64,000 nt of DNA from a virus. Lineage: Duplodnaviria > Caudoviricetes. Below the pieces are notes generated by a model. That model had not been told where the DNA came from, did not search any database, and worked only from the letters and a program-made list of their open reading frames with translations. Below, one piece after another: positions 1 through 64,000 of this stretch. The DNA lies in IMG/VR virus record IMGVR_UViG_3300031784_000002; one strand, given 5' to 3'. Position 1 is the stretch's first letter; each line of letters begins with the position of its first letter. The translations under genes and the position numbers were made by a program.

Positions 1-1
1 A

Positions 2-274
2 TATAAGATTCTAAAGAAAGAAAAATGGCAGTATTACACTGGTAAAGCAGAACCAGATGTTTATATAGAAAAACCTTTTGATCATAAGGTACTTAAACCG
101 GATTTAGACAAGTATTTGGATGCTGATGAAGACTTAATTAAGTGCCAGACTAAGATTGAGTATTATCAAATGATGCTCAATTATCTGGAGAGCATTCTTA
201 AAACTATATTAAATAGAACATATCAGCTGAAAAATGCGATTGAGTGGCAGAAATTTATTAGAGGATATGACTGA
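2..274 (+). CDS. uvsY: UvsY recombination mediator (5' partial)
   Basis: Manual translation of frame 2 gives ...KWQYYTGKA...KIEYYQMMLNYLESILKTILNRTYQLKNAIEWQKF...*. This resembles the UvsY C-terminus and lies directly before uvsW. Confidence 0.85.
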   Translation, partial: YKILKKEKWQYYTGKAEPDVYIEKPFDHKVLKPDLDKYLDADEDLIKCQTKIEYYQMMLNYLESILKTILNRTYQLKNAIEWQKFIRGYD

Positions 275-1730
275 TATTGTAATTGCGAAGAAAAATGAAG
301 TATTCCTGAAGATAGAAGCAGAACCACATATCTATCAAGAACTTTCAGAACACTTTACCTTTGATGTACCTGGTGCAAAATTTATGCCTCAGTACAGGAG
401 TAAGTATTGGGATGGAAAGATTCGTCTTTTCTCGACACATACAGGAGAGATTTATGTTGGTCTCCTGGATAAAGTTGTTTCTTGGGCTAAAAAGTGGGGC
501 TATCAAATAGAATTTAAGAATAACAAATTCTATGGAACTCCGTTAGAAGAGAATGAAATGATCTCTTATGAAGGGGTCAAAGATTATATGACTAGTATTT
601 CTAAACACAAACCACGAGATTATCAAGTAGATGCAGTTTATGATGCACTCAGATATAATCGCAAACTTTTAATTTCACCGACTGCTTCTGGTAAGTCACT
701 GATGATTTATTCAATTGTCAGATACTTTGCAGAAAGAAATCAGAAGACCCTCCTAGTGGTCCCTACAACGTCTCTGGTTGAACAGATGTTCAAAGACTTC
801 CAGGACTATGGATGGAACGCAGAGGACTACTGCCACCGCATCTACAGTGGTCGTGAGAAGACGAATGAATATCCTGTAGTCATCACAACTTGGCAGTCAA
901 TTTACAAGCTCCCTAGAGGTTTTTATGACTCATTTGATGTAGTCATTGGAGATGAGGCTCACCAATTCAAATCCAAATCTTTAGTCGGTATCATGACTAA
1001 AATGGACAACACCAAATACAGGTTTGGTTTTACTGGTACTCTTGATGGCACTCAAACACATAAATGGGTATTAGAAGGCTTGTTTGGTCCGTCTTACAAA
1101 GTTACTCAGACAAAAGAGTTAATTGATAAGGGACATCTTTCCAAACTTCAAATTAAAATTATTATTCTCAAACATAATCCTCAAACATTTGAAAACTTTG
1201 AAGATGAAGTTCAATTTATTATTGGACATCCAAAACGAAATAAGTTCATTAAAAACCTTGCATTAGATTTGAAAGGTAACACTCTTATTCTTTTTTCCAG
1301 AGTTGAATCTCACGGTCAACCTTTATATGAATCAATAAATAACTCAGTCAAGGATGGACGTAAAGTATTTTATGTTCATGGTGGAGTAGATGCAGAAGAA
1401 AGAGAGTTAGTTAGAGAGATTACAGAAAGAGAACAAAATGCAATTATTGTGGCTTCATATGGTACGTTTAGTACAGGAATTAACATTAAGAATTTACATA
1501 ATGTTATTTTTGCTTCACCTTCGAAGTCTAGAATCCGTAATCTCCAATCAATCGGCAGAGTATTGAGAAAAGGCGATAATAAAACTCAAGCAGTTCTCTA
1601 TGATATTGCTGACGATTGTACTAAAAATTCAAGAAAAAATTATACCCTTAATCACTTAATAGAAAGAGTTAAAATTTATAATGAAGAAAATTTCAATTAC
1701 GAATTTATCCAGGTAAACTTAAAAGAATGA
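267..1730 (+). CDS. uvsW: UvsW SF2 RNA-DNA/DNA helicase
   Basis: PRDYQ Q-motif, PTASGKS Walker A, DEAH, TGT and QSIGRVLR motifs. ATG at 267 overlaps the uvsY stop. Confidence 0.95.
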   Translation: MTDIVIAKKNEVFLKIEAEPHIYQELSEHFTFDVPGAKFMPQYRSKYWDGKIRLFSTHTGEIYVGLLDKVVSWAKKWGYQIEFKNNKFYGTPLEENEMISYEGVKDYMTSISKHKPRDYQVDAVYDALRYNRKLLISPTASGKSLMIYSIVRYFAERNQKTLLVVPTTSLVEQMFKDFQDYGWNAEDYCHRIYSGREKTNEYPVVITTWQSIYKLPRGFYDSFDVVIGDEAHQFKSKSLVGIMTKMDNTKYRFGFTGTLDGTQTHKWVLEGLFGPSYKVTQTKELIDKGHLSKLQIKIIILKHNPQTFENFEDEVQFIIGHPKRNKFIKNLALDLKGNTLILFSRVESHGQPLYESINNSVKDGRKVFYVHGGVDAEERELVREITEREQNAIIVASYGTFSTGINIKNLHNVIFASPSKSRIRNLQSIGRVLRKGDNKTQAVLYDIADDCTKNSRKNYTLNHLIERVKIYNEENFNYEFIQVNLKE

Positions 1731-2137
1731 TGGAAGAAGATTTCTATGCGGTCATTAAATTAATTTCTGGAGAAGAAATATTTTCTATTGTTTGTCCGTC
1801 TGAAGAAGATGAAAAAACAATGTTAATATTAAACAATCCGGTCACAATCGAAGTGATTGTCATGAAACAGATTGGTATGCAAGGATATAAAATAGATCCT
1901 TGGCTTAAATTTGCTGATGATGATACATTTTTACTAGATATTGATAAAGTTCTTACTATCAGTGAAGTTCGTGATCAAGAAACAATTGATATGTATCACA
2001 AATTTATAAAACAACAACAAAACAAAAACTCAAAAACACCATTGAGTGCAGAGATGGGATATTTATCGTCAGTGTCTGAAGCCAGAAAAAGATTTGAAAA
2101 GTTGTATAGAGGCCAATCAGATATTAAAGATAGCTAA
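1727..2137 (+). CDS. Conserved hypothetical protein (Sm-like N-terminus IKLISGEEIF)
   Basis: 136-aa ORF between uvsW and gp55, a usual cyanomyovirus position. Confidence 0.7.
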   Translation: MMEEDFYAVIKLISGEEIFSIVCPSEEDEKTMLILNNPVTIEVIVMKQIGMQGYKIDPWLKFADDDTFLLDIDKVLTISEVRDQETIDMYHKFIKQQQNKNSKTPLSAEMGYLSSVSEARKRFEKLYRGQSDIKDS

Positions 2138-2181
2138 TCTTTGAAACTCCACAGAGTAATTGTACCAATTTTTACTGGGTA

Positions 2182-2210
2182 TTGTCAATAGCCGAACATT
2201 CTGTTATAAT
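2182..2210 (+). promoter_or_regulatory. Sigma70-type promoter upstream of gp55
   Basis: TTGTCA (2182-2187), 17-nt spacer, TATAAT (2205-2210), with an extended -10 TG. Confidence 0.7.
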
Positions 2211-2241
2211 AAGAACATCTAATAACAGCAGGACTCATGAA

Positions 2242-2721
2242 ATGCAGGCACCTAAAAGAAAAAGATCAGAACATTATGTAAACAATAAAGAATTTCTTGA
2301 AGCAATATGCGAGTATAAAAGGAAAGTTAAGGTAGCTGCGGAAAACGGAGATCCCAAACCTCGTATCACAAATTACTTGGGAGAGTGTTTTCTAAAAATT
2401 GCTACTCACTTATCGTATAAACCAAATTTTGTCAACTATATGTTCCGTGAGGACATGATTTGTGATGGAATTGAAAATTGCGTTCAGTATATTCACAACT
2501 TTAATCCAGAGAAGTCTTCAAATCCTTTTGCGTACTTCACTCAAATTATTCACTATGCATTTTTGAGAAGAATTCAAAAAGAGAAAAAACAGATGGAGAT
2601 TCGTTCTAAAATTATTGAACGGTCTGGATATGATGAAGTGTTTACCGTAGATGGTGACGGAATTGATGCCGCGGAGTATAATAGTATTAAAGATGCAATT
2701 CAAACAAAAATGTATCAATGA
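2242..2721 (+). CDS. gp55: Late-transcription sigma factor gp55
   Basis: HYVNNKEFL...GECFLKIA..LS.KPNF.NY..REDMI.DG.ENC...NPFAYFTQII..AFLRRI motifs. Start placed downstream of the promoter. Confidence 0.93.
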   Translation: MQAPKRKRSEHYVNNKEFLEAICEYKRKVKVAAENGDPKPRITNYLGECFLKIATHLSYKPNFVNYMFREDMICDGIENCVQYIHNFNPEKSSNPFAYFTQIIHYAFLRRIQKEKKQMEIRSKIIERSGYDEVFTVDGDGIDAAEYNSIKDAIQTKMYQ

Positions 2722-3764
2722 CTTTAATTGCTTGTATAACTGACACTCATTATGGTGCTAGAAAGGGAAGTAAAACATTTCATGATTACTTTAAGAAGTT
2801 TTATGAGAATGTATTTTTTCCTGAACTAGAGAAAAGAAATATTAAACATTGTATTCACTTAGGTGATGCATTTGATAGTCGTAAGTCTATTGATTTTTGG
2901 TGTCTAAACTGGGCCAAAGAAAATGTTTATGATAAGTTCCGCGATCTAGGTATTACAGTATACCAAATTGTAGGAAATCATGACGCATATTATAAAAATA
3001 CCAATGAAGTCAACTCGATTGAGTCCCTGCTAAGAGAGTATGACAACATTGTACCTATCTCAAGTCCTGGGGAATATGAAGTTGCAGGACTTGACACATT
3101 TATGATTCCTTGGATTTCTCCTGAGAATCGTGATGAAACTTTAGAGAAGATGTCAAAAACCAAAGCGAAAGCCGCATTTGGACATCTAGAACTGAATGGA
3201 TTCAGTGTATATCCTGGAAATGTCCAACAACATGGAATGGATGTAAATGTTTTTGATAAGTTCAGAATCGTCTGTTCTGGACACTATCACACTCGTTCTA
3301 ATAATGGTAAAGTATTTTATCTTGGAAATTCCTATCAACTTTACTGGAATGATGTTGATGATAAACGAGGTTTCAACTTCTTTGATACTGAGACTTTTGA
3401 ATTGGAGTTCGTTCAGAATCCTTATAATATGTTTGAAAGGATTTATTATGAAGATCAGAATTCAAAATTATTTAATACAACATCCTGTAAAGATAAGATT
3501 GTAAAGATTGTTGTCCGCAAAAAGTCCGATCAACTGGCATTCGAAAAGTTTGTAGATAAAATTTACAAGACTGGAGTTGTAGACATTAAGATTGTTGAAA
3601 ACTTCGAAGTCAATGATGATGATGTTGACTTTGATCAGGAAAAGATTGAGGATACGATCACCATTTTAAATAAATATGTTGAGGACTCTGATTTTGATCT
3701 AGATAAAGAAAAGGTCAAAAAACTTTTGCGAGAGGTCTATCAAGAAGCTTGCGAAATAGAATAA
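2718..3764 (+). CDS. gp47: Recombination endonuclease subunit gp47 (Mre11/SbcD-like)
   Basis: Metallophosphoesterase motifs DTHYG, GDAFD, GNHD, GHL and GHYH. Confidence 0.95.
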   Translation: MTLIACITDTHYGARKGSKTFHDYFKKFYENVFFPELEKRNIKHCIHLGDAFDSRKSIDFWCLNWAKENVYDKFRDLGITVYQIVGNHDAYYKNTNEVNSIESLLREYDNIVPISSPGEYEVAGLDTFMIPWISPENRDETLEKMSKTKAKAAFGHLELNGFSVYPGNVQQHGMDVNVFDKFRIVCSGHYHTRSNNGKVFYLGNSYQLYWNDVDDKRGFNFFDTETFELEFVQNPYNMFERIYYEDQNSKLFNTTSCKDKIVKIVVRKKSDQLAFEKFVDKIYKTGVVDIKIVENFEVNDDDVDFDQEKIEDTITILNKYVEDSDFDLDKEKVKKLLREVYQEACEIE

Positions 3765-3766
3765 GT

Positions 3767-4042
3767 ATGTACATGATCACGCCATATGGAGATGAAGACG
3801 GTGCTTATGCCGTTTCGAATGACTATGGCGAAAAAACATTATACTTTTTTCAGGATGAAGACGACGCAGAGAGATTTGCCGGTCTTTTAGAGGCTGACGA
3901 TCATCCTGAAATGGAAGTAGTTGAAGTAGATCCAGAACTTGCAATTAAAGCGTGTCACCAGTATAATTACAAATACGCTATCATTACCCCTGATGACTTT
4001 GTGATTCCTCCTAGAAAATATGATATTGTTCAAAACGATTAA
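3767..4042 (+). CDS. Conserved hypothetical protein between gp47 and gp46
   Basis: Acidic ORF of about 91 aa, tightly packed between the two genes. Confidence 0.65.
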   Translation: MYMITPYGDEDGAYAVSNDYGEKTLYFFQDEDDAERFAGLLEADDHPEMEVVEVDPELAIKACHQYNYKYAIITPDDFVIPPRKYDIVQND

Positions 4043-5738
4043 GTGGCGTAATTTTCTTTCTACTGGAAATCAGTTTACAGAAGTAGATTTTCAAGACGCT
4101 AAGACAAATTTGATTGTCGGTACTAATGGTTCCGGTAAGAGTACGATTTTGGATGCTCTTACCTTTGTTTTGTATAACAAACCATTCCGAAAAATCAACA
4201 AACCTCAACTCATTAATTCTGTTAATGAGAAAGATTGTCTGGTGGAGATTGAATTCTCTATCGGAAATAAGGAGTATAAAGTTGTCCGAGGTATCAAACC
4301 AAATATTTTTGAGATATGGATTGATGGTAAAGTTCAGGACCAAGATTCTGCAGCCCAAGATCAACAAAAGAAACTTGAAGAAGGTATTCTGAAACTTAAC
4401 TATAAGTCATTTACTCAGACGGTCATTCTGGGATCGGCTACATTTGTTCCATTCATGCAGTTGACCTCTTCTAATCGTAGAGAGATTGTGGAAGATCTTC
4501 TTGATATTAAGATTTTTTCTACGATGAACAACATCCTAAAAGATAGGATGCGTAGAACAAATGAACTCATTCGTGAATATTCAATCAAGAAAGATATGAT
4601 TGAAGATAAAATTGAGATGCAAGAAAGTTTTATTAAGGATCTTGATAAGAGTGGAAAGGATCGTATTCAGAAAAAGAGAGATAGTATTCAAACCATTGAA
4701 AATGAAATTGATGAATTGAATACTGATAATGAATCTACTTTGGTCATGATTGAAACGGAACTTCAACCAAAGTTAGAAGAACTTAACAATACTAACTCAA
4801 CTCTGAAAAAACTCAGTACCATCAAGGCAAAACTGGAACAAAAGATACAACTTTTAGTATCTGATCATAAGTTTTTCCAAGAAAATTCGGTTTGCCCCAC
4901 ATGCACTCAAAGTATTGAAAATGAATTTCGCTTAAATAAGATTGCCGATATCGAGGAGAAATCCAAAGAACTCAATGACGGATACCGAGAGTTGGAGGAT
5001 GCAATCAATGTAGAACAGGAAAAAGACAAACAATTTTTATCTTATTCTACGGAGATCAACAGACTCAACAATGACATTTCCCACAACAATGTTAAAATTA
5101 CTGGGCTTAACAAACAAATCCGAAATCTTGGACATGAAATTCAAGAAATTACCGAACAAATTCAAAATCGAAATACTGAACGTCAAGCCCTTGAAAACTT
5201 AATACAAGATCTTGAAACATTAGAAAAAGAAAGATCTGCAGAAAAGGAACAAGTTAATTATTACGAGTTCGCTCATTCATTGATGAAAGATGGTGGAGTA
5301 AAGTCCAAGATCATCAAAAAGTATCTGCCTCTTATGAATCAGCAGATAAACAAGTATTTACAGATGATGGATTTTTACATCAACTTCACATTGGATGAGG
5401 AGTTTAAGGAGGTTATCAAGTCACCAGTTCATGAAGATTTTAGTTATGAGTCATTTAGTGAAGGTGAGAAGATGCGTATTGACCTTTCTCTTTTGTTTAC
5501 CTGGCGGGACATTGCCAAACTTAGAAACTCGGCCAGTACAAATCTTCTCATCTTAGATGAAATCTTTGATAGTTCTTTGGATGGTGCAGGAACAGACTTC
5601 TTCACAAATATTGTTCGTTATGTAATTCAGGACGCTCATGTGTTCGTTATCTCACACAAGACCGACGATCTCATGGACAAATTTGACAGGGTGATGAAAT
5701 TTGATAAAGTAAAAGGGTTCAGTAAACTAGTGTCATGA
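4020..5738 (+). CDS. gp46: Recombination endonuclease subunit gp46 (Rad50/SbcC-like)
   Basis: GTNGSGKST Walker A, coiled coils, CPTC zinc hook, FSEGEK signature, LILDE Walker B, VISH. Confidence 0.95.
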   Translation: MILFKTIKWRNFLSTGNQFTEVDFQDAKTNLIVGTNGSGKSTILDALTFVLYNKPFRKINKPQLINSVNEKDCLVEIEFSIGNKEYKVVRGIKPNIFEIWIDGKVQDQDSAAQDQQKKLEEGILKLNYKSFTQTVILGSATFVPFMQLTSSNRREIVEDLLDIKIFSTMNNILKDRMRRTNELIREYSIKKDMIEDKIEMQESFIKDLDKSGKDRIQKKRDSIQTIENEIDELNTDNESTLVMIETELQPKLEELNNTNSTLKKLSTIKAKLEQKIQLLVSDHKFFQENSVCPTCTQSIENEFRLNKIADIEEKSKELNDGYRELEDAINVEQEKDKQFLSYSTEINRLNNDISHNNVKITGLNKQIRNLGHEIQEITEQIQNRNTERQALENLIQDLETLEKERSAEKEQVNYYEFAHSLMKDGGVKSKIIKKYLPLMNQQINKYLQMMDFYINFTLDEEFKEVIKSPVHEDFSYESFSEGEKMRIDLSLLFTWRDIAKLRNSASTNLLILDEIFDSSLDGAGTDFFTNIVRYVIQDAHVFVISHKTDDLMDKFDRVMKFDKVKGFSKLVS

Positions 5739-5914
5739 CCACACCAAACTGGCAACACAACTCTGGGAAACCCCAGAAACGAAAACTTAAACCGCAAGCA
5801 CTGCGCCAGGCAAAAGCACGACTGGCCCAGTTCAAAAAGCGTCACATGAACCGCTCCAATGGGGCGGTTTCTTCGTATTATGGCTGCATACGAAACGAAA
5901 TCCATGCCTGTTAA
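5735..5914 (+). CDS. Small basic hypothetical protein (59 aa, MTTPNWQHNSGKPQKRKLKPQALRQAKARL...)
   Basis: Manual translation. ATG overlaps the gp46 stop (ATGA). Confidence 0.6.
   Translation: MTTPNWQHNSGKPQKRKLKPQALRQAKARLAQFKKRHMNRSNGAVSSYYGCIRNEIHAC
5827..5881 (+). promoter_or_regulatory. Putative early promoter with bipartite upstream boxes (CCAGTT-N8-GTCACA-N29-TATTAT)
   Basis: The same boxes recur with identical spacing at 12709-12763. Confidence 0.65.
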
Positions 5915-8114
5915 CCACGAAGTCAAAGGTCATCTCGCCCGTCTCCTCGCAACTGAAGATCTGGTGGTGGAACACAAGAATGTTCCCACTGCATCCTTCA
6001 ATGTGGATACTCGTGTTCTGATTCTTCCAATGTGGGAGAAGGCTTCTAACGCAGTCTATGATATGCTTGTGGGCCATGAAGTAGGTCATGCACTCTATAC
6101 TCCTAATGAAGATTGGAGTGTGAAGTTCTCCATTCCTCAACAATTCGTGAATGTGACTGAAGACGCTCGGATTGAGAAACTGATGAAGCGTCGTTATGGT
6201 GGAATGAACAAGTGTTTCTATGCAGGTTATCGGGAGCTGCATGATGACGATTTCTTTCAAGTAAAAGACGAAGATCTTTCTACTTTTAATCTGGCTGATC
6301 GTGTCAATCTATATTTCAAGATTGGAAACTATCTTGAACTTCAGTTCAATCCAGAGGAACTGGAGATCGTTGAAATGATTGGTGATGCAGAAACTTTTGA
6401 TGAAGCGATTGAAGCCGCTGTAAAACTCTACGAATATTGTAAGAAAGAACAGAAACAAGAAACTAAGATTAGTTCTCTGGATAATGTTGAACATAATTTT
6501 GGAGGTGGGTCAGAACCTACTCCAGAATATCAGAATCAATCTGCAGAGGATGAACTGGAAACATCTGGAGATGGTGGTCAGGCGTCCTCTGAGGGTCAGT
6601 CAGAGGATAAGATGGATCAACCCACTATGGAACAAACCAATCAAGGTGGAGAGACCTCTGAACCCGAAGTCCGTACCGCTGATAGTCTTGAGGAAGCGAT
6701 TAGGGATCTTGTAAACACTTCTTCTTATGAGAATGTTTATGTTGAACTTCCTAAACTGAATCTGAATACTGTGATTGCACTTAACTCTGAAATCCATGCG
6801 GAGATCAATAACTGGTGGAATAAGTCTGTAGAAAAGTTTGGTGAGACTTGTTCAAATCCGCGAGACGTTCTCTTTAAAAGTGTTGATAAAGAGTACCTTG
6901 AGTTTAAGCGTTCGGCTCAGAAGGAAGTCAACTATCTGGTGAAGGAGTTTGAATGTAAGAAAGCCGCAGACTCTTATGCTCGTTCAACCACGGCTCGTAC
7001 TGGTGTTTTGGATTGTTCCAAACTTCACACCTACAAATATAATGAAGACTTGTTCCGCAAGGTAACGACTCTTGCAGATGGCAAGAATCACGGTCTGGTG
7101 TTCATTCTAGACTGGTCTGGATCTATGAGTAATGTGATGCAAGACACGATCAAACAACTTTATAACTTGATTTGGTTCTGTAAGAAAGTCACAATTCCCT
7201 TTGAGGTTTATGCATTTACCAATGAGTGGCGACGTAATTCTTATGATGAGGATGGAAATTTTATTAAAATGGAACCTCATTACCAGAAGAAACATGGTTT
7301 GATTCATGTTGATGAGTCTTTCTCTCTGATGAATCTTTTCACCAGTAAAGTAAACAATCGTGTTCTTGAAGAACAGATGATTAACATCTATCGGATTGCT
7401 AAGGAATTTAAGTATTCTTATAATAATGCACCGATGTATACTACTCCAGCTCGTTTGTGTCTTTCTGGTACTCCTTTGAATGAGTCTTTGATTGCTCTTC
7501 ATCAAATTCTTCCTAAGTTCCAAAAAGAAAATAAACTCCAGAAAGTTCAGTGCGTTGTTCTTACTGATGGTGAAGCTTGTTATCTTAAGTTTCACAAAGA
7601 GTTTACTGGTCGTTCCAAAAACAATCCAGAGGAAGTTTATATTGGACTGAACTCCCTCCAGAGCTATCCTTCTTTTATTCGTGATCGTAAGGTTGGTCGT
7701 ACTTATAAAGTTCGTGAAGAATATCATCAACTGACTGATACTCTTCTTGAGAATCTTCGAGATAGTTTTCCTTCCGTAAACTTTATTGGTATGCGAGTTC
7801 TTGAGAATCGTGAGGCCAATTCTTTTATTCGTAAGTATTACAATAACTACGATTACTCTTCTGGTTATTGTCAAGATAACAAAGAATATATTCAGGTTAT
7901 TAATGATTGGAAAAAGAATCGTTCTTTTTCGATCAAAAATTCTGGATACCATTCTTATTTTGGTCTTTCTGGTTCGGCTCTTTCTCAGGAAAGTGAGTTT
8001 GATGTTGCAGAGGATGCAAGTAAGAGTCAGATTAAATCTGCTTTTGTAAAATCATTGAAGAGTAAGAAAATGAACAAAAAAATTCTTGGGGAATTTATTG
8101 ATCTAGTTGCATGA
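5904..8114 (+). CDS. HExxH metallopeptidase-like domain plus vWA domain protein (CobT-like partner of the CobS AAA)
   Basis: HEVGHA zincin motif, acidic linker, vWA MIDAS motif DWSGS, and GTPL and LTDGE motifs. Confidence 0.85.
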   Translation: MPVNHEVKGHLARLLATEDLVVEHKNVPTASFNVDTRVLILPMWEKASNAVYDMLVGHEVGHALYTPNEDWSVKFSIPQQFVNVTEDARIEKLMKRRYGGMNKCFYAGYRELHDDDFFQVKDEDLSTFNLADRVNLYFKIGNYLELQFNPEELEIVEMIGDAETFDEAIEAAVKLYEYCKKEQKQETKISSLDNVEHNFGGGSEPTPEYQNQSAEDELETSGDGGQASSEGQSEDKMDQPTMEQTNQGGETSEPEVRTADSLEEAIRDLVNTSSYENVYVELPKLNLNTVIALNSEIHAEINNWWNKSVEKFGETCSNPRDVLFKSVDKEYLEFKRSAQKEVNYLVKEFECKKAADSYARSTTARTGVLDCSKLHTYKYNEDLFRKVTTLADGKNHGLVFILDWSGSMSNVMQDTIKQLYNLIWFCKKVTIPFEVYAFTNEWRRNSYDEDGNFIKMEPHYQKKHGLIHVDESFSLMNLFTSKVNNRVLEEQMINIYRIAKEFKYSYNNAPMYTTPARLCLSGTPLNESLIALHQILPKFQKENKLQKVQCVVLTDGEACYLKFHKEFTGRSKNNPEEVYIGLNSLQSYPSFIRDRKVGRTYKVREEYHQLTDTLLENLRDSFPSVNFIGMRVLENREANSFIRKYYNNYDYSSGYCQDNKEYIQVINDWKKNRSFSIKNSGYHSYFGLSGSALSQESEFDVAEDASKSQIKSAFVKSLKSKKMNKKILGEFIDLVA

Positions 8115-8134
8115 GGGGTATACCCCTCTTTTTT
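8113..8134 (+). terminator. Rho-independent terminator
   Basis: GAGGGG-TATA-CCCCTC followed by a T-run. A TAAATA late-promoter core follows at 8137-8142. Confidence 0.8.
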
Positions 8135-8163
8135 ACTAAATACTTAAAAAAGTATTTGTAAAG

Positions 8164-9699
8164 ATGAACTCTAACGATTTTCAAAACCTAACTGAAGCTT
8201 ATAATCAAGTACATCAACTTGATGAAGTGTTAGACACTCCTGAAAAAGCGAATGAATATGCCAAAAAGAATGTAAAATCTATGGTTGGTGCTTTTGTTAA
8301 AGGTGCTGTTAACAAAGATATTAGTCAACTGAAAACCATAGAAAAAAGAAAAAGAGGAGCGGAACTGGGAAAAAGAAAGGCAGAAAGAAAGTCAGCAGAG
8401 GAAAAGAATGAAGAGTTTGAAACTTGGGTAAATGAACTTATGGAAGAGGGTTATGATCTCTCCGACTATACTTGGGAAGAGATGCATGAGTTCTATCTAG
8501 ATGAAGCAGAAGGTTCATACGGTGAAACTCCAAAGGCATACAGTGCAGCATCAAAGACCAAGATGACTGCAAAGAGAAAGCCTTTCCTCAAGAAAATGCT
8601 CAGAAGAACTAATCCTGCAGAAAGAAAGTCTGAGACTTCTCCAAGAAAAGGAATGACTGCTTCTGATAGGGAAGAAGCAAGAGCAGGTGATGCACATGGT
8701 TCACCTAGGGGTCATGATTACCCTTCACAGGGCCCTGGTGGAGTAACTAAGAATCCTAAGAAACTCCGTAAGCAAAAAGCAATGGGAGAGTTTGCTAAAG
8801 AAGAACTTGATGTCTTTGATGTAGTCCTTGAGTTCCTCCAAGTAGAAGGATACGCAGAAACTCTGGAAGAGGCAGAGTGGATGATGGCAAATGAACTAGA
8901 TGAGGAAACCATTGATGCAATCCTTGAAGCAGAAGGTTCTTACGGTAAGACACCCAAGGCAAGAGCAGCAATGGGTAAACTTGCTATTGCAAGACGTGAG
9001 AAACCTGCAAGTGAGTATTCGCAGAAAGGTGAGAAAACTAAAAAAGTAAAATCAATCGAAAAGCATACTCAGAGAATTGATAACGGTCCTGATGTAGGAA
9101 ATCGTGGTAAGAAATCTACTAAACCAAGATGGTCTGGGATGTTAGGCAAATCTGGTAGGGGTAAACTTGACCAAGATAGTAGAGATTATGCAAGAGATAG
9201 TGCTGTTGAGTATACTTCTGGCGGACACAAACCTGGTTCTGGTACTGTAACCAAGAACCCCAAGAAACTCCGTAAGCAAAAGGCTATGGGTGAGATTGGC
9301 GAAAGTTTTGACACATATGAATTTGTTTTGTGTCATCTTCTAGATGAGGGATATGCTTCAACCGAAGAAGCCGCAGATAAAATCATTCTCAACATGAGTG
9401 AAGCTTGGTTTGAAGATATTATGGAATTGAATCGTGTTGAAAAGGAAACTGGTATCAACACTAAAACTGGTAGACCAACTGCCAAAGGTGGCGCTAAGGA
9501 TGATAAAGCATATACTAGCGTAAAAAGAATGATGCGTAAAATGGAGGGAACTCCTGCGGGCCAAAGAAAAAAAGAACCAGGTAAAAAGCCACCTAAAGCT
9601 GGTGAATATGGCGGTCCAAGATCACCCGAACAAAAAGTTGCAAAACTCCGTGCAGACAAAAAACGCAGTGCAGATATGATGAGTTCTCGATTTGACTGA
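8164..9699 (+). CDS. Modular, internally repetitive late protein; candidate head internal (poly)protein
   Basis: Repeats EAEGSYG.TPKA (x2), KNPKKLRKQKAMGE (x2) and acidic L..EGY...EEA modules (x3). TAAATA lies upstream. Confidence 0.7.
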   Translation: MNSNDFQNLTEAYNQVHQLDEVLDTPEKANEYAKKNVKSMVGAFVKGAVNKDISQLKTIEKRKRGAELGKRKAERKSAEEKNEEFETWVNELMEEGYDLSDYTWEEMHEFYLDEAEGSYGETPKAYSAASKTKMTAKRKPFLKKMLRRTNPAERKSETSPRKGMTASDREEARAGDAHGSPRGHDYPSQGPGGVTKNPKKLRKQKAMGEFAKEELDVFDVVLEFLQVEGYAETLEEAEWMMANELDEETIDAILEAEGSYGKTPKARAAMGKLAIARREKPASEYSQKGEKTKKVKSIEKHTQRIDNGPDVGNRGKKSTKPRWSGMLGKSGRGKLDQDSRDYARDSAVEYTSGGHKPGSGTVTKNPKKLRKQKAMGEIGESFDTYEFVLCHLLDEGYASTEEAADKIILNMSEAWFEDIMELNRVEKETGINTKTGRPTAKGGAKDDKAYTSVKRMMRKMEGTPAGQRKKEPGKKPPKAGEYGGPRSPEQKVAKLRADKKRSADMMSSRFD

Positions 9700-9737
9700 G
9701 AATAAATAATTTATATTATTGATTGATTTATTGGGTT

Positions 9738-10700
9738 ATGAAACTTTTTGAAAAAAATAGAGTAAGATTTACTTTTGAACTAGAAAATAACCAATTTTTA
9801 CAATTAGAGTATCAGTTACAATTGAATAGTTTGAGAGAAAAATGGGTAAATGAGGTTAAGGATTCTCTGAAAAAACCAGATGCATATCTTAACCTCAAAA
9901 TATCAAATAAAAATTATCTTCATCTAGGTGAACTAAAAGAAAAATTAAATTCTATAGTTAAGCAAATTAATGATGCTTATGGAGATGAAATTTTAGTTTC
10001 TTTCAAAGGAACAAAAAATATATGCAGAAATACATTGAATTATTTACATGAAAAATTTGAGGAGTATGGAGAATACGGAGCTGGAGATGGTGAAGGCCCG
10101 TGGTATCGTGGCCAAAAAGTTCATGATCTTTGGTTAGATTTAAATGAATGGATTCATGTGACTGAAACCGCAATGGATTCAACTCCAAGAGATTATCCAA
10201 ATTATAGTGCCTTAGTTACGGTTTATCCTCCATATCCTGGTAAAGATTTAGAAGAAACAGATAAATTATTTTTAACCGCAGAATATGCATGGGGTCATCT
10301 TTATCTTGGATATAATACCTTAGGTAAAGATTATTTGCATGTTTGGTTGGACAATGATGTTCGAGTAATTACTAATAACCAAATAAAAGTTCAGAATAAG
10401 TATAGTTCAGAAGTCTGGCTCTGTTTTCAAGAAGCTTCGTTTTTTTTAAACGAAGCTGAATCGCAGTATTACAAATGGTATAAAACCCTAAGTAAAGAAG
10501 TTCGGGATTTGATTCCTACAGATGATCTGAGTAAATTCGCTTTTGGTAGATATTATCTTGGATGCATCATAATTAATCGAGATCTTTCAAAGTTTCATCC
10601 AATTGAATATGATTGGTATACTGACAAAGATTTACAAAAGAGGTGGAATAATGAAGTTTTTTCAAAGGTTAAGGGGATAAAAAAAGTTGAGTTTTTATGA
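9738..10700 (+). CDS. Hypothetical protein (AT-rich insert)
   Basis: ORF of about 320 aa. ATAAATA at 9702-9708. No family motif recognised. Confidence 0.7.
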   Translation: MKLFEKNRVRFTFELENNQFLQLEYQLQLNSLREKWVNEVKDSLKKPDAYLNLKISNKNYLHLGELKEKLNSIVKQINDAYGDEILVSFKGTKNICRNTLNYLHEKFEEYGEYGAGDGEGPWYRGQKVHDLWLDLNEWIHVTETAMDSTPRDYPNYSALVTVYPPYPGKDLEETDKLFLTAEYAWGHLYLGYNTLGKDYLHVWLDNDVRVITNNQIKVQNKYSSEVWLCFQEASFFLNEAESQYYKWYKTLSKEVRDLIPTDDLSKFAFGRYYLGCIIINRDLSKFHPIEYDWYTDKDLQKRWNNEVFSKVKGIKKVEFL

Positions 10701-12706
10701 ATAAAGTAATTGATGAATTTGTGAAATTTTCATTGAGAAATCAATGGTATCCCACAAGTGTACCAAAATATTTTGATGTGTTTGAGTCCGATTGGCCTTT
10801 TCTGCAAATAGACTTTAAAGATGACTTTGAAAAGATGCACCAAGAGTGTATTAAAAATGATCATCTATTTGTTGGACATAGACAAAAAGATAAACACCTG
10901 AGTTATTCCCATGATGGTTGGTCGGCTTTAACTTTGCATGGCATAAGACCTGATGCTACCGAAAATTATGATCAGTATGGATTGTCTGAACCAAATTACA
11001 AATGGACAGATGCATGTAAATATTTTCCAACTTGTGTTGAGTTCTTAAAAAAATTGGGATATAAAGATTATGATAGAGTCAGAATCATGAGACTGGCTCC
11101 TGGTGGATATATTATGCCTCATTCTGATGGAGAAGGTAGAATCTTTGGTCCTTTAAATATAGCAATTAATAATCCAGAAGGGTGTAATTTTTACTTTAAA
11201 AATTGGGGAAGAGTTCCTTTTAAACAAGGAACCGGATTTTTTCTTGATATAGGTAATATTCATGCGGTTCATAACAATAGTAATGAGCCTAGATATCATT
11301 TTATAGTTCATGGGCACATTAATGATAGATTGATTCAAACTGCATTTAAACAAATTGACATGAGAGAAGAAAAAATTTGTTACGGAGTTTATAATCAAAG
11401 GCAGTCAATTAATAGTTTTTCAATGTATTTGAGAGCTAAAGGTGCGACTTTGTTTTACCTCAACCGACCTAGAAATAATGCAGAGATAATTTGTGCAGAT
11501 GAAGTACATGAAATATTGAAAGAGGCTTTGATTAAGGGGTATCGATATTGTGTAATACAATCTGCTGGATGTACTCTAAGAAGTTTTGATTACGATAGAG
11601 AAATTAGAGATTTTATAAAAGAAAATAATTTTGGAGTCGCTGGTCATATACTAGCTTGGCCTGGAAAATGGTTGGAGTTACATCCGCAGTTTTTTATAGT
11701 TAATGTTTCTGCATGGAAAGATGTTGGATGTCCAGAATTTGGGGAGTGGTGTTCTGGTAAACAATTACTACCTGTAGTAGAAAGAAGTGTTGAAAATTTT
11801 CACGATGACTACACACCTTTGTGGGTTAAGTATTCAAAAAAACAAACCATTCAATCTGAAGCAGGAAGAGGTTGGAAACTTTTAAAGGCTATGTTTTTGA
11901 ATAATTGGCCTGTAATAACATTGAGTGAAAAATTGCGATTCAATAAATTTTATTATTATCCTGAACATGAAACAGAAAAATTCGAAAACAGTATAAAAAC
12001 TTTGACTCCGTATGAGGGACAAAATTGGAATCAATCTAAAATCATATCTGATGTAAAATTAATAAAAGATCAAATTTGGTTATTTAATAGTGAATCAATG
12101 TGTATAACTAATGGGGGTAATTTTGATCTCGTTGTTAATACTGCAAGTGGATTTAAATTATTCGATATTTTTAAAAATAAAAAACTCAATAATAATGGAA
12201 AAGTTATAGTCTATGATTTTAATTCAAAAAGTTTAAGATGGTACAAACATTTTCACGGTTGGAAAAATGATGATCTAATTGATTGTATTAGAAGTTTTTC
12301 GGAAAAAGATCATTTTACTTGGATAGGTAAAACGGATTGTAATTATGTTGAGGATGAATCTTTTTCAAATTTATATAAAGAACTAATTGACCACTTTGGT
12401 GGAGTTAATAATTTTGTTAAATATTGGAAAATTTTTAAAAAAACTCAAGTCAAATTTGCGATGGTTGATTTATATAAAGATTCTGAAAAGTTCTCAAATA
12501 TTTTTGTGGGGAAAGGAAAGAAGTTTGTCAATTTGTCAAACATTTTTTCTACAGATGCCACAACATTTTTATATGGACATGTTGAAGTTCAGACTTCACA
12601 GCAAAGGTGTTTAGCTTCTTTGTATGTTGTTGATCCTGAAATACAAATTTCTATTTTTGATTTTTGGGGACGAAATTTGGTTGGTAAAGTAAAAGACATA
12701 TTGTAG
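10697..12706 (+). CDS. Aspartyl/asparaginyl beta-hydroxylase-like 2OG-Fe(II) domain fused to about 450 aa of unknown domain(s)
   Basis: RIMRLAPGGYIMPHSD (HxD) and HAVHNNSNEPRYHFIVH jelly-roll motifs in the N-terminal third. Confidence 0.75.
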   Translation: MNKVIDEFVKFSLRNQWYPTSVPKYFDVFESDWPFLQIDFKDDFEKMHQECIKNDHLFVGHRQKDKHLSYSHDGWSALTLHGIRPDATENYDQYGLSEPNYKWTDACKYFPTCVEFLKKLGYKDYDRVRIMRLAPGGYIMPHSDGEGRIFGPLNIAINNPEGCNFYFKNWGRVPFKQGTGFFLDIGNIHAVHNNSNEPRYHFIVHGHINDRLIQTAFKQIDMREEKICYGVYNQRQSINSFSMYLRAKGATLFYLNRPRNNAEIICADEVHEILKEALIKGYRYCVIQSAGCTLRSFDYDREIRDFIKENNFGVAGHILAWPGKWLELHPQFFIVNVSAWKDVGCPEFGEWCSGKQLLPVVERSVENFHDDYTPLWVKYSKKQTIQSEAGRGWKLLKAMFLNNWPVITLSEKLRFNKFYYYPEHETEKFENSIKTLTPYEGQNWNQSKIISDVKLIKDQIWLFNSESMCITNGGNFDLVVNTASGFKLFDIFKNKKLNNNGKVIVYDFNSKSLRWYKHFHGWKNDDLIDCIRSFSEKDHFTWIGKTDCNYVEDESFSNLYKELIDHFGGVNNFVKYWKIFKKTQVKFAMVDLYKDSEKFSNIFVGKGKKFVNLSNIFSTDATTFLYGHVEVQTSQQRCLASLYVVDPEIQISIFDFWGRNLVGKVKDIL

Positions 12707-12708
12707 GG

Positions 12709-12763
12709 CCAGTTTGGGAACTGTCACACCCATCTGACCATCCCCCCTTCAATGGGGTATTAT
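12709..12763 (+). promoter_or_regulatory. Second copy of the bipartite early-promoter motif
   Basis: CCAGTT (12709), N8, GTCACA (12723), N29, TATTAT (12758), upstream of cobS. Confidence 0.65.
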
Positions 12764-12790
12764 AGCTTCAGTTGAGAAACACACCACACA

Positions 12791-13924
12791 ATGCCCCGCA
12801 CCAAAATGACTGACGATCAAGTTTTTGAAGGTCTTAAATCCACTTATGGAGTTGAAATTACTTCTGGAGATGTCAAGGCTTATTGTGCGATGAATAATCT
12901 TTCTTATCCTACGGTTACTCGTCGTCTGGAAAACTTCAAAACTGCTCGTGGTCGTTGGAATCTTGAAGTGACTCAAGAACGTGTTCAGGAGATTGAACGC
13001 AATTTTAATAATGTCTCGGTTCTTCCTGAAGTGCATCAAAACCTTATTCCCGATAAAGATGATACCTTCGTCCAGTTTGGTAACTTTAAAGATATTAAGC
13101 GTATTATTCAGTCCCGTCTTTTTTACCCTACGTTTATTACGGGTCTTTCGGGTAATGGTAAAACGTTCGGTGTTGAACAAGTTTGCGCTCAACTTAAGCG
13201 TGAACTGATTCGGGTCAATATCACTATTGAAACTGACGAGGATGACCTGATTGGTGGTTTCCGTCTTGTCAATGGTGAAACTGCTTGGCACAATGGTCCC
13301 GTCGTCGAAGCTCTGGAACGCGGTGCGATTCTTTTGCTTGATGAAATTGACTTGGCTTCTAATAAGATTCTGTGTCTCCAATCTATTCTGGAAGGTAAAG
13401 GTGTCTTCCTTAAGAAGATTGGTCGCTTTGTGAAACCTGCCGCTGGTTTCAATGTGGTTGCCACTGCGAACACCAAAGGTAAGGGTTCTGATGATGGTCG
13501 CTTCATCGGCACTAACGTTCTCAATGAGGCATTCTTGGAACGTTTCCCTGTGACCTTTGAACAGGAATATCCTTCCGTAACTAATGAAGTCAAGATTCTT
13601 GAGAAAGTTGCTCAAACTTTGAATGTCAACGATCTTGAATTTTGCAAACGTCTTGCTGACTGGGCAGACATTATCCGCAAGACCTTCTACGATGGTGGTA
13701 TTGAGGAAATTATTTCTACCCGGCGTCTGGTCCATATCATCCGTGCCTATAGCATCTTCCAAGACAAGGCAAAGGCAATCCAAGTTTGTGTAAATCGTTT
13801 CGACGACGAAACCAAACAGTCCTTCCTGGAACTGTACGATAAGGTGGATGCTGACTTCCAGATGCCTAATATGTCACAGGAGAATGGTGTTCCCACTCCC
13901 GTTGACTTGAACGCTCCGTTCTGA
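12791..13924 (+). CDS. cobS: CobS-like/MoxR AAA+ ATPase
   Basis: GLSGNGKT Walker A, LLLDEID Walker B, TANTKGKG, LNEAFLERF and STRRL motifs. This is a typical cyanophage core gene. Confidence 0.9.
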   Translation: MPRTKMTDDQVFEGLKSTYGVEITSGDVKAYCAMNNLSYPTVTRRLENFKTARGRWNLEVTQERVQEIERNFNNVSVLPEVHQNLIPDKDDTFVQFGNFKDIKRIIQSRLFYPTFITGLSGNGKTFGVEQVCAQLKRELIRVNITIETDEDDLIGGFRLVNGETAWHNGPVVEALERGAILLLDEIDLASNKILCLQSILEGKGVFLKKIGRFVKPAAGFNVVATANTKGKGSDDGRFIGTNVLNEAFLERFPVTFEQEYPSVTNEVKILEKVAQTLNVNDLEFCKRLADWADIIRKTFYDGGIEEIISTRRLVHIIRAYSIFQDKAKAIQVCVNRFDDETKQSFLELYDKVDADFQMPNMSQENGVPTPVDLNAPF

Positions 13925-13930
13925 TAGAAT
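13902..13930 (+). promoter_or_regulatory. Sigma70-type promoter at the cobS 3' end
   Basis: TTGACT, 17-nt spacer, TAGAAT. Confidence 0.6.
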
Positions 13931-13934
13931 ATGG

Positions 13935-13958
13935 GGAGGTAAAAAGTGCCTCCTTTTT
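13935..13958 (+). terminator. Possible terminator after cobS
   Basis: GGAGG-N9-CCTCC followed by TTTTT. Confidence 0.45.
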
Positions 13959-13979
13959 GTTCCTTTACTATGAATTCAA

Positions 13980-14501
13980 ATGTCTGAAAACTTTGAAAGC
14001 TTTTATGAAAGTTCTATACCAAACCAAGATTTTTGGGTAGAGGATGGAATCAGTTTGACTGGTAATCCAAATTCTTCTTCTGATGCAATTCTTATTGGTT
14101 CCGGTAATATTAATCAATTCACTCTTACTGCCAATGGTGGCGGAACACTCAATCTTGAAAAAACGCCTGTTAGTATGACCGAATCAAAAAACTACCTCTG
14201 GAAATACAATGAAGATAAAATCCTTAAAGATGTTGAGGATTATGTGACTAGTACTTATGGTAGCCACTATTGTGGACACAACCACGCCTACAAAGATATT
14301 CAGACTATTGATTTGATGGCTGCAAAGGATCTTGCTCCTGGATTTTGTCAGGCGAATATCCTAAAATATGGAAGTCGTTATGGTGATAAAGATGGTCGTA
14401 ACAAACGCGATCTTCTTAAAGTAATTCACTACGCAATGCTTCTACTCCACTTTGACGGTCATTATTCTCGCAAAGATAATGGCCTTACAGAATTCCGTTG
14501 A
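13980..14501 (+). CDS. Conserved hypothetical protein (DUF3310/SaV-like C-terminal domain)
   Basis: TYGSHY...ANILKYGSRYGDKDG...DLLKVIHYAMLL pattern. Usual position before gp45. Confidence 0.7.
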   Translation: MSENFESFYESSIPNQDFWVEDGISLTGNPNSSSDAILIGSGNINQFTLTANGGGTLNLEKTPVSMTESKNYLWKYNEDKILKDVEDYVTSTYGSHYCGHNHAYKDIQTIDLMAAKDLAPGFCQANILKYGSRYGDKDGRNKRDLLKVIHYAMLLLHFDGHYSRKDNGLTEFR

Positions 14502-14503
14502 TC

Positions 14504-15193
14504 ATGAAACTCAAAAATACATCTATGAAACTCTCTGAAAAAACCCTCTCTCTTCTCAAGAACTTCTCTGGTATCAACCAGTCTATTCTCTTCAAGAAGG
14601 GAACCAAACTCCGCACCATTTCTGTGATGAAGAATATTCTCGCAGAAGTTGAAGTAGAGGAAGAGTTTGAAAAAGACTTTGGTATTTACGATCTAAACCA
14701 GTTCCTAAATGCAATGTCTCTCTATCAAAATCCCCAACTGAAGTTTGCTAACGACAGTTATGTGACTATCAATGAGGGTAATGCACGATCCAAGTATTTC
14801 TTTGCAGATCCTGCTGTGATTGTGACTCCTCCCGAAAAGTCCATTACACTCCCGTCTGAGGATGTTTGTTTTGAGGTAAATACTCAACAACTAGATAAAC
14901 TCCTCAAGGCTGCAGCAGTCTATGGTGTCCCTGACCTTTCTGTGGTTGGTGAGGCTGGTGTTGTTAAGCTTGTTGTTCGTGACAAAAAGAATGATACTTC
15001 TAATGAGTATTCTCTTGTTGTTGGTGAGACTACTGGAACTTTTGTTCTTAACTTCAAAGTTGAGAATATTAAAATTCTCCCTGGTTCTTATGAGGTTGTG
15101 ATCTCCAAGAAACTTCTTTCTCGTTTCCAGTCAGAAGATAAGAATCTTACATATTACATTGCTTTGGAACCAGACTCAACCTATGATGAGTGA
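14504..15193 (+). CDS. gp45: Sliding clamp gp45
   Basis: MKLSEKTLSLLKNFSGINQSILF...FGIYDLNQFL...YYIALE. Confidence 0.93.
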   Translation: MKLKNTSMKLSEKTLSLLKNFSGINQSILFKKGTKLRTISVMKNILAEVEVEEEFEKDFGIYDLNQFLNAMSLYQNPQLKFANDSYVTINEGNARSKYFFADPAVIVTPPEKSITLPSEDVCFEVNTQQLDKLLKAAAVYGVPDLSVVGEAGVVKLVVRDKKNDTSNEYSLVVGETTGTFVLNFKVENIKILPGSYEVVISKKLLSRFQSEDKNLTYYIALEPDSTYDE

Positions 15194-15210
15194 GGTAACT
15201 CACCTATATT

Positions 15211-15723
15211 ATGAACATCTTTGTGACTTCTCCCTGGCCCGCTGAAAGTGCCGTATGTCTCCCCGATAAACATATTGTCAAGATGCCTTTGGAGTGCTGT
15301 CAAATGCTCTCCATTGTTGCTTCTGAAAAGTGGGGTCATAACTACGGCACTCTGCCTAAGACTGACGGCACTCCCTACAGAACTGAAAAGGGTGCGTTTC
15401 GTAATCATCCCTGTACCAGGTGGGCAATGGATAGTATCCACAATGCCTATTGGTTGATTAAGTGGGGAATGAACTTGTGTGATGAGTACCAACTACGCTA
15501 TAATAAAACTCACTCCTGTTACAAGACTCTTGTAGATGCTTACTATCTTTTCCCTAAAGGAAAGATCACAGAAGTGACTCCATTCGCTCGAGCGATGCCA
15601 GAAGAATGGAAATTTGATGATAGTATTGATACCTTTACTGCTTATAAAAGGTACATTGCTTCAAAACCTTGGGTATCGGACAACTACCTCCGTATGCCTG
15701 AACGTAAACCCGATTGGATTTGA
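15211..15723 (+). CDS. denV: Pyrimidine-dimer DNA glycosylase (DenV/EndoV-like family)
   Basis: MNIF...DKHIVKMPLECCQML, HPCTRW and EY..RY.K.H motifs. Confidence 0.7.
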   Translation: MNIFVTSPWPAESAVCLPDKHIVKMPLECCQMLSIVASEKWGHNYGTLPKTDGTPYRTEKGAFRNHPCTRWAMDSIHNAYWLIKWGMNLCDEYQLRYNKTHSCYKTLVDAYYLFPKGKITEVTPFARAMPEEWKFDDSIDTFTAYKRYIASKPWVSDNYLRMPERKPDWI

Positions 15724-15725
15724 TT

Positions 15726-16676
15726 ATGAGTCGTGATGAATTTCTGTGGGTAGAGAAATACCGCCCACGCAAGATTGAAGATTGTATTCTCCCAGATGCT
15801 AACAAGAAGACATTTTTGGAGTTTCTAAATAACAAAGAAATTCCGAACCTGATGCTTGCTGGCCCTGCAGGGTGCGGAAAAACTACAGTTGCAAAAGCTC
15901 TGTGTGAAGAACTAGGAGTAGATTACTATGTTATTAATGGATCTGACGAAGGACGATTTCTGGACACGGTACGGAACCAGGCAAAGAACTTTGCTTCGAC
16001 CGTCTCACTTTCTGCGGGTGATGCAAAACACAAAGTCATCATCATTGATGAGGCTGACAACACAACCCACGATGTACAACTCCTTCTGCGGGCTAATATT
16101 GAGGCGTTTTATAACAACTGTCGATTCATCTTCACTTGCAACTACAAGAACAAGATCATCGAACCCCTACACTCTCGATGTGCAGTCGTTGAGTTCAGTA
16201 TCAAAGGGAAAGAAAAAGCCCAGTTGGCAGGATCCTTCTTCAAGCGTCTACAGAACATCCTGGATGCGGAAGGTGTACAATACGATCCTAAAGTCCTTGC
16301 AGAACTCATCAACAAACATTTCCCCGACTGGCGACGAGTCCTAAACGAATGTCAGAGGTATTCTGCTGGTGGTAAAGTTGACTCTGCAATTCTTGCTGAA
16401 TTTTCTGATGTAAATGTAAATGAACTTATCAAGAATCTCAAAACTAAAAACTTTACTGAAGTCCGAAAGTGGGTGGTCGGGAACCTGGACAACGATGCTT
16501 CTGGTTTACTTCGCAGGGTTTATGACGCCTCTTTTGATCATTTTTCACCTTCATCTATCCCTGCTGCCGTTCTTATTATTGCTAAGTATCAATACCAATG
16601 TGCGTTCGTGGCTGACCAGGAAGTAAATCTTCTTGCAGCATTAACTGAAATTATGTGTGAGGTTGAATTCAAATGA
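15726..16676 (+). CDS. gp44: Clamp loader large subunit gp44
   Basis: LWVEKYRP, GPAGCGKTT, IIDEAD, SRC and FPDWRR motifs. Confidence 0.95.
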   Translation: MSRDEFLWVEKYRPRKIEDCILPDANKKTFLEFLNNKEIPNLMLAGPAGCGKTTVAKALCEELGVDYYVINGSDEGRFLDTVRNQAKNFASTVSLSAGDAKHKVIIIDEADNTTHDVQLLLRANIEAFYNNCRFIFTCNYKNKIIEPLHSRCAVVEFSIKGKEKAQLAGSFFKRLQNILDAEGVQYDPKVLAELINKHFPDWRRVLNECQRYSAGGKVDSAILAEFSDVNVNELIKNLKTKNFTEVRKWVVGNLDNDASGLLRRVYDASFDHFSPSSIPAAVLIIAKYQYQCAFVADQEVNLLAALTEIMCEVEFK

Positions 16677-16969
16677 TTGATGTAAAACTATTTCGTATTG
16701 CAACTGGTGAAGAAGTTGTCGCTGAGTTGGTATCTCAGGATGATAACTTTGTAACAGTAAAAAATGGCCTGGTTGTTCTTCCTAGTCCGGATGGTCGTGT
16801 GGGATTTGCTCCATGGGCTTCCGTAATTGATAAAACAATTCCCGATCTTATTATTGCTAAAAATCATATTGTTTATATTGCAGAAGTTGATCCACAAGTC
16901 AAAAACAAGTATAATGAAATTTATGGGAGTAAACTAGTAACTCCTGGTGAAAAGAAATTGATTCTCTGA
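16673..16969 (+). CDS. Conserved Sm-like hypothetical protein
   Basis: VKLFRIATGEEVVAEL...GFAPW pattern. Confidence 0.7.
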   Translation: MIDVKLFRIATGEEVVAELVSQDDNFVTVKNGLVVLPSPDGRVGFAPWASVIDKTIPDLIIAKNHIVYIAEVDPQVKNKYNEIYGSKLVTPGEKKLIL

Positions 16970-16970
16970 T

Positions 16971-18092
16971 ATGCAATTAGAACTTGATGATGCTGTTTAC
17001 GCAGCCGATAAATTCATTGATTACTTTTCTAACATGGGAAGGATTGATGAATATCTGCGTAACATTAAACTTGAACGAATGGAACAAATGCCTTCATCCA
17101 TTCTTGGGATTGGTCCTGAGGATGATATGTTTGATGCATTTGACATGCACCCACAGGACATGAACTTTAAAGTTTATACTGCGGGGGAGAGGGGTGGATT
17201 TACAAATGAATATTTTAATGAGAGGTTGCAGATTACTACCTCTCACGCGATTGAGGATAGTATTCCTGGTAAGTCTCTGAAGTGGATTGTACAAGAAACT
17301 AACACACAGAAGATTGTTGGTTTCTGTCGGTTTGGTTCTCCCACAATCAACTCTAAACCTCGCAATGATTGGCTTGGACAAACTCCCCAGTTGTCTAGGT
17401 TTAATCGTCATGCAATCATGGGATTCATTATTGTCCCAACCCAACCTTTTGGTTTCAACTATCTGGGAGGTAAACTCCTTGCACTTCTTTGTTGTTCTCA
17501 TACTGCTCGTGAGACGTTAAATAAGAAGTATGGATCAGATATTTGTTCTTTTGAGACCACTTCTCTTTATGGTTCCACTAAGGCCTCATCTCAGTATGAT
17601 GGTCTGAAACCTTATATGAGGTATAAGGGTCTAACTCAAAGTGATTTTACTCCTCTGCTCCATGACGAGATCTTTCAGGACTTAAACAAATGGTTTATTC
17701 AGAGGAACGACAATCAATCTCTGGTGAAGGAGGACGCATCCAGTCGGAAACTCAAGACACAACAAAAGATGATCTCAATCATCAAGAAAAGCTTACCTTC
17801 TCAAAAGGTTGTGGAGTTCCAGACTGCGATTGCAAATGCAAAAAATCTGACTGAACAGAAGAGATTTTATATTTCAGATTATGGTTTTGAGAATGCTCGT
17901 GAAGTCATTCTTGGACAAGATGAAGTTCTGCGTCCTGGTCAAAACTATGACAAGTTTCACTTTGACCATCTTGTGAACTGGTGGAAGAAAAAGGCTTCTA
18001 ATCGTTATGAAAATTTGAAGTCCGAAGGTCGTCTTCGTACTGAACTTGAGACTTGGAACAAGAACCCCGAATCGATTGATATTATCCGATGA
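16971..18092 (+). CDS. Conserved protein with similarity to the DUF4338/Druantia DruA family
   Basis: VPTQPFGFNYLGGKLLALL and ETTSLYG..K.SQY motifs, recognised by eye. Confidence 0.6.
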   Translation: MQLELDDAVYAADKFIDYFSNMGRIDEYLRNIKLERMEQMPSSILGIGPEDDMFDAFDMHPQDMNFKVYTAGERGGFTNEYFNERLQITTSHAIEDSIPGKSLKWIVQETNTQKIVGFCRFGSPTINSKPRNDWLGQTPQLSRFNRHAIMGFIIVPTQPFGFNYLGGKLLALLCCSHTARETLNKKYGSDICSFETTSLYGSTKASSQYDGLKPYMRYKGLTQSDFTPLLHDEIFQDLNKWFIQRNDNQSLVKEDASSRKLKTQQKMISIIKKSLPSQKVVEFQTAIANAKNLTEQKRFYISDYGFENAREVILGQDEVLRPGQNYDKFHFDHLVNWWKKKASNRYENLKSEGRLRTELETWNKNPESIDIIR

Positions 18093-18478
18093 GTTACGAA
18101 CTAAAAGATTATCTCAACTCCATCAACTTCGCAAAGGATTATTTGATGGATGATGGAGATCCTCAGTGGGAGAAGAAGTATCCGGCATTTGTCGTCAACA
18201 AATGTATGTCAGGTCACATTGATACGATCATGTTTGCAAATGAGATGAACATGAACCATCAATTACCTTCAAGACTTCAATATGATTTTTTACTAAATAG
18301 TGTCAGGAAACGGAAAAGATTTTCTCCGTGGCTTAAAAAAGAGAAGATTCAAGATCTTGATGCAGTCAAATCATACTATGGTTATAGTAATGAAAAGGCC
18401 CAACAAGCACTGAAAATTCTAACAAAAGACCAAATTAATTATATTAAATCTAAACTTGATGTTGGAGGCAAAAGATGA
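18089..18478 (+). CDS. gp62: Clamp loader small subunit gp62
   Basis: YPAFVVNKCMS...ANEMN...QYDFLLNSVRKRKRFSPW...YYGYSNEKA. Confidence 0.9.
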   Translation: MSYELKDYLNSINFAKDYLMDDGDPQWEKKYPAFVVNKCMSGHIDTIMFANEMNMNHQLPSRLQYDFLLNSVRKRKRFSPWLKKEKIQDLDAVKSYYGYSNEKAQQALKILTKDQINYIKSKLDVGGKR

Positions 18479-18906
18479 GTACCTTTGTTGAACCAGAAGT
18501 CAATTGGTCACAAGACCAAATGGTGGAAGTGGTTCTGAATGAACCAGACGATTTTCTAAAAGTCCGTGAGACACTCACTCGTATCGGTGTTGCCTCTCGT
18601 AAGGAAAAGAAAATCTACCAGTCCTGTCATATTCTTCATAAACAGGGACGCTACTATATCGTTCATTTTAAAGAGTTGTTTGCACTTGACGGCAAACATG
18701 CAAATCTTACTGTGAATGATGTACAAAGACGTAACAGGATTATTAATCTAATTTCTGATTGGGGATTAGTCACTATTATTAAACCAGATTCCGTAACAGA
18801 TGTTGCACCTTTGAATCAAATTAAAGTTCTTTCCTATAAGGATAAGGGTGATTGGGTTCTTGAGAGTAAGTATAATATCGGTAAGAAAAAGAAACCGGAA
18901 GCCTAA
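18475..18906 (+). CDS. regA: RegA translational repressor
   Basis: DDFLKVRETLTRIGVAS...QSCHILHKQGRYYIVHFKELFALDG. Confidence 0.95.
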   Translation: MSTFVEPEVNWSQDQMVEVVLNEPDDFLKVRETLTRIGVASRKEKKIYQSCHILHKQGRYYIVHFKELFALDGKHANLTVNDVQRRNRIINLISDWGLVTIIKPDSVTDVAPLNQIKVLSYKDKGDWVLESKYNIGKKKKPEA

Positions 18907-18925
18907 GTTTTTCGGTATACCACAC

Positions 18926-18960
18926 AAAAGAGGATCGGTTTTGCACCCCTCCTCTTTTTT
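18926..18960 (+). terminator. Terminator-like hairpin after regA
   Basis: AAAAGAGGA...TCCTCTTTTTT inverted repeat. Confidence 0.6.
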
Positions 18961-18981
18961 AATGTCTTGATATATAATAAG

Positions 18982-19035
18982 TGCGGAGTCTTCGGATCCG
19001 CAATTTAATCTAACAGACGCTTAAGGAGGTCTATC
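18982..19035 (+). promoter_or_regulatory. Structured hsp20 5' leader (candidate RNA thermometer)
   Basis: A cUUCGg-capped hairpin (18982-19002), then an imperfect AGAC...GTCT stem (19015-19032) enclosing the AAGGAGG SD. Confidence 0.5.
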
Positions 19036-19473
19036 ATGTTACTCGCAAAGTACAACACGGCTAACATTGACAAATTTTTAAATGATATTGAAAAATATAG
19101 TATTGGAATGGATGAGTGGTTTAATCGATTTGGGACCGCACATGAGTCCTATCACAACTACCCACCATACAATTTGATTAAGGAGAGTGAGACGGAGTTC
19201 CGTTTAGAGATCGCTCTTGCAGGATACAAAAAGGAAGATTTTGAAGTTTTCACTGAATGGAATAAACTCTTCGTTGAAGCGAAGAAGTCGGAAACTTCTG
19301 ATGTAGGGGAATATCTTCACAATGGTCTTGCAAAGAGGGCTTTTACAAGAACCTGGACACTATCTGACGATGTTAAAGTCTCTGATGTCAAGTTTGAGGA
19401 TGGTCTACTCCATGTCAAACTAAATAGGATTATCCCTGAGCATCAGAAACGAAAGGTGTATGAAATCCTTTAA
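19036..19473 (+). CDS. hsp20: Small heat shock protein Hsp20 (IbpA-like)
   Basis: NYPPYNLIK, FRLEIALAG, YLHNGLAKRAF and FEDGLL motifs. Confidence 0.93.
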   Translation: MLLAKYNTANIDKFLNDIEKYSIGMDEWFNRFGTAHESYHNYPPYNLIKESETEFRLEIALAGYKKEDFEVFTEWNKLFVEAKKSETSDVGEYLHNGLAKRAFTRTWTLSDDVKVSDVKFEDGLLHVKLNRIIPEHQKRKVYEIL

Positions 19474-19648
19474 GCAGTTCTTAGAACAAGTCGGAAACAT
19501 TAAACAGATTTCTTACCCTGCTGCCGTTAGGCATAAAATCTACAATCCGTTGACTGGAAAATCAAAAGTAGTCCCTGCAGGAAAAGCTGTGCCTAAGAAT
19601 CCAGGCGGGGGTGGATCTGGTAATTCCGCAGATGGTGATGGAGCCTAA
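19460..19648 (+). CDS. Small protein with a T4 capsid-targeting-like N-terminus (MKSFKQFLEQ)
   Basis: 62-aa ORF. TAAATA at 19421-19426 lies inside hsp20. Confidence 0.6.
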   Translation: MKSFKQFLEQVGNIKQISYPAAVRHKIYNPLTGKSKVVPAGKAVPKNPGGGGSGNSADGDGA

Positions 19649-19679
19649 ATAATACGGGCTACCAAATATCGTCGTCGCT

Positions 19680-19721
19680 GGGGTTCAACTGGCAAAATCC
19701 AGTTGACACCCCCCTTTTTTT
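19680..19721 (+). terminator. Rho-independent terminator overlapping a sigma70 promoter
   Basis: GGGGTTCAACTGG-caaaat-CCAGTTGACACCCC plus a T7 run. TTGACA (19703), N17, TATCGT (19726). Confidence 0.7.
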
Positions 19722-19752
19722 GTGTTATCGTATTAGGAGGTATGGAGTAGTT

Positions 19753-20163
19753 ATGGCTATTAAATTGGCCCTTTTAAAATCGGGTGAAACTGTAATTGCA
19801 GATATTATGGAGTTGGTGGATGAAAACGAAAAGGTAGTTTCCTTAGTTTTTTCAAGTCCTTTCAATGTACGACTATTAACTCCAGAATTGTTGATGGAAA
19901 ATAGTACTGGAGTACAAGGCGAAGTTGAACATAGAGTCTCATTTTATCCATGGATAGTTTTATCTGAAGATAAAAAGATTGCAGTTGATCCTACGTGGGT
20001 AGTTAGTGTAGTAAATCCGCATGAATGGATTCGGACTTCCTATGAAGAAAAAATGAATTCAAACACAGAAGAAGTTCAAACAAAAGACCTAGAAGAATCA
20101 AATAATACAGAAACTTTGATTGAAAATTTTGAAGTAATTCAGGAAGAAAACGATGGAGAGTGA
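19753..20163 (+). CDS. Conserved Sm-like hypothetical protein
   Basis: MAIKLALLKSGETVIADI...FYPWIVLS pattern with an AGGAGG-like SD upstream. Confidence 0.7.
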   Translation: MAIKLALLKSGETVIADIMELVDENEKVVSLVFSSPFNVRLLTPELLMENSTGVQGEVEHRVSFYPWIVLSEDKKIAVDPTWVVSVVNPHEWIRTSYEEKMNSNTEEVQTKDLEESNNTETLIENFEVIQEENDGE

Positions 20164-20410
20164 AGTTCAAGTCATTGTTCTAGTTAGTGGAACAATAATT
20201 ATTTCAAGAATTGCTGCAGTTGTATCTGAACTTGGGGAACCGGATTGTAAGCTTATTAATCCATATCAAATAATGGATGGTAAACTTATTCCATGGCTGG
20301 ATGAGTTGACTGATTCAACTGATGCAATTATGATCTCTTCAGACAAAATTTTAACTTTGGTTGATCCCAAAGATACTCTACTTAATGATTATTTGACTCT
20401 TATTAAATGA
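20153..20410 (+). CDS. Conserved hypothetical protein upstream of gp43
   Basis: ELGEPDCKLINPY...SSDKILTLVDP pattern. Confidence 0.7.
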   Translation: MESEVQVIVLVSGTIIISRIAAVVSELGEPDCKLINPYQIMDGKLIPWLDELTDSTDAIMISSDKILTLVDPKDTLLNDYLTLIK

Positions 20411-22905
20411 AGTTTTACACGAATGTCTTTCAACTAGGTAATGATATCCTTGTCCGAGGTTATGAAAATGGAAAACATTTTACAAACAGGGAAGAGTTTT
20501 ATCCCACGTTTTACGTCCCATCAAAGAAAGAAAGTAAATACAAAACCCTTGATGGAGTAAATGTCGAACCTATTCGTCCTGGCACCATTCGAGATTGCAG
20601 AGATTTTCTGGAAAAATATGAAGGTGTAAATGGATTTAGGGTCTATGGGAATGATCGGTTCATCTATCAATATATTGGGGAAAAGTATCCAGAGGATGAG
20701 ATTAAGTTTGATATCAACAAGATCAAACTTGTAACAATTGACATTGAGGTTGCTGCGGAAAGTGGATTTCCAGATGTATTCAATTGTGCAGAAGAACTTC
20801 TTTTGGTTACAGTTCAGGATTATAACACTAAACAGATCACTACCTTTGGTTCTCGTCCTGCACAAGTTTCCCAAGAAAATGTGAAATACATTTATTGTAA
20901 AGATGAGTATGCACTCATCAATACTTTCATGGATTGGTGGCAAAACAATACTCCAGAAGTAGTGACTGGATGGAACTGTGAACTCTATGATATTCCATAT
21001 TTGATCGGCCGTATTAGCCGACTTATGGGAGAGAAAGTTGCTAAAAGATTTTCTCCTTGGAATATTGTAAAGGTAAAAGAAGTTCAAATTTCTGGTCGTA
21101 AACAATTGAGTTGTGAGATTGCAGGCGTTTCTATTATTGACTATCTTGATCTTTATAAGAAATCTCCTGCAACTCCAAACCAAGAAAGTTACCGACTAGA
21201 TCATATTGCCTTCATGGAGTTGTCTCAAAATAAGTTGGATCACTCCGAATATGATACTTTCCGTGACTTCTATACCAATAATTGGCAGAAGTTTGTAGAG
21301 TACAACATCGTTGACGTAGAACTGGTAGACCGACTTGAGGATAAACTTAAGTTGATTGACCTCTGTTTCACCCGTGCATTTGACGCAAAGGTGAACTTTA
21401 ACGATATTGCATATCAAGTTCGCACTTGGGACGCAATCATTTATAACTATCTTCTTAAGAAGAATATTGTGATCCCTCAAAAAGAACGCAATACTAAAGA
21501 TGAAAAGTATGCAGGTGCATATGTAAAAGAACCTATTCCAGGTTCTTATGATTGGGTAGTTAACTTTGACCTTAACTCCCTGTATCCGCATTTGATTATG
21601 CAATATAACATCAGCCCCGAAACTCTTCTTGATAATCGTCACCCCAATGTGACAGTTGATAAGGTATTGAAAAAGGAACTGACTTTTGAGATGTATAAGG
21701 ACTATGCGGTATGTGCCAATGGTGCAATGTATCGCAAAGATATTCGTGGGTTTCTCCCAGAACTCATGGAAAAAATGTACAATGAACGAGTCATCTTTAA
21801 AAAGAAGATGATTGAGGCGAAGAAGGCCTATGAGAAGACTCCGACTAAAGAATTGGAGAAGGAGATCTCTCGTTGCGATAATATCCAAATGGCTAAAAAG
21901 ATTGCACTTAACTCTGCTTATGGTGCAATCGGTAATGAATACTTCCGTTACTACAAACTTGCAAATGCAGAAGCGATTACTCTGTCTGGTCAAGTAGCCA
22001 TTCAATGGATTGAAGAGAAGATGAACTCTTACATGAATAAGGTTCTCAAAACTGAGGAAGTTGATTATGTCATTGCTATGGATACTGACTCCATTTATAT
22101 TAATATGGGTCCTTTTGTTGACGCTGTATTCAAGGGGAGAGAGAAAACTACTGATGAAATTGTCAATTTCCTTGATAAGGTGTGTAACTTGGAACTTGAA
22201 AAGTATATTGAAGGTTCTTACCAAGAATTGGCCGACTACTTGAATGCTTATGACCAGAAGATGTACATGAAACGTGAGAACATTGCGGAACGTGGTATTT
22301 GGACTGGTAAGAAGCGTTATATCCTTCGTGTGTGGGACTCCGAGGGTGTTCGATACAAGGAACCAAAACTTAAGATGATGGGTATTGAAGCCATCAAAAC
22401 ATCTACTCCTGCACCTTGTCGTAAAATGATTAAGGATGCAATCCAAATCATTATGACTAAAGATGAGGATGATGTGATTGAGTTTATTGAGAATTGTCGT
22501 AAGGAATTCAAATCACTGAAACCAGAAGAGATTGCATTTCCTAGAAGTGTATCTGAAATTAATAAGTGGATGTCTAGAACAACCCTTTATAATAAAGGAG
22601 TTCCAATTCATGTACGAGGTGTGATTTTATATAATCATCATACCAAACTCCAAAACTTGGATAAGAAATATCCTCCTATTCAGAGTGGGGAGAAAATTAA
22701 ATTTGTGTATCTTAAGATTCCGAATTCTATTCAAGAAAATGTATTTTCCTTTATTCAAGATTTTCCTAGGGAGTTGGGTTTGGAGAAATATGTAGATTAT
22801 GACACTCAATTTGATAAATCTTTTGTTGAACCATTGAGAATTATTCTTGATTCTATTGGATGGTCAGTTGAGAAGACAATTAGTTTGGAGAGTTTCTTTT
22901 CATGA
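20407..22905 (+). CDS. gp43: Family B DNA polymerase gp43
   Basis: Exonuclease motifs DIEV and GWNC.LYDIPY. Polymerase motifs FDLNSLYP, KIALNSAYG and DTDS. Length of 832 aa indicates no intein. Confidence 0.97.
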   Translation: MKFYTNVFQLGNDILVRGYENGKHFTNREEFYPTFYVPSKKESKYKTLDGVNVEPIRPGTIRDCRDFLEKYEGVNGFRVYGNDRFIYQYIGEKYPEDEIKFDINKIKLVTIDIEVAAESGFPDVFNCAEELLLVTVQDYNTKQITTFGSRPAQVSQENVKYIYCKDEYALINTFMDWWQNNTPEVVTGWNCELYDIPYLIGRISRLMGEKVAKRFSPWNIVKVKEVQISGRKQLSCEIAGVSIIDYLDLYKKSPATPNQESYRLDHIAFMELSQNKLDHSEYDTFRDFYTNNWQKFVEYNIVDVELVDRLEDKLKLIDLCFTRAFDAKVNFNDIAYQVRTWDAIIYNYLLKKNIVIPQKERNTKDEKYAGAYVKEPIPGSYDWVVNFDLNSLYPHLIMQYNISPETLLDNRHPNVTVDKVLKKELTFEMYKDYAVCANGAMYRKDIRGFLPELMEKMYNERVIFKKKMIEAKKAYEKTPTKELEKEISRCDNIQMAKKIALNSAYGAIGNEYFRYYKLANAEAITLSGQVAIQWIEEKMNSYMNKVLKTEEVDYVIAMDTDSIYINMGPFVDAVFKGREKTTDEIVNFLDKVCNLELEKYIEGSYQELADYLNAYDQKMYMKRENIAERGIWTGKKRYILRVWDSEGVRYKEPKLKMMGIEAIKTSTPAPCRKMIKDAIQIIMTKDEDDVIEFIENCRKEFKSLKPEEIAFPRSVSEINKWMSRTTLYNKGVPIHVRGVILYNHHTKLQNLDKKYPPIQSGEKIKFVYLKIPNSIQENVFSFIQDFPRELGLEKYVDYDTQFDKSFVEPLRIILDSIGWSVEKTISLESFFS

Positions 22906-23063
22906 GTAAATATGTGGTGGTTTGGGCTGAACCTGGAGAATTATCTCCAGTCAAAAACAGGAAGATGTTTGATTCACCATCCACCGCATATTGGTTTGCA
23001 AATGAGCTAAAAAAGAAGTATAATTGGGTTATCTGCACTGAGTCAAAAAATTTAGAGGAGTAA
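22902..23063 (+). CDS. Small hypothetical protein (53 aa, MSKYVVVWAEPG...)
   Basis: Manual translation. ATGA overlap with the gp43 stop. Confidence 0.55.
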   Translation: MSKYVVVWAEPGELSPVKNRKMFDSPSTAYWFANELKKKYNWVICTESKNLEE

Positions 23064-23064
23064 T

Positions 23065-23229
23065 ATGGATTTGCCTATTAATGACCAAGAATTAAATACA
23101 ATTATCAGTGCTATGGCTCTTGGTGGAGATACTGCATTATTTCAAAAACTAAAACTTGTAAAGGAACTCCGAGAACAAGGACTTCCATATAAAAAAATCT
23201 TACGTGAAGAATACGGGATGGTGGCTTGA
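23065..23229 (+). CDS. Small hypothetical protein (54 aa, [10 protein letters not shown]...)
   Basis: Manual translation. GAGGAG SD; the stop overlaps the uvsX start. Confidence 0.65.
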
Positions 23230-24230
23230 TGGACTTTTTAAAAGATATTGTAAAAGAAATTGGTGGGGAATATACCAAACTTGCTTCAGATATAGACGAG
23301 ACCGAGAGTTATGTGGATACGGGTTCATACATTTTTAACGCACTGGTTTCAGGTTCTATATTTGGCGGTGTATCTGGGAATAAGATTACTGCTATTGCTG
23401 GAGAGTCTTCTACTGGAAAAACTTTCTTCTCTCTCGCTGTGGTTAAGAATTTTCTTGATACTAACCCCGATGGTTATTGTCTCTACTTTGATACTGAAGC
23501 TGCTATTACCAAATCTCTCGTAGAATCTCGTGGAATTGATACTACTCGTCTTGTTGTTGTTAATGTTGTTACAGTGGAGGAGTTCCGTGGTAAGGCGCTC
23601 AAAGCGGTAGACCTATACTTAAAAAAACCCGAATCAGAACGCAAACCCTGTATGTTTGTGTTGGACTCTTTGGGTATGCTTTCAACTGAGAAAGAAATTA
23701 CTGATGCTCTGAATGACAAACAAGTTCGTGATATGACCAAATCACAACTGATTAAAGGTGCATTCCGTATGCTTACTCTTAAGTTGGGTCAAGCGCAAAT
23801 TCCAATGATTGTAACCAATCACACTTATGATGTCATCGGTGCTTACGTTCCTACTAAGGAAATGGGTGGTGGTAGTGGACTTAAGTATGCGGCTTCTACT
23901 ATTATTCATCTTTCTAAGAAAAAAGAAAAAGATGGAACGGATGTTATTGGAAACATTATTAAATGCAAAACTGCTAAGTCTCGTTTAAGTAAGGAGAATC
24001 AACAAGTTGAAGTTCGTTTGTATTACGATGAGCGTGGTCTTGATCGTTATTACGGTCTTCTTGAACTCGGTGAGATTGGCGGACTTTGGAAAAATGTCGC
24101 AGGTAGATATGAAATTGATGGAAAGAAAATCTACGCAAAACAAATCCTCGCAAATCCAGAGGAATATTTCACTCCAGAAGTAATGCAGGCTTTAGATGAA
24201 ATTGCTCAGAAAGAGTTTTGTTATGGATGA
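23229..24230 (+). CDS. uvsX: UvsX RecA-like recombinase
   Basis: GESSTGKT P-loop, FVLDSLG, NHTY and [12 protein letters not shown] motifs. Confidence 0.95.
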
Positions 24231-24762
24231 TTTTATCAAGATCTATGATAATGTTCTTCCCCAAGAAACATGTCAGATCTTGATCAATCTCTTTGACCTG
24301 AGTGGATATAAGGAGATTGTCAATAACAAAGGAACTCCAAACTTTACACAATTAAATATCAATCAAAAACATCCAGATAGTGTCAAACAACTATCTCAAG
24401 TTACTATGAGTGTACTGAGCCTTTACAAAAAAGAGTTCTCAGACTACACTAGATGGTATCCACCACGACTCTTCTTAGAAGAGTTTCGTATTAAGAAGTA
24501 TCATTCTAGGAGTCATGATAGATTTGATATTCATGTTGATGTTGAAGATCATGCCTCTTCAAGAAGGTATCTAGCTTTCTTGTATTATCTAAATGATGAT
24601 TTCACTGGTGGTGAAACTGAGTTTCCTCATCACAATAAAAAGATTGTTCCTAAACAAGGATCAGTCATGGTGTTTCCTCCAACTTGGCAGTATCCTCATG
24701 CGGGATTGCGAGTCAATAAAGGAGTAAAGTATATTATGTCCACTTATTGTCACTATTACTAA
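24223..24762 (+). CDS. 2OG-Fe(II) oxygenase (prolyl 4-hydroxylase-like)
   Basis: HVD...[11 protein letters not shown]...GGETEF...[11 protein letters not shown]...KY motifs. Confidence 0.88.
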
Positions 24763-26144
24763 TGGAACGGGTTGAAACTACTATTCTTAGGAGTCTTGCA
24801 TTCAATGAAGAATATTCTAGAAAGGTTCTACCTTTTATCCGAACTGAATATTTCACTGACTACACTGAGAAAGTAGTTTTTGAAGAGATCTGTCAGTTTA
24901 TTTTTAAGTACAATAAACTTCCTACTCAAGAGATTCTCAAAGTTGAAGTAGATAATCGTACAGATTTGAATGAGAATTCTTATAAAGAACTTGTAGAGTA
25001 TATTGCAAATCTTGATAATTCTCAACTAGATACATCTTGGTTGTGTGATACTACTGAAAAATGGTGTCGTGATAAAGCCATTTATTTGGCATTGATGGAA
25101 TCTATTGCCATTGTCGATGGTAAGGATTCTAAGAAGACCAAAGATGCAATTCCATCCATCCTCTCTGATGCACTTGCAGTCAGTTTTGATACGAATGTAG
25201 GTCACGATTATCTTCACGACTATGAAGAACGATACGAATTCTACCATCAGACTGAGGAAAAAATTCCTTTCGATCTGGAGTTCTTCAACAAGATTACAAA
25301 GGGTGGACTTCCTAATAAAACTCTCAACATTGCTCTTGCAGGCACTGGTGTTGGTAAGTCTCTATTCATGTGCCATTTTGCTGCTTCTGTTCTTCTCAGG
25401 GGTAAAAATGTACTCTATATTACTATGGAGATGGCTGAAGAAAGAATTGCAGAAAGGATTGATGCAAATCTTTTGAATGTCAATATTCAGGAGATCACAA
25501 ATCTTCCCCGTAAAATGTTTGAAACTAAAGTTTCTAATATTGCAAAGAAGACACAAGGAACTCTTATAATTAAAGAGTATCCCACTGCATCAGCGCATAG
25601 TGGCCACTTCAAGTCACTTCTTAATGAACTTGCACTTAAGAAGTCATTTAAGCCTGATATTATTTTCATTGACTACCTTAATATTTGTGCTTCCTCTCGG
25701 TATAAGGGAAACCTTTCTGTCAATTCTTATTCATATATCAAAGCTATTGCTGAGGAACTTAGGGGACTCGCCGTTGAGTTTAACCTCCCGATTGTCTCCG
25801 CTACTCAGACCACTCGTTCAGGTTATGGTTCTTCTGATGTTGAACTTACTGATACTTCTGAGTCCTTTGGTCTCCCTGCTACTGCTGATCTTATGTTTGC
25901 CCTTATTGGCACTGAAGAGCTCGAGGAGTTGGGACAGATCATGGTAAAACAATTGAAAAATCGTTATAATGACCCTACCATCAATAAAAGGTTCGTTGTT
26001 GGTATTGATCGTGCAAAAATGAGACTCTATGATTGTGAACAGAGTGCTCAAGCTGACATACTTGACTCTGGACAAGAAGAAGAGTATACTTATGAAGAAA
26101 AGAAAACTGGACCTAAAAAATCATTCGAGGGATTTAAATTCTGA
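24762..26144 (+). CDS. gp41: Replicative helicase gp41
   Basis: AGTGVGKS, ITMEMAEE, IDYLN, ATQTTRSG, SESFGLPATAD and QLKNRY motifs. Confidence 0.96.
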   Translation: MERVETTILRSLAFNEEYSRKVLPFIRTEYFTDYTEKVVFEEICQFIFKYNKLPTQEILKVEVDNRTDLNENSYKELVEYIANLDNSQLDTSWLCDTTEKWCRDKAIYLALMESIAIVDGKDSKKTKDAIPSILSDALAVSFDTNVGHDYLHDYEERYEFYHQTEEKIPFDLEFFNKITKGGLPNKTLNIALAGTGVGKSLFMCHFAASVLLRGKNVLYITMEMAEERIAERIDANLLNVNIQEITNLPRKMFETKVSNIAKKTQGTLIIKEYPTASAHSGHFKSLLNELALKKSFKPDIIFIDYLNICASSRYKGNLSVNSYSYIKAIAEELRGLAVEFNLPIVSATQTTRSGYGSSDVELTDTSESFGLPATADLMFALIGTEELEELGQIMVKQLKNRYNDPTINKRFVVGIDRAKMRLYDCEQSAQADILDSGQEEEYTYEEKKTGPKKSFEGFKF

Positions 26145-26554
26145 TGACTAAAAATATTGACTTTAACAAGTACACCCAATTTGTAGATGCAGTAACTTCT
26201 GAAGCATCTACTGATTTCCTTGCTCTTTCAAATCGTCTAGTAGAACTTGATGAAAAGGGTGCCAATATTGAACGACTTCTTACTGCTGGTGTTGGCATCA
26301 ACGCTGAGGGTGGTGAGTTTCTTGAGATCATCAAGAAAATGATCTTTCAAGGTAAGCCATGGAATGCAGTTAACAAAGAACACCTGATTATTGAACTTGG
26401 TGATATTATGTGGTATGTTGCACAAGCTTGTATGGCACTTGGAGTTACCATTGATGAAGTGGTTGCAGGAAATGTAACTAAACTTGAAAAACGTTATCCT
26501 GGTGGATCTTTTGATGTTTATTATTCCGAAAATCGTGCGGAGGATGATCTGTGA
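26144..26554 (+). CDS. mazG: MazG-like nucleoside triphosphate pyrophosphohydrolase
   Basis: EGGEFLEIIKK...ELGDIMWY...NVTKLEKRYP. Confidence 0.9.
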   Translation: MTKNIDFNKYTQFVDAVTSEASTDFLALSNRLVELDEKGANIERLLTAGVGINAEGGEFLEIIKKMIFQGKPWNAVNKEHLIIELGDIMWYVAQACMALGVTIDEVVAGNVTKLEKRYPGGSFDVYYSENRAEDDL

Positions 26555-26730
26555 GTACTAAAGTAATTCTTGAAATGAGTCTTGAAGAAGCTGGTATAGT
26601 TCTTATGACTCTAGTTGATTCTCAAAAAGGTTATACTAATGGACCTGCAATTCCTGAACGTATTTTTAATCTTCGTGAAGTGATTGTAAATCTAGATTCT
26701 GCAATGGAAGATGCAGTAAAAACCAAATAA
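26551..26730 (+). CDS. Small hypothetical protein (59 aa)
   Basis: Manual translation from a GTG overlapping the mazG stop, with a GGAGG SD. Confidence 0.5.
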   Translation: MSTKVILEMSLEEAGIVLMTLVDSQKGYTNGPAIPERIFNLREVIVNLDSAMEDAVKTK

Positions 26731-26736
26731 TAAATG

Positions 26737-26768
26737 ACCCTTCCATAAATATTTGGAAGGGTTTTTTT
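26737..26768 (+). terminator. Terminator hairpin whose loop carries a late-promoter core
   Basis: ACCCTTCCA-TAAATATT-TGGAAGGGT plus a T-run. ATAAATA at 26745-26751. Confidence 0.75.
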
Positions 26769-26774
26769 GTACCT

Positions 26775-27845
26775 ATGGCAAAGTTAAATGAAGGAGATGT
26801 GATGGAGGGCGTTTTTGCCATCTGTCTTGCAGAACTATTTGCAAATGGTACGATTAACAAAGCTAATGTTAACAAGTGGAGAAGACAGATTGATCCTGGT
26901 ATTTTCAGGAATGGTAGATCAGAGATTGTAGTTAGAGAATTTAAAGACGGTCGCCCACAAGATCAAATTAAAGTCACCTTGATTATTAGATTAAAATATG
27001 AATCTACAAATATGGCATTTGGTGCAAACTATGCACCTCTTTATGAGAAAAGTGCAGATGTGGGAAATATTGATAGAAAAATTGATAACTTAATTACTTT
27101 TACTAAAACACATTATCAAGACCTTATTCGCAGAACAAAGGATAGTTACTTAAAAAATAATAAATCAGATAAAGTTGATATTCTTATTAACGCTGATGGT
27201 ATTGCTGGAGAATCTTCTGGTGGAGATATAAAAGGTGACTTGGAAGTTGTCGTAACTATGAATGGCCAAAAACAACTTGATAGAACATTAAATTTCTCTT
27301 TGAAATCCGGAAGTAAAACATTGGCCAACCTAAGTCCATTTAATGGAATGATGGATATCGTAAGAAGATTTGGGGTCACACTTCCAAATGAAACTAAGTA
27401 TCGAAAAGTATTAGGCGAACAACTTGCACAAGCCAGAACTCCTTTAGAAAAGAAATTAAAAGTAGATACTATTAAAGAATTATATAAAGAGACTTTAGAA
27501 GCCCTTGAAGACGCTTCGAGAAGTTCTTCTTTTAAAGATCAAGCATTTGAATTATTTAAATCAATGACCTTTGGCTCCGATCTTGCTAATGTTGTTGACA
27601 TTGATAAATCAAAAATAAAAGAAATAACCGTAGATTATATAAACGAACTTCAGAAAAATACAACATCAATAGATGTACAAAAAAGTGGAGACAATTTAAA
27701 ATTTAAAGTAGTTCCTGGAAATAAAGAACTATTTCAATTGAGATTTAAAAAAAGAGTTGCTGGAAGTGGAGAAGATTTCCAAATTAAAGAATTAAAATTC
27801 TATGTTGAAGCTGGTCCTGCGGCTTATACACCAAAGGAAAAATAA
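26775..27845 (+). CDS. Hypothetical protein, possibly a PD-(D/E)xK-type nuclease
   Basis: N-terminal GD..EG.F helix and later GD...V and SLK motifs loosely fit a restriction-like fold. Confidence 0.5.
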   Translation: MAKLNEGDVMEGVFAICLAELFANGTINKANVNKWRRQIDPGIFRNGRSEIVVREFKDGRPQDQIKVTLIIRLKYESTNMAFGANYAPLYEKSADVGNIDRKIDNLITFTKTHYQDLIRRTKDSYLKNNKSDKVDILINADGIAGESSGGDIKGDLEVVVTMNGQKQLDRTLNFSLKSGSKTLANLSPFNGMMDIVRRFGVTLPNETKYRKVLGEQLAQARTPLEKKLKVDTIKELYKETLEALEDASRSSSFKDQAFELFKSMTFGSDLANVVDIDKSKIKEITVDYINELQKNTTSIDVQKSGDNLKFKVVPGNKELFQLRFKKRVAGSGEDFQIKELKFYVEAGPAAYTPKEK

Positions 27846-27851
27846 TAAATA
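27845..27851 (+). promoter_or_regulatory. Late promoter core ATAAATA
   Basis: T4-type gp55 promoter consensus, 34 nt before the ATG at 27886. Confidence 0.65.
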
Positions 27852-27885
27852 CCTTTATGGTTAAGGAATCCTAACTCGATTAATA

Positions 27886-29145
27886 ATGAAGAATTTTACT
27901 CAGTTCCTCACTGAAGCTAGAGAAACCTCTGCATCTACAGAAGCCAAGAGACTTGGTTTAACTGGAGATGGTCACGGTGGTTGGTATGATAAGAATGGAG
28001 AGTTTGTTGCAAAAACTGTTGCTGGTAAACTAAAGTTCTTTGGTAGTGACAACACTCCAGGACAAAAGGATTCCCCATCACAATCAACTGCACAAGCAAC
28101 TCCACAACCTGCAGCCGCAGAAGTTCCTGCAACTGCCGCACAACCAACGCAACAAGTTTCTGCACCTTCATCAGAACAACCTGCACAACAACAAGTTGCA
28201 CCAGAACAACAACCTGAAGAAGTGCCAGTTCCAGAAGCGCCTGGTGTTGTTGTAGTATTTGGTAGATTCAATCCACCCACCATTGGTCACGAAAAACTTC
28301 TAAAGAGAGCCGCAAAGGAAGCGGAAAAGAGAGGTTACGAGTTAAGAATTTATCCTTCTAGATCACAAGACGCTAAAAAGAATCCTCTGACTCCACAAAT
28401 GAAGATCTCTTACATGCGTCAGATGTTCCCTGATTATGCTGGCAGTATTGTTGACGACAAGGGTGCAAAGACTATTTTCAATGTACTCACCGGTGCAAAT
28501 GGAGAAGGTCATACCAACATGATCATTATGGTTGGTCAAGATAGATTGGGGGAATTCCAAGGTTTAAGTCACAAGTATAATGGTGAACTTTATAATTATG
28601 ATCAACTTGAAGTAGTTTCTGCTGGAGATAGAGATCCAGATTCCGATGATGTAACTGGAATGTCTGCATCTAAACTTCGTCTTGCTGCAGCAGAGGGTGA
28701 CTTTAAGAAGTTCGCAAAAGGTGTTCCCGATACTCTTGGTAATACTGAGAAGATGGAACTTTTCAATGTTCTTCGTAGATCTATGAATATTGAAGAGGGG
28801 ACTGAAGTATGGGAAGTTGCTCCTAAACTAGATGAAGAAGCTCTTAGAGATGCATATCTAGTAGATCGCATTTATGAAGTTGGTAACCTTGTTGAAAATA
28901 TGAACACCGGTCTCAAAGGAGAAGTGATTCGTAGGGGAACAAACTATGTGATTTGTGTGAGTGAAGATGGAATCATGTTCAAATCTTGGTTGAAGGATCT
29001 TATTGAGAATCCTCATGAGATTGGTACTGATGAGTATAGAGAATACCTTCAGTCATTAACTCCAGGTCAAGAAGTTAAGAGTTACACTGGTGTAAAGATT
29101 GCATCTATTTACGATAAATTCCGTAAGGGCAAAAAGAATAAATAA
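27886..29145 (+). CDS. HIGH-motif nucleotidyltransferase (cyanophage 'cytidyltransferase') with an extra N-terminal region
   Basis: FGRFNPPTIGH, VGQDR and MSASKLR motifs, a Q/P/A-rich linker and an N-terminal MKNFTQFLTE. Confidence 0.85.
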   Translation: MKNFTQFLTEARETSASTEAKRLGLTGDGHGGWYDKNGEFVAKTVAGKLKFFGSDNTPGQKDSPSQSTAQATPQPAAAEVPATAAQPTQQVSAPSSEQPAQQQVAPEQQPEEVPVPEAPGVVVVFGRFNPPTIGHEKLLKRAAKEAEKRGYELRIYPSRSQDAKKNPLTPQMKISYMRQMFPDYAGSIVDDKGAKTIFNVLTGANGEGHTNMIIMVGQDRLGEFQGLSHKYNGELYNYDQLEVVSAGDRDPDSDDVTGMSASKLRLAAAEGDFKKFAKGVPDTLGNTEKMELFNVLRRSMNIEEGTEVWEVAPKLDEEALRDAYLVDRIYEVGNLVENMNTGLKGEVIRRGTNYVICVSEDGIMFKSWLKDLIENPHEIGTDEYREYLQSLTPGQEVKSYTGVKIASIYDKFRKGKKNK

Positions 29146-29170
29146 AACTAGCAGTATTTTTTACAAATAA

Positions 29171-32100
29171 ATGGCTAGTTGGGAAGAATTTTCACGTATT
29201 GTTGCAGAAGCTAAATCTGTTAAGAAGTTAGATCCTGTCGGTCATGAAGATGACGACGTTGATAATGATGGTGATTCGGACTCTTCCGATACTTACCTCA
29301 AGAAGAGAAGAGCTACTGTTGGAGCTGCCATTGCTGCAGACAAGAAGAGAAAAGTTGAAGAAGCAAAACAACTAGATCCAGTTGGTAAAGAAGACAAAGA
29401 TATCGATAATGATGGTGATCACGATAAGTCTGATAAGTATCTTTTAAATCGTAGAAAAGTTAGATCAAAAATTATTGATCCTCAGGAAAGATTGAAGACT
29501 GATAGAGATATGTTTAATATCCCTAAGTCTGAACAGGAAGCTGCTCGTGAGAGAATTCTTGCGAAGACAAAGGCAAAGAGAATGAAAGAGGAAGTAGAAC
29601 AGATTGATGAAATTGCGCCTTTAGTTGCTGCTGGACTTGCTGCTGGTGGCGCCGCTCTTGCTGGTGCAGCTATTAATAGAGCAAAAAAAGCTGCAGATTC
29701 TGGAGTTGATGCTGCGAATAAAGGTCTAAAAGTTAAGAATCCTGGAACTGGTATCGCAGGTGCTGCATACGGAATGCAAAAAAGAAATAATGCATTAAAT
29801 GATGCAATGAAACAACTTCGACAGTCTTATGAATTTGAGGGTGAAATAGTTGATGAAGATAAAGAATACCGTCGTGAGATGGCAAAGGCTGCTGCAAGAG
29901 AAAGAGCAGAAGAGAAGAGATCTGAAGAGAACTATAGAACTAAAGGTAGAATTGGTAAAAAGAAAGCAGGTCCCAAGTTGAGTACAACTCCACATAGGGA
30001 ATCCGAATCAAAAAATTATGCTGATAAAGAAGTGGGTTCTATTAAACTATATGATAAACTTACAAAGAAAAATAAGAATGTTGTAGGTCTCGTTACTAAA
30101 GAAGAGAACGAGATTGAAGAAGGCATGTCCATGAAGGACTTCAAAGCAAATCGTCAGAAGAATAAAAGAAGAGCTGCTTCTGCCGATGCTGAGAAGAGAG
30201 GTCATGTAGGTAAGGAATGGTACAACAGTGGTAGAAAGTATTCTCCCGATGAAGCAAAGAGAAGTCGTGCAAACATGGATGATGAAGAAAGACGTACAAG
30301 ACATCGTAGTGCTGTAGATCCTGATAATGAGGATGATAATAATTACTCTGCAGACAAGACGAAGAATCCTAAGAAACTTCGCAAACAAAAAGCGATGGGA
30401 GAGGGATACCTTGCAGAGAAATCTCTAAGTAGAGCACAACAGAGATTCATGGGCATGGTTTATGCTGCAAAGAAAGGTGAAACTCCTGCATCACCTGAGG
30501 TTGCCAAGGCTGCATCTGGAATGAGTAAGAAAGCTGCAAGAGATTTTGCAAAGACAAAACATGAAGGTCTTCCAGAAAAGAAAGAAGAATTTTCTTTGGT
30601 GGATAGATTAGTCATGGAGTTTTCCCCATTAAGTGAAGGTAAACTTGATGATCTTCTTGCTGATATTCGTTCAGAAGATGATGGAAATAAAAAAAAACCT
30701 CAATCAAAAAAATCTGAACCTGTAAAAAAACCTCAAGCAAAAAAGTCTGAACCTGTAAAAAAGCCTCAAGCAAAAAAATCTGAATCAGAGAGAAAAGAAC
30801 AATCGAAAGAAGAAGTAAAAACCAGAAATACTGCAACTGAAAGAGCTGCAAGAACTTCTGCTGCTTCTAGGATTCGTGCTGCAAGAATTGCAAGAGAAAC
30901 TGAAAAGGAAAAAGAAGCCGCTAGGACTGAAAGACAACGTGAAAGAATGAGTTATGCTGAGAAAAATAAAGAATCTAAGGCAAAACAAAAAGAGTTAGAG
31001 AGTAAGAAAAAAGAGGAATCTAGCGCAGCTAAAGCAAAACAAAAAGAGGACGATAAAAAAAGAAAGGAACAAGCTAGTGCCGCAAAAGAATCAGCAAAAG
31101 CAAAACAAAAAGAAGCAAAAGACAGGCAAAGTGAATTAGAAAAAAAGGAAAGAGAGAAAAAGAATCAACTGAAAGCAAAAGAGGATTCTAGAAAACAGAG
31201 AAGATCTGAATTGGCTCGAGATGTTAAGTCTGCTTGGAGTGGATCAACAAAAGTTGCTGGTGATAAAAAAGATACTGAAGCAGTAGCTGCAGGTATGAGT
31301 AATGTGGGAAGTTTAGTATCTGGTGTTGCTAAAACTGGACTTGCTCTTGGAAAATATGCTTATAAGAAGGCAAAAGAAAAAAGAGCGGAGAAAACATCAG
31401 AAACTCCTAGTTCAAATCAACCAGAAAAAAAGGAACCAACAAAACCAGAGGCACCACAATCCACTAGTAGTGCAACTCAAAAAGCTCCTACTACAACAAA
31501 ACCAGATACGACTCAGAAAAAGTTAACTGGAACTCCAGAGAGAACAAAGTTGACTGCAACTCCAGAAAGAAAAAAATTAGTTCCATCAACAAAACGACTT
31601 CCTCCTGCAGGTCAAACAACTACAAATGCTTCTCCGAAAAGAGAAACTGGAATGACATTGGGACAAAGAGCTAGAAGAAATCCAGCATTGAAGTCCGCAT
31701 TAATGAAAAATAGAATGGAAGAGTATTCAAATTGGAGAGAGGAGTTTATTTTTGAAGTAGACGATCAAACAGTACAAAATCAAAAACAAAAAGTTATTGA
31801 TGTTTCCAAAAAGAAGAATAAAATTGAAATTAATCCAACAATGAGTGAAGGATGTGGTTGTGATGAAAAAGAAAATGAAAAGGAAACTCCAAAAAAAGAT
31901 ATGAGAGATTTACCTACTAAAGTAAATCTTTTGAAAACCAAACTAAGATCAGCGGGAGTTAGAAATCCTATTGTAATGGTTGGAGTTAAAGAGGATTGGC
32001 AATCGGTAAATCGCAAAGATAAAACTGATGGTCTCAGTCAGAAAGCTGTAGATGTTTATCGTCGTGAGAATCCAGGTTCAAAACTTCAGACTGCAGTAAC

Positions 32101-32251
32101 CGAAAAAAAGCCTACGGGCAAAAGGGCTGAACGCCGTAAGTCCTTTTGCTCAAGAATGAACGGCATGAAGGATAGACTAACTTCCGCAGAAACCGCAAGA
32201 GATCCAGATTCAAACATCAACAAAGCCCTTCGTCGTTGGAACTGTAACTAA
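29171..32251 (+). CDS. Large modular, highly charged late protein; candidate head internal polyprotein
   Basis: LDPVG.ED.D.DNDGD repeat (x2), KNPKKLRKQKAMGE, a DUF3008-like KSLSRAQQRFMGMV...TKHEGLP module, KKSEPVKKPQA tandem repeats and a C-terminal RRKSFCSRM...RRWNC module. ATAAATA at 29138-29144. Confidence 0.75.
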   Translation: MASWEEFSRIVAEAKSVKKLDPVGHEDDDVDNDGDSDSSDTYLKKRRATVGAAIAADKKRKVEEAKQLDPVGKEDKDIDNDGDHDKSDKYLLNRRKVRSKIIDPQERLKTDRDMFNIPKSEQEAARERILAKTKAKRMKEEVEQIDEIAPLVAAGLAAGGAALAGAAINRAKKAADSGVDAANKGLKVKNPGTGIAGAAYGMQKRNNALNDAMKQLRQSYEFEGEIVDEDKEYRREMAKAAARERAEEKRSEENYRTKGRIGKKKAGPKLSTTPHRESESKNYADKEVGSIKLYDKLTKKNKNVVGLVTKEENEIEEGMSMKDFKANRQKNKRRAASADAEKRGHVGKEWYNSGRKYSPDEAKRSRANMDDEERRTRHRSAVDPDNEDDNNYSADKTKNPKKLRKQKAMGEGYLAEKSLSRAQQRFMGMVYAAKKGETPASPEVAKAASGMSKKAARDFAKTKHEGLPEKKEEFSLVDRLVMEFSPLSEGKLDDLLADIRSEDDGNKKKPQSKKSEPVKKPQAKKSEPVKKPQAKKSESERKEQSKEEVKTRNTATERAARTSAASRIRAARIARETEKEKEAARTERQRERMSYAEKNKESKAKQKELESKKKEESSAAKAKQKEDDKKRKEQASAAKESAKAKQKEAKDRQSELEKKEREKKNQLKAKEDSRKQRRSELARDVKSAWSGSTKVAGDKKDTEAVAAGMSNVGSLVSGVAKTGLALGKYAYKKAKEKRAEKTSETPSSNQPEKKEPTKPEAPQSTSSATQKAPTTTKPDTTQKKLTGTPERTKLTATPERKKLVPSTKRLPPAGQTTTNASPKRETGMTLGQRARRNPALKSALMKNRMEEYSNWREEFIFEVDDQTVQNQKQKVIDVSKKKNKIEINPTMSEGCGCDEKENEKETPKKDMRDLPTKVNLLKTKLRSAGVRNPIVMVGVKEDWQSVNRKDKTDGLSQKAVDVYRRENPGSKLQTAVTEKKPTGKRAERRKSFCSRMNGMKDRLTSAETARDPDSNINKALRRWNCN
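30697..30785 (+). repeat. 33-bp coding tandem repeat (KKPQ[S/A]KKSEPV)
   Basis: aaaaaacctcaa(t/g)caaaaaa(a/g)tctgaacctgta is repeated about 2.7 times. Confidence 0.8.
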
Positions 32252-32252
32252 A

Positions 32253-32570
32253 ATGAAATCCTTCAAACAATTTTTATCAGAATCTATCAATATTGCTGGT
32301 GACTTTAACGGCAACCTATACGTCAATGGTTCTGAACCACAATCGCAACCAGTTGGAGAGTCTTTCTTTGCTGATGTAATGTGGGAAGGAAAGATTTATA
32401 GACTGGAAGTGGAGGGTTCTATGATGGATAAGAACGCTCTTGCTGAACAACTTCAGGATGAGTATCCTGGAGCAATTGTTCACAACATTTATCCATCACA
32501 ATCACAAAGTTCTTTAAGAATTAAAAATACGCAAAGATATCAACCAGAAAGACTAACTTGGACTGATTAA
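32253..32570 (+). CDS. Conserved hypothetical protein with a capsid-targeting-like N-terminus (MKSFKQFLSE)
   Basis: 105-aa ORF, 1 nt after the preceding stop. Confidence 0.7.
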   Translation: MKSFKQFLSESINIAGDFNGNLYVNGSEPQSQPVGESFFADVMWEGKIYRLEVEGSMMDKNALAEQLQDEYPGAIVHNIYPSQSQSSLRIKNTQRYQPERLTWTD

Positions 32571-32572
32571 TT

Positions 32573-33847
32573 ATGGCACAATGGAATAAGAAAACACAAG
32601 ACTTCTTAGATCAAGAAAGAAGTCTCTTTGAGGTTTATAATATCGCAGATCACTGGGGAAACCAGACGGACTGGAGACCTCAATTTACTAACAACAACAG
32701 ATTTAAAATATCTCCATATCAAACAGTATTCTTCAACACCTTCCAGTACGGTAAAGAAACTGATGTATGGGATGAAAGAGTAGTTGGAGTTGGAACTGCA
32801 ACTCATAATGCATCGTCCAGTAATGTGATAATGCAAGTTGGATCAACTGCAGGAAGTAAAGTTATTCGTCAAACCAAGAATGTGATGAGATACATTCCTG
32901 GTAGAGGTGCAACTCTTGCATTTGCGATTCGTCTTGATACTCCACAGGTAGGTATTCGCAGAAGATTTGGATTGTTTGATGATTATAATGGGGCATTCTT
33001 TGAGAATGATGGACTTACATACTCATATGTAATTCGCAGTACTGTAAGTGGAATTACTACAGAAACCAGAGTATACAGAGATGATTGGAATGGTGAGAAG
33101 TTTGATGGTAATGGATGGACTGGAGTGACTGCAGATCCAACAAAACAACAAATGATTTCCATCAATTATGAATGGTATGGTGCTGGCATTGTGCAATTTG
33201 CTTGGTTGATGAAGAATGAGACTGTTGTATCTCATACTTTTGAGAACTCAAATACAAATCCAGGAGTTTGGTGTTCTACTCCATTCTTACCTATTAGACT
33301 TGAGATAGAAAATGTAACTGGTGTTGCAGGAACTCATTACATGTATCAAGGTTCTAATTCTCTTATTCAAGAGGGAGAACCAGAAAAACTTGGAACTCTT
33401 TTGAGTATATCCAATCCCATCACAGGGACAACGATGGCAGCGGCAAATACATTTTATCCAATTATAAGTCTTCGTCTCAAATCTAATAACCTAACTGGTG
33501 TGATGCTTTTGAGATCATTACAGGCAGCAACAAATGATAATACGAATGTGTATTGGAAACTTCTACAAAATGCAACACTGACTGGAGGGACTTGGGTGGA
33601 TCATCCAGATCCAAACTCCTTTATGCAGTATAATATAACTCAAACAGCAGTATCTGGTGGAAGCGATCTTTTGAGTGGTTTTGTGATTGCTGGTGGTGGG
33701 GCATTAGTTGATCTTGATGTTAGAGCAGCACTACAGATAGGTAGAAGTGGTATTGGAACAATCAGTGACACTTATACTCTTGCTTGTGCAAGTCCCAATA
33801 GTAACAAAGCAGCACTTGCAGTTCTGAACTGGATTGAACAGAGGTAA
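32573..33847 (+). CDS. Beta-rich hypothetical protein, probably virion-associated
   Basis: 424-aa G/T/V/W-rich ORF in a late operon. Confidence 0.6.
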   Translation: MAQWNKKTQDFLDQERSLFEVYNIADHWGNQTDWRPQFTNNNRFKISPYQTVFFNTFQYGKETDVWDERVVGVGTATHNASSSNVIMQVGSTAGSKVIRQTKNVMRYIPGRGATLAFAIRLDTPQVGIRRRFGLFDDYNGAFFENDGLTYSYVIRSTVSGITTETRVYRDDWNGEKFDGNGWTGVTADPTKQQMISINYEWYGAGIVQFAWLMKNETVVSHTFENSNTNPGVWCSTPFLPIRLEIENVTGVAGTHYMYQGSNSLIQEGEPEKLGTLLSISNPITGTTMAAANTFYPIISLRLKSNNLTGVMLLRSLQAATNDNTNVYWKLLQNATLTGGTWVDHPDPNSFMQYNITQTAVSGGSDLLSGFVIAGGGALVDLDVRAALQIGRSGIGTISDTYTLACASPNSNKAALAVLNWIEQR

Positions 33848-33849
33848 CA

Positions 33850-34002
33850 ATGAATCAGTTTCCTTGGGGAGTAATAGTGATACTGGGCTCTGGACTCATA
33901 TTCACTTGTTATTGTATCTACTACATATTAAAGTTAGCTCATGAGGAAATGAAAGATGAAGAACCTGGCTCTCATTCTATCAACAACAAGTCTAGTCATT
34001 AG
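33850..34002 (+). CDS. Small single-TM protein (50 aa)
   Basis: Manual translation MNQFPWGVIVILGSGLIFTCYCIYYILK..., with a GAGG SD. Confidence 0.5.
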   Translation: MNQFPWGVIVILGSGLIFTCYCIYYILKLAHEEMKDEEPGSHSINNKSSH

Positions 34003-34168
34003 TGGAGTACTTTGTTATGGTGCTTATGTGACCTATCAGAAAGCACAGAAAATTCTGGATAACCCAGAAGAGTTTGTTGGAGCTGTTGTAGAAAAACAAG
34101 TCACCAAGGCATTTGAGAAACTGCCCATTCCTAAACTAAATACTGAGAAGTTTAAATTACCTTTCTAA
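33956..34168 (+). CDS. Small single-TM protein
   Basis: 70-aa ORF with a hydrophobic N-terminal helix. Confidence 0.6.
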   Translation: MKNLALILSTTSLVISGVLCYGAYVTYQKAQKILDNPEEFVGAVVEKQVTKAFEKLPIPKLNTEKFKLPF

Positions 34169-34581
34169 TGTCTGATAAAGATCCTTATATTTACCGTATT
34201 CGTTCGGTACATAAAGTTGTCGATGGAGATACGATAGATGCTGACATTGATTTGGGCTTTGATATTTCTCTCACTAAGCGAATTCGCCTTGCTGGGGTTG
34301 ATACTCCTGAGTCACGTACTACAGATGCGAATGAAAAGAAACTCGGACTGGAATCAAAGGAATGGTTGAAACATCGTCTTGAAGGTGCAAAAGATATCAT
34401 TATCAAAACAGAACTTCCAGACTCTACCGAAAAGTATGGTCGTATTATTGGTCACCTTTTTATCAATGGAGAAGGAACCTCTCTTAATAATCAGATGATC
34501 ACTGAAGGATACGCTTGGCTGTACGATGGTGGTACAAAGAAAAAGGACTTTGTGGAACTTTTAAGTAGAAGGAAACCATAA
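34168..34581 (+). CDS. Staphylococcal/thermonuclease-like nuclease
   Basis: VVDGDT, RIRLAGVDTPES, KYGRIIG and LNNQMITEGYA motifs. Confidence 0.85.
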   Translation: MSDKDPYIYRIRSVHKVVDGDTIDADIDLGFDISLTKRIRLAGVDTPESRTTDANEKKLGLESKEWLKHRLEGAKDIIIKTELPDSTEKYGRIIGHLFINGEGTSLNNQMITEGYAWLYDGGTKKKDFVELLSRRKP

Positions 34582-34609
34582 ATACGGCTGCCTATACATA
34601 GAGGTCATC

Positions 34610-34783
34610 ATGGGAGCAGTTGTCGCTGTAGTAAAACCACTTCTTTTACAACTTGCTGCAAGTCCAGCAGTTAAGAATCTCGTTATTTCTCTTCTTGAGA
34701 AGTATGTAAAGTCCACTGATAATAGTGTTGATGATGTACTTTTTGCAACAGTTAAAGAAGCACTCTTTAAACCACAAGCATGA
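34610..34783 (+). CDS. Small hypothetical protein (57 aa)
   Basis: Manual translation. GAGG SD; ATAAATA at about 34578. Confidence 0.6.
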   Translation: MGAVVAVVKPLLLQLAASPAVKNLVISLLEKYVKSTDNSVDDVLFATVKEALFKPQA

Positions 34784-34944
34784 TTACTTGTTTAGTAACC
34801 AATTGGGGAGTAACCATCGTTCTTGGATTACTCCTCTCTCTTTCTGAGTGGTTATCCAAAACAAAAAGAACGGAAGCGAATGGTATTATAGACTTTATAA
34901 CATTATTTTTAAGAACAGTACTCAACAAAGGCCCTAAGAACTAG
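34780..34944 (+). CDS. Small membrane protein (54 aa), holin-like candidate
   Basis: MITCLVTNWGVTIVLGLLLSLSEWL...GIIDFITLFL, with an ATGA overlap. Confidence 0.5.
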   Translation: MITCLVTNWGVTIVLGLLLSLSEWLSKTKRTEANGIIDFITLFLRTVLNKGPKN

Positions 34945-34964
34945 GGTCTATTTTTTTATAAATA
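34931..34964 (+). terminator. Terminator followed by late promoter TATAAATA
   Basis: GCCCTA-agaac-TAGGGT plus a T-run. TATAAATA at 34957-34964. Confidence 0.6.
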
Positions 34965-34998
34965 AGATTTAGATAAGACAATAATTTGGAGAAAACCG

Positions 34999-35556
34999 AT
35001 GCCTCTTTGGGGAAATTCTACTTCAGACGAATCAAGACCTAAGTGGTTACGCGCAGGCGATAAACCAGCTAATGATCTCAATGAGTGTTTTGCTGATGAG
35101 AGAGGTTGGGTGATCAGACATGCAGATGGTAACGAAGAGGTTCTTTGTGCAATCGGTGGACTAGCTGGTGCAGGTTCTACAACTGCTGGTCTTGGTAACG
35201 CAACTATCGTTCGTGTATACCTTGGTGCAACTGGTTATTCAACATCTTCTACTGGAACAGTTTACGTTCAGTATAATGAGAAAGTAGACGTTAAGAATCT
35301 TGCCGCTACTCTCAATGTAACCGCGTCTATTGCAGGTACTTTAGTTGCTTATGCAACCACAACTACTGCAAACAAGACTGTAGGGTTTGCGTTCACAACT
35401 CCTGCTGCTGCACAAACTCTTGTAGTCGCTGGCCAAACAATCGCTGGTATCATCACTGATACTTCAACCGCAGTTGCTTCTGATAAGATCTTTATCTCTA
35501 CTGAAGTAACCGGTGCTGGTGGTAGTGGAATCGTAACAACATCCGCAGTTTCCTGA
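34999..35556 (+). CDS. Putative virion structural protein (MPLWG... family)
   Basis: T/A/G-rich ORF behind a late promoter, with a GGAG SD. Confidence 0.65.
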   Translation: MPLWGNSTSDESRPKWLRAGDKPANDLNECFADERGWVIRHADGNEEVLCAIGGLAGAGSTTAGLGNATIVRVYLGATGYSTSSTGTVYVQYNEKVDVKNLAATLNVTASIAGTLVAYATTTTANKTVGFAFTTPAAAQTLVVAGQTIAGIITDTSTAVASDKIFISTEVTGAGGSGIVTTSAVS

Positions 35557-35571
35557 TAATATGATTAGATT

Positions 35572-35943
35572 ATGAGATTTAATGAATTGAACGAAGATAA
35601 TTATATAATGTTTGCAATAAAACATTACGAGAATCCTCATGCGGTGACGCAAGAGGATTTTTATGAAGATTTAAAAAGATTTAAGTGGGTGAAGAGACTT
35701 TTAAAAAGGTATAAAACTACTGGTATTTTAAAGTCTCATCTCCTTATGAATCATTTTATTATTCTTTATAATGTTTTTGGAGAAGCCGCAACTCCTCTTT
35801 TATTCTACAAAATTGATAGGGATTTGTGGCCAGTTATAAAAAGTTTTGTAGTATATCTTGGAAGACTACCTGAATATCCAAGATCAACATTACATGATAT
35901 TCCACTAGATGAAGATTGTCTCAGAGATCTCAATAGAATATGA
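35572..35943 (+). CDS. Conserved T4-like hypothetical protein
   Basis: FAIKHYENP...FYEDLKRFK.VKRLL..Y...HLL.NH.I.LYNVFG pattern. Confidence 0.75.
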   Translation: MRFNELNEDNYIMFAIKHYENPHAVTQEDFYEDLKRFKWVKRLLKRYKTTGILKSHLLMNHFIILYNVFGEAATPLLFYKIDRDLWPVIKSFVVYLGRLPEYPRSTLHDIPLDEDCLRDLNRI

Positions 35944-36155
35944 AAGACCACGTTCTCCAAAATGCAATTAATATTATCCGTAACCTCATGGAAGAGGGTA
36001 TGGTTGTTGGTACTGGAGGATTTACGGGTTCTGCAGATCCAAAAGGTCCAGTTGCTGGATTTGATCCTATGATGAAACCTGATGGTAGAAGTAAAATAAT
36101 GAGAAGATTGCCTCCCCAATATAGAAAATCATTAACATCTAAGAAGAAGGTATAG
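35940..36155 (+). CDS. Small hypothetical protein
   Basis: 71 aa with a G-rich segment after LMEE. Confidence 0.65.
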   Translation: MKDHVLQNAINIIRNLMEEGMVVGTGGFTGSADPKGPVAGFDPMMKPDGRSKIMRRLPPQYRKSLTSKKKV

Positions 36156-36159
36156 TACG

Positions 36160-36582
36160 ATGTTCTCCCAAGAATCAAAACTAGCGGTTCTTGAATCTAA
36201 ACTTAACATTTATGAAGACCTGTCCCGCGAAATGTTATCTAAGTTAGAGTCAGCGGTAGATAAAATTTCGGAAGGAAATAATCGTATTGCAATGATTCTT
36301 GCAAAACATGATGAAAGAATAGAACAGAGTATAAAGTCAGATACCTTAATCATTAAAATGATTGAGGATATGAAAGAAGAAAATAAAGAAGATCATGTAA
36401 CGGTAATTAAAAGAATTGAAAAAATAGAAACATCAGTAGAAGAACTTAAAAAATTTAAATGGCAAATGGGTGGAATTGCTGCAATCGCAGTGGTAGTCGT
36501 TGGAATTCTTCCCCATTTCATTGACAGGATCCTTCCACCGCAGTATAATGGATCAACACAGATCCAAAATACTACACGATGA
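36160..36582 (+). CDS. Coiled-coil protein with a C-terminal TM helix
   Basis: Heptad-rich body followed by GGIAAIAVVVVGIL. Confidence 0.7.
   Translation: MFSQESKLAVLESKLNIYEDLSREMLSKLESAVDKISEGNNRIAMILAKHDERIEQSIKSDTLIIKMIEDMKEENKEDHVTVIKRIEKIETSVEELKKFKWQMGGIAAIAVVVVGILPHFIDRILPPQYNGSTQIQNTTR
36521..36549 (+). promoter_or_regulatory. Consensus sigma70 promoter upstream of the primase/nrdAB operon
   Basis: Perfect TTGACA (36521), N17, TATAAT (36544). Confidence 0.8.
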
Positions 36583-37583
36583 GTCTTATTGACACCAAAT
36601 ACATTGGATTAGTTTCGGTCAAACTCCAGAAATTTGCAAAAAAGAAGACAGGTTTATATAACTTTCGTTGTCCATATTGCGGAGATTCTGAAAGACATAA
36701 AAATAAAGCCAGGGGATATCTGTATCAACTGAAGAACGATCATAACTTCAAGTGTCACAACTGTGGCGTCTCCAGAACCTTCACAAACTTCCTGAAGGAT
36801 GTTGACCCCGCATTGCATGATCAATACGTCTTTGAGAGGTATAAGGCTGGTGCCACCGGCAAAGGATCAAACACTCCAGAACCCCAAGTGTTTAAATTTG
36901 ATAAACCAGTTTTTACTCAAAAGGATTTTGATCTGCCAAAAATTTCAGAACTAAATACAACACACCCCGCAAGACAATTTTTAGACAACCGAAGAATTCC
37001 CGTTAAGTATCTGGGCGAACTTTACTTCGCCGAAAAGTTCAAGGAATGGACTAATTCTCAAAAATATACTTTTGAAAATCTAAAGAATGAAGAACCAAGG
37101 ATCATAATTCCCTTAAAGAATCACGGAAAGATATTCGGGTTTCAGGGGAGATCGCTCAATCCAAAATCAAAACTTAAGTACATCACAATCATTTTGGATG
37201 ACCACCACCCCAAGATCTATGGTTTGGATAAGGTTGACTGGAATAAAACGGTTTATATTGTAGAAGGCCCTTTTGATAGTATGTTCATTGATAACTCTAT
37301 TGCAATGGTCGGTGCAGATATAGACAAGATGTTTTTCGTTTCAAACTTTGAAACAGAATTTGTGATGGTTTACGATAATGAAAAACGAAACAAACAAATT
37401 GTTGATAGAATGGAGAAGGCGATAGATTGGAAATTTCCAATTGTCATTTGGCCTGACACAATACAACAAAAAGACATTAACGATATGATTTTATCTGGAC
37501 TTAACGTTCAATCTATGATAGAATCCAATGTCTATAGTGGATTACAAGCTAAAACAAAACTTACTAGTTGGAAGAAGACATGA
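36579..37583 (+). CDS. gp61: DNA primase gp61
   Basis: CPYCGD...CHNCG zinc finger, FQGR, TOPRIM VEGPFDS, YDNE and KDIND motifs. Confidence 0.95.
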   Translation: MSLIDTKYIGLVSVKLQKFAKKKTGLYNFRCPYCGDSERHKNKARGYLYQLKNDHNFKCHNCGVSRTFTNFLKDVDPALHDQYVFERYKAGATGKGSNTPEPQVFKFDKPVFTQKDFDLPKISELNTTHPARQFLDNRRIPVKYLGELYFAEKFKEWTNSQKYTFENLKNEEPRIIIPLKNHGKIFGFQGRSLNPKSKLKYITIILDDHHPKIYGLDKVDWNKTVYIVEGPFDSMFIDNSIAMVGADIDKMFFVSNFETEFVMVYDNEKRNKQIVDRMEKAIDWKFPIVIWPDTIQQKDINDMILSGLNVQSMIESNVYSGLQAKTKLTSWKKT

Positions 37584-39889
37584 GTAACGGGACCAAAGTT
37601 GTAAAAAGAAACGGAAATACTGAGAACCTGAACCTAGACAAAATTCATAAGATGGTAGAAGAAGCGTGCAGCGGTCTCGCTGGTGTTTCTGCATCTCAAG
37701 TGGAAATGCAGTCAGGTATCCAATTTTATGATGGTATTACCACTGCAGAGATTCAGGAAATCCTGATTCGTTCTGCATCCGATCTTATTGATCTTGAGAC
37801 ACCTAATTACCAATTTGTTGCGGCTAGACTTCTTCTGTTTGGACTTTACAAACAGGTGTTCGGCCCTTCGTGGAATCAAGGTTTTCCTCATATCTATAAT
37901 CACCTAATGCATGGTGCTTGTAGTGGAATTTATGACAAACTTCTCCCCGCAAAGTATTCTGATGAGGAGTGGGAGAAGATTAATTCATGGATTGATCATG
38001 ACCGTGACTTCTTGTTCACTTATGCAGGCCTACGTCAGGTAGTTGACAAGTACCTTGTGCAAGATAGAAGTTCTGGGAATCTTTATGAGACTCCCCAGTA
38101 TATGTACATGTTGATTTCTGCAACAATTTTTGCAGAATATCCCAAAGAGAATAGACTGGACTACGTTCGTAGGTACTACAATGCAATCTCCAAACACCGA
38201 ATCAACATCCCCACTCCCATCATGGCAGGAGTTAGAACACCACTTCGACAATTTGCTAGTTGTGTTCTTGTTGATGTTGATGACACCCTCGATTCTATCT
38301 TTAGCTCTGATATGGCTATTGGTAGGTATGTCGCACAAAGGGCGGGTATCGGTATCAACGCAGGTCGCATCAGGGGCATCAACGCTAAAATCAGAGGTGG
38401 AGAAGTACAGCATACAGGCGTTGTTCCATTTCTCAAAAAGTTTGAAGCAACTGTCCGATGCTGCACTCAAAATGGCATCCGAGGTGGATCAGCAACTGTC
38501 CACTTCCCAATCTGGCACAAAGAAATAGAAGATATTATTGTTCTTAAGAATAATAAAGGAACCGAAGATAATCGTGTTCGTAAACTAGATTATTCAATTC
38601 AATTCTCCAGACTTTTTTATGAAAGATTCATTAATGATGAGGAAATGTCCCTCTTCTCACCTCATGATGTACAGTCAGTTTCTGATGCTTTCGGGCTTCC
38701 TGAGTTTGATGATCTCTATTTGGCTGCAGAACGAGATGAGTCTATTCCAAGAAAAACTGTCCGCGCTCAAGAACTTATTCTGAGTATTCTAAAAGAACGT
38801 GCGGAAACGGGTCGTATTTACATTATGAATATTGACCATTGTAACTCTCACTCATCGTTCATTGATAAGGTGTGGATGAGTAATCTCTGTCAGGAAATCA
38901 CTCTTCCTACAGATCCCATTCAACATATTGATGATGCTGCGGGTGAGATTGCGCTTTGTATTCTTTCTGCAGTTAACGTTGGTAAGATTCGTGAACTTGA
39001 TGATCTTGAAGAACTTTGTGATCTTGCAGTTCGTAGTCTTGAAGAGTTGATTGATTATCAGGAGTACCCAGTTAATGCTGCAGAACTTGCTACCAAAGCT
39101 CGCAGGTCTCTTGGAGTTGGATACATTGGACTTGCACACTACTTTGCAAAACATGGAGTCAAGTATGATTCTCAACAAGCTTGGGACATGACTCATGAGT
39201 TGACTGAATCATTCCAGTACTATCTACTCAAATCTTCTAATCAGTTGGCCAAAGAAAAGGGTGCTTGTACTGACTTCAATCGTACAAAATATTTTGAGGG
39301 ACATCTTCCTATTGATACATACAAGAAGGACGTAGACGAAATTTCATCCGTCGATTACAATCATGATTGGGAAAGTCTTAGAACATCCATCCTGGAACAC
39401 GGTCTCAGGCACTCAACATTGTCCGCACAGATGCCATCGGAGAGCAGTTCCGTTGTGTCAAATGCAACCAACGGTATCGAACCACCTCGCGGATACTTGT
39501 CCGTTAAGAAGTCTAAGAAAGGTCCACTCAAACAAATCGTACCTCAGTATGGATCACTCAAAAATAATTATACTCTTCTATGGGACATGCCTGACAACAC
39601 TGGTTATATTAACGTCGTTGCCGTCATGCAAAAGTTTTTTGACCAAGCCATCAGTGGAAACTGGTCCTACAATCCAGAAAACTACGCAGACAATGAAGTT
39701 CCAGTCTCAGTAATGGCTCAAGATCTTCTCAGAACTTACAAGTTTGGATGGAAGACGAGTTATTATCAGAACACTTATGATCATAAGACTGATGAGGTAA
39801 AAGAAGATACCACTAAACAACAGTTGGATAAATTAGTTGAGGAAATTATGAATTCTAGTGAGGAAGATTGTGAAAGTTGCAAAATCTAG
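37580..39889 (+). CDS. nrdA: Class Ia ribonucleotide reductase alpha subunit
   Basis: ATP cone (VVKRNG), QFASCVL, SNLCQEI, QMPSESSS and a C-terminal CESC. Confidence 0.97.
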   Translation: MSNGTKVVKRNGNTENLNLDKIHKMVEEACSGLAGVSASQVEMQSGIQFYDGITTAEIQEILIRSASDLIDLETPNYQFVAARLLLFGLYKQVFGPSWNQGFPHIYNHLMHGACSGIYDKLLPAKYSDEEWEKINSWIDHDRDFLFTYAGLRQVVDKYLVQDRSSGNLYETPQYMYMLISATIFAEYPKENRLDYVRRYYNAISKHRINIPTPIMAGVRTPLRQFASCVLVDVDDTLDSIFSSDMAIGRYVAQRAGIGINAGRIRGINAKIRGGEVQHTGVVPFLKKFEATVRCCTQNGIRGGSATVHFPIWHKEIEDIIVLKNNKGTEDNRVRKLDYSIQFSRLFYERFINDEEMSLFSPHDVQSVSDAFGLPEFDDLYLAAERDESIPRKTVRAQELILSILKERAETGRIYIMNIDHCNSHSSFIDKVWMSNLCQEITLPTDPIQHIDDAAGEIALCILSAVNVGKIRELDDLEELCDLAVRSLEELIDYQEYPVNAAELATKARRSLGVGYIGLAHYFAKHGVKYDSQQAWDMTHELTESFQYYLLKSSNQLAKEKGACTDFNRTKYFEGHLPIDTYKKDVDEISSVDYNHDWESLRTSILEHGLRHSTLSAQMPSESSSVVSNATNGIEPPRGYLSVKKSKKGPLKQIVPQYGSLKNNYTLLWDMPDNTGYINVVAVMQKFFDQAISGNWSYNPENYADNEVPVSVMAQDLLRTYKFGWKTSYYQNTYDHKTDEVKEDTTKQQLDKLVEEIMNSSEEDCESCKI

Positions 39890-39908
39890 TAAAGAACAGG
39901 AGTTACAA

Positions 39909-41054
39909 ATGGTACAAGGAATGACCGTATTCAACACCAGCACCGATGTTGATACCCGCAAACAACCAATGTTTTTTGGACAACCACTAGGTTTGCAACG
40001 TTATGATCACTACAAATATCCAGTATTCGACAAGTTGACCCAACAACAACTTGGATATTTCTGGAGGCCTGAAGAGGTCTCCCTCCAAAAGGATCGTGGT
40101 GATTATCAATCTCTTCGTCCTGAACAGAAACACATCTTCACTTCTAACTTGAAGTATCAGATCATGCTCGATTCTGTTCAGGGTCGTGGTCCTGGTATGG
40201 CATTCATTCCTTATTGTTCTCTTCCTGAACTAGAGGCATGTATGGAAGTGTGGGGGTTTATGGAGATGATTCATAGCCGTTCATATACTTACATCATCAA
40301 AAACATTTATTCTGACCCCAGTGAAGTGTTTGATACAATTCTAGATGATGAAAAAATTATGAGCCGTGCAACTAATGTCACCGGTGCTTATGATGATTTC
40401 ATTAATTCCGCACAAGAATATGGAACTTCTAATGCATGGAAGTTTGCACAAGAGGGTGCAGGATATTCTAGAGATGAACGTATGGAATTAAAAAGAAAAC
40501 TTTATCGTGCTATCGCAAATGTCAATATTCTCGAAGGTATCAGGTTTTACGTCTCGTTCGCTTGCAGCTTTGCGTTTGGTGAACTCAAGCTTATGGAAGG
40601 ATCCGCTAAAATTATCTCTCTCATCGCAAGAGACGAAAATCAGCACCTTGTCATTACTCAGAACATCCTCAATAAGTGGCGCGAAGGCGATGATCCAGAA
40701 ATGCAACAAATTGCTAGAGAAGAGGAGGCGTGGGTAAATACTGCGTTTGAAAATTGCGTTAATGAGGAAAAGTCTTGGGCCAAGTATTTGTTCAAAGATG
40801 GTTCTATGATTGGTTTGAATGATAAACTTCTCAATAATTATGTTGAGTGGATTGCAAATCGTCGTATGAAGTCGATTGGATTGAAACCACTTTACGATAT
40901 TCCTGCAAAGAACAATCCACTTCCTTGGACTGAACACTGGATTTCTTCTAAGGGTCTTCAGGTAGCCCCACAAGAAACAGAAGTTGAGTCTTATGTTGTC
41001 GGTGGCATCAAACAGGATGTAAAAAAAGATACTTTTGCAGGATTCAAACTCTGA
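39909..41054 (+). CDS. nrdB: Class Ia ribonucleotide reductase beta subunit
   Basis: FWRPEEV, EMIHSRSY, LEGIRFY, IARDENQH and APQETEVESY motifs. Confidence 0.96.
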   Translation: MVQGMTVFNTSTDVDTRKQPMFFGQPLGLQRYDHYKYPVFDKLTQQQLGYFWRPEEVSLQKDRGDYQSLRPEQKHIFTSNLKYQIMLDSVQGRGPGMAFIPYCSLPELEACMEVWGFMEMIHSRSYTYIIKNIYSDPSEVFDTILDDEKIMSRATNVTGAYDDFINSAQEYGTSNAWKFAQEGAGYSRDERMELKRKLYRAIANVNILEGIRFYVSFACSFAFGELKLMEGSAKIISLIARDENQHLVITQNILNKWREGDDPEMQQIAREEEAWVNTAFENCVNEEKSWAKYLFKDGSMIGLNDKLLNNYVEWIANRRMKSIGLKPLYDIPAKNNPLPWTEHWISSKGLQVAPQETEVESYVVGGIKQDVKKDTFAGFKL

Positions 41055-41091
41055 TCTAAATATTAGTAACAACTGAATTGAAATAAGTTTT

Positions 41092-41658
41092 ATGTCTACT
41101 CAAACCAAAATTCCGAGGGTAGTTTCAGAAGAACTACCCTCAAATCCTTTTACATTTGAAGTTCTTGCTCTTGCAGCAAAACAGAAATCAAATACAAAAA
41201 AGTCAGAAATTCTCCAAAAATATTCTGATCCATCACTCAAAACAATTTTAATTTGGAACTTTGATGAAACGATTGTTTCTCTTCTTCCAGAAGGATTAGT
41301 TCCTTATTCAAGTGTAGGTCAACAAAATGTGAGTTCTGGAAATTTAAGTGATAACATCCAGAGATCTGTTGAAATGATGAGTGACTTAGGTTCTAATTCT
41401 ATTGGATCTCAGGATCAGGGTAGGACTTCTATCAGAAAAGAATATACTTACTTTTATAATTTTGTAAAAGGTGGAAATGATCGTCTTTCAAGTATGAAGA
41501 GAGAGACTATGTTTATTAGTATTCTTGAAGGTCTTCATCCTCTTGAGGCTGAAATTCTTATGCTTGTTAAGGATAAGAAACTTCAAACTAAGTATAATAT
41601 TTCTAAAGAAAATGTCTCGGCTGCCTATTCGGATATCCAATGGGGTGGGAGATCATAA
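41092..41658 (+). CDS. Conserved T4-like cyanophage hypothetical protein
   Basis: LIWNFDE...LPEG.VPY...KRETMFISILEGLHPLEAEIL...WGGRS pattern. TAAATA at 41057. Confidence 0.7.
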   Translation: MSTQTKIPRVVSEELPSNPFTFEVLALAAKQKSNTKKSEILQKYSDPSLKTILIWNFDETIVSLLPEGLVPYSSVGQQNVSSGNLSDNIQRSVEMMSDLGSNSIGSQDQGRTSIRKEYTYFYNFVKGGNDRLSSMKRETMFISILEGLHPLEAEILMLVKDKKLQTKYNISKENVSAAYSDIQWGGRS

Positions 41659-41687
41659 ATATCTTTAGAAACAGTATCTGAAAGAAT

Positions 41688-44600
41688 ATGGCCAGACAGG
41701 GTATTAATACGGGAACAAGTCCTAATGATGGATTGGGTGATTCCCTGTTAACTGGTGCTATTAAAATAAACTCAAATTTTTCTGAGATTTATAATACTTT
41801 TGGAGATGGGAATAACCTAGTGAGTTACTCAAACTCTTCGGGTATATCAACGTATTCAAACATTTCTGGCGTATCCACATATTCAATTACTTCAGGTATT
41901 GCAACTTACTCCCCAACTTCTGGAGTAAGTACTTATGCATCTATTGCAGGATATTCTACATCTTCCGGAATATCTACAGTTTCACAAGGACTTACAGGAA
42001 CACCTAATCTCAATGTTGGTGTTGTAACTGCAACTTCCTATATCGGATCAGGATCAAATCTAACAGGAGTCATAACATCATTAGTTGCAGGATCCAACGT
42101 TACAATTACTCAGTCATCTGGAATTGCAACAATAAGTGCTTCTGGAAGTGGTGGAGGTGGATCTGGAGATTATTCTATAATTGCTGGATATTCAACATCT
42201 TCTGGAATTTCTACCGTCGCACAAGGACTTACCGGAACTCCAAGTATTAATGTGTACAATGTGGGAGTTGCTTCTGCGATTAATGTTGGTGCAGCCTCAA
42301 CATTCCAAAAATCTGTTCATTTCGAAAGTACTCTATTGATCGGAGATACTGATGAATTGCAGATTTTTCATGACGGAAATAATAGTTATATCGATAATTC
42401 AAGTGTAGGTAACTTAATAATCCGAGATAGTGGTACTGGAATCCAATTAAAGAAGACTTCTGGTGCTTTGATGGGAGTCTTCAATAATGATGCTGGAGTT
42501 GAGTTATATTATAACGGAGTATTAAAATTCCAAACTTTCCAGAACGGAGTCGCAATTAATGAATCTGTAGGTATTGGAAGCACTGCAGGTAACCCACCAT
42601 ACAGACTTACAGTGAGTGGTGTGGGTGCAACTATTACTCAAGGTCTTGCGAATGCAATTGCTGATTTTACTTCTAGTGTTAATGGGTATGGTCAGGTAAA
42701 TGTAAGAAACTCATTATCTGGTGCAAATGCTTCTGGTGATATTGTTGTAACTGCAAATAGTGGCACAGACACATCTAATTTTATTGATCTTGGTATTAAT
42801 AACGCAGGATTTACCACAACTAGTTGGACAATTAATGGTGCATTAGATGGATACTTATATACCTCTGATGGGAACCTATCAATAGGTGCAGCGTCTGCAA
42901 GTAAATATCTTTCTTTATTTGCTGGTGGAACTTTAGCCGCAAATGAACAAGTAAGAGTAACTTCTACAGGTGTTGGTATAGGCACCACAAATCCAACTAG
43001 TAAATTAACAGTTACTGGTGATGTTAATATTACTGGTGTCGTCACCGCAACATCATTCTCTGGTTCTGGTTCTGGATTAACCAATATTCCATCAGGTCAA
43101 TTAACAGGAGCACTTCCTGCGATTGATGGTAGTGCTCTTACTGGTATTGTTGCGAGTAGTACTGGTGTTAATATTAGGGATGATGGGTCTTCAGTAGGAA
43201 CAGCAACAACTATTGATTTTGGAGCAAACTTAAGTGTAAGTTTTGCTTCTGGTACTGCTACTATTACTGGATCTAGTGGTGGTGGATCTCAAACTCTTGA
43301 TACTACATTAGGTCTTGGAAATACTTCTTCACTTGGAATGAGTGTTGGTGTAGTGACTGCTACAGAATTCATAGGTGGTGGAAGTGATTTAAGAAACCTA
43401 CCAGGAACTCATTTAGTATCCTATGCTTCTCATAGTGAAACTTCTAATTCTGCTTTAAGTATTGCTGGTAGTTCATTTAATCAGGTAGGAATTCTTACTG
43501 GTTCTCTTGCGAGTGCTTCTGGTGATAACTTTGGATATTCAGTAGCAACAAGTGCCGATGGTAAGACGATTATTGTTGGTGCTTATAATGATGAGCAAAC
43601 AGGTTCTGGTGATAGTTCTGGTGTTGTTTATGTCTATGACCGTATAGGTAGTTCATTTAATCAGGTAGGAATTCTTACTGGTTCTCTTGCGGTTAATTCT
43701 TTTGATTACTTTGGATGGTCAGTAGCAACAAGTGCCGATGGTAAGACGATTATTGTTGGTGCTTATGGTGATGAGCAAACAGGTTCTGGTGATGCTTCTG
43801 GTGTTGTTTATGTCTTTGACCGTGTAGGAAACTCATTTAATCAGGTAGGAATTTTAACTGGTTCTCTTGCGAGTGATGATGATGATAGATTTGGATATTC
43901 AGTAACAACAAGTGCCGATGGTAAGACGATTGTTGTTGGTGCTAGTCGGGATGAACAAACAGGTTCTGGTTCTGCAGCTGGTGTTGTTTATGTCTTTGAC
44001 CGTATAGGAAACTCATTCAATCAAGTAGGAATTCTTACTGGTTCTCTTGCGGTTGATGCTTCTGATAACTTTGGATGGTCAGTAGCAACAAGTGCCGATG
44101 GTAAGACGATTGTTGTTGGTGTTTTGTTTGATGAACAAGCAGGTTCTGGTGCTAGTTCTGGTGTTGTTTATGTCTATGACCGTGTAGGAAACTCATTCAA
44201 TCAGGTAGGAATTCTTACTGGTTCTCTTGCTGTTAATTCTGGTGATTTCTTTGGATATTCAGTAGCAACAAGTGCCGATGGTAAGACGATTGTTGTTGGT
44301 GCTAGATCTGATGAAATAGGTGCTACTACTGGAACTGGTGTTGTTTATGTCTATGACCGTGTAGGAAACTCATTCAATCAGGTAGGAATTCTTACTGGTT
44401 CTCTTGCTGTTGATTCTGATGATTGGTTTGGATATTCAGTAGCAACAAGTGCCGATGGTAAAACGATTGTTGTTAATGCTTATCAAGATGAACAAACAGG
44501 TTCTGGTGCTAGTTCTGGTGTTGTTTATATTTTTAAAAGACAAGGAAACTCATTTAATCAAGTAGGAATTCTTACTGGTTCTCTTGCGGTTGATGCTTCT

Positions 44601-44966
44601 GATAACTTTGGAAGATCAGTAGCAATAAGTGCCGATGGTAAGACGATTATTGTTGGTGCTAGTTCTGATGAAATAGGTGCTACTACTGGAACTGGTGTTG
44701 TTTATGTCTTTGATGAAACCAGAAATACTTATGTACATTCTGGACCCACTGGTAATATCGGTATAGGAACCACAAATGCAACATCAAAACTTACTATAGG
44801 TGGTGATGTGATTATTACAGGAATTACTACAGTAGGACTTGCAAATACATCGACTCCACCAAGTAATTCTCAAATGAGTTTTGAACTAACAAGTAACACA
44901 AACTTAAGAATCAAAGTTCGTGGTACAGATGGTGTGTTGAGATCTGCAAACATTACACTTGCATAA
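41688..44966 (+). CDS. Tail-fibre/receptor-binding-like protein with a 7-repeat FG-GAP beta-propeller
   Basis: N-terminal MARQGINTGT..NDG.GD.L..GA.KINSNF.EIY virion-attachment-like motif, S/G/T-rich fibre modules and seven repeats (FG.SVA.S.DG.TI.VGA...G.VYVY). ATAAATA at 41655. Confidence 0.8.
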   Translation: MARQGINTGTSPNDGLGDSLLTGAIKINSNFSEIYNTFGDGNNLVSYSNSSGISTYSNISGVSTYSITSGIATYSPTSGVSTYASIAGYSTSSGISTVSQGLTGTPNLNVGVVTATSYIGSGSNLTGVITSLVAGSNVTITQSSGIATISASGSGGGGSGDYSIIAGYSTSSGISTVAQGLTGTPSINVYNVGVASAINVGAASTFQKSVHFESTLLIGDTDELQIFHDGNNSYIDNSSVGNLIIRDSGTGIQLKKTSGALMGVFNNDAGVELYYNGVLKFQTFQNGVAINESVGIGSTAGNPPYRLTVSGVGATITQGLANAIADFTSSVNGYGQVNVRNSLSGANASGDIVVTANSGTDTSNFIDLGINNAGFTTTSWTINGALDGYLYTSDGNLSIGAASASKYLSLFAGGTLAANEQVRVTSTGVGIGTTNPTSKLTVTGDVNITGVVTATSFSGSGSGLTNIPSGQLTGALPAIDGSALTGIVASSTGVNIRDDGSSVGTATTIDFGANLSVSFASGTATITGSSGGGSQTLDTTLGLGNTSSLGMSVGVVTATEFIGGGSDLRNLPGTHLVSYASHSETSNSALSIAGSSFNQVGILTGSLASASGDNFGYSVATSADGKTIIVGAYNDEQTGSGDSSGVVYVYDRIGSSFNQVGILTGSLAVNSFDYFGWSVATSADGKTIIVGAYGDEQTGSGDASGVVYVFDRVGNSFNQVGILTGSLASDDDDRFGYSVTTSADGKTIVVGASRDEQTGSGSAAGVVYVFDRIGNSFNQVGILTGSLAVDASDNFGWSVATSADGKTIVVGVLFDEQAGSGASSGVVYVYDRVGNSFNQVGILTGSLAVNSGDFFGYSVATSADGKTIVVGARSDEIGATTGTGVVYVYDRVGNSFNQVGILTGSLAVDSDDWFGYSVATSADGKTIVVNAYQDEQTGSGASSGVVYIFKRQGNSFNQVGILTGSLAVDASDNFGRSVAISADGKTIIVGASSDEIGATTGTGVVYVFDETRNTYVHSGPTGNIGIGTTNATSKLTIGGDVIITGITTVGLANTSTPPSNSQMSFELTSNTNLRIKVRGTDGVLRSANITLA
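43467..44720 (+). repeat. Seven near-identical coding repeats of about 180 bp
   Basis: gttctcttgc recurs at 43501, 43681, 43861, 44041, 44221, 44398 and 44578. Confidence 0.92.
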
Positions 44967-45000
44967 TCCTAAATAGCAAGGTGTCGCAAAAAATAGTACT

Positions 45001-45672
45001 ATGACCCTAGATCTTCATAACTTTTTTAAGTTTTATGATGAGAAGAACGCCAACCATGTTGCAGCCGTTCAGTGGTTGGAAGATAAACTTCCAGAAAAAT
45101 TCCTAGACGATGCAGAAACTGATTGGATTGGTATTTTTAGAACTAAGCCACCAACTCCAGAAGTTCTTGCAGTTCCATACTTTAACCAAGTAGACAACTA
45201 CAGAGATGCACATAGAACTTGCAACAGTTCATCGTGTGCTATGTGCCTCGCTTTCCTCAAGCCAGGTAGCATCAAAGGCGATGACGAATACGTTAAGAAA
45301 GTATTTGCGATTGGCGATACTACAGACCATGCGGTACAAACGAAGGTACTTGCAGGTTATGGAGTTAAGTCACACTTTAGTTACAATCTTTCTTTTGTTG
45401 ACGTTGATAAAAGTCTCGATGCTGGCAAACCTGTTGTTATTGGTATCCTGCATCGCGGTTCTCTTTCTGCACCTACTGGTGGGCACATGTGTGTTGTAAT
45501 CGGTAAGACACCAGACGGTAAAGGATACTATGTAAATGATCCATATGGTTCGTTGAACGATAACTATACTGGTCCAGTTACAAATGGTAAGAAGACCATT
45601 TACACCAAAGCAGTTCTTAAGCATCGCTGGTGCCCAGGTGGCAACGATGGTTGGGGTCGTATTTTTGACTGA
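45001..45672 (+). CDS. C39-like cysteine peptidase (putative endolysin/amidase)
   Basis: Q...TCNSSSCAM nucleophile, GHMCVVIG histidine and VNDPYG aspartate. TAAATA at 44970. Confidence 0.75.
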   Translation: MTLDLHNFFKFYDEKNANHVAAVQWLEDKLPEKFLDDAETDWIGIFRTKPPTPEVLAVPYFNQVDNYRDAHRTCNSSSCAMCLAFLKPGSIKGDDEYVKKVFAIGDTTDHAVQTKVLAGYGVKSHFSYNLSFVDVDKSLDAGKPVVIGILHRGSLSAPTGGHMCVVIGKTPDGKGYYVNDPYGSLNDNYTGPVTNGKKTIYTKAVLKHRWCPGGNDGWGRIFD

Positions 45673-45690
45673 TACTAAAGGAGAACAATC

Positions 45691-46362
45691 ATGGCAAGAG
45701 TAGATTTACACAACTTCTTTCAATTCTATGATGAAAGAAATCCTAATCATGTTAAAGCAGTACAGTGGTTAGAGGACAACCTTCCAGTTGAATATCTTGG
45801 TGATAACGTAGAGTGGGCTGACATTTATCGCGGAAAAAAGACTAGTGCTGCACCAGCATCTGTTCCCGCTGTTGCAGCTCCCGTAACTGGTGGCGATGAT
45901 ATGCCTATGATGGGCATCAAACTCATTAAAGAGTTTGAAGGATGTCATTTAAAAGCATATCCAGATCCTCTGACTGGTGGACTTCCAATCACAATTGGTT
46001 GGGGATCCACCCGTAAGAAAGATGGGTCGCCATTTAAAATGGGAGATACTTTGACCCAACAGGAAGCAGATGAACTTTTAATTGAACAATGTAAGAGAGA
46101 GTTTCTTCCTGCACTTCGTAAAATCCCACATTGGAATGAAATGTCAGATGGAAAAAGAGGCGCTCTGCTCAGCTTTGCTTATAATCTTGGTGCCGGTTTT
46201 TACGGTGGCGATAACTTTAATACTATTACTAAACGCCTGAAAAATAAGGAGTGGGACTTAGTTCCAGATGCTCTTTATCTCTACCGCAATCCTGGTTCTA
46301 ATGTTGAAGCAGGTCTTGCACGTAGAAGAAAATCAGAAGGTGAAGCCTGGAAAAAGGGATAA
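45691..46362 (+). CDS. GH24 lysozyme (endolysin)
   Basis: LIKEFEG...AYPDP...ITIGWGST, ALLSFAYNLG and GLARRRKSE motifs. Confidence 0.9.
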   Translation: MARVDLHNFFQFYDERNPNHVKAVQWLEDNLPVEYLGDNVEWADIYRGKKTSAAPASVPAVAAPVTGGDDMPMMGIKLIKEFEGCHLKAYPDPLTGGLPITIGWGSTRKKDGSPFKMGDTLTQQEADELLIEQCKREFLPALRKIPHWNEMSDGKRGALLSFAYNLGAGFYGGDNFNTITKRLKNKEWDLVPDALYLYRNPGSNVEAGLARRRKSEGEAWKKG

Positions 46363-46505
46363 ATAGTTACAATCATAACTGATTCTTGATCTTAACTGGT
46401 CTGAATCTACATAACCCAAGTCCTCTGTGACTTGGTGAATACTTTACTTTTAAACAACTTCGGTTTGTTTTTGTTTAGTACACACTAAGTAATAGAGGAC
46501 TTTCT
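46359..46505 (+). promoter_or_regulatory. Late promoter plus a long structured 5' leader
   Basis: ATAAATA at 46359. Hairpins at 46381-46407, 46416-46435 and 46452-46470 (cUUCGg). Anti-SD complementarity 46418-46428 to 46492-46502. Confidence 0.55.
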
Positions 46506-48575
46506 ATGTCTTACGCTACAAGGGCGCTTGCTGTAGCGTCTGCTCTTTTGATGGGAGCACCAACAGCATTCGCAGATACAATTTCTGGTACAGATTTTGA
46601 GACTGGAAATACTTCAGGATGGAATACTGGAACTCAAACGGGAACCTTAGATAGTACTATCACTGGAGGAGGAACTGGTGTTAGTGTTGTTGATAATCCA
46701 GTTATCTTCAATGCTGGTTCTTTTCCTGCAGTAGGGAGTCCAACGTTACAAGACGGTTCTCCTAACCCATACCATGCACCTGCAGTAACCCCAACCACTT
46801 GGGAGTTTGCTCCTTATGGAACTGCTGGTGCTGCACTACAACCGAACGGTCAACAAACATTTAACCAAGCAACAGAATCACTTGGTTTAACACCAGAACA
46901 AAATCAAGCAATAAGAGACCTTCTTACTCAACAACAACAAGCATCAGGTCTTGGAAATCCAAACCCCACTGATGCTTCTTGGATTACAAAATCAGTCACT
47001 TTGGAAACTGGAAAAGTTTATACGATGTCTTGGAATTATATTGGAACTGACTATGTTCCTTTCAATGATGGTTCTATTACTTCACTTGTTTATCAAGGTG
47101 CAGGTTCATCCCCGTCAGTAACAGTTAATAACCAACTTCAAAACTATGCATTGCTTGGATTTACTAATCCGGGAACAGGTGATTATTCAACAGGTTCTTT
47201 TGGTTCTACTGGATGGCAGTATTCAACTTATCAAGTAGGTGCTGATGGTGACTATCTCTTAGGATTTGCAGTGTTTAACCTTGGAGATACTGCACTATCA
47301 CCAGTTCTTTTAGTTGATAGTCAACCTGGAACTGCAACAGCAAATGGTCAATCATTTACTCCTGTTGCACCAAACAATCCAGATGCTCCCTCTGTTGATG
47401 AGGTAGCACCAACTCCAACTCCAACACCTGAACCGGAACCTACTCCAGAACCAGAACCTACACCAGAGCCAACTCCTGAACCTACTCCAGAACCAGAACC
47501 TACACCAGAGCCAACTCCTGAACCTACACCAGAGCCAACTCCTGAACCGCAACCACAACCACCAACACTATTAAACTCTGTGACTGTTCCCGCACCAGGA
47601 CTTCCAGTTGTTGTTACTACTGAGGTAACTCATAATGTATCTGAAGAGGATGGATCTCAAAAGATTAGAAGAGACTTTGCAACTACGACTCAAACTCCAT
47701 TATTGAAACAAGATACTTATAGTGATGGAACAGTTGTAACATCATTACTTCTTTCCGTTGATACTGAAAATACTAACGATGTCCTTTCTGGTCGTGTAGA
47801 TCAACACGAAGTTATGGATGCGATGGGTGAAGGATTGCAAGGTCTTCTGAATCACGAACCATCCGAACCAACCACTGATAGAGTCCGAGTATTCAGTAAG
47901 AACTATTATGCGTGGTCTTCTGCGGATAACGGATACTCTGCTAAGTCATTCATCTATGGTGGTGGTATTGAGATTGATATTAAACCAACCTGGACGATTG
48001 GTGCTCAATATAATAATGTAAATGTAAACTTGGATGGTGTCGATAGTACTTCTAAACTGAATAAAAGTCATATTGGAGTTTTTAATATGCTTCGTGGAAA
48101 TACATTTTCACTCTTAACTAATGCTGCGATTGTTCGGAATAAATATAATGTTTCCAGAACTGTTCAGGGTGTCTTTAATAACGAAAGTTCCACAACAGGA
48201 CAAGAGTGGTGGGTGAATAACAGACTCTTCTGGCACGCACATAAGAATATCACTCCATTTGTAGGTCACACTACTAGAAACTATGGTAGAGACGCTTTCA
48301 TTGAGAGTGGATCTATTCAGTCTACAAGAAGTGTTGATGCGATAAATGAAACTTATCATACTGGTGAAATTGGACTTGTTCTTTCTCATCGTTTCGGTGG
48401 TAAGAAACAGGATCTTTTTGGAGTCAGTGTAGAAGGTTCTTATGCGACTGATAACTCTGTTGAGGTTGCTGCTTCTGTTGACTATAAGGAAATGGTATTC
48501 ATCGAAGGAGTTCATCAGATTGCCAATGGTGCTTCCAATACATCCGTTGCTGCAAAGTTCAAATTTAGGTTCTAA
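46506..48575 (+). CDS. Autotransporter-like outer-membrane protein (signal peptide, passenger, PEPT linker, beta-barrel)
   Basis: Sec signal ending in AFA, a beta-rich passenger, a (PEPT)n linker, amphipathic strands and a terminal KFKFRF (aromatic C-terminus typical of BAM substrates). Confidence 0.7.
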   Translation: MSYATRALAVASALLMGAPTAFADTISGTDFETGNTSGWNTGTQTGTLDSTITGGGTGVSVVDNPVIFNAGSFPAVGSPTLQDGSPNPYHAPAVTPTTWEFAPYGTAGAALQPNGQQTFNQATESLGLTPEQNQAIRDLLTQQQQASGLGNPNPTDASWITKSVTLETGKVYTMSWNYIGTDYVPFNDGSITSLVYQGAGSSPSVTVNNQLQNYALLGFTNPGTGDYSTGSFGSTGWQYSTYQVGADGDYLLGFAVFNLGDTALSPVLLVDSQPGTATANGQSFTPVAPNNPDAPSVDEVAPTPTPTPEPEPTPEPEPTPEPTPEPTPEPEPTPEPTPEPTPEPTPEPQPQPPTLLNSVTVPAPGLPVVVTTEVTHNVSEEDGSQKIRRDFATTTQTPLLKQDTYSDGTVVTSLLLSVDTENTNDVLSGRVDQHEVMDAMGEGLQGLLNHEPSEPTTDRVRVFSKNYYAWSSADNGYSAKSFIYGGGIEIDIKPTWTIGAQYNNVNVNLDGVDSTSKLNKSHIGVFNMLRGNTFSLLTNAAIVRNKYNVSRTVQGVFNNESSTTGQEWWVNNRLFWHAHKNITPFVGHTTRNYGRDAFIESGSIQSTRSVDAINETYHTGEIGLVLSHRFGGKKQDLFGVSVEGSYATDNSVEVAASVDYKEMVFIEGVHQIANGASNTSVAAKFKFRF
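47410..47565 (+). repeat. Pro/Glu/Thr coding tandem repeat
   Basis: Recurring cctactccagaaccagaa, cctacaccagag and ccaactcctgaa units. Confidence 0.85.
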
Positions 48576-48609
48576 TTTATAAATAAAAAGGACATCATCA
48601 CACGGACTG

Positions 48610-48954
48610 ATGACTAACAAGAAAAACGAAAATGCTATGGGACAACTAATTCGTATATGTATTTTGGGTTGGTCTGCTGCTCTCCTTACTGCAAGTTATG
48701 CGGGTACTCTGTCTAAGATGGACCCCACATTTATTGCAACAGTCTTCACTGCATCTGCTGCCACTTTTGGCATCAATACAATGAAAAAAGGTGGTGATGA
48801 GGAAGATGAAAAGAAGGAAGAACCAAAAAGAGAAGAGTTTGTAGAAACTCCTCCTGAACCACCTGCAACAGAACTTTCTGTTGCAGAACCAACTCTTGAA
48901 GAAAGAGTTGAGGCACTTGAAGAGGGTCAAGTCACACCTCGCACAGGAGCATGA
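48610..48954 (+). CDS. Two-TM membrane protein with an acidic tail
   Basis: ICILGWSAALLTASY and FIATVFTASAATFGI helices. TATAAATA at 48578. Confidence 0.7.
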   Translation: MTNKKNENAMGQLIRICILGWSAALLTASYAGTLSKMDPTFIATVFTASAATFGINTMKKGGDEEDEKKEEPKREEFVETPPEPPATELSVAEPTLEERVEALEEGQVTPRTGA

Positions 48955-49070
48955 TGTCCAAGTCTGCAAACAAGGGTAAGAAAGGTTCCTCTGGAAGTCA
49001 AAAAAATTCTAAACAGAATCAGGGCAACGCCACCGCTAAAAAAGCGAAGAATGGTGGCAAAAAGAAATGA
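48954..49070 (+). CDS. 38-aa Lys/Gly/Ser/Asn-rich peptide
   Basis: Manual translation MSKSANKGKKGSSGSQKNSKQNQGNATAKKAKNGGKKK, with an AGGAG SD. Confidence 0.55.
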   Translation: MSKSANKGKKGSSGSQKNSKQNQGNATAKKAKNGGKKK

Positions 49071-49246
49071 TTGAATTTATTGCTTTTATGATTGTTGGTT
49101 ATATCGAGATCAGTCCCGGTCAATGCCAATTGGAATATTTTCGTTATGATGATATACACTCACTTATAATACCGTGCCAAGAGAATGGAACACCCCTAAA
49201 AGGGAGTGTTGGAATGCTCCAATCCATCAAATACTCAAAGCCATAG
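49067..49246 (+). CDS. Small hypothetical protein (59 aa)
   Basis: Manual translation. ATGA overlap upstream, but it overlaps the next ORF by 73 nt. Confidence 0.35.
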   Translation: MIEFIAFMIVGYIEISPGQCQLEYFRYDDIHSLIIPCQENGTPLKGSVGMLQSIKYSKP

Positions 49247-49374
49247 ATAATCACACCCGACTCTGGATGGAGACGGGTGATTTTTGGCATGAGGAGCAAG
49301 CTCAAATATTACGAAATTATGTCAAAAATTTGAAAGTCTGGATACATAAAGAAGAAGGATGGTGGGATGAATGA
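49174..49374 (+). CDS. Small conserved hypothetical protein
   Basis: MPREWNTPKRECWNAPIHQILKAIDNH... (66 aa, GTG start). Confidence 0.6.
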   Translation: MPREWNTPKRECWNAPIHQILKAIDNHTRLWMETGDFWHEEQAQILRNYVKNLKVWIHKEEGWWDE

Positions 49375-50117
49375 AAAAACTCCTAATGTCAATTAGTTTA
49401 TCAATGTCTTTAGTACTTCCAGTAAGTGCGAATACATTAGTCAAGAAACAACCAACCGTAAAGGCGAATAGTCTTGCGGCGATGGGATGTATGATCCTTT
49501 TGGAATGTACTGAAGGTGTAGAACAACTCACTCCACAATCAAAAATCCTAGAAAATAAAGACTTTGACCCATTCAGAGAAGAGATCAAAGCAATTCTGAC
49601 TGCGCTAGATAAAGTGAATGTCCCTGTGTATGTTGGACCATCACGTTACTTCACTCCAAGAACTGTAGGACTATACAAACCAGAATATAATAGGTTCTTT
49701 GTGAATGAAGATCTTGCTAAAGATCCTAGAGAGTTTCTTGGAACGATGAGACATGAAGGATGGCATGTCGTTCAAGATTGTATGGGCGGTGGGATCAAAA
49801 CATCTTTCATGGCACAGGTTCATCAGGATAGTGAGATCCCTGCTTGGTTGATGAAGATGACAAGAGCTTCATATGAGAGCATGGGAATGTCCCGTGCTGT
49901 GCCCTGGGAAGCAGATGCTAACTGGGCAGAAGAACAATCAAACACTACAGTCAAGCACCTAGAGATGTGTGCTAATGGTCCTCTATGGGAACAGGTGAGA
50001 CCTACACCTATGACGATGGAATGGTTGATTGGTTGTGGATGGATGAAACCACAGGAAGGTCTGTATCCATACTATCCAAACAAGAAATCAGAGTATTGTA
50101 CAGAGGGTAAGTATTGA
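49371..50117 (+). CDS. Secreted zincin-like metallopeptidase
   Basis: Signal peptide, MRHEGWHVVQDC (HExxH) and a downstream WEADA glutamate. Confidence 0.7.
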   Translation: MKKLLMSISLSMSLVLPVSANTLVKKQPTVKANSLAAMGCMILLECTEGVEQLTPQSKILENKDFDPFREEIKAILTALDKVNVPVYVGPSRYFTPRTVGLYKPEYNRFFVNEDLAKDPREFLGTMRHEGWHVVQDCMGGGIKTSFMAQVHQDSEIPAWLMKMTRASYESMGMSRAVPWEADANWAEEQSNTTVKHLEMCANGPLWEQVRPTPMTMEWLIGCGWMKPQEGLYPYYPNKKSEYCTEGKY

Positions 50118-50633
50118 TTACCTTTTCCATTCTGCATAAATTCTGTTATTTGTATCAATCTTTGTTTCTATACACTCAAATCCAAAATGTTTAGATAGTT
50201 CATAATGATCTTCAACATTCCAAGGATAAAAAGTTATTTTTCTACAATCTTCGTTTTGGTGATCAAATAATCCTGGATTACATCTCCAATAAATCCTTGA
50301 ACTTGAATTTAATAGGTTTACAATAAGTTGAATTTGAGTTATAATTTTAGTCTTATCGCCAAAATTAATACTCCCAAGACAAAAGGCAACATCAAATTTT
50401 TGATTGGTTTCAAATTTTTCTAGGGACACTTTAAAATCAGCCTCATTAAATGCTGGATCTATTCCAATTAAATTTTTAATTTTACCTTTAAATGGATTTG
50501 GACCACAACCAACATCCAATACCCATTCATTATCAAAAACATTATTCACTAAATTCCAACCAGAATATAGATACTGATCTAAATTGCTAGTCCATTTGGT
50601 TGCAAAGTATTCATTCAATTGTTCTTGATTCAT
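50118..50633 (-). CDS. Class I SAM-dependent methyltransferase-like protein
   Basis: VLDVGCG motif I, GIDP and FDVAFCLGSINF. Confidence 0.8.
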   Translation of the reverse strand: MNQEQLNEYFATKWTSNLDQYLYSGWNLVNNVFDNEWVLDVGCGPNPFKGKIKNLIGIDPAFNEADFKVSLEKFETNQKFDVAFCLGSINFGDKTKIITQIQLIVNLLNSSSRIYWRCNPGLFDHQNEDCRKITFYPWNVEDHYELSKHFGFECIETKIDTNNRIYAEWKR

Positions 50634-50664
50634 TTAGATTGTCCAAAATACTATTTTATATGTT

Positions 50665-51387
50665 ATGAATTATCTAGATAAAGTATATAATTTGGATTGG
50701 AAAAAATATAACGATCTTGTTTATAACTCAATATCTTTTAAATATTTTCCAAAAGAAGAATTTGAAATTGAGACTATAACACCTGTAGATATTCTTTATG
50801 AATTGGAAGAAGAAAAAATAATTTATATACCAATTTCAAAAAATGCTTCTACATCAATTACAAATTCTTTAAACTTTAGACCAGTAACTACTTTTGTGCC
50901 CCCAAATTCTAAATTTTATCTAGATTATATAGATATCCCCGAAAAGTATAGAAGTGGTTATAAGTTTTTAGTCATTACTAGAGATCCGCAAAAAAGGTGG
51001 ATTTCTGGAATAAATGAATTTTTGAATGAAAGGCCAGATTTTGATGAGGATGATATAAAATCCTATGATAAATTTATCATAGAACTAAAAAATAATAAAT
51101 TTATATTTGACTGCCATACTAGACCGCAATTTTCATGGATAGATTTTTGTTTTAGATATGATCTTGATATAACTTTTTTAAAACTTGATGAAAATTTGAA
51201 TGAAAAAATATCAAACATATTGGGAAGACAAGTCACAATAAATCACTATAATCCTATTCAAAAGTATGAATCAAAAATAAAAAATTATAAATTTTGTTAT
51301 GATATTTTAACTAAGTATTGTATGAAAAATAAAAATTTTTTAAATTTACATGAGATGGATTTTTATCTCTATAATAATTCTCTTTAA
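50665..51387 (+). CDS. Sulfotransferase family 2-like protein
   Basis: YIPISKNASTSI (5'-PSB-like), RDPQKRWISG (3'-PB-like) and HTRPQ motifs. Confidence 0.75.
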   Translation: MNYLDKVYNLDWKKYNDLVYNSISFKYFPKEEFEIETITPVDILYELEEEKIIYIPISKNASTSITNSLNFRPVTTFVPPNSKFYLDYIDIPEKYRSGYKFLVITRDPQKRWISGINEFLNERPDFDEDDIKSYDKFIIELKNNKFIFDCHTRPQFSWIDFCFRYDLDITFLKLDENLNEKISNILGRQVTINHYNPIQKYESKIKNYKFCYDILTKYCMKNKNFLNLHEMDFYLYNNSL

Positions 51388-51392
51388 TAATT

Positions 51393-51968
51393 GTGTATTT
51401 ACCTAATAGAATATTTTTTACTGGAGTTCCTGGATCCCGTTGGAGTGGTATCGCACAGACGTTAGAAACGATGTCTGGTATGAATACCTCTGACCGCACA
51501 CCTGAGCGTGAATACGTTCATCATAGTTATACTGGACACAGAGGAGCGTATTTTGGACCTGGTATGGAGTTTGAACCAATTCTTGATCCAGATTATATTG
51601 ATCAGGCATGGATTGAACCTCAGGGATGCAAACTTATTAAAAGTCATGAATGGTCTTATTATCTAGATCAAATACAAAAGAAGTTTCCTAATGATCGGAT
51701 ATTAATGGTATATCGTCCAGATATGGTTAGTTATGCTTGGTGGCATGAAGCTGGAGGATTTCAAATTCAATATCCAAATTATAGTGCATATAAAAACAGT
51801 GGCACAATGTTAAGTGAGATCATGAAACAAAATTCTTGTATGTTAGAATTTGGGATGTTAAATAAATGTAAGTGGGAATACTTTACATCTGAATGGATAT
51901 ACAATAATTTTGGACAAAGTATTGTAGTTAATAAAACATTTTCGGACATCTTGGTTACATTGATATGA
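51393..51968 (+). CDS. P-loop/sulfotransferase-like hypothetical protein
   Basis: IFFTGVPGSRWS loop, KLIKSH and LMVYR. Confidence 0.6.
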   Translation: MYLPNRIFFTGVPGSRWSGIAQTLETMSGMNTSDRTPEREYVHHSYTGHRGAYFGPGMEFEPILDPDYIDQAWIEPQGCKLIKSHEWSYYLDQIQKKFPNDRILMVYRPDMVSYAWWHEAGGFQIQYPNYSAYKNSGTMLSEIMKQNSCMLEFGMLNKCKWEYFTSEWIYNNFGQSIVVNKTFSDILVTLI

Positions 51969-52927
51969 CTAATAACAATATTTTAATTGGACATTTGGGT
52001 TGGGATGGATGTCATTTTTTGGGAGCTTGTCTCACTATGAGTGACAAAGTGTATTTTAATAATTGTACTCTTCGCGGCAAAGTGGAGTATTATCATAAAA
52101 ATATGTCTGACATTAGTTGGGTAAACGGTGAACCCATCTGGTCAGATGTTTTTATGTTTTATGGTACTTCCTATGAGACAGATGGACATATTCATTATCG
52201 ACATGCATGGTGTAATGATCCCAATCATCACCCTGAACAGTTTTCATCGGATTATGGATTAAAACAAAAAATTAGAATATCTAGATTACACGTACCCGTA
52301 TATTATCCATTAAAAGAAATGTTGGAAAAAAATATTTCACATCCAATGATGGACATGTTTAAGTGCAAATATTTTATTTGTTTAATGAATACAAGTCTTT
52401 TTTGTACACTAAGATCTATAAAAGTTGAACATGATGATAACGTTGGTGTTAGTTGGGATAATGGACATGCTCCAATTCCAGATATGAAATGGTTTTCTGG
52501 GCCATTAACAGAAATAGATAAGTTAACAAATTCGTTAACTGTTAGTGGATTTCAAAAATTATCAGAAGAATCACAAAAAAGAATTAAAGATCATCACAAT
52601 AAAAACTTAGATCATTTGTTTAATCTAACTAAATTAAACAAATCGGATAATGATTTATTAAAGACAATGATTACACATCAGTGGGATTGTAATTGGTTCT
52701 TAAATGAAGATGAAACTATTAACGGTCTTAAAGTTTTATATTCTGAGATGAAATTAGGCAAATTAAATGAAAATTTAATACGTAAAATGTATAGAATTTG
52801 GATTAACAAAATAGATTTCATTAAAAATTGGTATGTATTGAATGGATTTTCTAATGATGATGTGGAAGTAGTAAAAGTTAAATCTACAGATATGACTCCA
52901 ATAAACCAGGAAATGTTTATGAAATAA
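51965..52927 (+). CDS. Hypothetical protein, possibly sulfotransferase-like
   Basis: N-terminal ILIGHLGWDGCHFL loop; otherwise unassigned. Confidence 0.5.
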   Translation: MTNNNILIGHLGWDGCHFLGACLTMSDKVYFNNCTLRGKVEYYHKNMSDISWVNGEPIWSDVFMFYGTSYETDGHIHYRHAWCNDPNHHPEQFSSDYGLKQKIRISRLHVPVYYPLKEMLEKNISHPMMDMFKCKYFICLMNTSLFCTLRSIKVEHDDNVGVSWDNGHAPIPDMKWFSGPLTEIDKLTNSLTVSGFQKLSEESQKRIKDHHNKNLDHLFNLTKLNKSDNDLLKTMITHQWDCNWFLNEDETINGLKVLYSEMKLGKLNENLIRKMYRIWINKIDFIKNWYVLNGFSNDDVEVVKVKSTDMTPINQEMFMK

Positions 52928-52976
52928 AAATATTATAGTTTTTACAAAAAGAGTTTAAGTCTTTGTAAATACCAAA

Positions 52977-52984
52977 TATAAATA
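52977..52984 (+). promoter_or_regulatory. Late promoter TATAAATA
   Basis: Exact T4 late consensus, 16 nt before the ATG at 53001. Confidence 0.7.
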
Positions 52985-53000
52985 ATTGCAAGTATATAAC

Positions 53001-53675
53001 ATGAATAAAATGTTAACAGGAAAAGAATTCGTAAATAAAATTAAAAAAGATAACGCTGAACTTTTTGAACAATCTCGTTTGAATGTTCGTCGTTTCTTTG
53101 ATTCAAATCCAAGTAAAGAACATATGGTCAATCATTTCCGTGGTCGTATGGTAAACGAAGCAATGAACATGAAGGCAATCGCTGCTGAGGTTGCTTCTGC
53201 TCCTGCATCTATGGATGTTACCGAACTTGAATTATTAACAAAACAAGCACAAGATGAAGCAAAACACTTCCGTATGGTTAAGGAAGTAATTGAACATATC
53301 TCTGGTGAGAAGGTAGATGTTGATGCTGCTTTCGCTGCAGAAGCTGCATCGCCCCAGGCTAAGGGTGCCACTCTCCTAGATAAGTATGAAGCATCATCTG
53401 ACCCCGCTGCTCTTGCTGCATACCAACTCGTCGCTGAGGGTCGTGCAGAGGCAGTATGGAACGAAATGGCTGAGTGTGTAGAAGATGAGTTTATTTCTTC
53501 TCGTTACGCTGCTATTGCTAAAGACGAAGGTTTCCATGCCAACATTGGTGGTTGGAAACTTGAAAAACTTGTAGAAGGTGCTGCAGAAGTTCAAGAACGT
53601 ATTTTAGAAATGGTAGATCAAATGCGTGTTGATCTTCTTGAAATTAGCAATAAAAATACTGCCATTGCTGTCTGA
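53001..53675 (+). CDS. Ferritin-like diiron-carboxylate protein
   Basis: Ligand pattern E (VNE), DEAKH, E (AEG), DEGFH on a four-helix bundle. Confidence 0.85.
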   Translation: MNKMLTGKEFVNKIKKDNAELFEQSRLNVRRFFDSNPSKEHMVNHFRGRMVNEAMNMKAIAAEVASAPASMDVTELELLTKQAQDEAKHFRMVKEVIEHISGEKVDVDAAFAAEAASPQAKGATLLDKYEASSDPAALAAYQLVAEGRAEAVWNEMAECVEDEFISSRYAAIAKDEGFHANIGGWKLEKLVEGAAEVQERILEMVDQMRVDLLEISNKNTAIAV

Positions 53676-53691
53676 TAATTAATAATATATT

Positions 53692-53946
53692 ATGAGTACT
53701 CTTGAAACAAGGCGCCGCAAAGATAAAACTCGTGTAATCAAATGGGTTAGTGCTTGTACAATACTCATCGCAATGGTGTTTCATGTACTGGGACTAACCC
53801 CTTGGAATAGCATCCTACAACTAATCGGAGCATCTGGTTGGACTTATGTGGGATTTAAGTGGAAAGAACGTTCAATTATAATGAACTTCCTTCCACAATT
53901 TTTTATTATCATACCAGGATTAATTTATTTGTTATTTCTAAAATGA
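53692..53946 (+). CDS. Small multi-TM membrane protein
   Basis: Three hydrophobic segments in 84 aa. Confidence 0.65.
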   Translation: MSTLETRRRKDKTRVIKWVSACTILIAMVFHVLGLTPWNSILQLIGASGWTYVGFKWKERSIIMNFLPQFFIIIPGLIYLLFLK

Positions 53947-54563
53947 AAAAAATGGTAATTCTTACTGGACCACAAGGGTCTGGTAATCATCTTTGGTCTA
54001 AAATATTTTCACTTCATCCTGAAGTATTCGGGTGGAAGACTTTACTTGAAAACTATTGGGAAGCACATAGATTTGCTGAACCATTTTGTGAGTATTGGAA
54101 AGATCCTTCAAGACTCAAAGATTTTGATTGGTCTACTCACGACTATTTTTTTACAAGTATTAGTGTTCCTCTCGGTATCCAAGAGAAAAAGTGGGAACCA
54201 AATATTATGTTATTTGCCAATGAAGTCAAAAAACTTGGCATCGAAGCTCAAATATTGGTAATTGGTAGAGATCAAAACATTCTTAGACATCAGCAAAATC
54301 GTCTTAGAAAAGAAAATACCTTGACTCTGTTCATGAATCAACTGCCTACATTTACTAATCCAATCTTCTTAAGTTATGAATTGTTATATCTTTATAAACA
54401 AGAGTATTTAAAAAGTTTAGATCTCAACATTCCAATTGCTTGGGATGATTCTAGGGTAGATAAAATTTTGTCCAATGACCCTAATGATAAATACGTCCAT
54501 CATGTGGAAGAATATTTCTTAGATAATTGCAACAAAACTGGCATACCTCTTAAGTCATTATGA
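53943..54563 (+). CDS. P-loop (sulfotransferase/kinase-like) protein, paralogue 1
   Basis: MVILTGPQGSGNHLWSKIF and IGRDQNIL. Confidence 0.65.
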   Translation: MKKMVILTGPQGSGNHLWSKIFSLHPEVFGWKTLLENYWEAHRFAEPFCEYWKDPSRLKDFDWSTHDYFFTSISVPLGIQEKKWEPNIMLFANEVKKLGIEAQILVIGRDQNILRHQQNRLRKENTLTLFMNQLPTFTNPIFLSYELLYLYKQEYLKSLDLNIPIAWDDSRVDKILSNDPNDKYVHHVEEYFLDNCNKTGIPLKSL

Positions 54564-55216
54564 AGAAACTAGTAATTATTACAGGTCCACAAGGATCTGG
54601 TAATCATTTTTTTAGTAGAGTTTTTAGTACTCACCCCAAAGTGGGTGGATGGAAATCTCTTTTAGATAAGTATTGGGTTCCAAGTGATGAAGAATATTTT
54701 GCTAAGTATTGGGTAAATCCGGAGGAACTATCGGAGAATGATTTTAGGGGATATGACTATTGGTTGGCAAATGTAAGTTGCCCATTTTATTATGATGGAG
54801 TAAGATATATTCCAAAGGTTCGAGAATTTGCAGAAAAAGCCCAGTCTTTAGGAATTGATGTTCAAATTTGTATAATTGTACGAGACCAAAACATCAATTC
54901 AGAACAACAAAAAAGAGTACGTGGTGAGGTAACTTTGCCAATCGCAATGCATTACTATCAAAATAACATAATTGGAAAAAATTTTAAAGTTCATTTTTTA
55001 GATAATGAAGCATTTTTCCTTCACAAACAATATTATTTAAAGTGGATAAGTGAACTACTAGATTTTCCCATTGACTATAATAATCCCGATATTTTCAAAT
55101 TCATTACTGAAGATCCCAATAAAAAATATATTAAATATGTTAGTGAACATTGGTTAGATAAATCAGTATGGGATGGCATTAAGCCAAAAACAGATAGAAA
55201 CATCAAAATGGTATGA
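54560..55216 (+). CDS. P-loop (sulfotransferase/kinase-like) protein, paralogue 2
   Basis: LVIITGPQGSGNHFFSRVF and IVRDQNIN; alignable to paralogue 1 by eye. Confidence 0.65.
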   Translation: MKKLVIITGPQGSGNHFFSRVFSTHPKVGGWKSLLDKYWVPSDEEYFAKYWVNPEELSENDFRGYDYWLANVSCPFYYDGVRYIPKVREFAEKAQSLGIDVQICIIVRDQNINSEQQKRVRGEVTLPIAMHYYQNNIIGKNFKVHFLDNEAFFLHKQYYLKWISELLDFPIDYNNPDIFKFITEDPNKKYIKYVSEHWLDKSVWDGIKPKTDRNIKMV

Positions 55217-56601
55217 TTGATATGAACAAGACTTTTTGCATGGCTCCATGGACTCACATGAACATTGGTCCTAACGGAGATGTTTATCCATGTTGTATGA
55301 TGCCTATAACTGGCACAGAAGGAATTCCTGATGAAAAGAAAAAAGAACCTCCTATAATTGTTGATACAGATAATCTAGATGATGAGTATGATCTGGATGG
55401 TTTGAAAGAACTTATTGGCAGTATGCAAGAAATTGCTGAGCCAATAAATCCTTTGGAAATTGTTGCTACTGAATGTGAAGGGACTCCAAGAGATTTTAAA
55501 ATGGGTTCTCTCCTAGATGAATCACTAAAAGACATCTGGAACGGTGAGAAGATGAGAGAACTTCGTAGAAACATGATAGCAGGTGAAAAGTGCAGTTATT
55601 GTACATCATGTTATAAAGAGGAAGAAATCGGTCATGGATCTCTAAGACTTCACATGAATAAGACGTATGCAAAACATTATGACTACGTTAAAGAAACTAA
55701 AGAAGACGGAACCTTTGATAGATTCAATCTGGTCTACTGGGATTTCAGATTAAATAATATCTGCAACTTTAAATGTAGAATGTGTAGTCCTGGGTACAGT
55801 AGTGCTTGGGAACAAGAGATGAGAAAAGAATTCAATATTGAAGGTGAGTATCCCAAAATTGATGTAGATATGGTGCATCAAGATATCGAACCTCTCTACG
55901 ATATTGTAGAAGAAGTTTATTTTGCTGGAGGTGAACCTCTAATTTCAGATCACCATTACAAGATTCTACGCAAATTAATTCAGAAAAAGAGAAACACTGT
56001 CGTTAGATTGTCATACAATACCAACTTCAGTACACTAAAATATAAGAACAATAATGTTCTAGACCTATGGAAAAAATTTCCGAATCTTTCTTTATCTGTA
56101 AGCTTTGATGGTACAGAAAAAAGAGGAGAACTAATTCGAAAAGGATTCGATTGGCAAAAGTTTCTGGATAATTTTAGATTGTTTAGAAGTAAGTTTCCCC
56201 ATACAAGCGTAAAGATCAACTACGTTTTCCAGGCTTTGAATTGTTTTCATGCCATGGATGCTCATAGAGAACTTTATTTAAGAGGAATTATTACTGACTG
56301 GAATGACTTCTCTTTGTGCATCTTACATAATCCGGATTATATGTCGGTTCTAATTCTTGATTCCGAATCAAGGAGATTGTTGGGCCAAAAGATTAAATAT
56401 CATATTGAAAATTATCTTGCTCCAGCAAAAGCTCATGAGTCCATTAAACAATACATTTCTGTTCTCAAACTTTTGTCTGAAGAGAAGAGAGATCATCTAG
56501 TTCCATACTTCAAATCTTATATGTCTGCACTAGATTCCATAAGAAACGAAAATTCTCTAGAAATTTTTCCTGAACTAGAAAGGATTTTGAGCGATGATTG
56601 A
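55213..56601 (+). CDS. Radical SAM protein with an N-terminal SPASM/Twitch domain
   Basis: CMAPW...GDVYPCC, C.YC..C, the radical SAM motif CNFKCRMC and FAGGEP. Confidence 0.9.
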   Translation: MIDMNKTFCMAPWTHMNIGPNGDVYPCCMMPITGTEGIPDEKKKEPPIIVDTDNLDDEYDLDGLKELIGSMQEIAEPINPLEIVATECEGTPRDFKMGSLLDESLKDIWNGEKMRELRRNMIAGEKCSYCTSCYKEEEIGHGSLRLHMNKTYAKHYDYVKETKEDGTFDRFNLVYWDFRLNNICNFKCRMCSPGYSSAWEQEMRKEFNIEGEYPKIDVDMVHQDIEPLYDIVEEVYFAGGEPLISDHHYKILRKLIQKKRNTVVRLSYNTNFSTLKYKNNNVLDLWKKFPNLSLSVSFDGTEKRGELIRKGFDWQKFLDNFRLFRSKFPHTSVKINYVFQALNCFHAMDAHRELYLRGIITDWNDFSLCILHNPDYMSVLILDSESRRLLGQKIKYHIENYLAPAKAHESIKQYISVLKLLSEEKRDHLVPYFKSYMSALDSIRNENSLEIFPELERILSDD

Positions 56602-57829
56602 TAAGAAAAAAATTAAAACAAAGGGTGAAGTTTTTTGTATAGCCCCTTGGTTAGCTCTAGACATTCGACAAGATGGTGAAGTTAAACCATGTTGTGTTTC
56701 TGAGTATACTTATGGGGATATTAAAGAAAAGCCTTTATGGGAAATCTGGAATGATGAGCCAATAAGAAAACTCCGCGAGAATATGATTAATGAAATACCT
56801 AGCGAAAGTTGTCAGGTATGTTATAATAATCAAGCTGCAGGAAAAAGTTCCTTAAGACAAGATCTCATTAATAATTTGTTCTATGAAAATAGAAAGTTAG
56901 TATATGGTACAAATGATGATTACACTGTTAATGAACCTGGATTTGTTTGGTGGGACTTAAAACTCAGCAACAAATGCAATTTCAAATGTAGAATGTGTAG
57001 TTGGACCTCAAGCTCTACTTTTGAATTAGAACAAAATGGTGTAATCTCTGGTAGATGGAACGCATCTGAAAAAACTTATGAAGAGACTGAACCCTACCTT
57101 AATATGGTAAAACACCTATATTTTTCTGGAGGTGAATCTTTAATTATAGATGAACATTGGAAAATACTTGATAAACTAATTGAGTTAGGTAGAAATGATA
57201 AAGTTACTTTAGCTTACAATAGTAACTTTAGTAATCTTGTTTATAAAGGTAGACACATTTTTGATATGTGGGATAAGTTCAACAAGAGTGTAGAAGTACA
57301 CATTAGCGTTGACGGTATTGGATCAAGAGGTGAGTTAATCCGAAAAGGATTCAATTGGGATAGATTTGTATCTCATGCGGAGCAGTTCAGAGAAAGATTC
57401 AAAAATAAACCAATTACACATGAATTGCATTTTGATTGTACAGTCCAAGCGTTAAACATTTTTGAAGTAGTTAAGTTGCATCAATATTTGTATAATAGTG
57501 GACTGATGAAGGATATAGATTTTTTCTTCTTAAACTTTATGCAATATCCAAGAGAAATGTCCGTTTGGATTTTAGATAAAAAAACAAAGGAAACAGCAAA
57601 AGAAAATATAAGAAATCATATTGACAATTTCTTAATTCCTAATGGTTCAAAAAGGTCTGTAATATTCTATGAAAGTCTGATAAAGTATATTGATTTATAT
57701 CAGGAACAACTTTTAATTCCAGAATTCTTGAAGTCAATGAGAAAATTTGACAAATTGAGGAATGAAAATGTAGTGGAAACTTTCCCAGAACTTCAAAGAA
57801 TATGGAACGTAATTAAAAAGAAAGCCTAG
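56594..57829 (+). CDS. Radical SAM protein with an N-terminal SPASM/Twitch domain, paralogue
   Basis: CIAPW...GEVKPCC, CQVC, CNFKCRMC and FSGGES. Confidence 0.9.
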   Translation: MIDKKKIKTKGEVFCIAPWLALDIRQDGEVKPCCVSEYTYGDIKEKPLWEIWNDEPIRKLRENMINEIPSESCQVCYNNQAAGKSSLRQDLINNLFYENRKLVYGTNDDYTVNEPGFVWWDLKLSNKCNFKCRMCSWTSSSTFELEQNGVISGRWNASEKTYEETEPYLNMVKHLYFSGGESLIIDEHWKILDKLIELGRNDKVTLAYNSNFSNLVYKGRHIFDMWDKFNKSVEVHISVDGIGSRGELIRKGFNWDRFVSHAEQFRERFKNKPITHELHFDCTVQALNIFEVVKLHQYLYNSGLMKDIDFFFLNFMQYPREMSVWILDKKTKETAKENIRNHIDNFLIPNGSKRSVIFYESLIKYIDLYQEQLLIPEFLKSMRKFDKLRNENVVETFPELQRIWNVIKKKA

Positions 57830-58670
57830 CCGACAATTTCTTTGCCACTTTCTTTGCAGGAGCAAACAGAGGTTTAAATCTTTTCTGACCTTCTTTTGTA
57901 AACTTGTCTGCGATGACATCATCGATAATAATTTTGTTGTCTATTTCGTAGAGAGCATTGATATCTACTTGATCACGGATATATTGTTCTATGTTATCCA
58001 CTTGTTCTACTAGACGAGTTCCTTCAGAGGAGTATTCAAAGACATCTATATGACCCGATTCGGCTAGTACATAATGTAATACGGGTTTAACTTGTTTGAT
58101 TTTAATTTTGAATTTGTTTTTGGTTGCTTCTTTAATAAAAGGTTCAGCAGCATTTTTAAGAGCGTTCAACACCGTTGTACTAGCAATTGTAGCTGCTGTA
58201 GTTACCACAGCAACAGCTCCTGCAGTAGCAACTAAAGAAGGATCCGGTAGATCGATATTCAATCCAGCAACTTGTAATCTAGGTTTCTCTGGAACTTCTA
58301 TTACTGGAGTGGGCGCTTGAGTAGGGGGGGTTTGAACCGCAGCAGGCAATTGAGGAGGGAGGGTAGTATCTGGAAGTCCTCTTGATTTATCTAGTTGTTC
58401 TTGCGCTTGTTTTTCTCTTTCTGCCTTAACTGCAGCATCAAACTCTTCTTGTGTTGGGACATTAATTACGGGATAATTAATAGAGGGGTCTGGTGACTGG
58501 AAAATAGGAAGAGCCAGACCTTTAATTACAGGAATTTCAGTTGATCTTGTTACTGGTGGATCTATAGTTGGAATTATACTAGGACCTTGAATTCCAATTT
58601 TAGGGATTCCACCAGTAGGTATTTGTACGTTGTTAATTCCTTTGGCATTAATCGTCGGTATCTCATTCAT
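57813..58670 (-). CDS. Pro/Ile-rich hypothetical protein with an internal hydrophobic helix
   Basis: 285-aa ORF containing LVATAGAVAVVTTAATIAS. Confidence 0.6.
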   Translation of the reverse strand: MNEIPTINAKGINNVQIPTGGIPKIGIQGPSIIPTIDPPVTRSTEIPVIKGLALPIFQSPDPSINYPVINVPTQEEFDAAVKAEREKQAQEQLDKSRGLPDTTLPPQLPAAVQTPPTQAPTPVIEVPEKPRLQVAGLNIDLPDPSLVATAGAVAVVTTAATIASTTVLNALKNAAEPFIKEATKNKFKIKIKQVKPVLHYVLAESGHIDVFEYSSEGTRLVEQVDNIEQYIRDQVDINALYEIDNKIIIDDVIADKFTKEGQKRFKPLFAPAKKVAKKLSARLSF

Positions 58671-59236
58671 TGTGCCGCTGCTTGTTTTACAGAGGGATAT
58701 TTCACGACAACATCAGCACAGACTTTATGGTATGGACTATCTGGATGAAAACTAATTCCACTTTTAATAGCTTCACCACACTTAAGAAGTCGAACTAATT
58801 CGAAATCAAGTCTTGCTTTGTCTGCTTCTGCTTGTTGTCTTGCAATTTCAACCTTTGCTCTTGTTTTGCAGATCTCCTGAAGTGATCCATCAAGAGGAAA
58901 GTTAAATCCAAGACTCATACCAAAGTTGCCATTATGAGATTGATAAGACGTTGGATCTTTACTTCCATTGAAACTCCCTAAAGCAAAGGGAGACAAACTC
59001 ATCGTTGGTCCTTGACAACTAACCCCTCCGCCATAGGTGTTGAGAGCAAACGGTCCTTGTAAGACTTGGACAGCTTGGTTAGTAACATTACCTGTAGCGG
59101 AAGCACTAGGACCAGCGATATTAGTATTAGAAGGAGCAGATTGAGCGTAAACTTTGCCATGACAAAGTACTCCTATTGCGTAAAGACAGACACAGAGTTT
59201 GTAGTAGACTGTGTTTCTGTGGTGCGATCTATCCAT
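58667..59236 (-). CDS. Secreted/periplasmic hypothetical protein with Cys pairs
   Basis: Hydrophobic stretch ending VYA|Q, then GPSASATGNVTNQAVQVLQG...GVSCQGP. Start position uncertain. Confidence 0.65.
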   Translation of the reverse strand: MDRSHHRNTVYYKLCVCLYAIGVLCHGKVYAQSAPSNTNIAGPSASATGNVTNQAVQVLQGPFALNTYGGGVSCQGPTMSLSPFALGSFNGSKDPTSYQSHNGNFGMSLGFNFPLDGSLQEICKTRAKVEIARQQAEADKARLDFELVRLLKCGEAIKSGISFHPDSPYHKVCADVVVKYPSVKQAAAQ

Positions 59237-59538
59237 GTTTCTTTAGCCACTCCAGGACCGAGATAGGTTTCACTGAACTGGAATGGAGCACCCTGAGTCA
59301 TGATACTATAATTTGAATCCTGGTTTGGTTTTCCAGGAATGTTAATATTAGTTCCAGTCACAGTGTATGATGTGCCAGTTGTGTATTCAACTTGGCGAAT
59401 TGCTTCTATAATCTTTGTAGTAGATTCTGTGGTTGCTGTAATTGTGCCACGAGTAAAATTAGGCACAACACTCTCAGCATAAACGGGAGTACAAATGACT
59501 CCCGATGCTAAAAGCAAAACGGGAGTTAAGTGTCTCAT
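59173..59538 (-). CDS. Secreted beta-rich hypothetical protein
   Basis: Signal peptide ending VYA; T-rich mature region. Confidence 0.7.
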   Translation of the reverse strand: MRHLTPVLLLASGVICTPVYAESVVPNFTRGTITATTESTTKIIEAIRQVEYTTGTSYTVTGTNINIPGKPNQDSNYSIMTQGAPFQFSETYLGPGVAKETWIDRTTETQSTTNSVSVFTQ

Positions 59539-59996
59539 TTGAATACGCTTAGCTCAATAGTTCTTTGAGCAGTAGCACTTGTTCCAGCACCACCAGCAGT
59601 AACAGTAGGAACACCAGTTGGGGAAAGAGTACCTGCAAGAGTTCCTTTCTCACCACCAACTTGAGTTACACTATCTCCATAGAGATTTGGTGTTCCAATA
59701 ACACCATTAGTAACTGTTTGAGTAGTAACAGGAGTATCAGCAGCATTGATAGTTTCTGAGAAACTAAATGCTTGACCTGGAGTATTGATATCATAGGTTC
59801 CAGCACCACCAACACCACCAAAGGATGTAGATTGGATATTGGTTCCTGATGCGGAATAGGAAGCACCGATTCGGGTTGATTGAACTGCAGCACCATCAAC
59901 TTTCAATTGAACGGAATCAGTAATTTTTGATGTAATTTCAGCAGCATTAACTGGGATAGCGAAGAATAACGAAAAGACAAGAAATAATCTTTTCAT
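59535..59996 (-). CDS. Secreted beta-rich hypothetical protein
   Basis: MKRLFLVFSLFFAIPVNA signal peptide. TAAATA on the - strand at 60022-60027. Confidence 0.7.
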   Translation of the reverse strand: MKRLFLVFSLFFAIPVNAAEITSKITDSVQLKVDGAAVQSTRIGASYSASGTNIQSTSFGGVGGAGTYDINTPGQAFSFSETINAADTPVTTQTVTNGVIGTPNLYGDSVTQVGGEKGTLAGTLSPTGVPTVTAGGAGTSATAQRTIELSVFK

Positions 59997-60044
59997 TGTT
60001 CTTATGATTTTTTGGGCAGCTTATTTAGGAATTTACAAAATATT

Positions 60045-62732
60045 TTATTGTATGGTTATCCCACTTAAAGTAAATGCACCAGAAATTCTAAGACTATATC
60101 CTTCTGGTTCATTTCCAGTTAAAGCATCCCATATTACTATGGGTCTCCCACCTTCTAAACTATTCACATCAATCCAATTCTCATCAGTTGCAGTCGTGGA
60201 TTCAGTTCCAGTATAAAATTGATCAGTATTAGCATCATCAACAACTGTCTTCAACCAGTTTCGTATATCTAACCAAGTCCAATCTCTATTAAATTGCAAT
60301 TTAGTTGCAATTAACCCACAAGCAACGGGACATGCCGAACTAGTTCCACTAAATTTGCCATCATATGGCGTTAATGTAAGTCCCGGATAGATATCTGCTC
60401 TGAGGTAGGTCCCAACAGGAGCTTGTGCTGTTAATGTGCCATCTGCGGGGGCATAACAGTCTATTTCATTACCCATATCACTATAAGTAACTTTCCTCTC
60501 TTTACCTCCTGGATCAAAGGAATCATCAAGAGCTCCAATATTAATTACAGGATAAACAACATTTCCATCTGTTCCAATAAATTTACCGAGTTGTTGTGGA
60601 AATCCTCTTCTATTTGTTGAATTATATGCAGTGACTCCAAATTCATCGTGAGTTGAGGCATAAAAACTAGATGCGGAACCTAAACCAGAAGAGTATCTAT
60701 TGTTGACACCCATGTGGATGTCAATTTTTGTAGGTAAATTTTCATAAAAAACAGCTTCATAAACCATCCCAGGTGATCCTAAAACTCCACCTGTAGAAGC
60801 ATTTCCTTCATATCTTATTCTATAAGTTCTATTGGGAGTAGATCCTTCTACACCATAGTATAATCTTTGACAAGAATTATCTGCACAGGACATCATAATT
60901 TTGTGGAAAGGTGGATTACTAAAACTCAATCCACTATAAACCTGCGATCCTCCACCAAAAGTAATGTATGTATTAGTTCCTGGATAAATTACGTTTGTAG
61001 TAAGACCCCCAAACTGAATACTAAAGGGTAAAGTTAAAATCCAATATCCATCGTCATTATTTCCAACTGATGGAGTTGTTGATGATGTAAGAGATCCAGC
61101 TCCCAATAAACTATTCGTTATACTTGTTACAATACCACTGCTTCCATTGGTAATAATTCTTTTAGAAGTATTGCTCTGTGCAGAAAAATTTGTAGTTCCT
61201 GGAAGTTCTGCATTGGGTAATGCTAGTCCAGTAATCCCCAAATCTCCACCAACAATACTCCAGAAATTGTTATAATCCGGATGATCAGAACTTACTTGTT
61301 TTTGGTTACTGTTGCCCGCAGCTGCAACAAAAATAACTCCTGCATCTATTAACTCTTCTCCGGCAGATAGATATGAATTAGGCAGGTGTTCACCTTTCAT
61401 TCTATTTCCATCCCCATATACTCCCACGTACCTCATAAAGTTTGGGAGTGATGATGATGTATAACTTGTTCCTATCCCAAGACCTAAAGTATTAAGACCT
61501 ACTCTATGGAAATAAGATCCATTAGTTCTATGAGATGTTGAACGATATCCCCAACTGTTACTACTAATTGTGGGATCTTTTGTTCCATATTTTGGATTTA
61601 TAGGTTTATATAAATGAAACAATTTCATTATATTAAAATACTGTTCTATGTCAGACCCACTATTTCCATAAGCGTTTATGACCCATTTGTTACAATTAAA
61701 TGCCCATCCTTGAGTTCTTCCAAAAGTATTTGCAGCACAATCTGTTCCATGGTCGGTGCCATTAGTTGGTCTAGCTGTGTTACTTCCCAAACAAGAAACT
61801 CTAGTATAATTTGTAGTGACTCCTACGATTCCTATCGTAGAAAATCCAACAGATCTTTGAGAAGAATCTCCCCACCAAGATCTTGCAACATTTTCGACAG
61901 GAACTTTTGTTCCATCCCAACGAGTTATTAATCTTGTACTAGGTGAAGACTCAAACCATTCTGGGTCTATGTAATATGGTGCATCTAAAACTAGATCCAG
62001 AATATCACAAGTCCCTGTAGTTGAAGAATTTGAAAATCCACTTTTCAATACATTTCCACCAATATACTTTGTTGGACCCCCTCCTGTTGCGTTACTTTGA
62101 AATTCTACGTGACCTATCCAAAATCCTTCATCTCCAACAATTACGTCAACATCTGATCCATCACCATAATATTGAATTTTATCTGAAAGAATTTGATTTG
62201 AACCTGTACTTAGTCCAGTGTGCCAAGGATTCTCTTTGTTCACACATCTAAAAAGTTGATAACCACTTCGATTCAAATCCGAACTGTTTGGTGAAGTTGG
62301 AAGTTGATTATTATCAAACCAGTTTCTATATTGCTTTGTCGGGGTCTCATATCTATAGTTTCTGAGAGCACTAAACTTCAGTTCTTCTGGTGGTGCTTTA
62401 TATTTTTGAGGATAACTTTCAAAGTTTTCATGTACATATTGCACTCTCGGATGATTACGGAGTTCCTTAGCTTCTTCATCATTCAATAAGTAAACTGCCC
62501 TTGTGGGACTGTGTTCTTTGTAATCTATACACTCCACACATTCACACGGTATATTATCTTCGAGAGTTCCATCTCGAATTAAAACTTCATGAATATATTC
62601 CCAGTCTTCTGCAGAATAACATCCAACCGCATATAGTTTTTTTGCATTTAGTTCTGTAGGATACTCTATCCCCAATCCAATTTGATCATTATGAAATGAA
62701 TAATCGTATTGTTTTTTGTTTTCAGATTCCAT
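60045..62732 (-). CDS. S8 subtilisin-like serine protease, probably virion-associated
   Basis: Triad motifs VIVGDEG, HGTDCA and GTSSACP, the oxyanion motif VAAAGNSN, an I9-like propeptide, and no signal peptide. Confidence 0.88.
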   Translation of the reverse strand: MESENKKQYDYSFHNDQIGLGIEYPTELNAKKLYAVGCYSAEDWEYIHEVLIRDGTLEDNIPCECVECIDYKEHSPTRAVYLLNDEEAKELRNHPRVQYVHENFESYPQKYKAPPEELKFSALRNYRYETPTKQYRNWFDNNQLPTSPNSSDLNRSGYQLFRCVNKENPWHTGLSTGSNQILSDKIQYYGDGSDVDVIVGDEGFWIGHVEFQSNATGGGPTKYIGGNVLKSGFSNSSTTGTCDILDLVLDAPYYIDPEWFESSPSTRLITRWDGTKVPVENVARSWWGDSSQRSVGFSTIGIVGVTTNYTRVSCLGSNTARPTNGTDHGTDCAANTFGRTQGWAFNCNKWVINAYGNSGSDIEQYFNIMKLFHLYKPINPKYGTKDPTISSNSWGYRSTSHRTNGSYFHRVGLNTLGLGIGTSYTSSSLPNFMRYVGVYGDGNRMKGEHLPNSYLSAGEELIDAGVIFVAAAGNSNQKQVSSDHPDYNNFWSIVGGDLGITGLALPNAELPGTTNFSAQSNTSKRIITNGSSGIVTSITNSLLGAGSLTSSTTPSVGNNDDGYWILTLPFSIQFGGLTTNVIYPGTNTYITFGGGSQVYSGLSFSNPPFHKIMMSCADNSCQRLYYGVEGSTPNRTYRIRYEGNASTGGVLGSPGMVYEAVFYENLPTKIDIHMGVNNRYSSGLGSASSFYASTHDEFGVTAYNSTNRRGFPQQLGKFIGTDGNVVYPVINIGALDDSFDPGGKERKVTYSDMGNEIDCYAPADGTLTAQAPVGTYLRADIYPGLTLTPYDGKFSGTSSACPVACGLIATKLQFNRDWTWLDIRNWLKTVVDDANTDQFYTGTESTTATDENWIDVNSLEGGRPIVIWDALTGNEPEGYSLRISGAFTLSGITIQ

Positions 62733-62739
62733 GATCTTC

Positions 62740-63999
62740 TTAGAATAAAGTTAAAGTAGTTGATCCTATTCCTACTGCCGTGAAGGTTAGTTGATTACCT
62801 ACGAGTGAGATTTGTATCGGGGTTGTATTTCCAACGCTAATAAAACCTCCAGTTGAAGTTACAACACCAGAAACATTTGCGTTTCTCCCCACAGTTAAAT
62901 CGGTACTCACCCCAACCGTTATTGTATCTAGTTTAATAGAAGTTGCTGCACCGATAGTAGGAGTTCCTGCAGGTAGGCTTTCAAATCTTGTTGCGGTAAC
63001 AATTCCGAGTGTTATGTCTGGAGTGCCCGCAAGGCCTGTAGCATTTCCTGTAACATTGCCAGTAACATTTCCCTCTAGGTTGCCACTAAAAGTTGGTGCT
63101 GTAATTATTCCACTTTGGCCATTTATTGTAATAGCAGCGCCCACTGAAATTGTGGCTTTTCCGCCATCTATGAAAACATTGGGATAAAGAACTGGATTAC
63201 CATCCCTAGAATAAAAAGATGTACCAATTTGTAAGGTTCTCGTAAACTTACCAGAATAACGAATTTCAAATGGTTCGTCATTTAATTGGTTATCTTGTAT
63301 TGCGCTGAAATATCCATTGCCAGCACCACCTACTGTGTTTTGGAAATTTGGCATCAAGAATTTGTTAAATAATCCGTTATTAGTGGTCCTAAATCCCACA
63401 TTATTGATTATACTGAATCCTTCAACATCAATTCCTTCACGTACATATAACCCAAAGTAATTATCTGATGATGTTGTATTAATACCGACTTTTTTTGTTG
63501 TATGGATACCTAATACGTCAGATGACCAATAACTTTCTCCAACGCCTCCTCCTCCTCCAATAGCATTTATTGTAGCAATACCAGCGGACTGCAAAATACT
63601 TATATTTACTCCTGCAACTAGTGAGGTAATAACTCCAGTTAATCTGGATCCAGATCCGTTGTAGGAATCTGCGGTTACAACTCCAACTACAATGTTAGGT
63701 GTTCCAGTGATTCCAAAAGCTATTGTAGATATACCTGATACATCTGCATATCCAGAAATTGAAGATTGAGTTGCAATACCAGAAAAATCTGAGTAACTAG
63801 AAATTCCTGAAACAAATGAGTAATTACTTGTATTTGTTGTCTCTGCAAATCCAGCATTTATGGAAATAGTTGCAATACCAGCAACATCTGCATAACTAGA
63901 AATACCAGCACTATCTGCATATGTAGCTGATGCAACAATGGAGGGAACTGAGATTGTTACTCTTCCAACTCCATCTGGGCCTGTAGATATAATATTTTC
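62740..63999 (-). CDS. Tail-fibre-like protein (5' end outside the window)
   Basis: The frame is open from 63999 through the TTG called at 63594. It contains AGISTYA-type repeats and the VGVVTA.S..GSGS.LTGVITSLVAG module shared with 41688-44966. Confidence 0.75.
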   Translation of the reverse strand, partial: ENIISTGPDGVGRVTISVPSIVASATYADSAGISSYADVAGIATISINAGFAETTNTSNYSFVSGISSYSDFSGIATQSSISGYADVSGISTIAFGITGTPNIVVGVVTADSYNGSGSRLTGVITSLVAGVNISILQSAGIATINAIGGGGGVGESYWSSDVLGIHTTKKVGINTTSSDNYFGLYVREGIDVEGFSIINNVGFRTTNNGLFNKFLMPNFQNTVGGAGNGYFSAIQDNQLNDEPFEIRYSGKFTRTLQIGTSFYSRDGNPVLYPNVFIDGGKATISVGAAITINGQSGIITAPTFSGNLEGNVTGNVTGNATGLAGTPDITLGIVTATRFESLPAGTPTIGAATSIKLDTITVGVSTDLTVGRNANVSGVVTSTGGFISVGNTTPIQISLVGNQLTFTAVGIGSTTLTLF

Positions 64000-64000
64000 A

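Follow-up and report, generated by a model that had tools for sequence, protein, structure and literature searches.

A late cyanophage gene built of exchangeable spacer and cargo cassettes, a candidate counterpart of the T4 internal proteins

The stretch of viral DNA analysed here (hereafter the window, 64,000 nucleotides of the IMG/VR record IMGVR_UViG_3300031784_000002) contains a gene, ORF A, whose predicted product joins acidic and basic pieces end to end, some of them repeated within the protein and one found again in a second gene, ORF B. This organisation raises the question of what such a composite protein could do for the phage, and of how its parts came to be spread over several genes. 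The question extends beyond one genome: T4-like cyanophages rank with the most abundant viruses of lakes and oceans, carry many unexplained virion proteins, and are without recognisable genes for the T4 internal proteins (IPs), gp67 and gp68 (for the last two, PMC2984593).

Genomic setting and layout of ORF A

The window comes from the genome of an uncultured T4-like cyanomyovirus, with gp55, gp46/47, gp45/44/62, gp43, uvsX, gp41, nrdAB, cobS and CobT-like vWA genes, and all cultured phages matching ORF A (58 of 58) infect Synechococcus or Prochlorococcus. ORF A has 1077 relatives, and the identical protein is encoded on 31 contigs. The JGI contigs that encode it are 100% identical to the window where they overlap and place gp20, gp21 (Peptidase S77), gp22 and gp23 of the same phage just upstream of it; the L009 contig, 100% identical to the window over 9859 nt, itself encodes the Peptidase S77 gp21. 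Two small ORFs lie between gp20 and gp21 on this contig (L009:6081-6576), one of 64 aa whose acidic tail recalls T4 gp67 in position and style, the other of 89 aa with likely counterparts detected in the virions of S-SCSM1 and S-SZBM1. Elsewhere in the window, a late-promoter island of two genes (9701-12706), the second with an Asp/Asn beta-hydroxylase domain (PF05118), lies between the CobT-like and cobS genes and varies among relatives, and a 373-aa ORF of the DruA family (PF14236) sits inside the clamp-loader operon (16971-18092).

The terminator and TAAATA box that the preliminary description had placed ahead of ORF A are both present (Table 1). TAAATA stands 21 nt before the start codon within the octamer ACTAAATA, one mismatch away from the cyanophage late promoter consensus NATAAATA (PMC2984593). 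It is found at most 40 nt from all 37 genes with the same type of leader, versus 80 of 315 other ORFs, and 26 of the 37 also carry the 5' UTR motif; promoter, UTR and leader move jointly across relatives. An ORF A-type leader is present in at least 94 of 146 proteins with spacers. This promoter points to late expression of ORF A.

The protein reads leader-M1-S1-M2-S2-M3-S3-M4, with a strict alternation of charge sign. The alternation of acidic spacers and basic modules had been described before, together with an EGY...EEA pattern of the spacers that fits S2 and S3 and fails for S1, a member of a different, shorter family. The duplicated AEGSYG module starts, after LDE and ILE, and the start of the last module after IME were located as previously reported.

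Table 1. Coordinates of ORF A, ORF B and their parts in the window
Feature	Position	Strand	Remarks
Terminator-like hairpin, GC-rich, with T-run	8113..8136	+	Ends the upstream CobT-like/vWA ("peptidase", phrog_459) gene
Late promoter core (TAAATA 8137-8142) and conserved A/T-rich 5' UTR	8135..8163	+	UTR and leader move together between loci
ORF A, 511-aa modular polyprotein-like late protein	8164..9699	+	
N-terminal leader, aa 1-21, net -4	8164..8226	+	L-x-E followed by A (aa 9-12) and L-D-E (aa 19-21); a candidate propeptide for head targeting
Basic module M1, aa 22-84, net +6	8227..8415	+	Predicted helical
Acidic spacer S1, aa 85-114, net -11	8416..8505	+	Ends L-D-E; phrog_3708/27516 segment
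Basic module M2, aa 115-209, net +13	8506..8790	+	Framed by AEGSYG start and K-box
K-box copy 1, 15 aa	8746..8790	+	Ends M-G-E; sequence repeat
Acidic three-helix spacer S2, aa 210-255, net -15	8791..8928	+	Ends I-L-E
Basic module M3, aa 256-377, net +18	8929..9294	+	AEGSYG start and K-box; laterally exchanged, 88% DNA identity with S-SZBM1_194
K-box copy 2	9250..9294	+	Sequence repeat
Acidic three-helix spacer S3, aa 378-421, net -11	9295..9426	+	Ends I-M-E; same family as S2
Basic terminal module M4, aa 422-511, net +14	9427..9696	+	Homologues: virion-detected S-SCSM1 ORF92, S-CRM01 g291
ORF B, 1026-aa modular late protein	29171..32251	+	Follows the cytidylyltransferase/NMNAT gene; without S1/S2 spacer
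ORF B basic module, aa 318-411, after I-E-E	30122..30403	+	Ends in K-box copy 3 (30359-30403); cargo family unlike M2/M3

The repeats within ORF A are far beyond chance (DNA self-matches with E 5e-12 and 2e-10). M2 and M3 have in common only their first 12 residues and the K-box, of which the 14 residues noted earlier do lie at nt 8749-8790, 9253-9294 and 30362-30403. The module said to be common to ORF A and ORF B thereby reduces to the K-box, the 47 residues preceding it in ORF B belonging to a different cargo family; a search of ORF B for an S1/S2 spacer or leader found none. The three K-box copies differ from one another at 5-9 of 45 nt and every change is synonymous, which marks them as old duplicates under protein-level selection rather than fresh copies. 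For the same reason we rejected a purely DNA-level recombination box as the sole explanation of the K-box; such arms are probably selected as protein and may also serve as homology.

Modules have been exchanged between genes and between distant phages

Module order is not fixed across homologues: the same parts occur in dozens of orders and copy numbers among 120 homologues and 80 viral loci. At least five genomic positions recur, among them those after gp46, after the CobT-like gene, after MazG with a small ORF, after the cytidylyltransferase gene and between the terminase genes. The ends of DNA homology fall at most 3 residues from a module joint in 88 of 167 cases where 10% would be expected, a count to be read knowing that these ends are not mutually independent and that conserved arms attract them.

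The clearest exchange involves the distant cultured phage S-SZBM1, where M3 is found at another locus. Over 110 kb of its genome, the best DNA match to the window is M3 with its K-box (8925-9302, 88% identical), versus 64-78% for core genes. At four-fold degenerate sites the M3 cassette is identical at 37 of 52 positions (71%), compared with 409 of 1036 (39%) in eight core genes (Fisher p 9e-6). Likewise, in L029 an S2-M3-K segment at a different locus is identical at 56 of 67 four-fold sites, versus 41-45% in the neighbouring gp41 and gp43. Both excesses indicate lateral transfer of cassettes. The idea of cassettes shuffled between loci, advanced in the preliminary description, is thus borne out by variable module order, by homology ends at the joints and by the four-fold-site comparisons; testing lateral exchange by breakpoints and by synonymous sites is new here. 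The promoter-leader, the spacers, the AEGSYG start and the K-box would act as homology arms, and their conservation would let whole spacer/cargo cassettes recombine between loci and phages.

Such variability of presence and position would also be expected of largely dispensable recombination debris, late-promoter cassettes spreading by homologous recombination with little benefit to the phage, and the T4 IPs and gp68 are indeed non-essential (PMC9958956). The synonymous-only variation of the K-box copies and the reading frames that more than a thousand relatives keep uninterrupted for hundreds of codons make this explanation highly improbable.

The gene of S-SZBM1 that carries the M3 cassette (S-SZBM1_194, P0063; L099:4683-6806) combines S1, M3, two K-boxes and two ORF B modules in reversed order. 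It ends in a SAM-lyase-like domain (PF23780), without PDB sequence match or likeness to T4 IPII, and is a candidate packaged anti-restriction enzyme.

Joint motif and link to the virus head

All joints display the same short motif. Each of the 122 distinct octamers found upstream of eight cargo families ends in hydrophobic-x-E (106 in L/I-x-E), a regularity to be weighed knowing that module boundaries were drawn after the motif had been seen, that the S2 helix end carries it by construction and that relatives are not independent samples. Before AEGSYG, Glu is invariant and never replaced by Asp in 81 of 81 contexts and position -3 is I, L, V or M, while positions -2 and -4 to -10 are free to vary (2-3.4 bits). 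K-boxes end in M/I/L-G-E in 227 of 227 cases. Across acid-to-basic transitions a hydrophobic residue at -2 is enriched before Glu (0.39 vs 0.18) but not before Asp (0.18), and no enrichment occurs in control proteins. In a spacer-selected set, the motif stands at the spacer end or just behind it in 218 of 237 cases, which partly follows from construction, and its Asp version does so in 95. All 17 hydrophobic-x-E motifs of ORF A lie in the leader, spacers or module ends and none inside basic modules; family-wide, no depletion inside basic stretches was seen (0.13 vs 0.14).

T4 gp21 cuts after L/I-x-E, and the IPIII propeptide is no longer cut once its Glu is replaced by Asp (PMC9026906). Since L-x-E is preserved at the propeptide joint of cyanophage gp23 in each of the 63 variants seen, the protease has probably retained this specificity. 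The joints would thus carry a T4-type head-protease signal, at which cutting is suggested by the motif.

The same features could belong to a polyampholyte that remains uncut in the prohead core or in the late cytoplasm, acting as scaffold helper or DNA chaperone, in which the joint Glu merely ends an acidic amphipathic helix or linker. The predicted folding of the spacers into helical bundles, the tendency of net charge towards zero as spacers are added and a slight enrichment of hydrophobic-x-E inside acidic stretches too (0.40 vs 0.31) would suit such a protein. It accounts poorly for a motif that is invariant in non-helical linkers and after unrelated leaders, for the strict exclusion of Asp and for K-boxes at protein ends, which have just 1-5 residues after the motif, and we judge it quite improbable.

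Two lines of evidence connect the modules with the head. Firstly, K-box modules stand directly behind T4-type targeting starts at six loci (L067, L069-L073): MKTFKEF..IAE, whose first seven residues are identical to T4 IPI, and MRTYQEFITE, to be compared with MKTYQEFIAE of T4 IPII/III. ORF A itself is devoid of the capsid targeting sequence MKT(Y/F)xEF..E, its leader being of a different conserved type. Secondly, mass spectrometry of the cyanophage S-SCSM1 detected 45 of 282 proteins in virions, its authors cautioning that abundant proteins can co-purify (PMC9602691). Both S-SCSM1 genes with ORF A modules are among them, ORF89 (leader and S2) and ORF92 (M4) (nominal p 0.025), as are all four with ORF A or ORF B modules (ORFs 29, 89, 92 and 93; nominal p 6e-4, limited by three of the four being neighbours). 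Peptides rich in lysine and arginine are poorly seen with trypsin. The list of 30 virion proteins of S-SZBM1 does not contain S-SZBM1_194, the carrier of S1, M3 and two K-boxes, though it includes the module-sharing ORF139 and the cytidylyltransferase (PMC9146016).

Other genes recall the T4 targeting system. Three late ORFs of the window (19460-19648, 27886-29145 and 32253-32570) have the targeting-like starts MKSFKQFLEQ, MKNFTQFLTE and MKSFKQFLSE, respectively; the second is the cytidylyltransferase/NMNAT, with homologues detected in virions of several cyanophages (PMC9602691, PMC9146016, PMC10665884). In the virion-detected S-SCSM1 ORF93 (L001:10721-10930), a 69-aa protein with the DUF3008-like module of ORF B, the targeting-like sequence is C-terminal instead of N-terminal.

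Spacers, cargo and proposed function

The S2/S3 spacer family, to which S1 adds a second one, folds as a three-helix bundle in the predicted structure (pLDDT 84) and occurs in 4,277 clusters at 50% identity without a Pfam name. The spacers of ORF A have about 40% hydrophobic residues versus 13-21% in cargo. As a conserved folded domain, the spacer should be more than charge filler. A fold search in the PDB returned generic helical bundles only, and all good viral matches were cyanophage proteins. The top four solved-structure matches were proteins with ANTAR, a three-helix bundle with an RNA-binding surface (Z 5.4-6.0, rmsd 2.4-3.1 A, 52-54 aligned residues, 9-19% identity); for helical bundles these values do not reach significance. 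The spacer carries acidic charge, and it did not match Pfam ANTAR. LisH (PF08513) was likewise below significance, with 8 of 146 proteins at E<=0.001 and just 4 of 74 isolated spacers, at E>=0.016. Comparison of the spacer profile with T4 gp68 and gp22 gave no homology (hhalign probability 0.2-0.3%), and modules had no match in core proteins of the same phage or in 80 gp22 loci. A complex prediction of a spacer with two gp22 core chains scored 0.24 against a mark of 0.32, which speaks neither for nor against an interaction. One apparent fusion of leader-M3-K in frame with the gp22 core, upstream of gp23 (P0111, L008:319-1488), was set aside as a possible chimera, because it comes from a single 2.7-kb contig, the gene upstream is that of the MazG-linked site and not gp21, and no such fusion occurs in the 80 gp22 loci.

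The segments that follow spacers are net basic in 96% of cases and form about 131 families among 217 segments, with no recognisable enzyme domain. ORF A and its modules had no named match in Pfam, PDB sequences or the ESM Atlas, and M2-M4 are predicted to be disordered (single-sequence pLDDT below 50). Median charge is -11 for spacers and +12 for the following cargo, and net charge per 100 aa falls from +5.1 without spacer to +0.3 with three. The earlier view that acidic spacers balance basic cargo is thus correct as a description; as a requirement it fails, 25 relatives having no spacer and spacer-cargo pairing being weak (rho -0.14). By roughly neutralising the cargo, spacers may keep the precursor soluble and off DNA until it is cut.

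We consider that ORF A probably encodes a late head-cargo polyprotein, the cyanophage counterpart of the T4 internal proteins, packed into the prohead and cut there. Its product would be made late and join the prohead core via the leader and/or the acidic helical spacers; the phage gp21 would cut after hydrophobic-x-Glu at every joint; the acidic pieces would leave like scaffold fragments, and the four basic, mostly disordered peptides of 60-120 residues would stay with the packaged DNA, most likely bind it and shield its charge, and be ejected with it. Generic DNA binding and charge shielding are favoured since basic charge and low hydrophobicity are the sole traits common to the cargo families, in which no enzyme is recognisable; DNA binding of the cargo is thus suggested by its composition.

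The main rival to generic DNA binding retains the packaging and cutting and makes the released peptides specific host-takeover or anti-defence effectors, in the manner of T4 IPI inhibiting GmrSD, their variety reflecting an arms race. The number of cargo families, the recent lateral exchange of whole cassettes and the very strong conservation of M3 and the K-box would agree with it, as would the SAM-lyase-like domain of S-SZBM1_194 (33 bits, cut-off 28), located behind an internal targeting-like sequence, and the report of a SAM hydrolase and of NMNAT-like enzymes from the virions of cyanophages (PMC10665884). Yet the cargo of ORF A has no known domain, low hydrophobicity and, for M2-M4, predicted disorder, and basic charge as the sole trait common to all families suggests a generic property; specific effectors therefore seem unlikely to us. 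A broader scheme of combinatorial peptide delivery is conceivable but doubtful. In it, distant phages would trade hundreds to thousands of interchangeable cassettes framed by shared homology arms, which double as targeting and cutting signals, would load them as polyproteins, process them inside the head and inject the products as effectors specific to the host.

Among known systems, ORF A most recalls T4 IPI, IPII, IPIII and Alt, which are also late, small, basic, non-conserved cargo behind an L/I-x-E propeptide (PMC9026906, PMC9958956); relatives of its modules occur behind IPI- and IPII/III-like starts, and a gp21-family protease is present in the genome. Each T4 IP is a separate protein behind a single N-terminal propeptide, whereas ORF A chains four cargos interspersed with folded acidic spacers, has another type of leader and a C-terminal tag that modules share, and consists of shuffled cassettes. 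No sequence homology was seen between the mature parts of the two. T4 gp68 similarly has an acidic N-terminal half, an L-N-E joint and a strongly basic C-terminal half and is cut by gp21, but ORF A is not located between gp20 and gp21, its parts are repeated and shuffled, and its spacer profile shows no detectable homology to gp68. The polyvalent proteins of phages and conjugative elements (cited in PMC7824862) are also multi-module with variable domain order and are injected; they are large and made up of recognisable enzyme domains, whereas the modules of ORF A are short and basic and match no known domain. Spacers or modules of ORF A recur in the "virion proteins" ORF89 and ORF92 of S-SCSM1 and in PHROG families 3708, 27516, 22522, 9737 and 11470 (unknown function), to which no function or modular logic has been attached, and a literature search, mostly outside subscription papers, found no description of the modular family. 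ORF A therefore resembles the T4 internal-protein system without its T4-type targeting sequence, and goes beyond it in being organised as a polyprotein, with folded spacers and exchanged cassettes.

These results provide a testable grammar, from promoter-leader and spacer through the hydrophobic-x-E joint to cargo and K-box, by which the roughly 4,300 clusters of this unnamed family can be read. The grammar predicts the exact mature N-termini of virion proteins in cultured phages, and the results point to a wide and so far unexplored repertoire of DNA-binding or anti-defence peptides. If true, the combination of polyprotein processing and exchanged cassettes would widen the paradigm set by the T4 internal proteins.

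Follow-up and report, generated by a model that had tools for sequence, protein, structure and literature searches.

A two-state leader RNA, possibly a self-closing translation gate, ahead of an autotransporter-like gene in a T4-like cyanophage

Genome setting of the leader

The window, by which we mean the whole 64,000-nt stretch of viral DNA analysed here, is part of a T4-like cyanophage and has nrdA- and nrdB-like genes, a C39 peptidase and a lysozyme aboard. A phage lysozyme gene (45691–46362; PF00959, E=8e-22) and the autotransporter-like gene (46506–48575) are separated by a leader; both genes and the leader elements described below are on the + strand. The stop codon of the lysozyme gene falls within ATAAATA (46359–46365), a T4-like late promoter motif. 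This motif agrees with the cyanomyophage late promoter, which is NATAAATA in S-PM2 (PMC2984593). ATAAATA occurs 15 times in the window, 14 of these on the + strand and mostly directly ahead of genes. The next copy (48579–48585) lies directly 3' of the autotransporter-like gene, and thus the genes downstream need not depend on the leader. The non-coding stretch after the late motif is 140 nt (46366–46505), as the initial annotation had put it, compared with about 20–45 nt for the other leaders that follow this motif in the window.

Some neighbouring genes are worth mentioning. The C39-like peptidase (45001–45672) and the adjoining lysozyme have a similar N-terminal segment of about 45 aa, and both match halves of phrog_3617, which suggests that the pair may be a split or duplicated endolysin module. 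Another late motif, at 41655, precedes the gene for a 1092-aa tail-fibre-like protein (41688–44966) with about seven FG-GAP-like repeats, recognised by eye, in its C-terminal half. A run of sulfotransferase-like, ferritin-like and radical-SAM/SPASM-like genes, likewise assigned by eye from the translations, extends over 50665–57829.

The autotransporter-like gene and its relatives

The gene downstream of the leader encodes 689 aa, of which the last 262 match PF03797 (44 bits against a cut-off of 26). The protein is laid out as a signal-peptide-like start (by eye), a swappable passenger, a stalk rich in Pro, Glu and Thr, and a C-terminal barrel with a terminal Phe. The passenger has weak matches to NF038132 and to choice-of-anchor-L/PEP-CTERM-like folds. 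Judged by its barrel, which is matched in 22 of 23 aligned members of the family, the product is a putative type Va-like autotransporter, and export to the host outer membrane is predicted.

Relatives are found in freshwater and estuarine viral contigs of T4-like cyanophage type. Among GenBank phages, the barrel is present only in Synechococcus phages DSL-LC02 and DSL-LC03, both metagenome-assembled with a predicted host, and it is absent from the GTDB bacterial genome contigs searched. Across homologues the gene is a mosaic: lineages have reshuffled leader type, barrel and passenger, the last of at least four kinds. In L418, L421 and L422 (starts 2760, 2611 and 2721), an intact-looking autotransporter gene follows a short, unstructured leader without a U-tract; the upstream gene differs, and the three form a single clade on the barrel tree. 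They provide a natural control without the switch.

Two mutually exclusive folds of the leader

The helices described in the initial annotation are all present at the stated positions. The segment 46418–46428 pairs with 46492–46502 over 11 bp with one G-U, covering the GAGGA SD (46495–46499), and it alternatively takes part in a CCAAGTC/GACTTGG hairpin at 46416–46435 (7 bp, 6-nt loop) that excludes the anti-SD pairing. The GATTC/GAATC hairpin at 46381–46407, referred to as P1, is also present; it consists of 5+4 bp with an internal loop and is common to both folds. The apex hairpin is found at 46452–46470 as proposed, although its closure by cUUCGg is marginal in the window and conservation of the loop is not strict.

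Further pairings extend this picture. Since 46430–46437 pairs with 46483–46490, and 46440–46443 with 46477–46480, the anti-SD helix is the base of one 85-nt rod (46418–46502). Its 5' arm (46418–46437) is composed of the anti-SD strand and the mid strand 46430–46437, and its 3' arm (46483–46502) of the mid strand 46483–46490 and the SD strand 46492–46502. The inner stem with the apex (46440–46480) is compatible with both folds and variable in length in homologues. In the closed fold, RNAalifold additionally pairs an anti-AUG strand, ACAUA (46409–46413), with 46505–46509 over 5 bp, closing the start codon. A U-rich spacer (46501–46505) from the rod to the AUG is partly paired when the leader is closed and is a possible terminator tail. 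The short local hairpin at 46416–46435 is the early, open state, in which the 5' arm of the rod is hidden.

The leader is the most structured among 43 start regions in the window, with a minimum free energy (MFE) of -46.5 kcal/mol against -25.7 +/- 3.7 for shuffles (z = -5.55, 0/200). The ~140 nt upstream of the starts at 8164, 36579, 234 and 26775 also beat shuffles, with z of -3.0 to -3.8 (30 shuffles each). The energy of the short hairpin is -9.4, compared with -4.1 +/- 2.0 in nulls retaining the long stem (p = 0.015), and under a looser null its p is 0.04. An Rfam 15 search of the window, with manA, wcaG, PhotoRC-II and glutamine riboswitches included, gives 0 gathering-score matches; at E-value thresholds matches are at chance level only (E>=0.6), and a class-2 leader, a type described below, likewise has none. 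The search that the initial annotation had called for, with manA and wcaG in mind, thus ends with no match at any threshold, and the leader RNA is in no Rfam family and is distinct from manA, wcaG and PhotoRC-II.

Conservation in homologous leaders

Protein- and pattern-based scans yielded 129 distinct leaders. A late-promoter motif lies upstream in 119 of them and a lysozyme-type 3' end in 108, and a long rod stem ends 1–8 nt before the AUG in 125. The remaining four comprise three short unstructured leaders of one clade and one with a mis-called start, which is recovered by the RNA model. The element is single-copy per genome and always stands ahead of the same autotransporter gene; no second copy is found in the window or in five related genomes, and the searches gave one weak match (G003, E=0.005). 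L063, from which the end of the lysozyme gene and the leader's 5' half are missing, L130 (~5645–5730), which jumps from the 3' arm of the rod to the coding region, and L045, whose leader is without a TAAATA motif, are natural deletions or assembly artefacts.

A first alignment (A3) comprised 57 class-1 leaders and was made blind to structure. In it, pairing amounts to 96.6% for the rod, 10 of whose 23 pairs show double changes, and to 98.7% for the short hairpin, where 2 of 7 pairs do. Both have covariation scores above all 500 shuffles and all slid controls. A second alignment (A6), of 29 more diverged leaders, has double changes at 28 of the 32 pairs in the closed fold and at 5 of the 7 in the short hairpin, counts that lean toward the rod because these leaders were aligned to the model; relatedness alone can also exceed shuffles. 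P1 is 96–99% paired in A3, with double changes at 7 of 9 pairs in A6. The anti-AUG helix is 97.7% paired in A3 and 93.8% in A6 with C-to-U changes only, a double change being impossible here because the AUG is fixed. The initial annotation had held that a lack of covariation would refute a switch; both exclusive folds covary.

Its term "anti-SD" holds for the window, where the SD is paired, but is too narrow for the family, since many homologues keep the rod without any SD. An SD-like word is missing in 28 of 91 representative leaders, so the conserved feature is the blocking of the start region rather than an anti-SD. The most telling evidence comes from several lineages in which the short hairpin is rebuilt from new sequence: as 10 bp with a 3–4-nt loop (L081, L146, L342, L348), as 8–9 bp with a 3-nt loop (L074, DSL-LC03), or capped by cUUCGg, with the tetraloop pairing to CGAA of the rod (L328, L386, L392). 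Whichever the leader class, the energy of the short hairpin lies mostly around -8 to -12 kcal/mol. Under the loose null, 7 of 24 leader clusters have p<=0.05 for the short hairpin (Fisher p=9e-5, with clusters that are not independent), and energy by itself is moderate evidence for this hairpin in diverged forms. A pseudoknot between the hairpin loop and the SD was considered instead of a switch and rejected, as the loop goes down to 3–4 nt and the 3' strand of the hairpin covaries with the 3' arm of the rod.

Another 23 leaders form a second class, which differs in sequence, has no SD and shares the layout of a first hairpin, a competing hairpin and a rod. The anti-AUG helix is absent from class 2, and the rod terminates at -7/-8. 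The class-1 covariance model finds none of these leaders; architecture and a short core are shared, and a common origin of the two classes is unproven. P1 is reduced or replaced in class-2 and in short leaders. In several class-2 leaders, among them L023, L054, L229 and L432, the core of the rod 5' arm recurs as an invariant repeat inside the first hairpin, just after TAAATA. A five-segment pairing relay is possible: transcripts from the late promoter would miss most of the 5' strand of the first hairpin, leaving the repeat free to capture the competing strand and hasten closure, while those reading through from upstream would keep the open fold. Prefix folding reproduces this relay for L229, not for L432 or L023.

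Collectively, it is very probable that this is a real, well-conserved two-state leader RNA with both folds under selection.

Order and energetics of folding

When transcript prefixes are folded in order, P1 appears first, then the short hairpin, and then the rod from about 46487–46490. The short hairpin is in the MFE structure of most prefixes ending at 46433–46484, and the switch to the rod precedes synthesis of the SD. The closed fold (-44.5 kcal/mol) is 21 kcal/mol more stable than the open fold (-23.2 kcal/mol). Opening of the 30S footprint costs 20.4 kcal/mol for this leader (mean 19.3 +/- 4.1 kcal/mol), compared with 7.0 +/- 3.1 kcal/mol at other genes of the window. When the footprint is held open, the leader falls back to the short hairpin.

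The short hairpin impedes closing in the model. In the window it raises the barrier from 0.5 to 4.1 kcal/mol, and the corresponding means over 19 leaders are 0.7 and 3.2; the barrier is almost nil in several class-2 leaders. Of 57 leaders, 50 have a G-U at one of the invading rod pairs, at a place where the displaced hairpin has C-G. Simulated closing is about 200-fold slower with the short hairpin (median ~6000 versus ~25 time units). Such folding simulations are usually calibrated at about 1e5–1e6 units per second, and the delay in absolute time is probably milliseconds to tens of milliseconds.

A self-closing translation gate as the preferred reading

As the gene would be off at equilibrium, the conserved alternative fold must act out of equilibrium or be held. 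Our preferred reading, to which we assign a probability of about 0.45, is that the leader is a cis-acting, kinetically controlled translation gate resembling that of MS2 maturation and working as a self-closing timer, not by sensing a chemical. The short hairpin would form first on late and read-through transcripts, hiding the 5' arm of the rod, and would delay the rod long enough for ribosomes to load on some of the new mRNAs. It might re-form behind each loaded ribosome, so that translation proceeds in a short burst. The mRNA would then collapse to the rod, which buries the ribosome-binding region, together with the AUG in the window type, and stay off. The outcome would be that the amount of an exported outer-membrane protein is kept low and capped, even though its gene follows a strong late promoter and a lysozyme gene, and such low dosing is presumably the purpose of the arrangement.

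We infer that the level of control is translation. The anti-AUG helix, which can matter only once the AUG is transcribed, points to this level and is counted toward the gate. Moreover, the apparently free exchange of leader types across barrel lineages, in which class 2 requires at least 11 changes on a quick version of the barrel tree, makes a specific ligand or protein less likely. The translation gate is weakest in that the modelled delay is probably shorter than ribosome loading needs, which is about 1 s until the start region is free. Also counting against it are the switch of the prefix MFE to the rod before the SD is made, the small share of leader clusters with a significant short hairpin under the loose null, and the near-absent barrier of several class-2 leaders.

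Alternative explanations

Transcription attenuation is the strongest rival, one we consider unlikely but worth serious weight. The rod with its U-tract would be an intrinsic terminator and the short hairpin an antiterminator; an abundant RNA of ~135 nt would accumulate, the lysozyme message would be ended there, and fractional read-through would supply the autotransporter gene. Several features fit. Of 91 leaders, 88 have five to seven U among the 8 nt that follow the final G-C pair, and the spacer is U-rich relative to the genes of the window (mean T at -7 to -1 of 4.9 in 91 leaders versus 2.4 in 56 window ORFs) and is missing in the three unstructured leaders, although the leaders are related and the enrichment does not represent 91 independent cases. 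Class-2 leaders, having neither SD nor anti-AUG helix and a rod ending at -7/-8, suit a terminator; a brief delay is enough for antitermination, and the genes downstream carry their own late motif. On the other hand, the U tails are interrupted (UUUCUAUG in the window), the stem is an 85-nt rod rather than a compact hairpin, and the U residues of class 1 are partly accounted for by the anti-AUG pairing, which would be pointless if transcription ended there. The terminator scan admitted loops of 3–8 nt only.

Next comes a switch that is off by default and opened by a trigger, namely a phage or host protein, a small RNA or RNase III-type cleavage, which would stabilise the short hairpin or cut the rod, and this too we think improbable. 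The 21-kcal/mol gap together with the low computed barrier suggests an extra holder of the open state, and the rod is a near-continuous helix of about 19+4 bp. A helix of this length is long enough for RNase III. Against a trigger, the loop sequences vary freely in both hairpins, unrelated-looking leader types swap on the same barrel lineages, and no antisense match longer than 11 nt is found within the window, nor a strong one (best E=0.07) or a second copy in five related genomes. More broadly, we see only a slim chance that a specific signal, either a small molecule or a factor from phage or host, and not folding speed alone, keeps the leader in its open fold.

The initial annotation had proposed a cis-regulatory RNA acting as a riboswitch, thermometer or protein-binding switch. 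Its two exclusive folds are well supported, but the riboswitch and thermometer mechanisms fare badly. A ligand-binding riboswitch, whose aptamer would be P1 plus the linker, would account for exclusive folds with an expression platform over the start region, and cyanophages do carry the candidates manA and wcaG (PMC2864571). It is nonetheless very unlikely. The 29 diverged leaders have 12 near-invariant columns, mostly the AUG and its complement; almost no unpaired base is invariant, and thus a conserved aptamer core is lacking. In addition, Rfam gave no match, P1 is not kept intact in short or class-2 leaders, and a single gene is served, unlike typical riboswitches.

Timing of the kind established for T4 e, soc, 49 and I-TevI (PMC3014915) deserves mention as the phage is T4-like: an internal start in the 5' arm would give a short translatable transcript, and longer ones would be blocked. 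This has very little chance of being right, because the sole late motif is upstream of the whole structure with none inside the rod, the scan finds no sigma70-like site in the leader, and the conserved short hairpin is left unaccounted for. Just as implausible is an RNA thermometer or a DNA-level feature, for which the paired SD and the two arms, inverted repeats with internal dyads, might be cited: the SD has an unpaired probability of <=0.002 from 10 to 65 C in the model, G-U pairs and the strand bias (the sense strand out-folds the antisense in 77 of 90 leaders) indicate RNA, and the sequence of the would-be operator dyads is not conserved. An invertible DNA segment is rejected, since the inner segment has a single orientation in all ~60 gene-oriented loci.

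Implications

Few natural examples of functional transient RNA folds are known. Here, more than 120 natural variants keep two exclusive folds while their sequence, the SD included, is replaced, and the family is a ready test set for models of co-transcriptional folding. The family also marks the dose or timing of a phage autotransporter as under strong selection in freshwater cyanophages. If a signal holds the open fold, the leader would be a phage-encoded sensing switch timing the display of a lytic cyanophage protein on the host surface, and if the class-2 relay is real, it could also read which promoter produced the transcript. No description of the leader was found in the papers searched; it may be among the 8,495 unnamed candidates in the automated IMG/VR set of PMC10690425.

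Comparison with known systems

The motifs manA (RF01745), wcaG (RF01761) and PhotoRC-II (RF01717) are, like this leader, structured putative 5' UTRs in T4-like cyanophages; they are mostly marine and stand before genes of metabolism or photosynthesis (PMC2864571), whereas the leader precedes one autotransporter gene. The hairpins of T4 e, soc, 49 and I-TevI (PMC3014915) share with it a T4-like phage, a nearby late promoter and an intramolecular helix that hides the SD and/or the AUG. However, the late promoter of T4 e and soc sits within the 5' strand and removes it (PMC3014915), while in the leader some 50 nt separate it from the rod downstream, and a conserved competing hairpin is present instead. 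Type I toxin mRNAs such as H. pylori aapA3 (PMC6733600) resemble it in that co-transcriptional hairpins yield to a stable long-range fold and a membrane-directed protein is under tight control. The transient hairpins of aapA3 block the SD (PMC6733600), whereas that of the leader frees it, and no antisense RNA has been found for the leader.

The closest parallel in operation is the 5' UTR of the MS2 maturation gene, in which the inhibitory strand is masked by a transient hairpin whose role is proven by mutation and rescue (PMC4615214). As in MS2, a stable long-range helix buries the SD, a metastable hairpin that forms earlier masks the complementary strand upstream, conservation extends to both folds, and the product is needed in low amount, which for the autotransporter-like gene is presumed. 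The likeness is one of working rather than of homology: MS2 has a cloverleaf of four arms where the leader is a simple rod, there is no sequence relation, the leader is carried on mRNA made by RNA polymerase from a dsDNA cyanomyophage, and its closed form covers the AUG as well. If true, the translation-gate reading would bring DNA phages within the range of the MS2-type folding gate.
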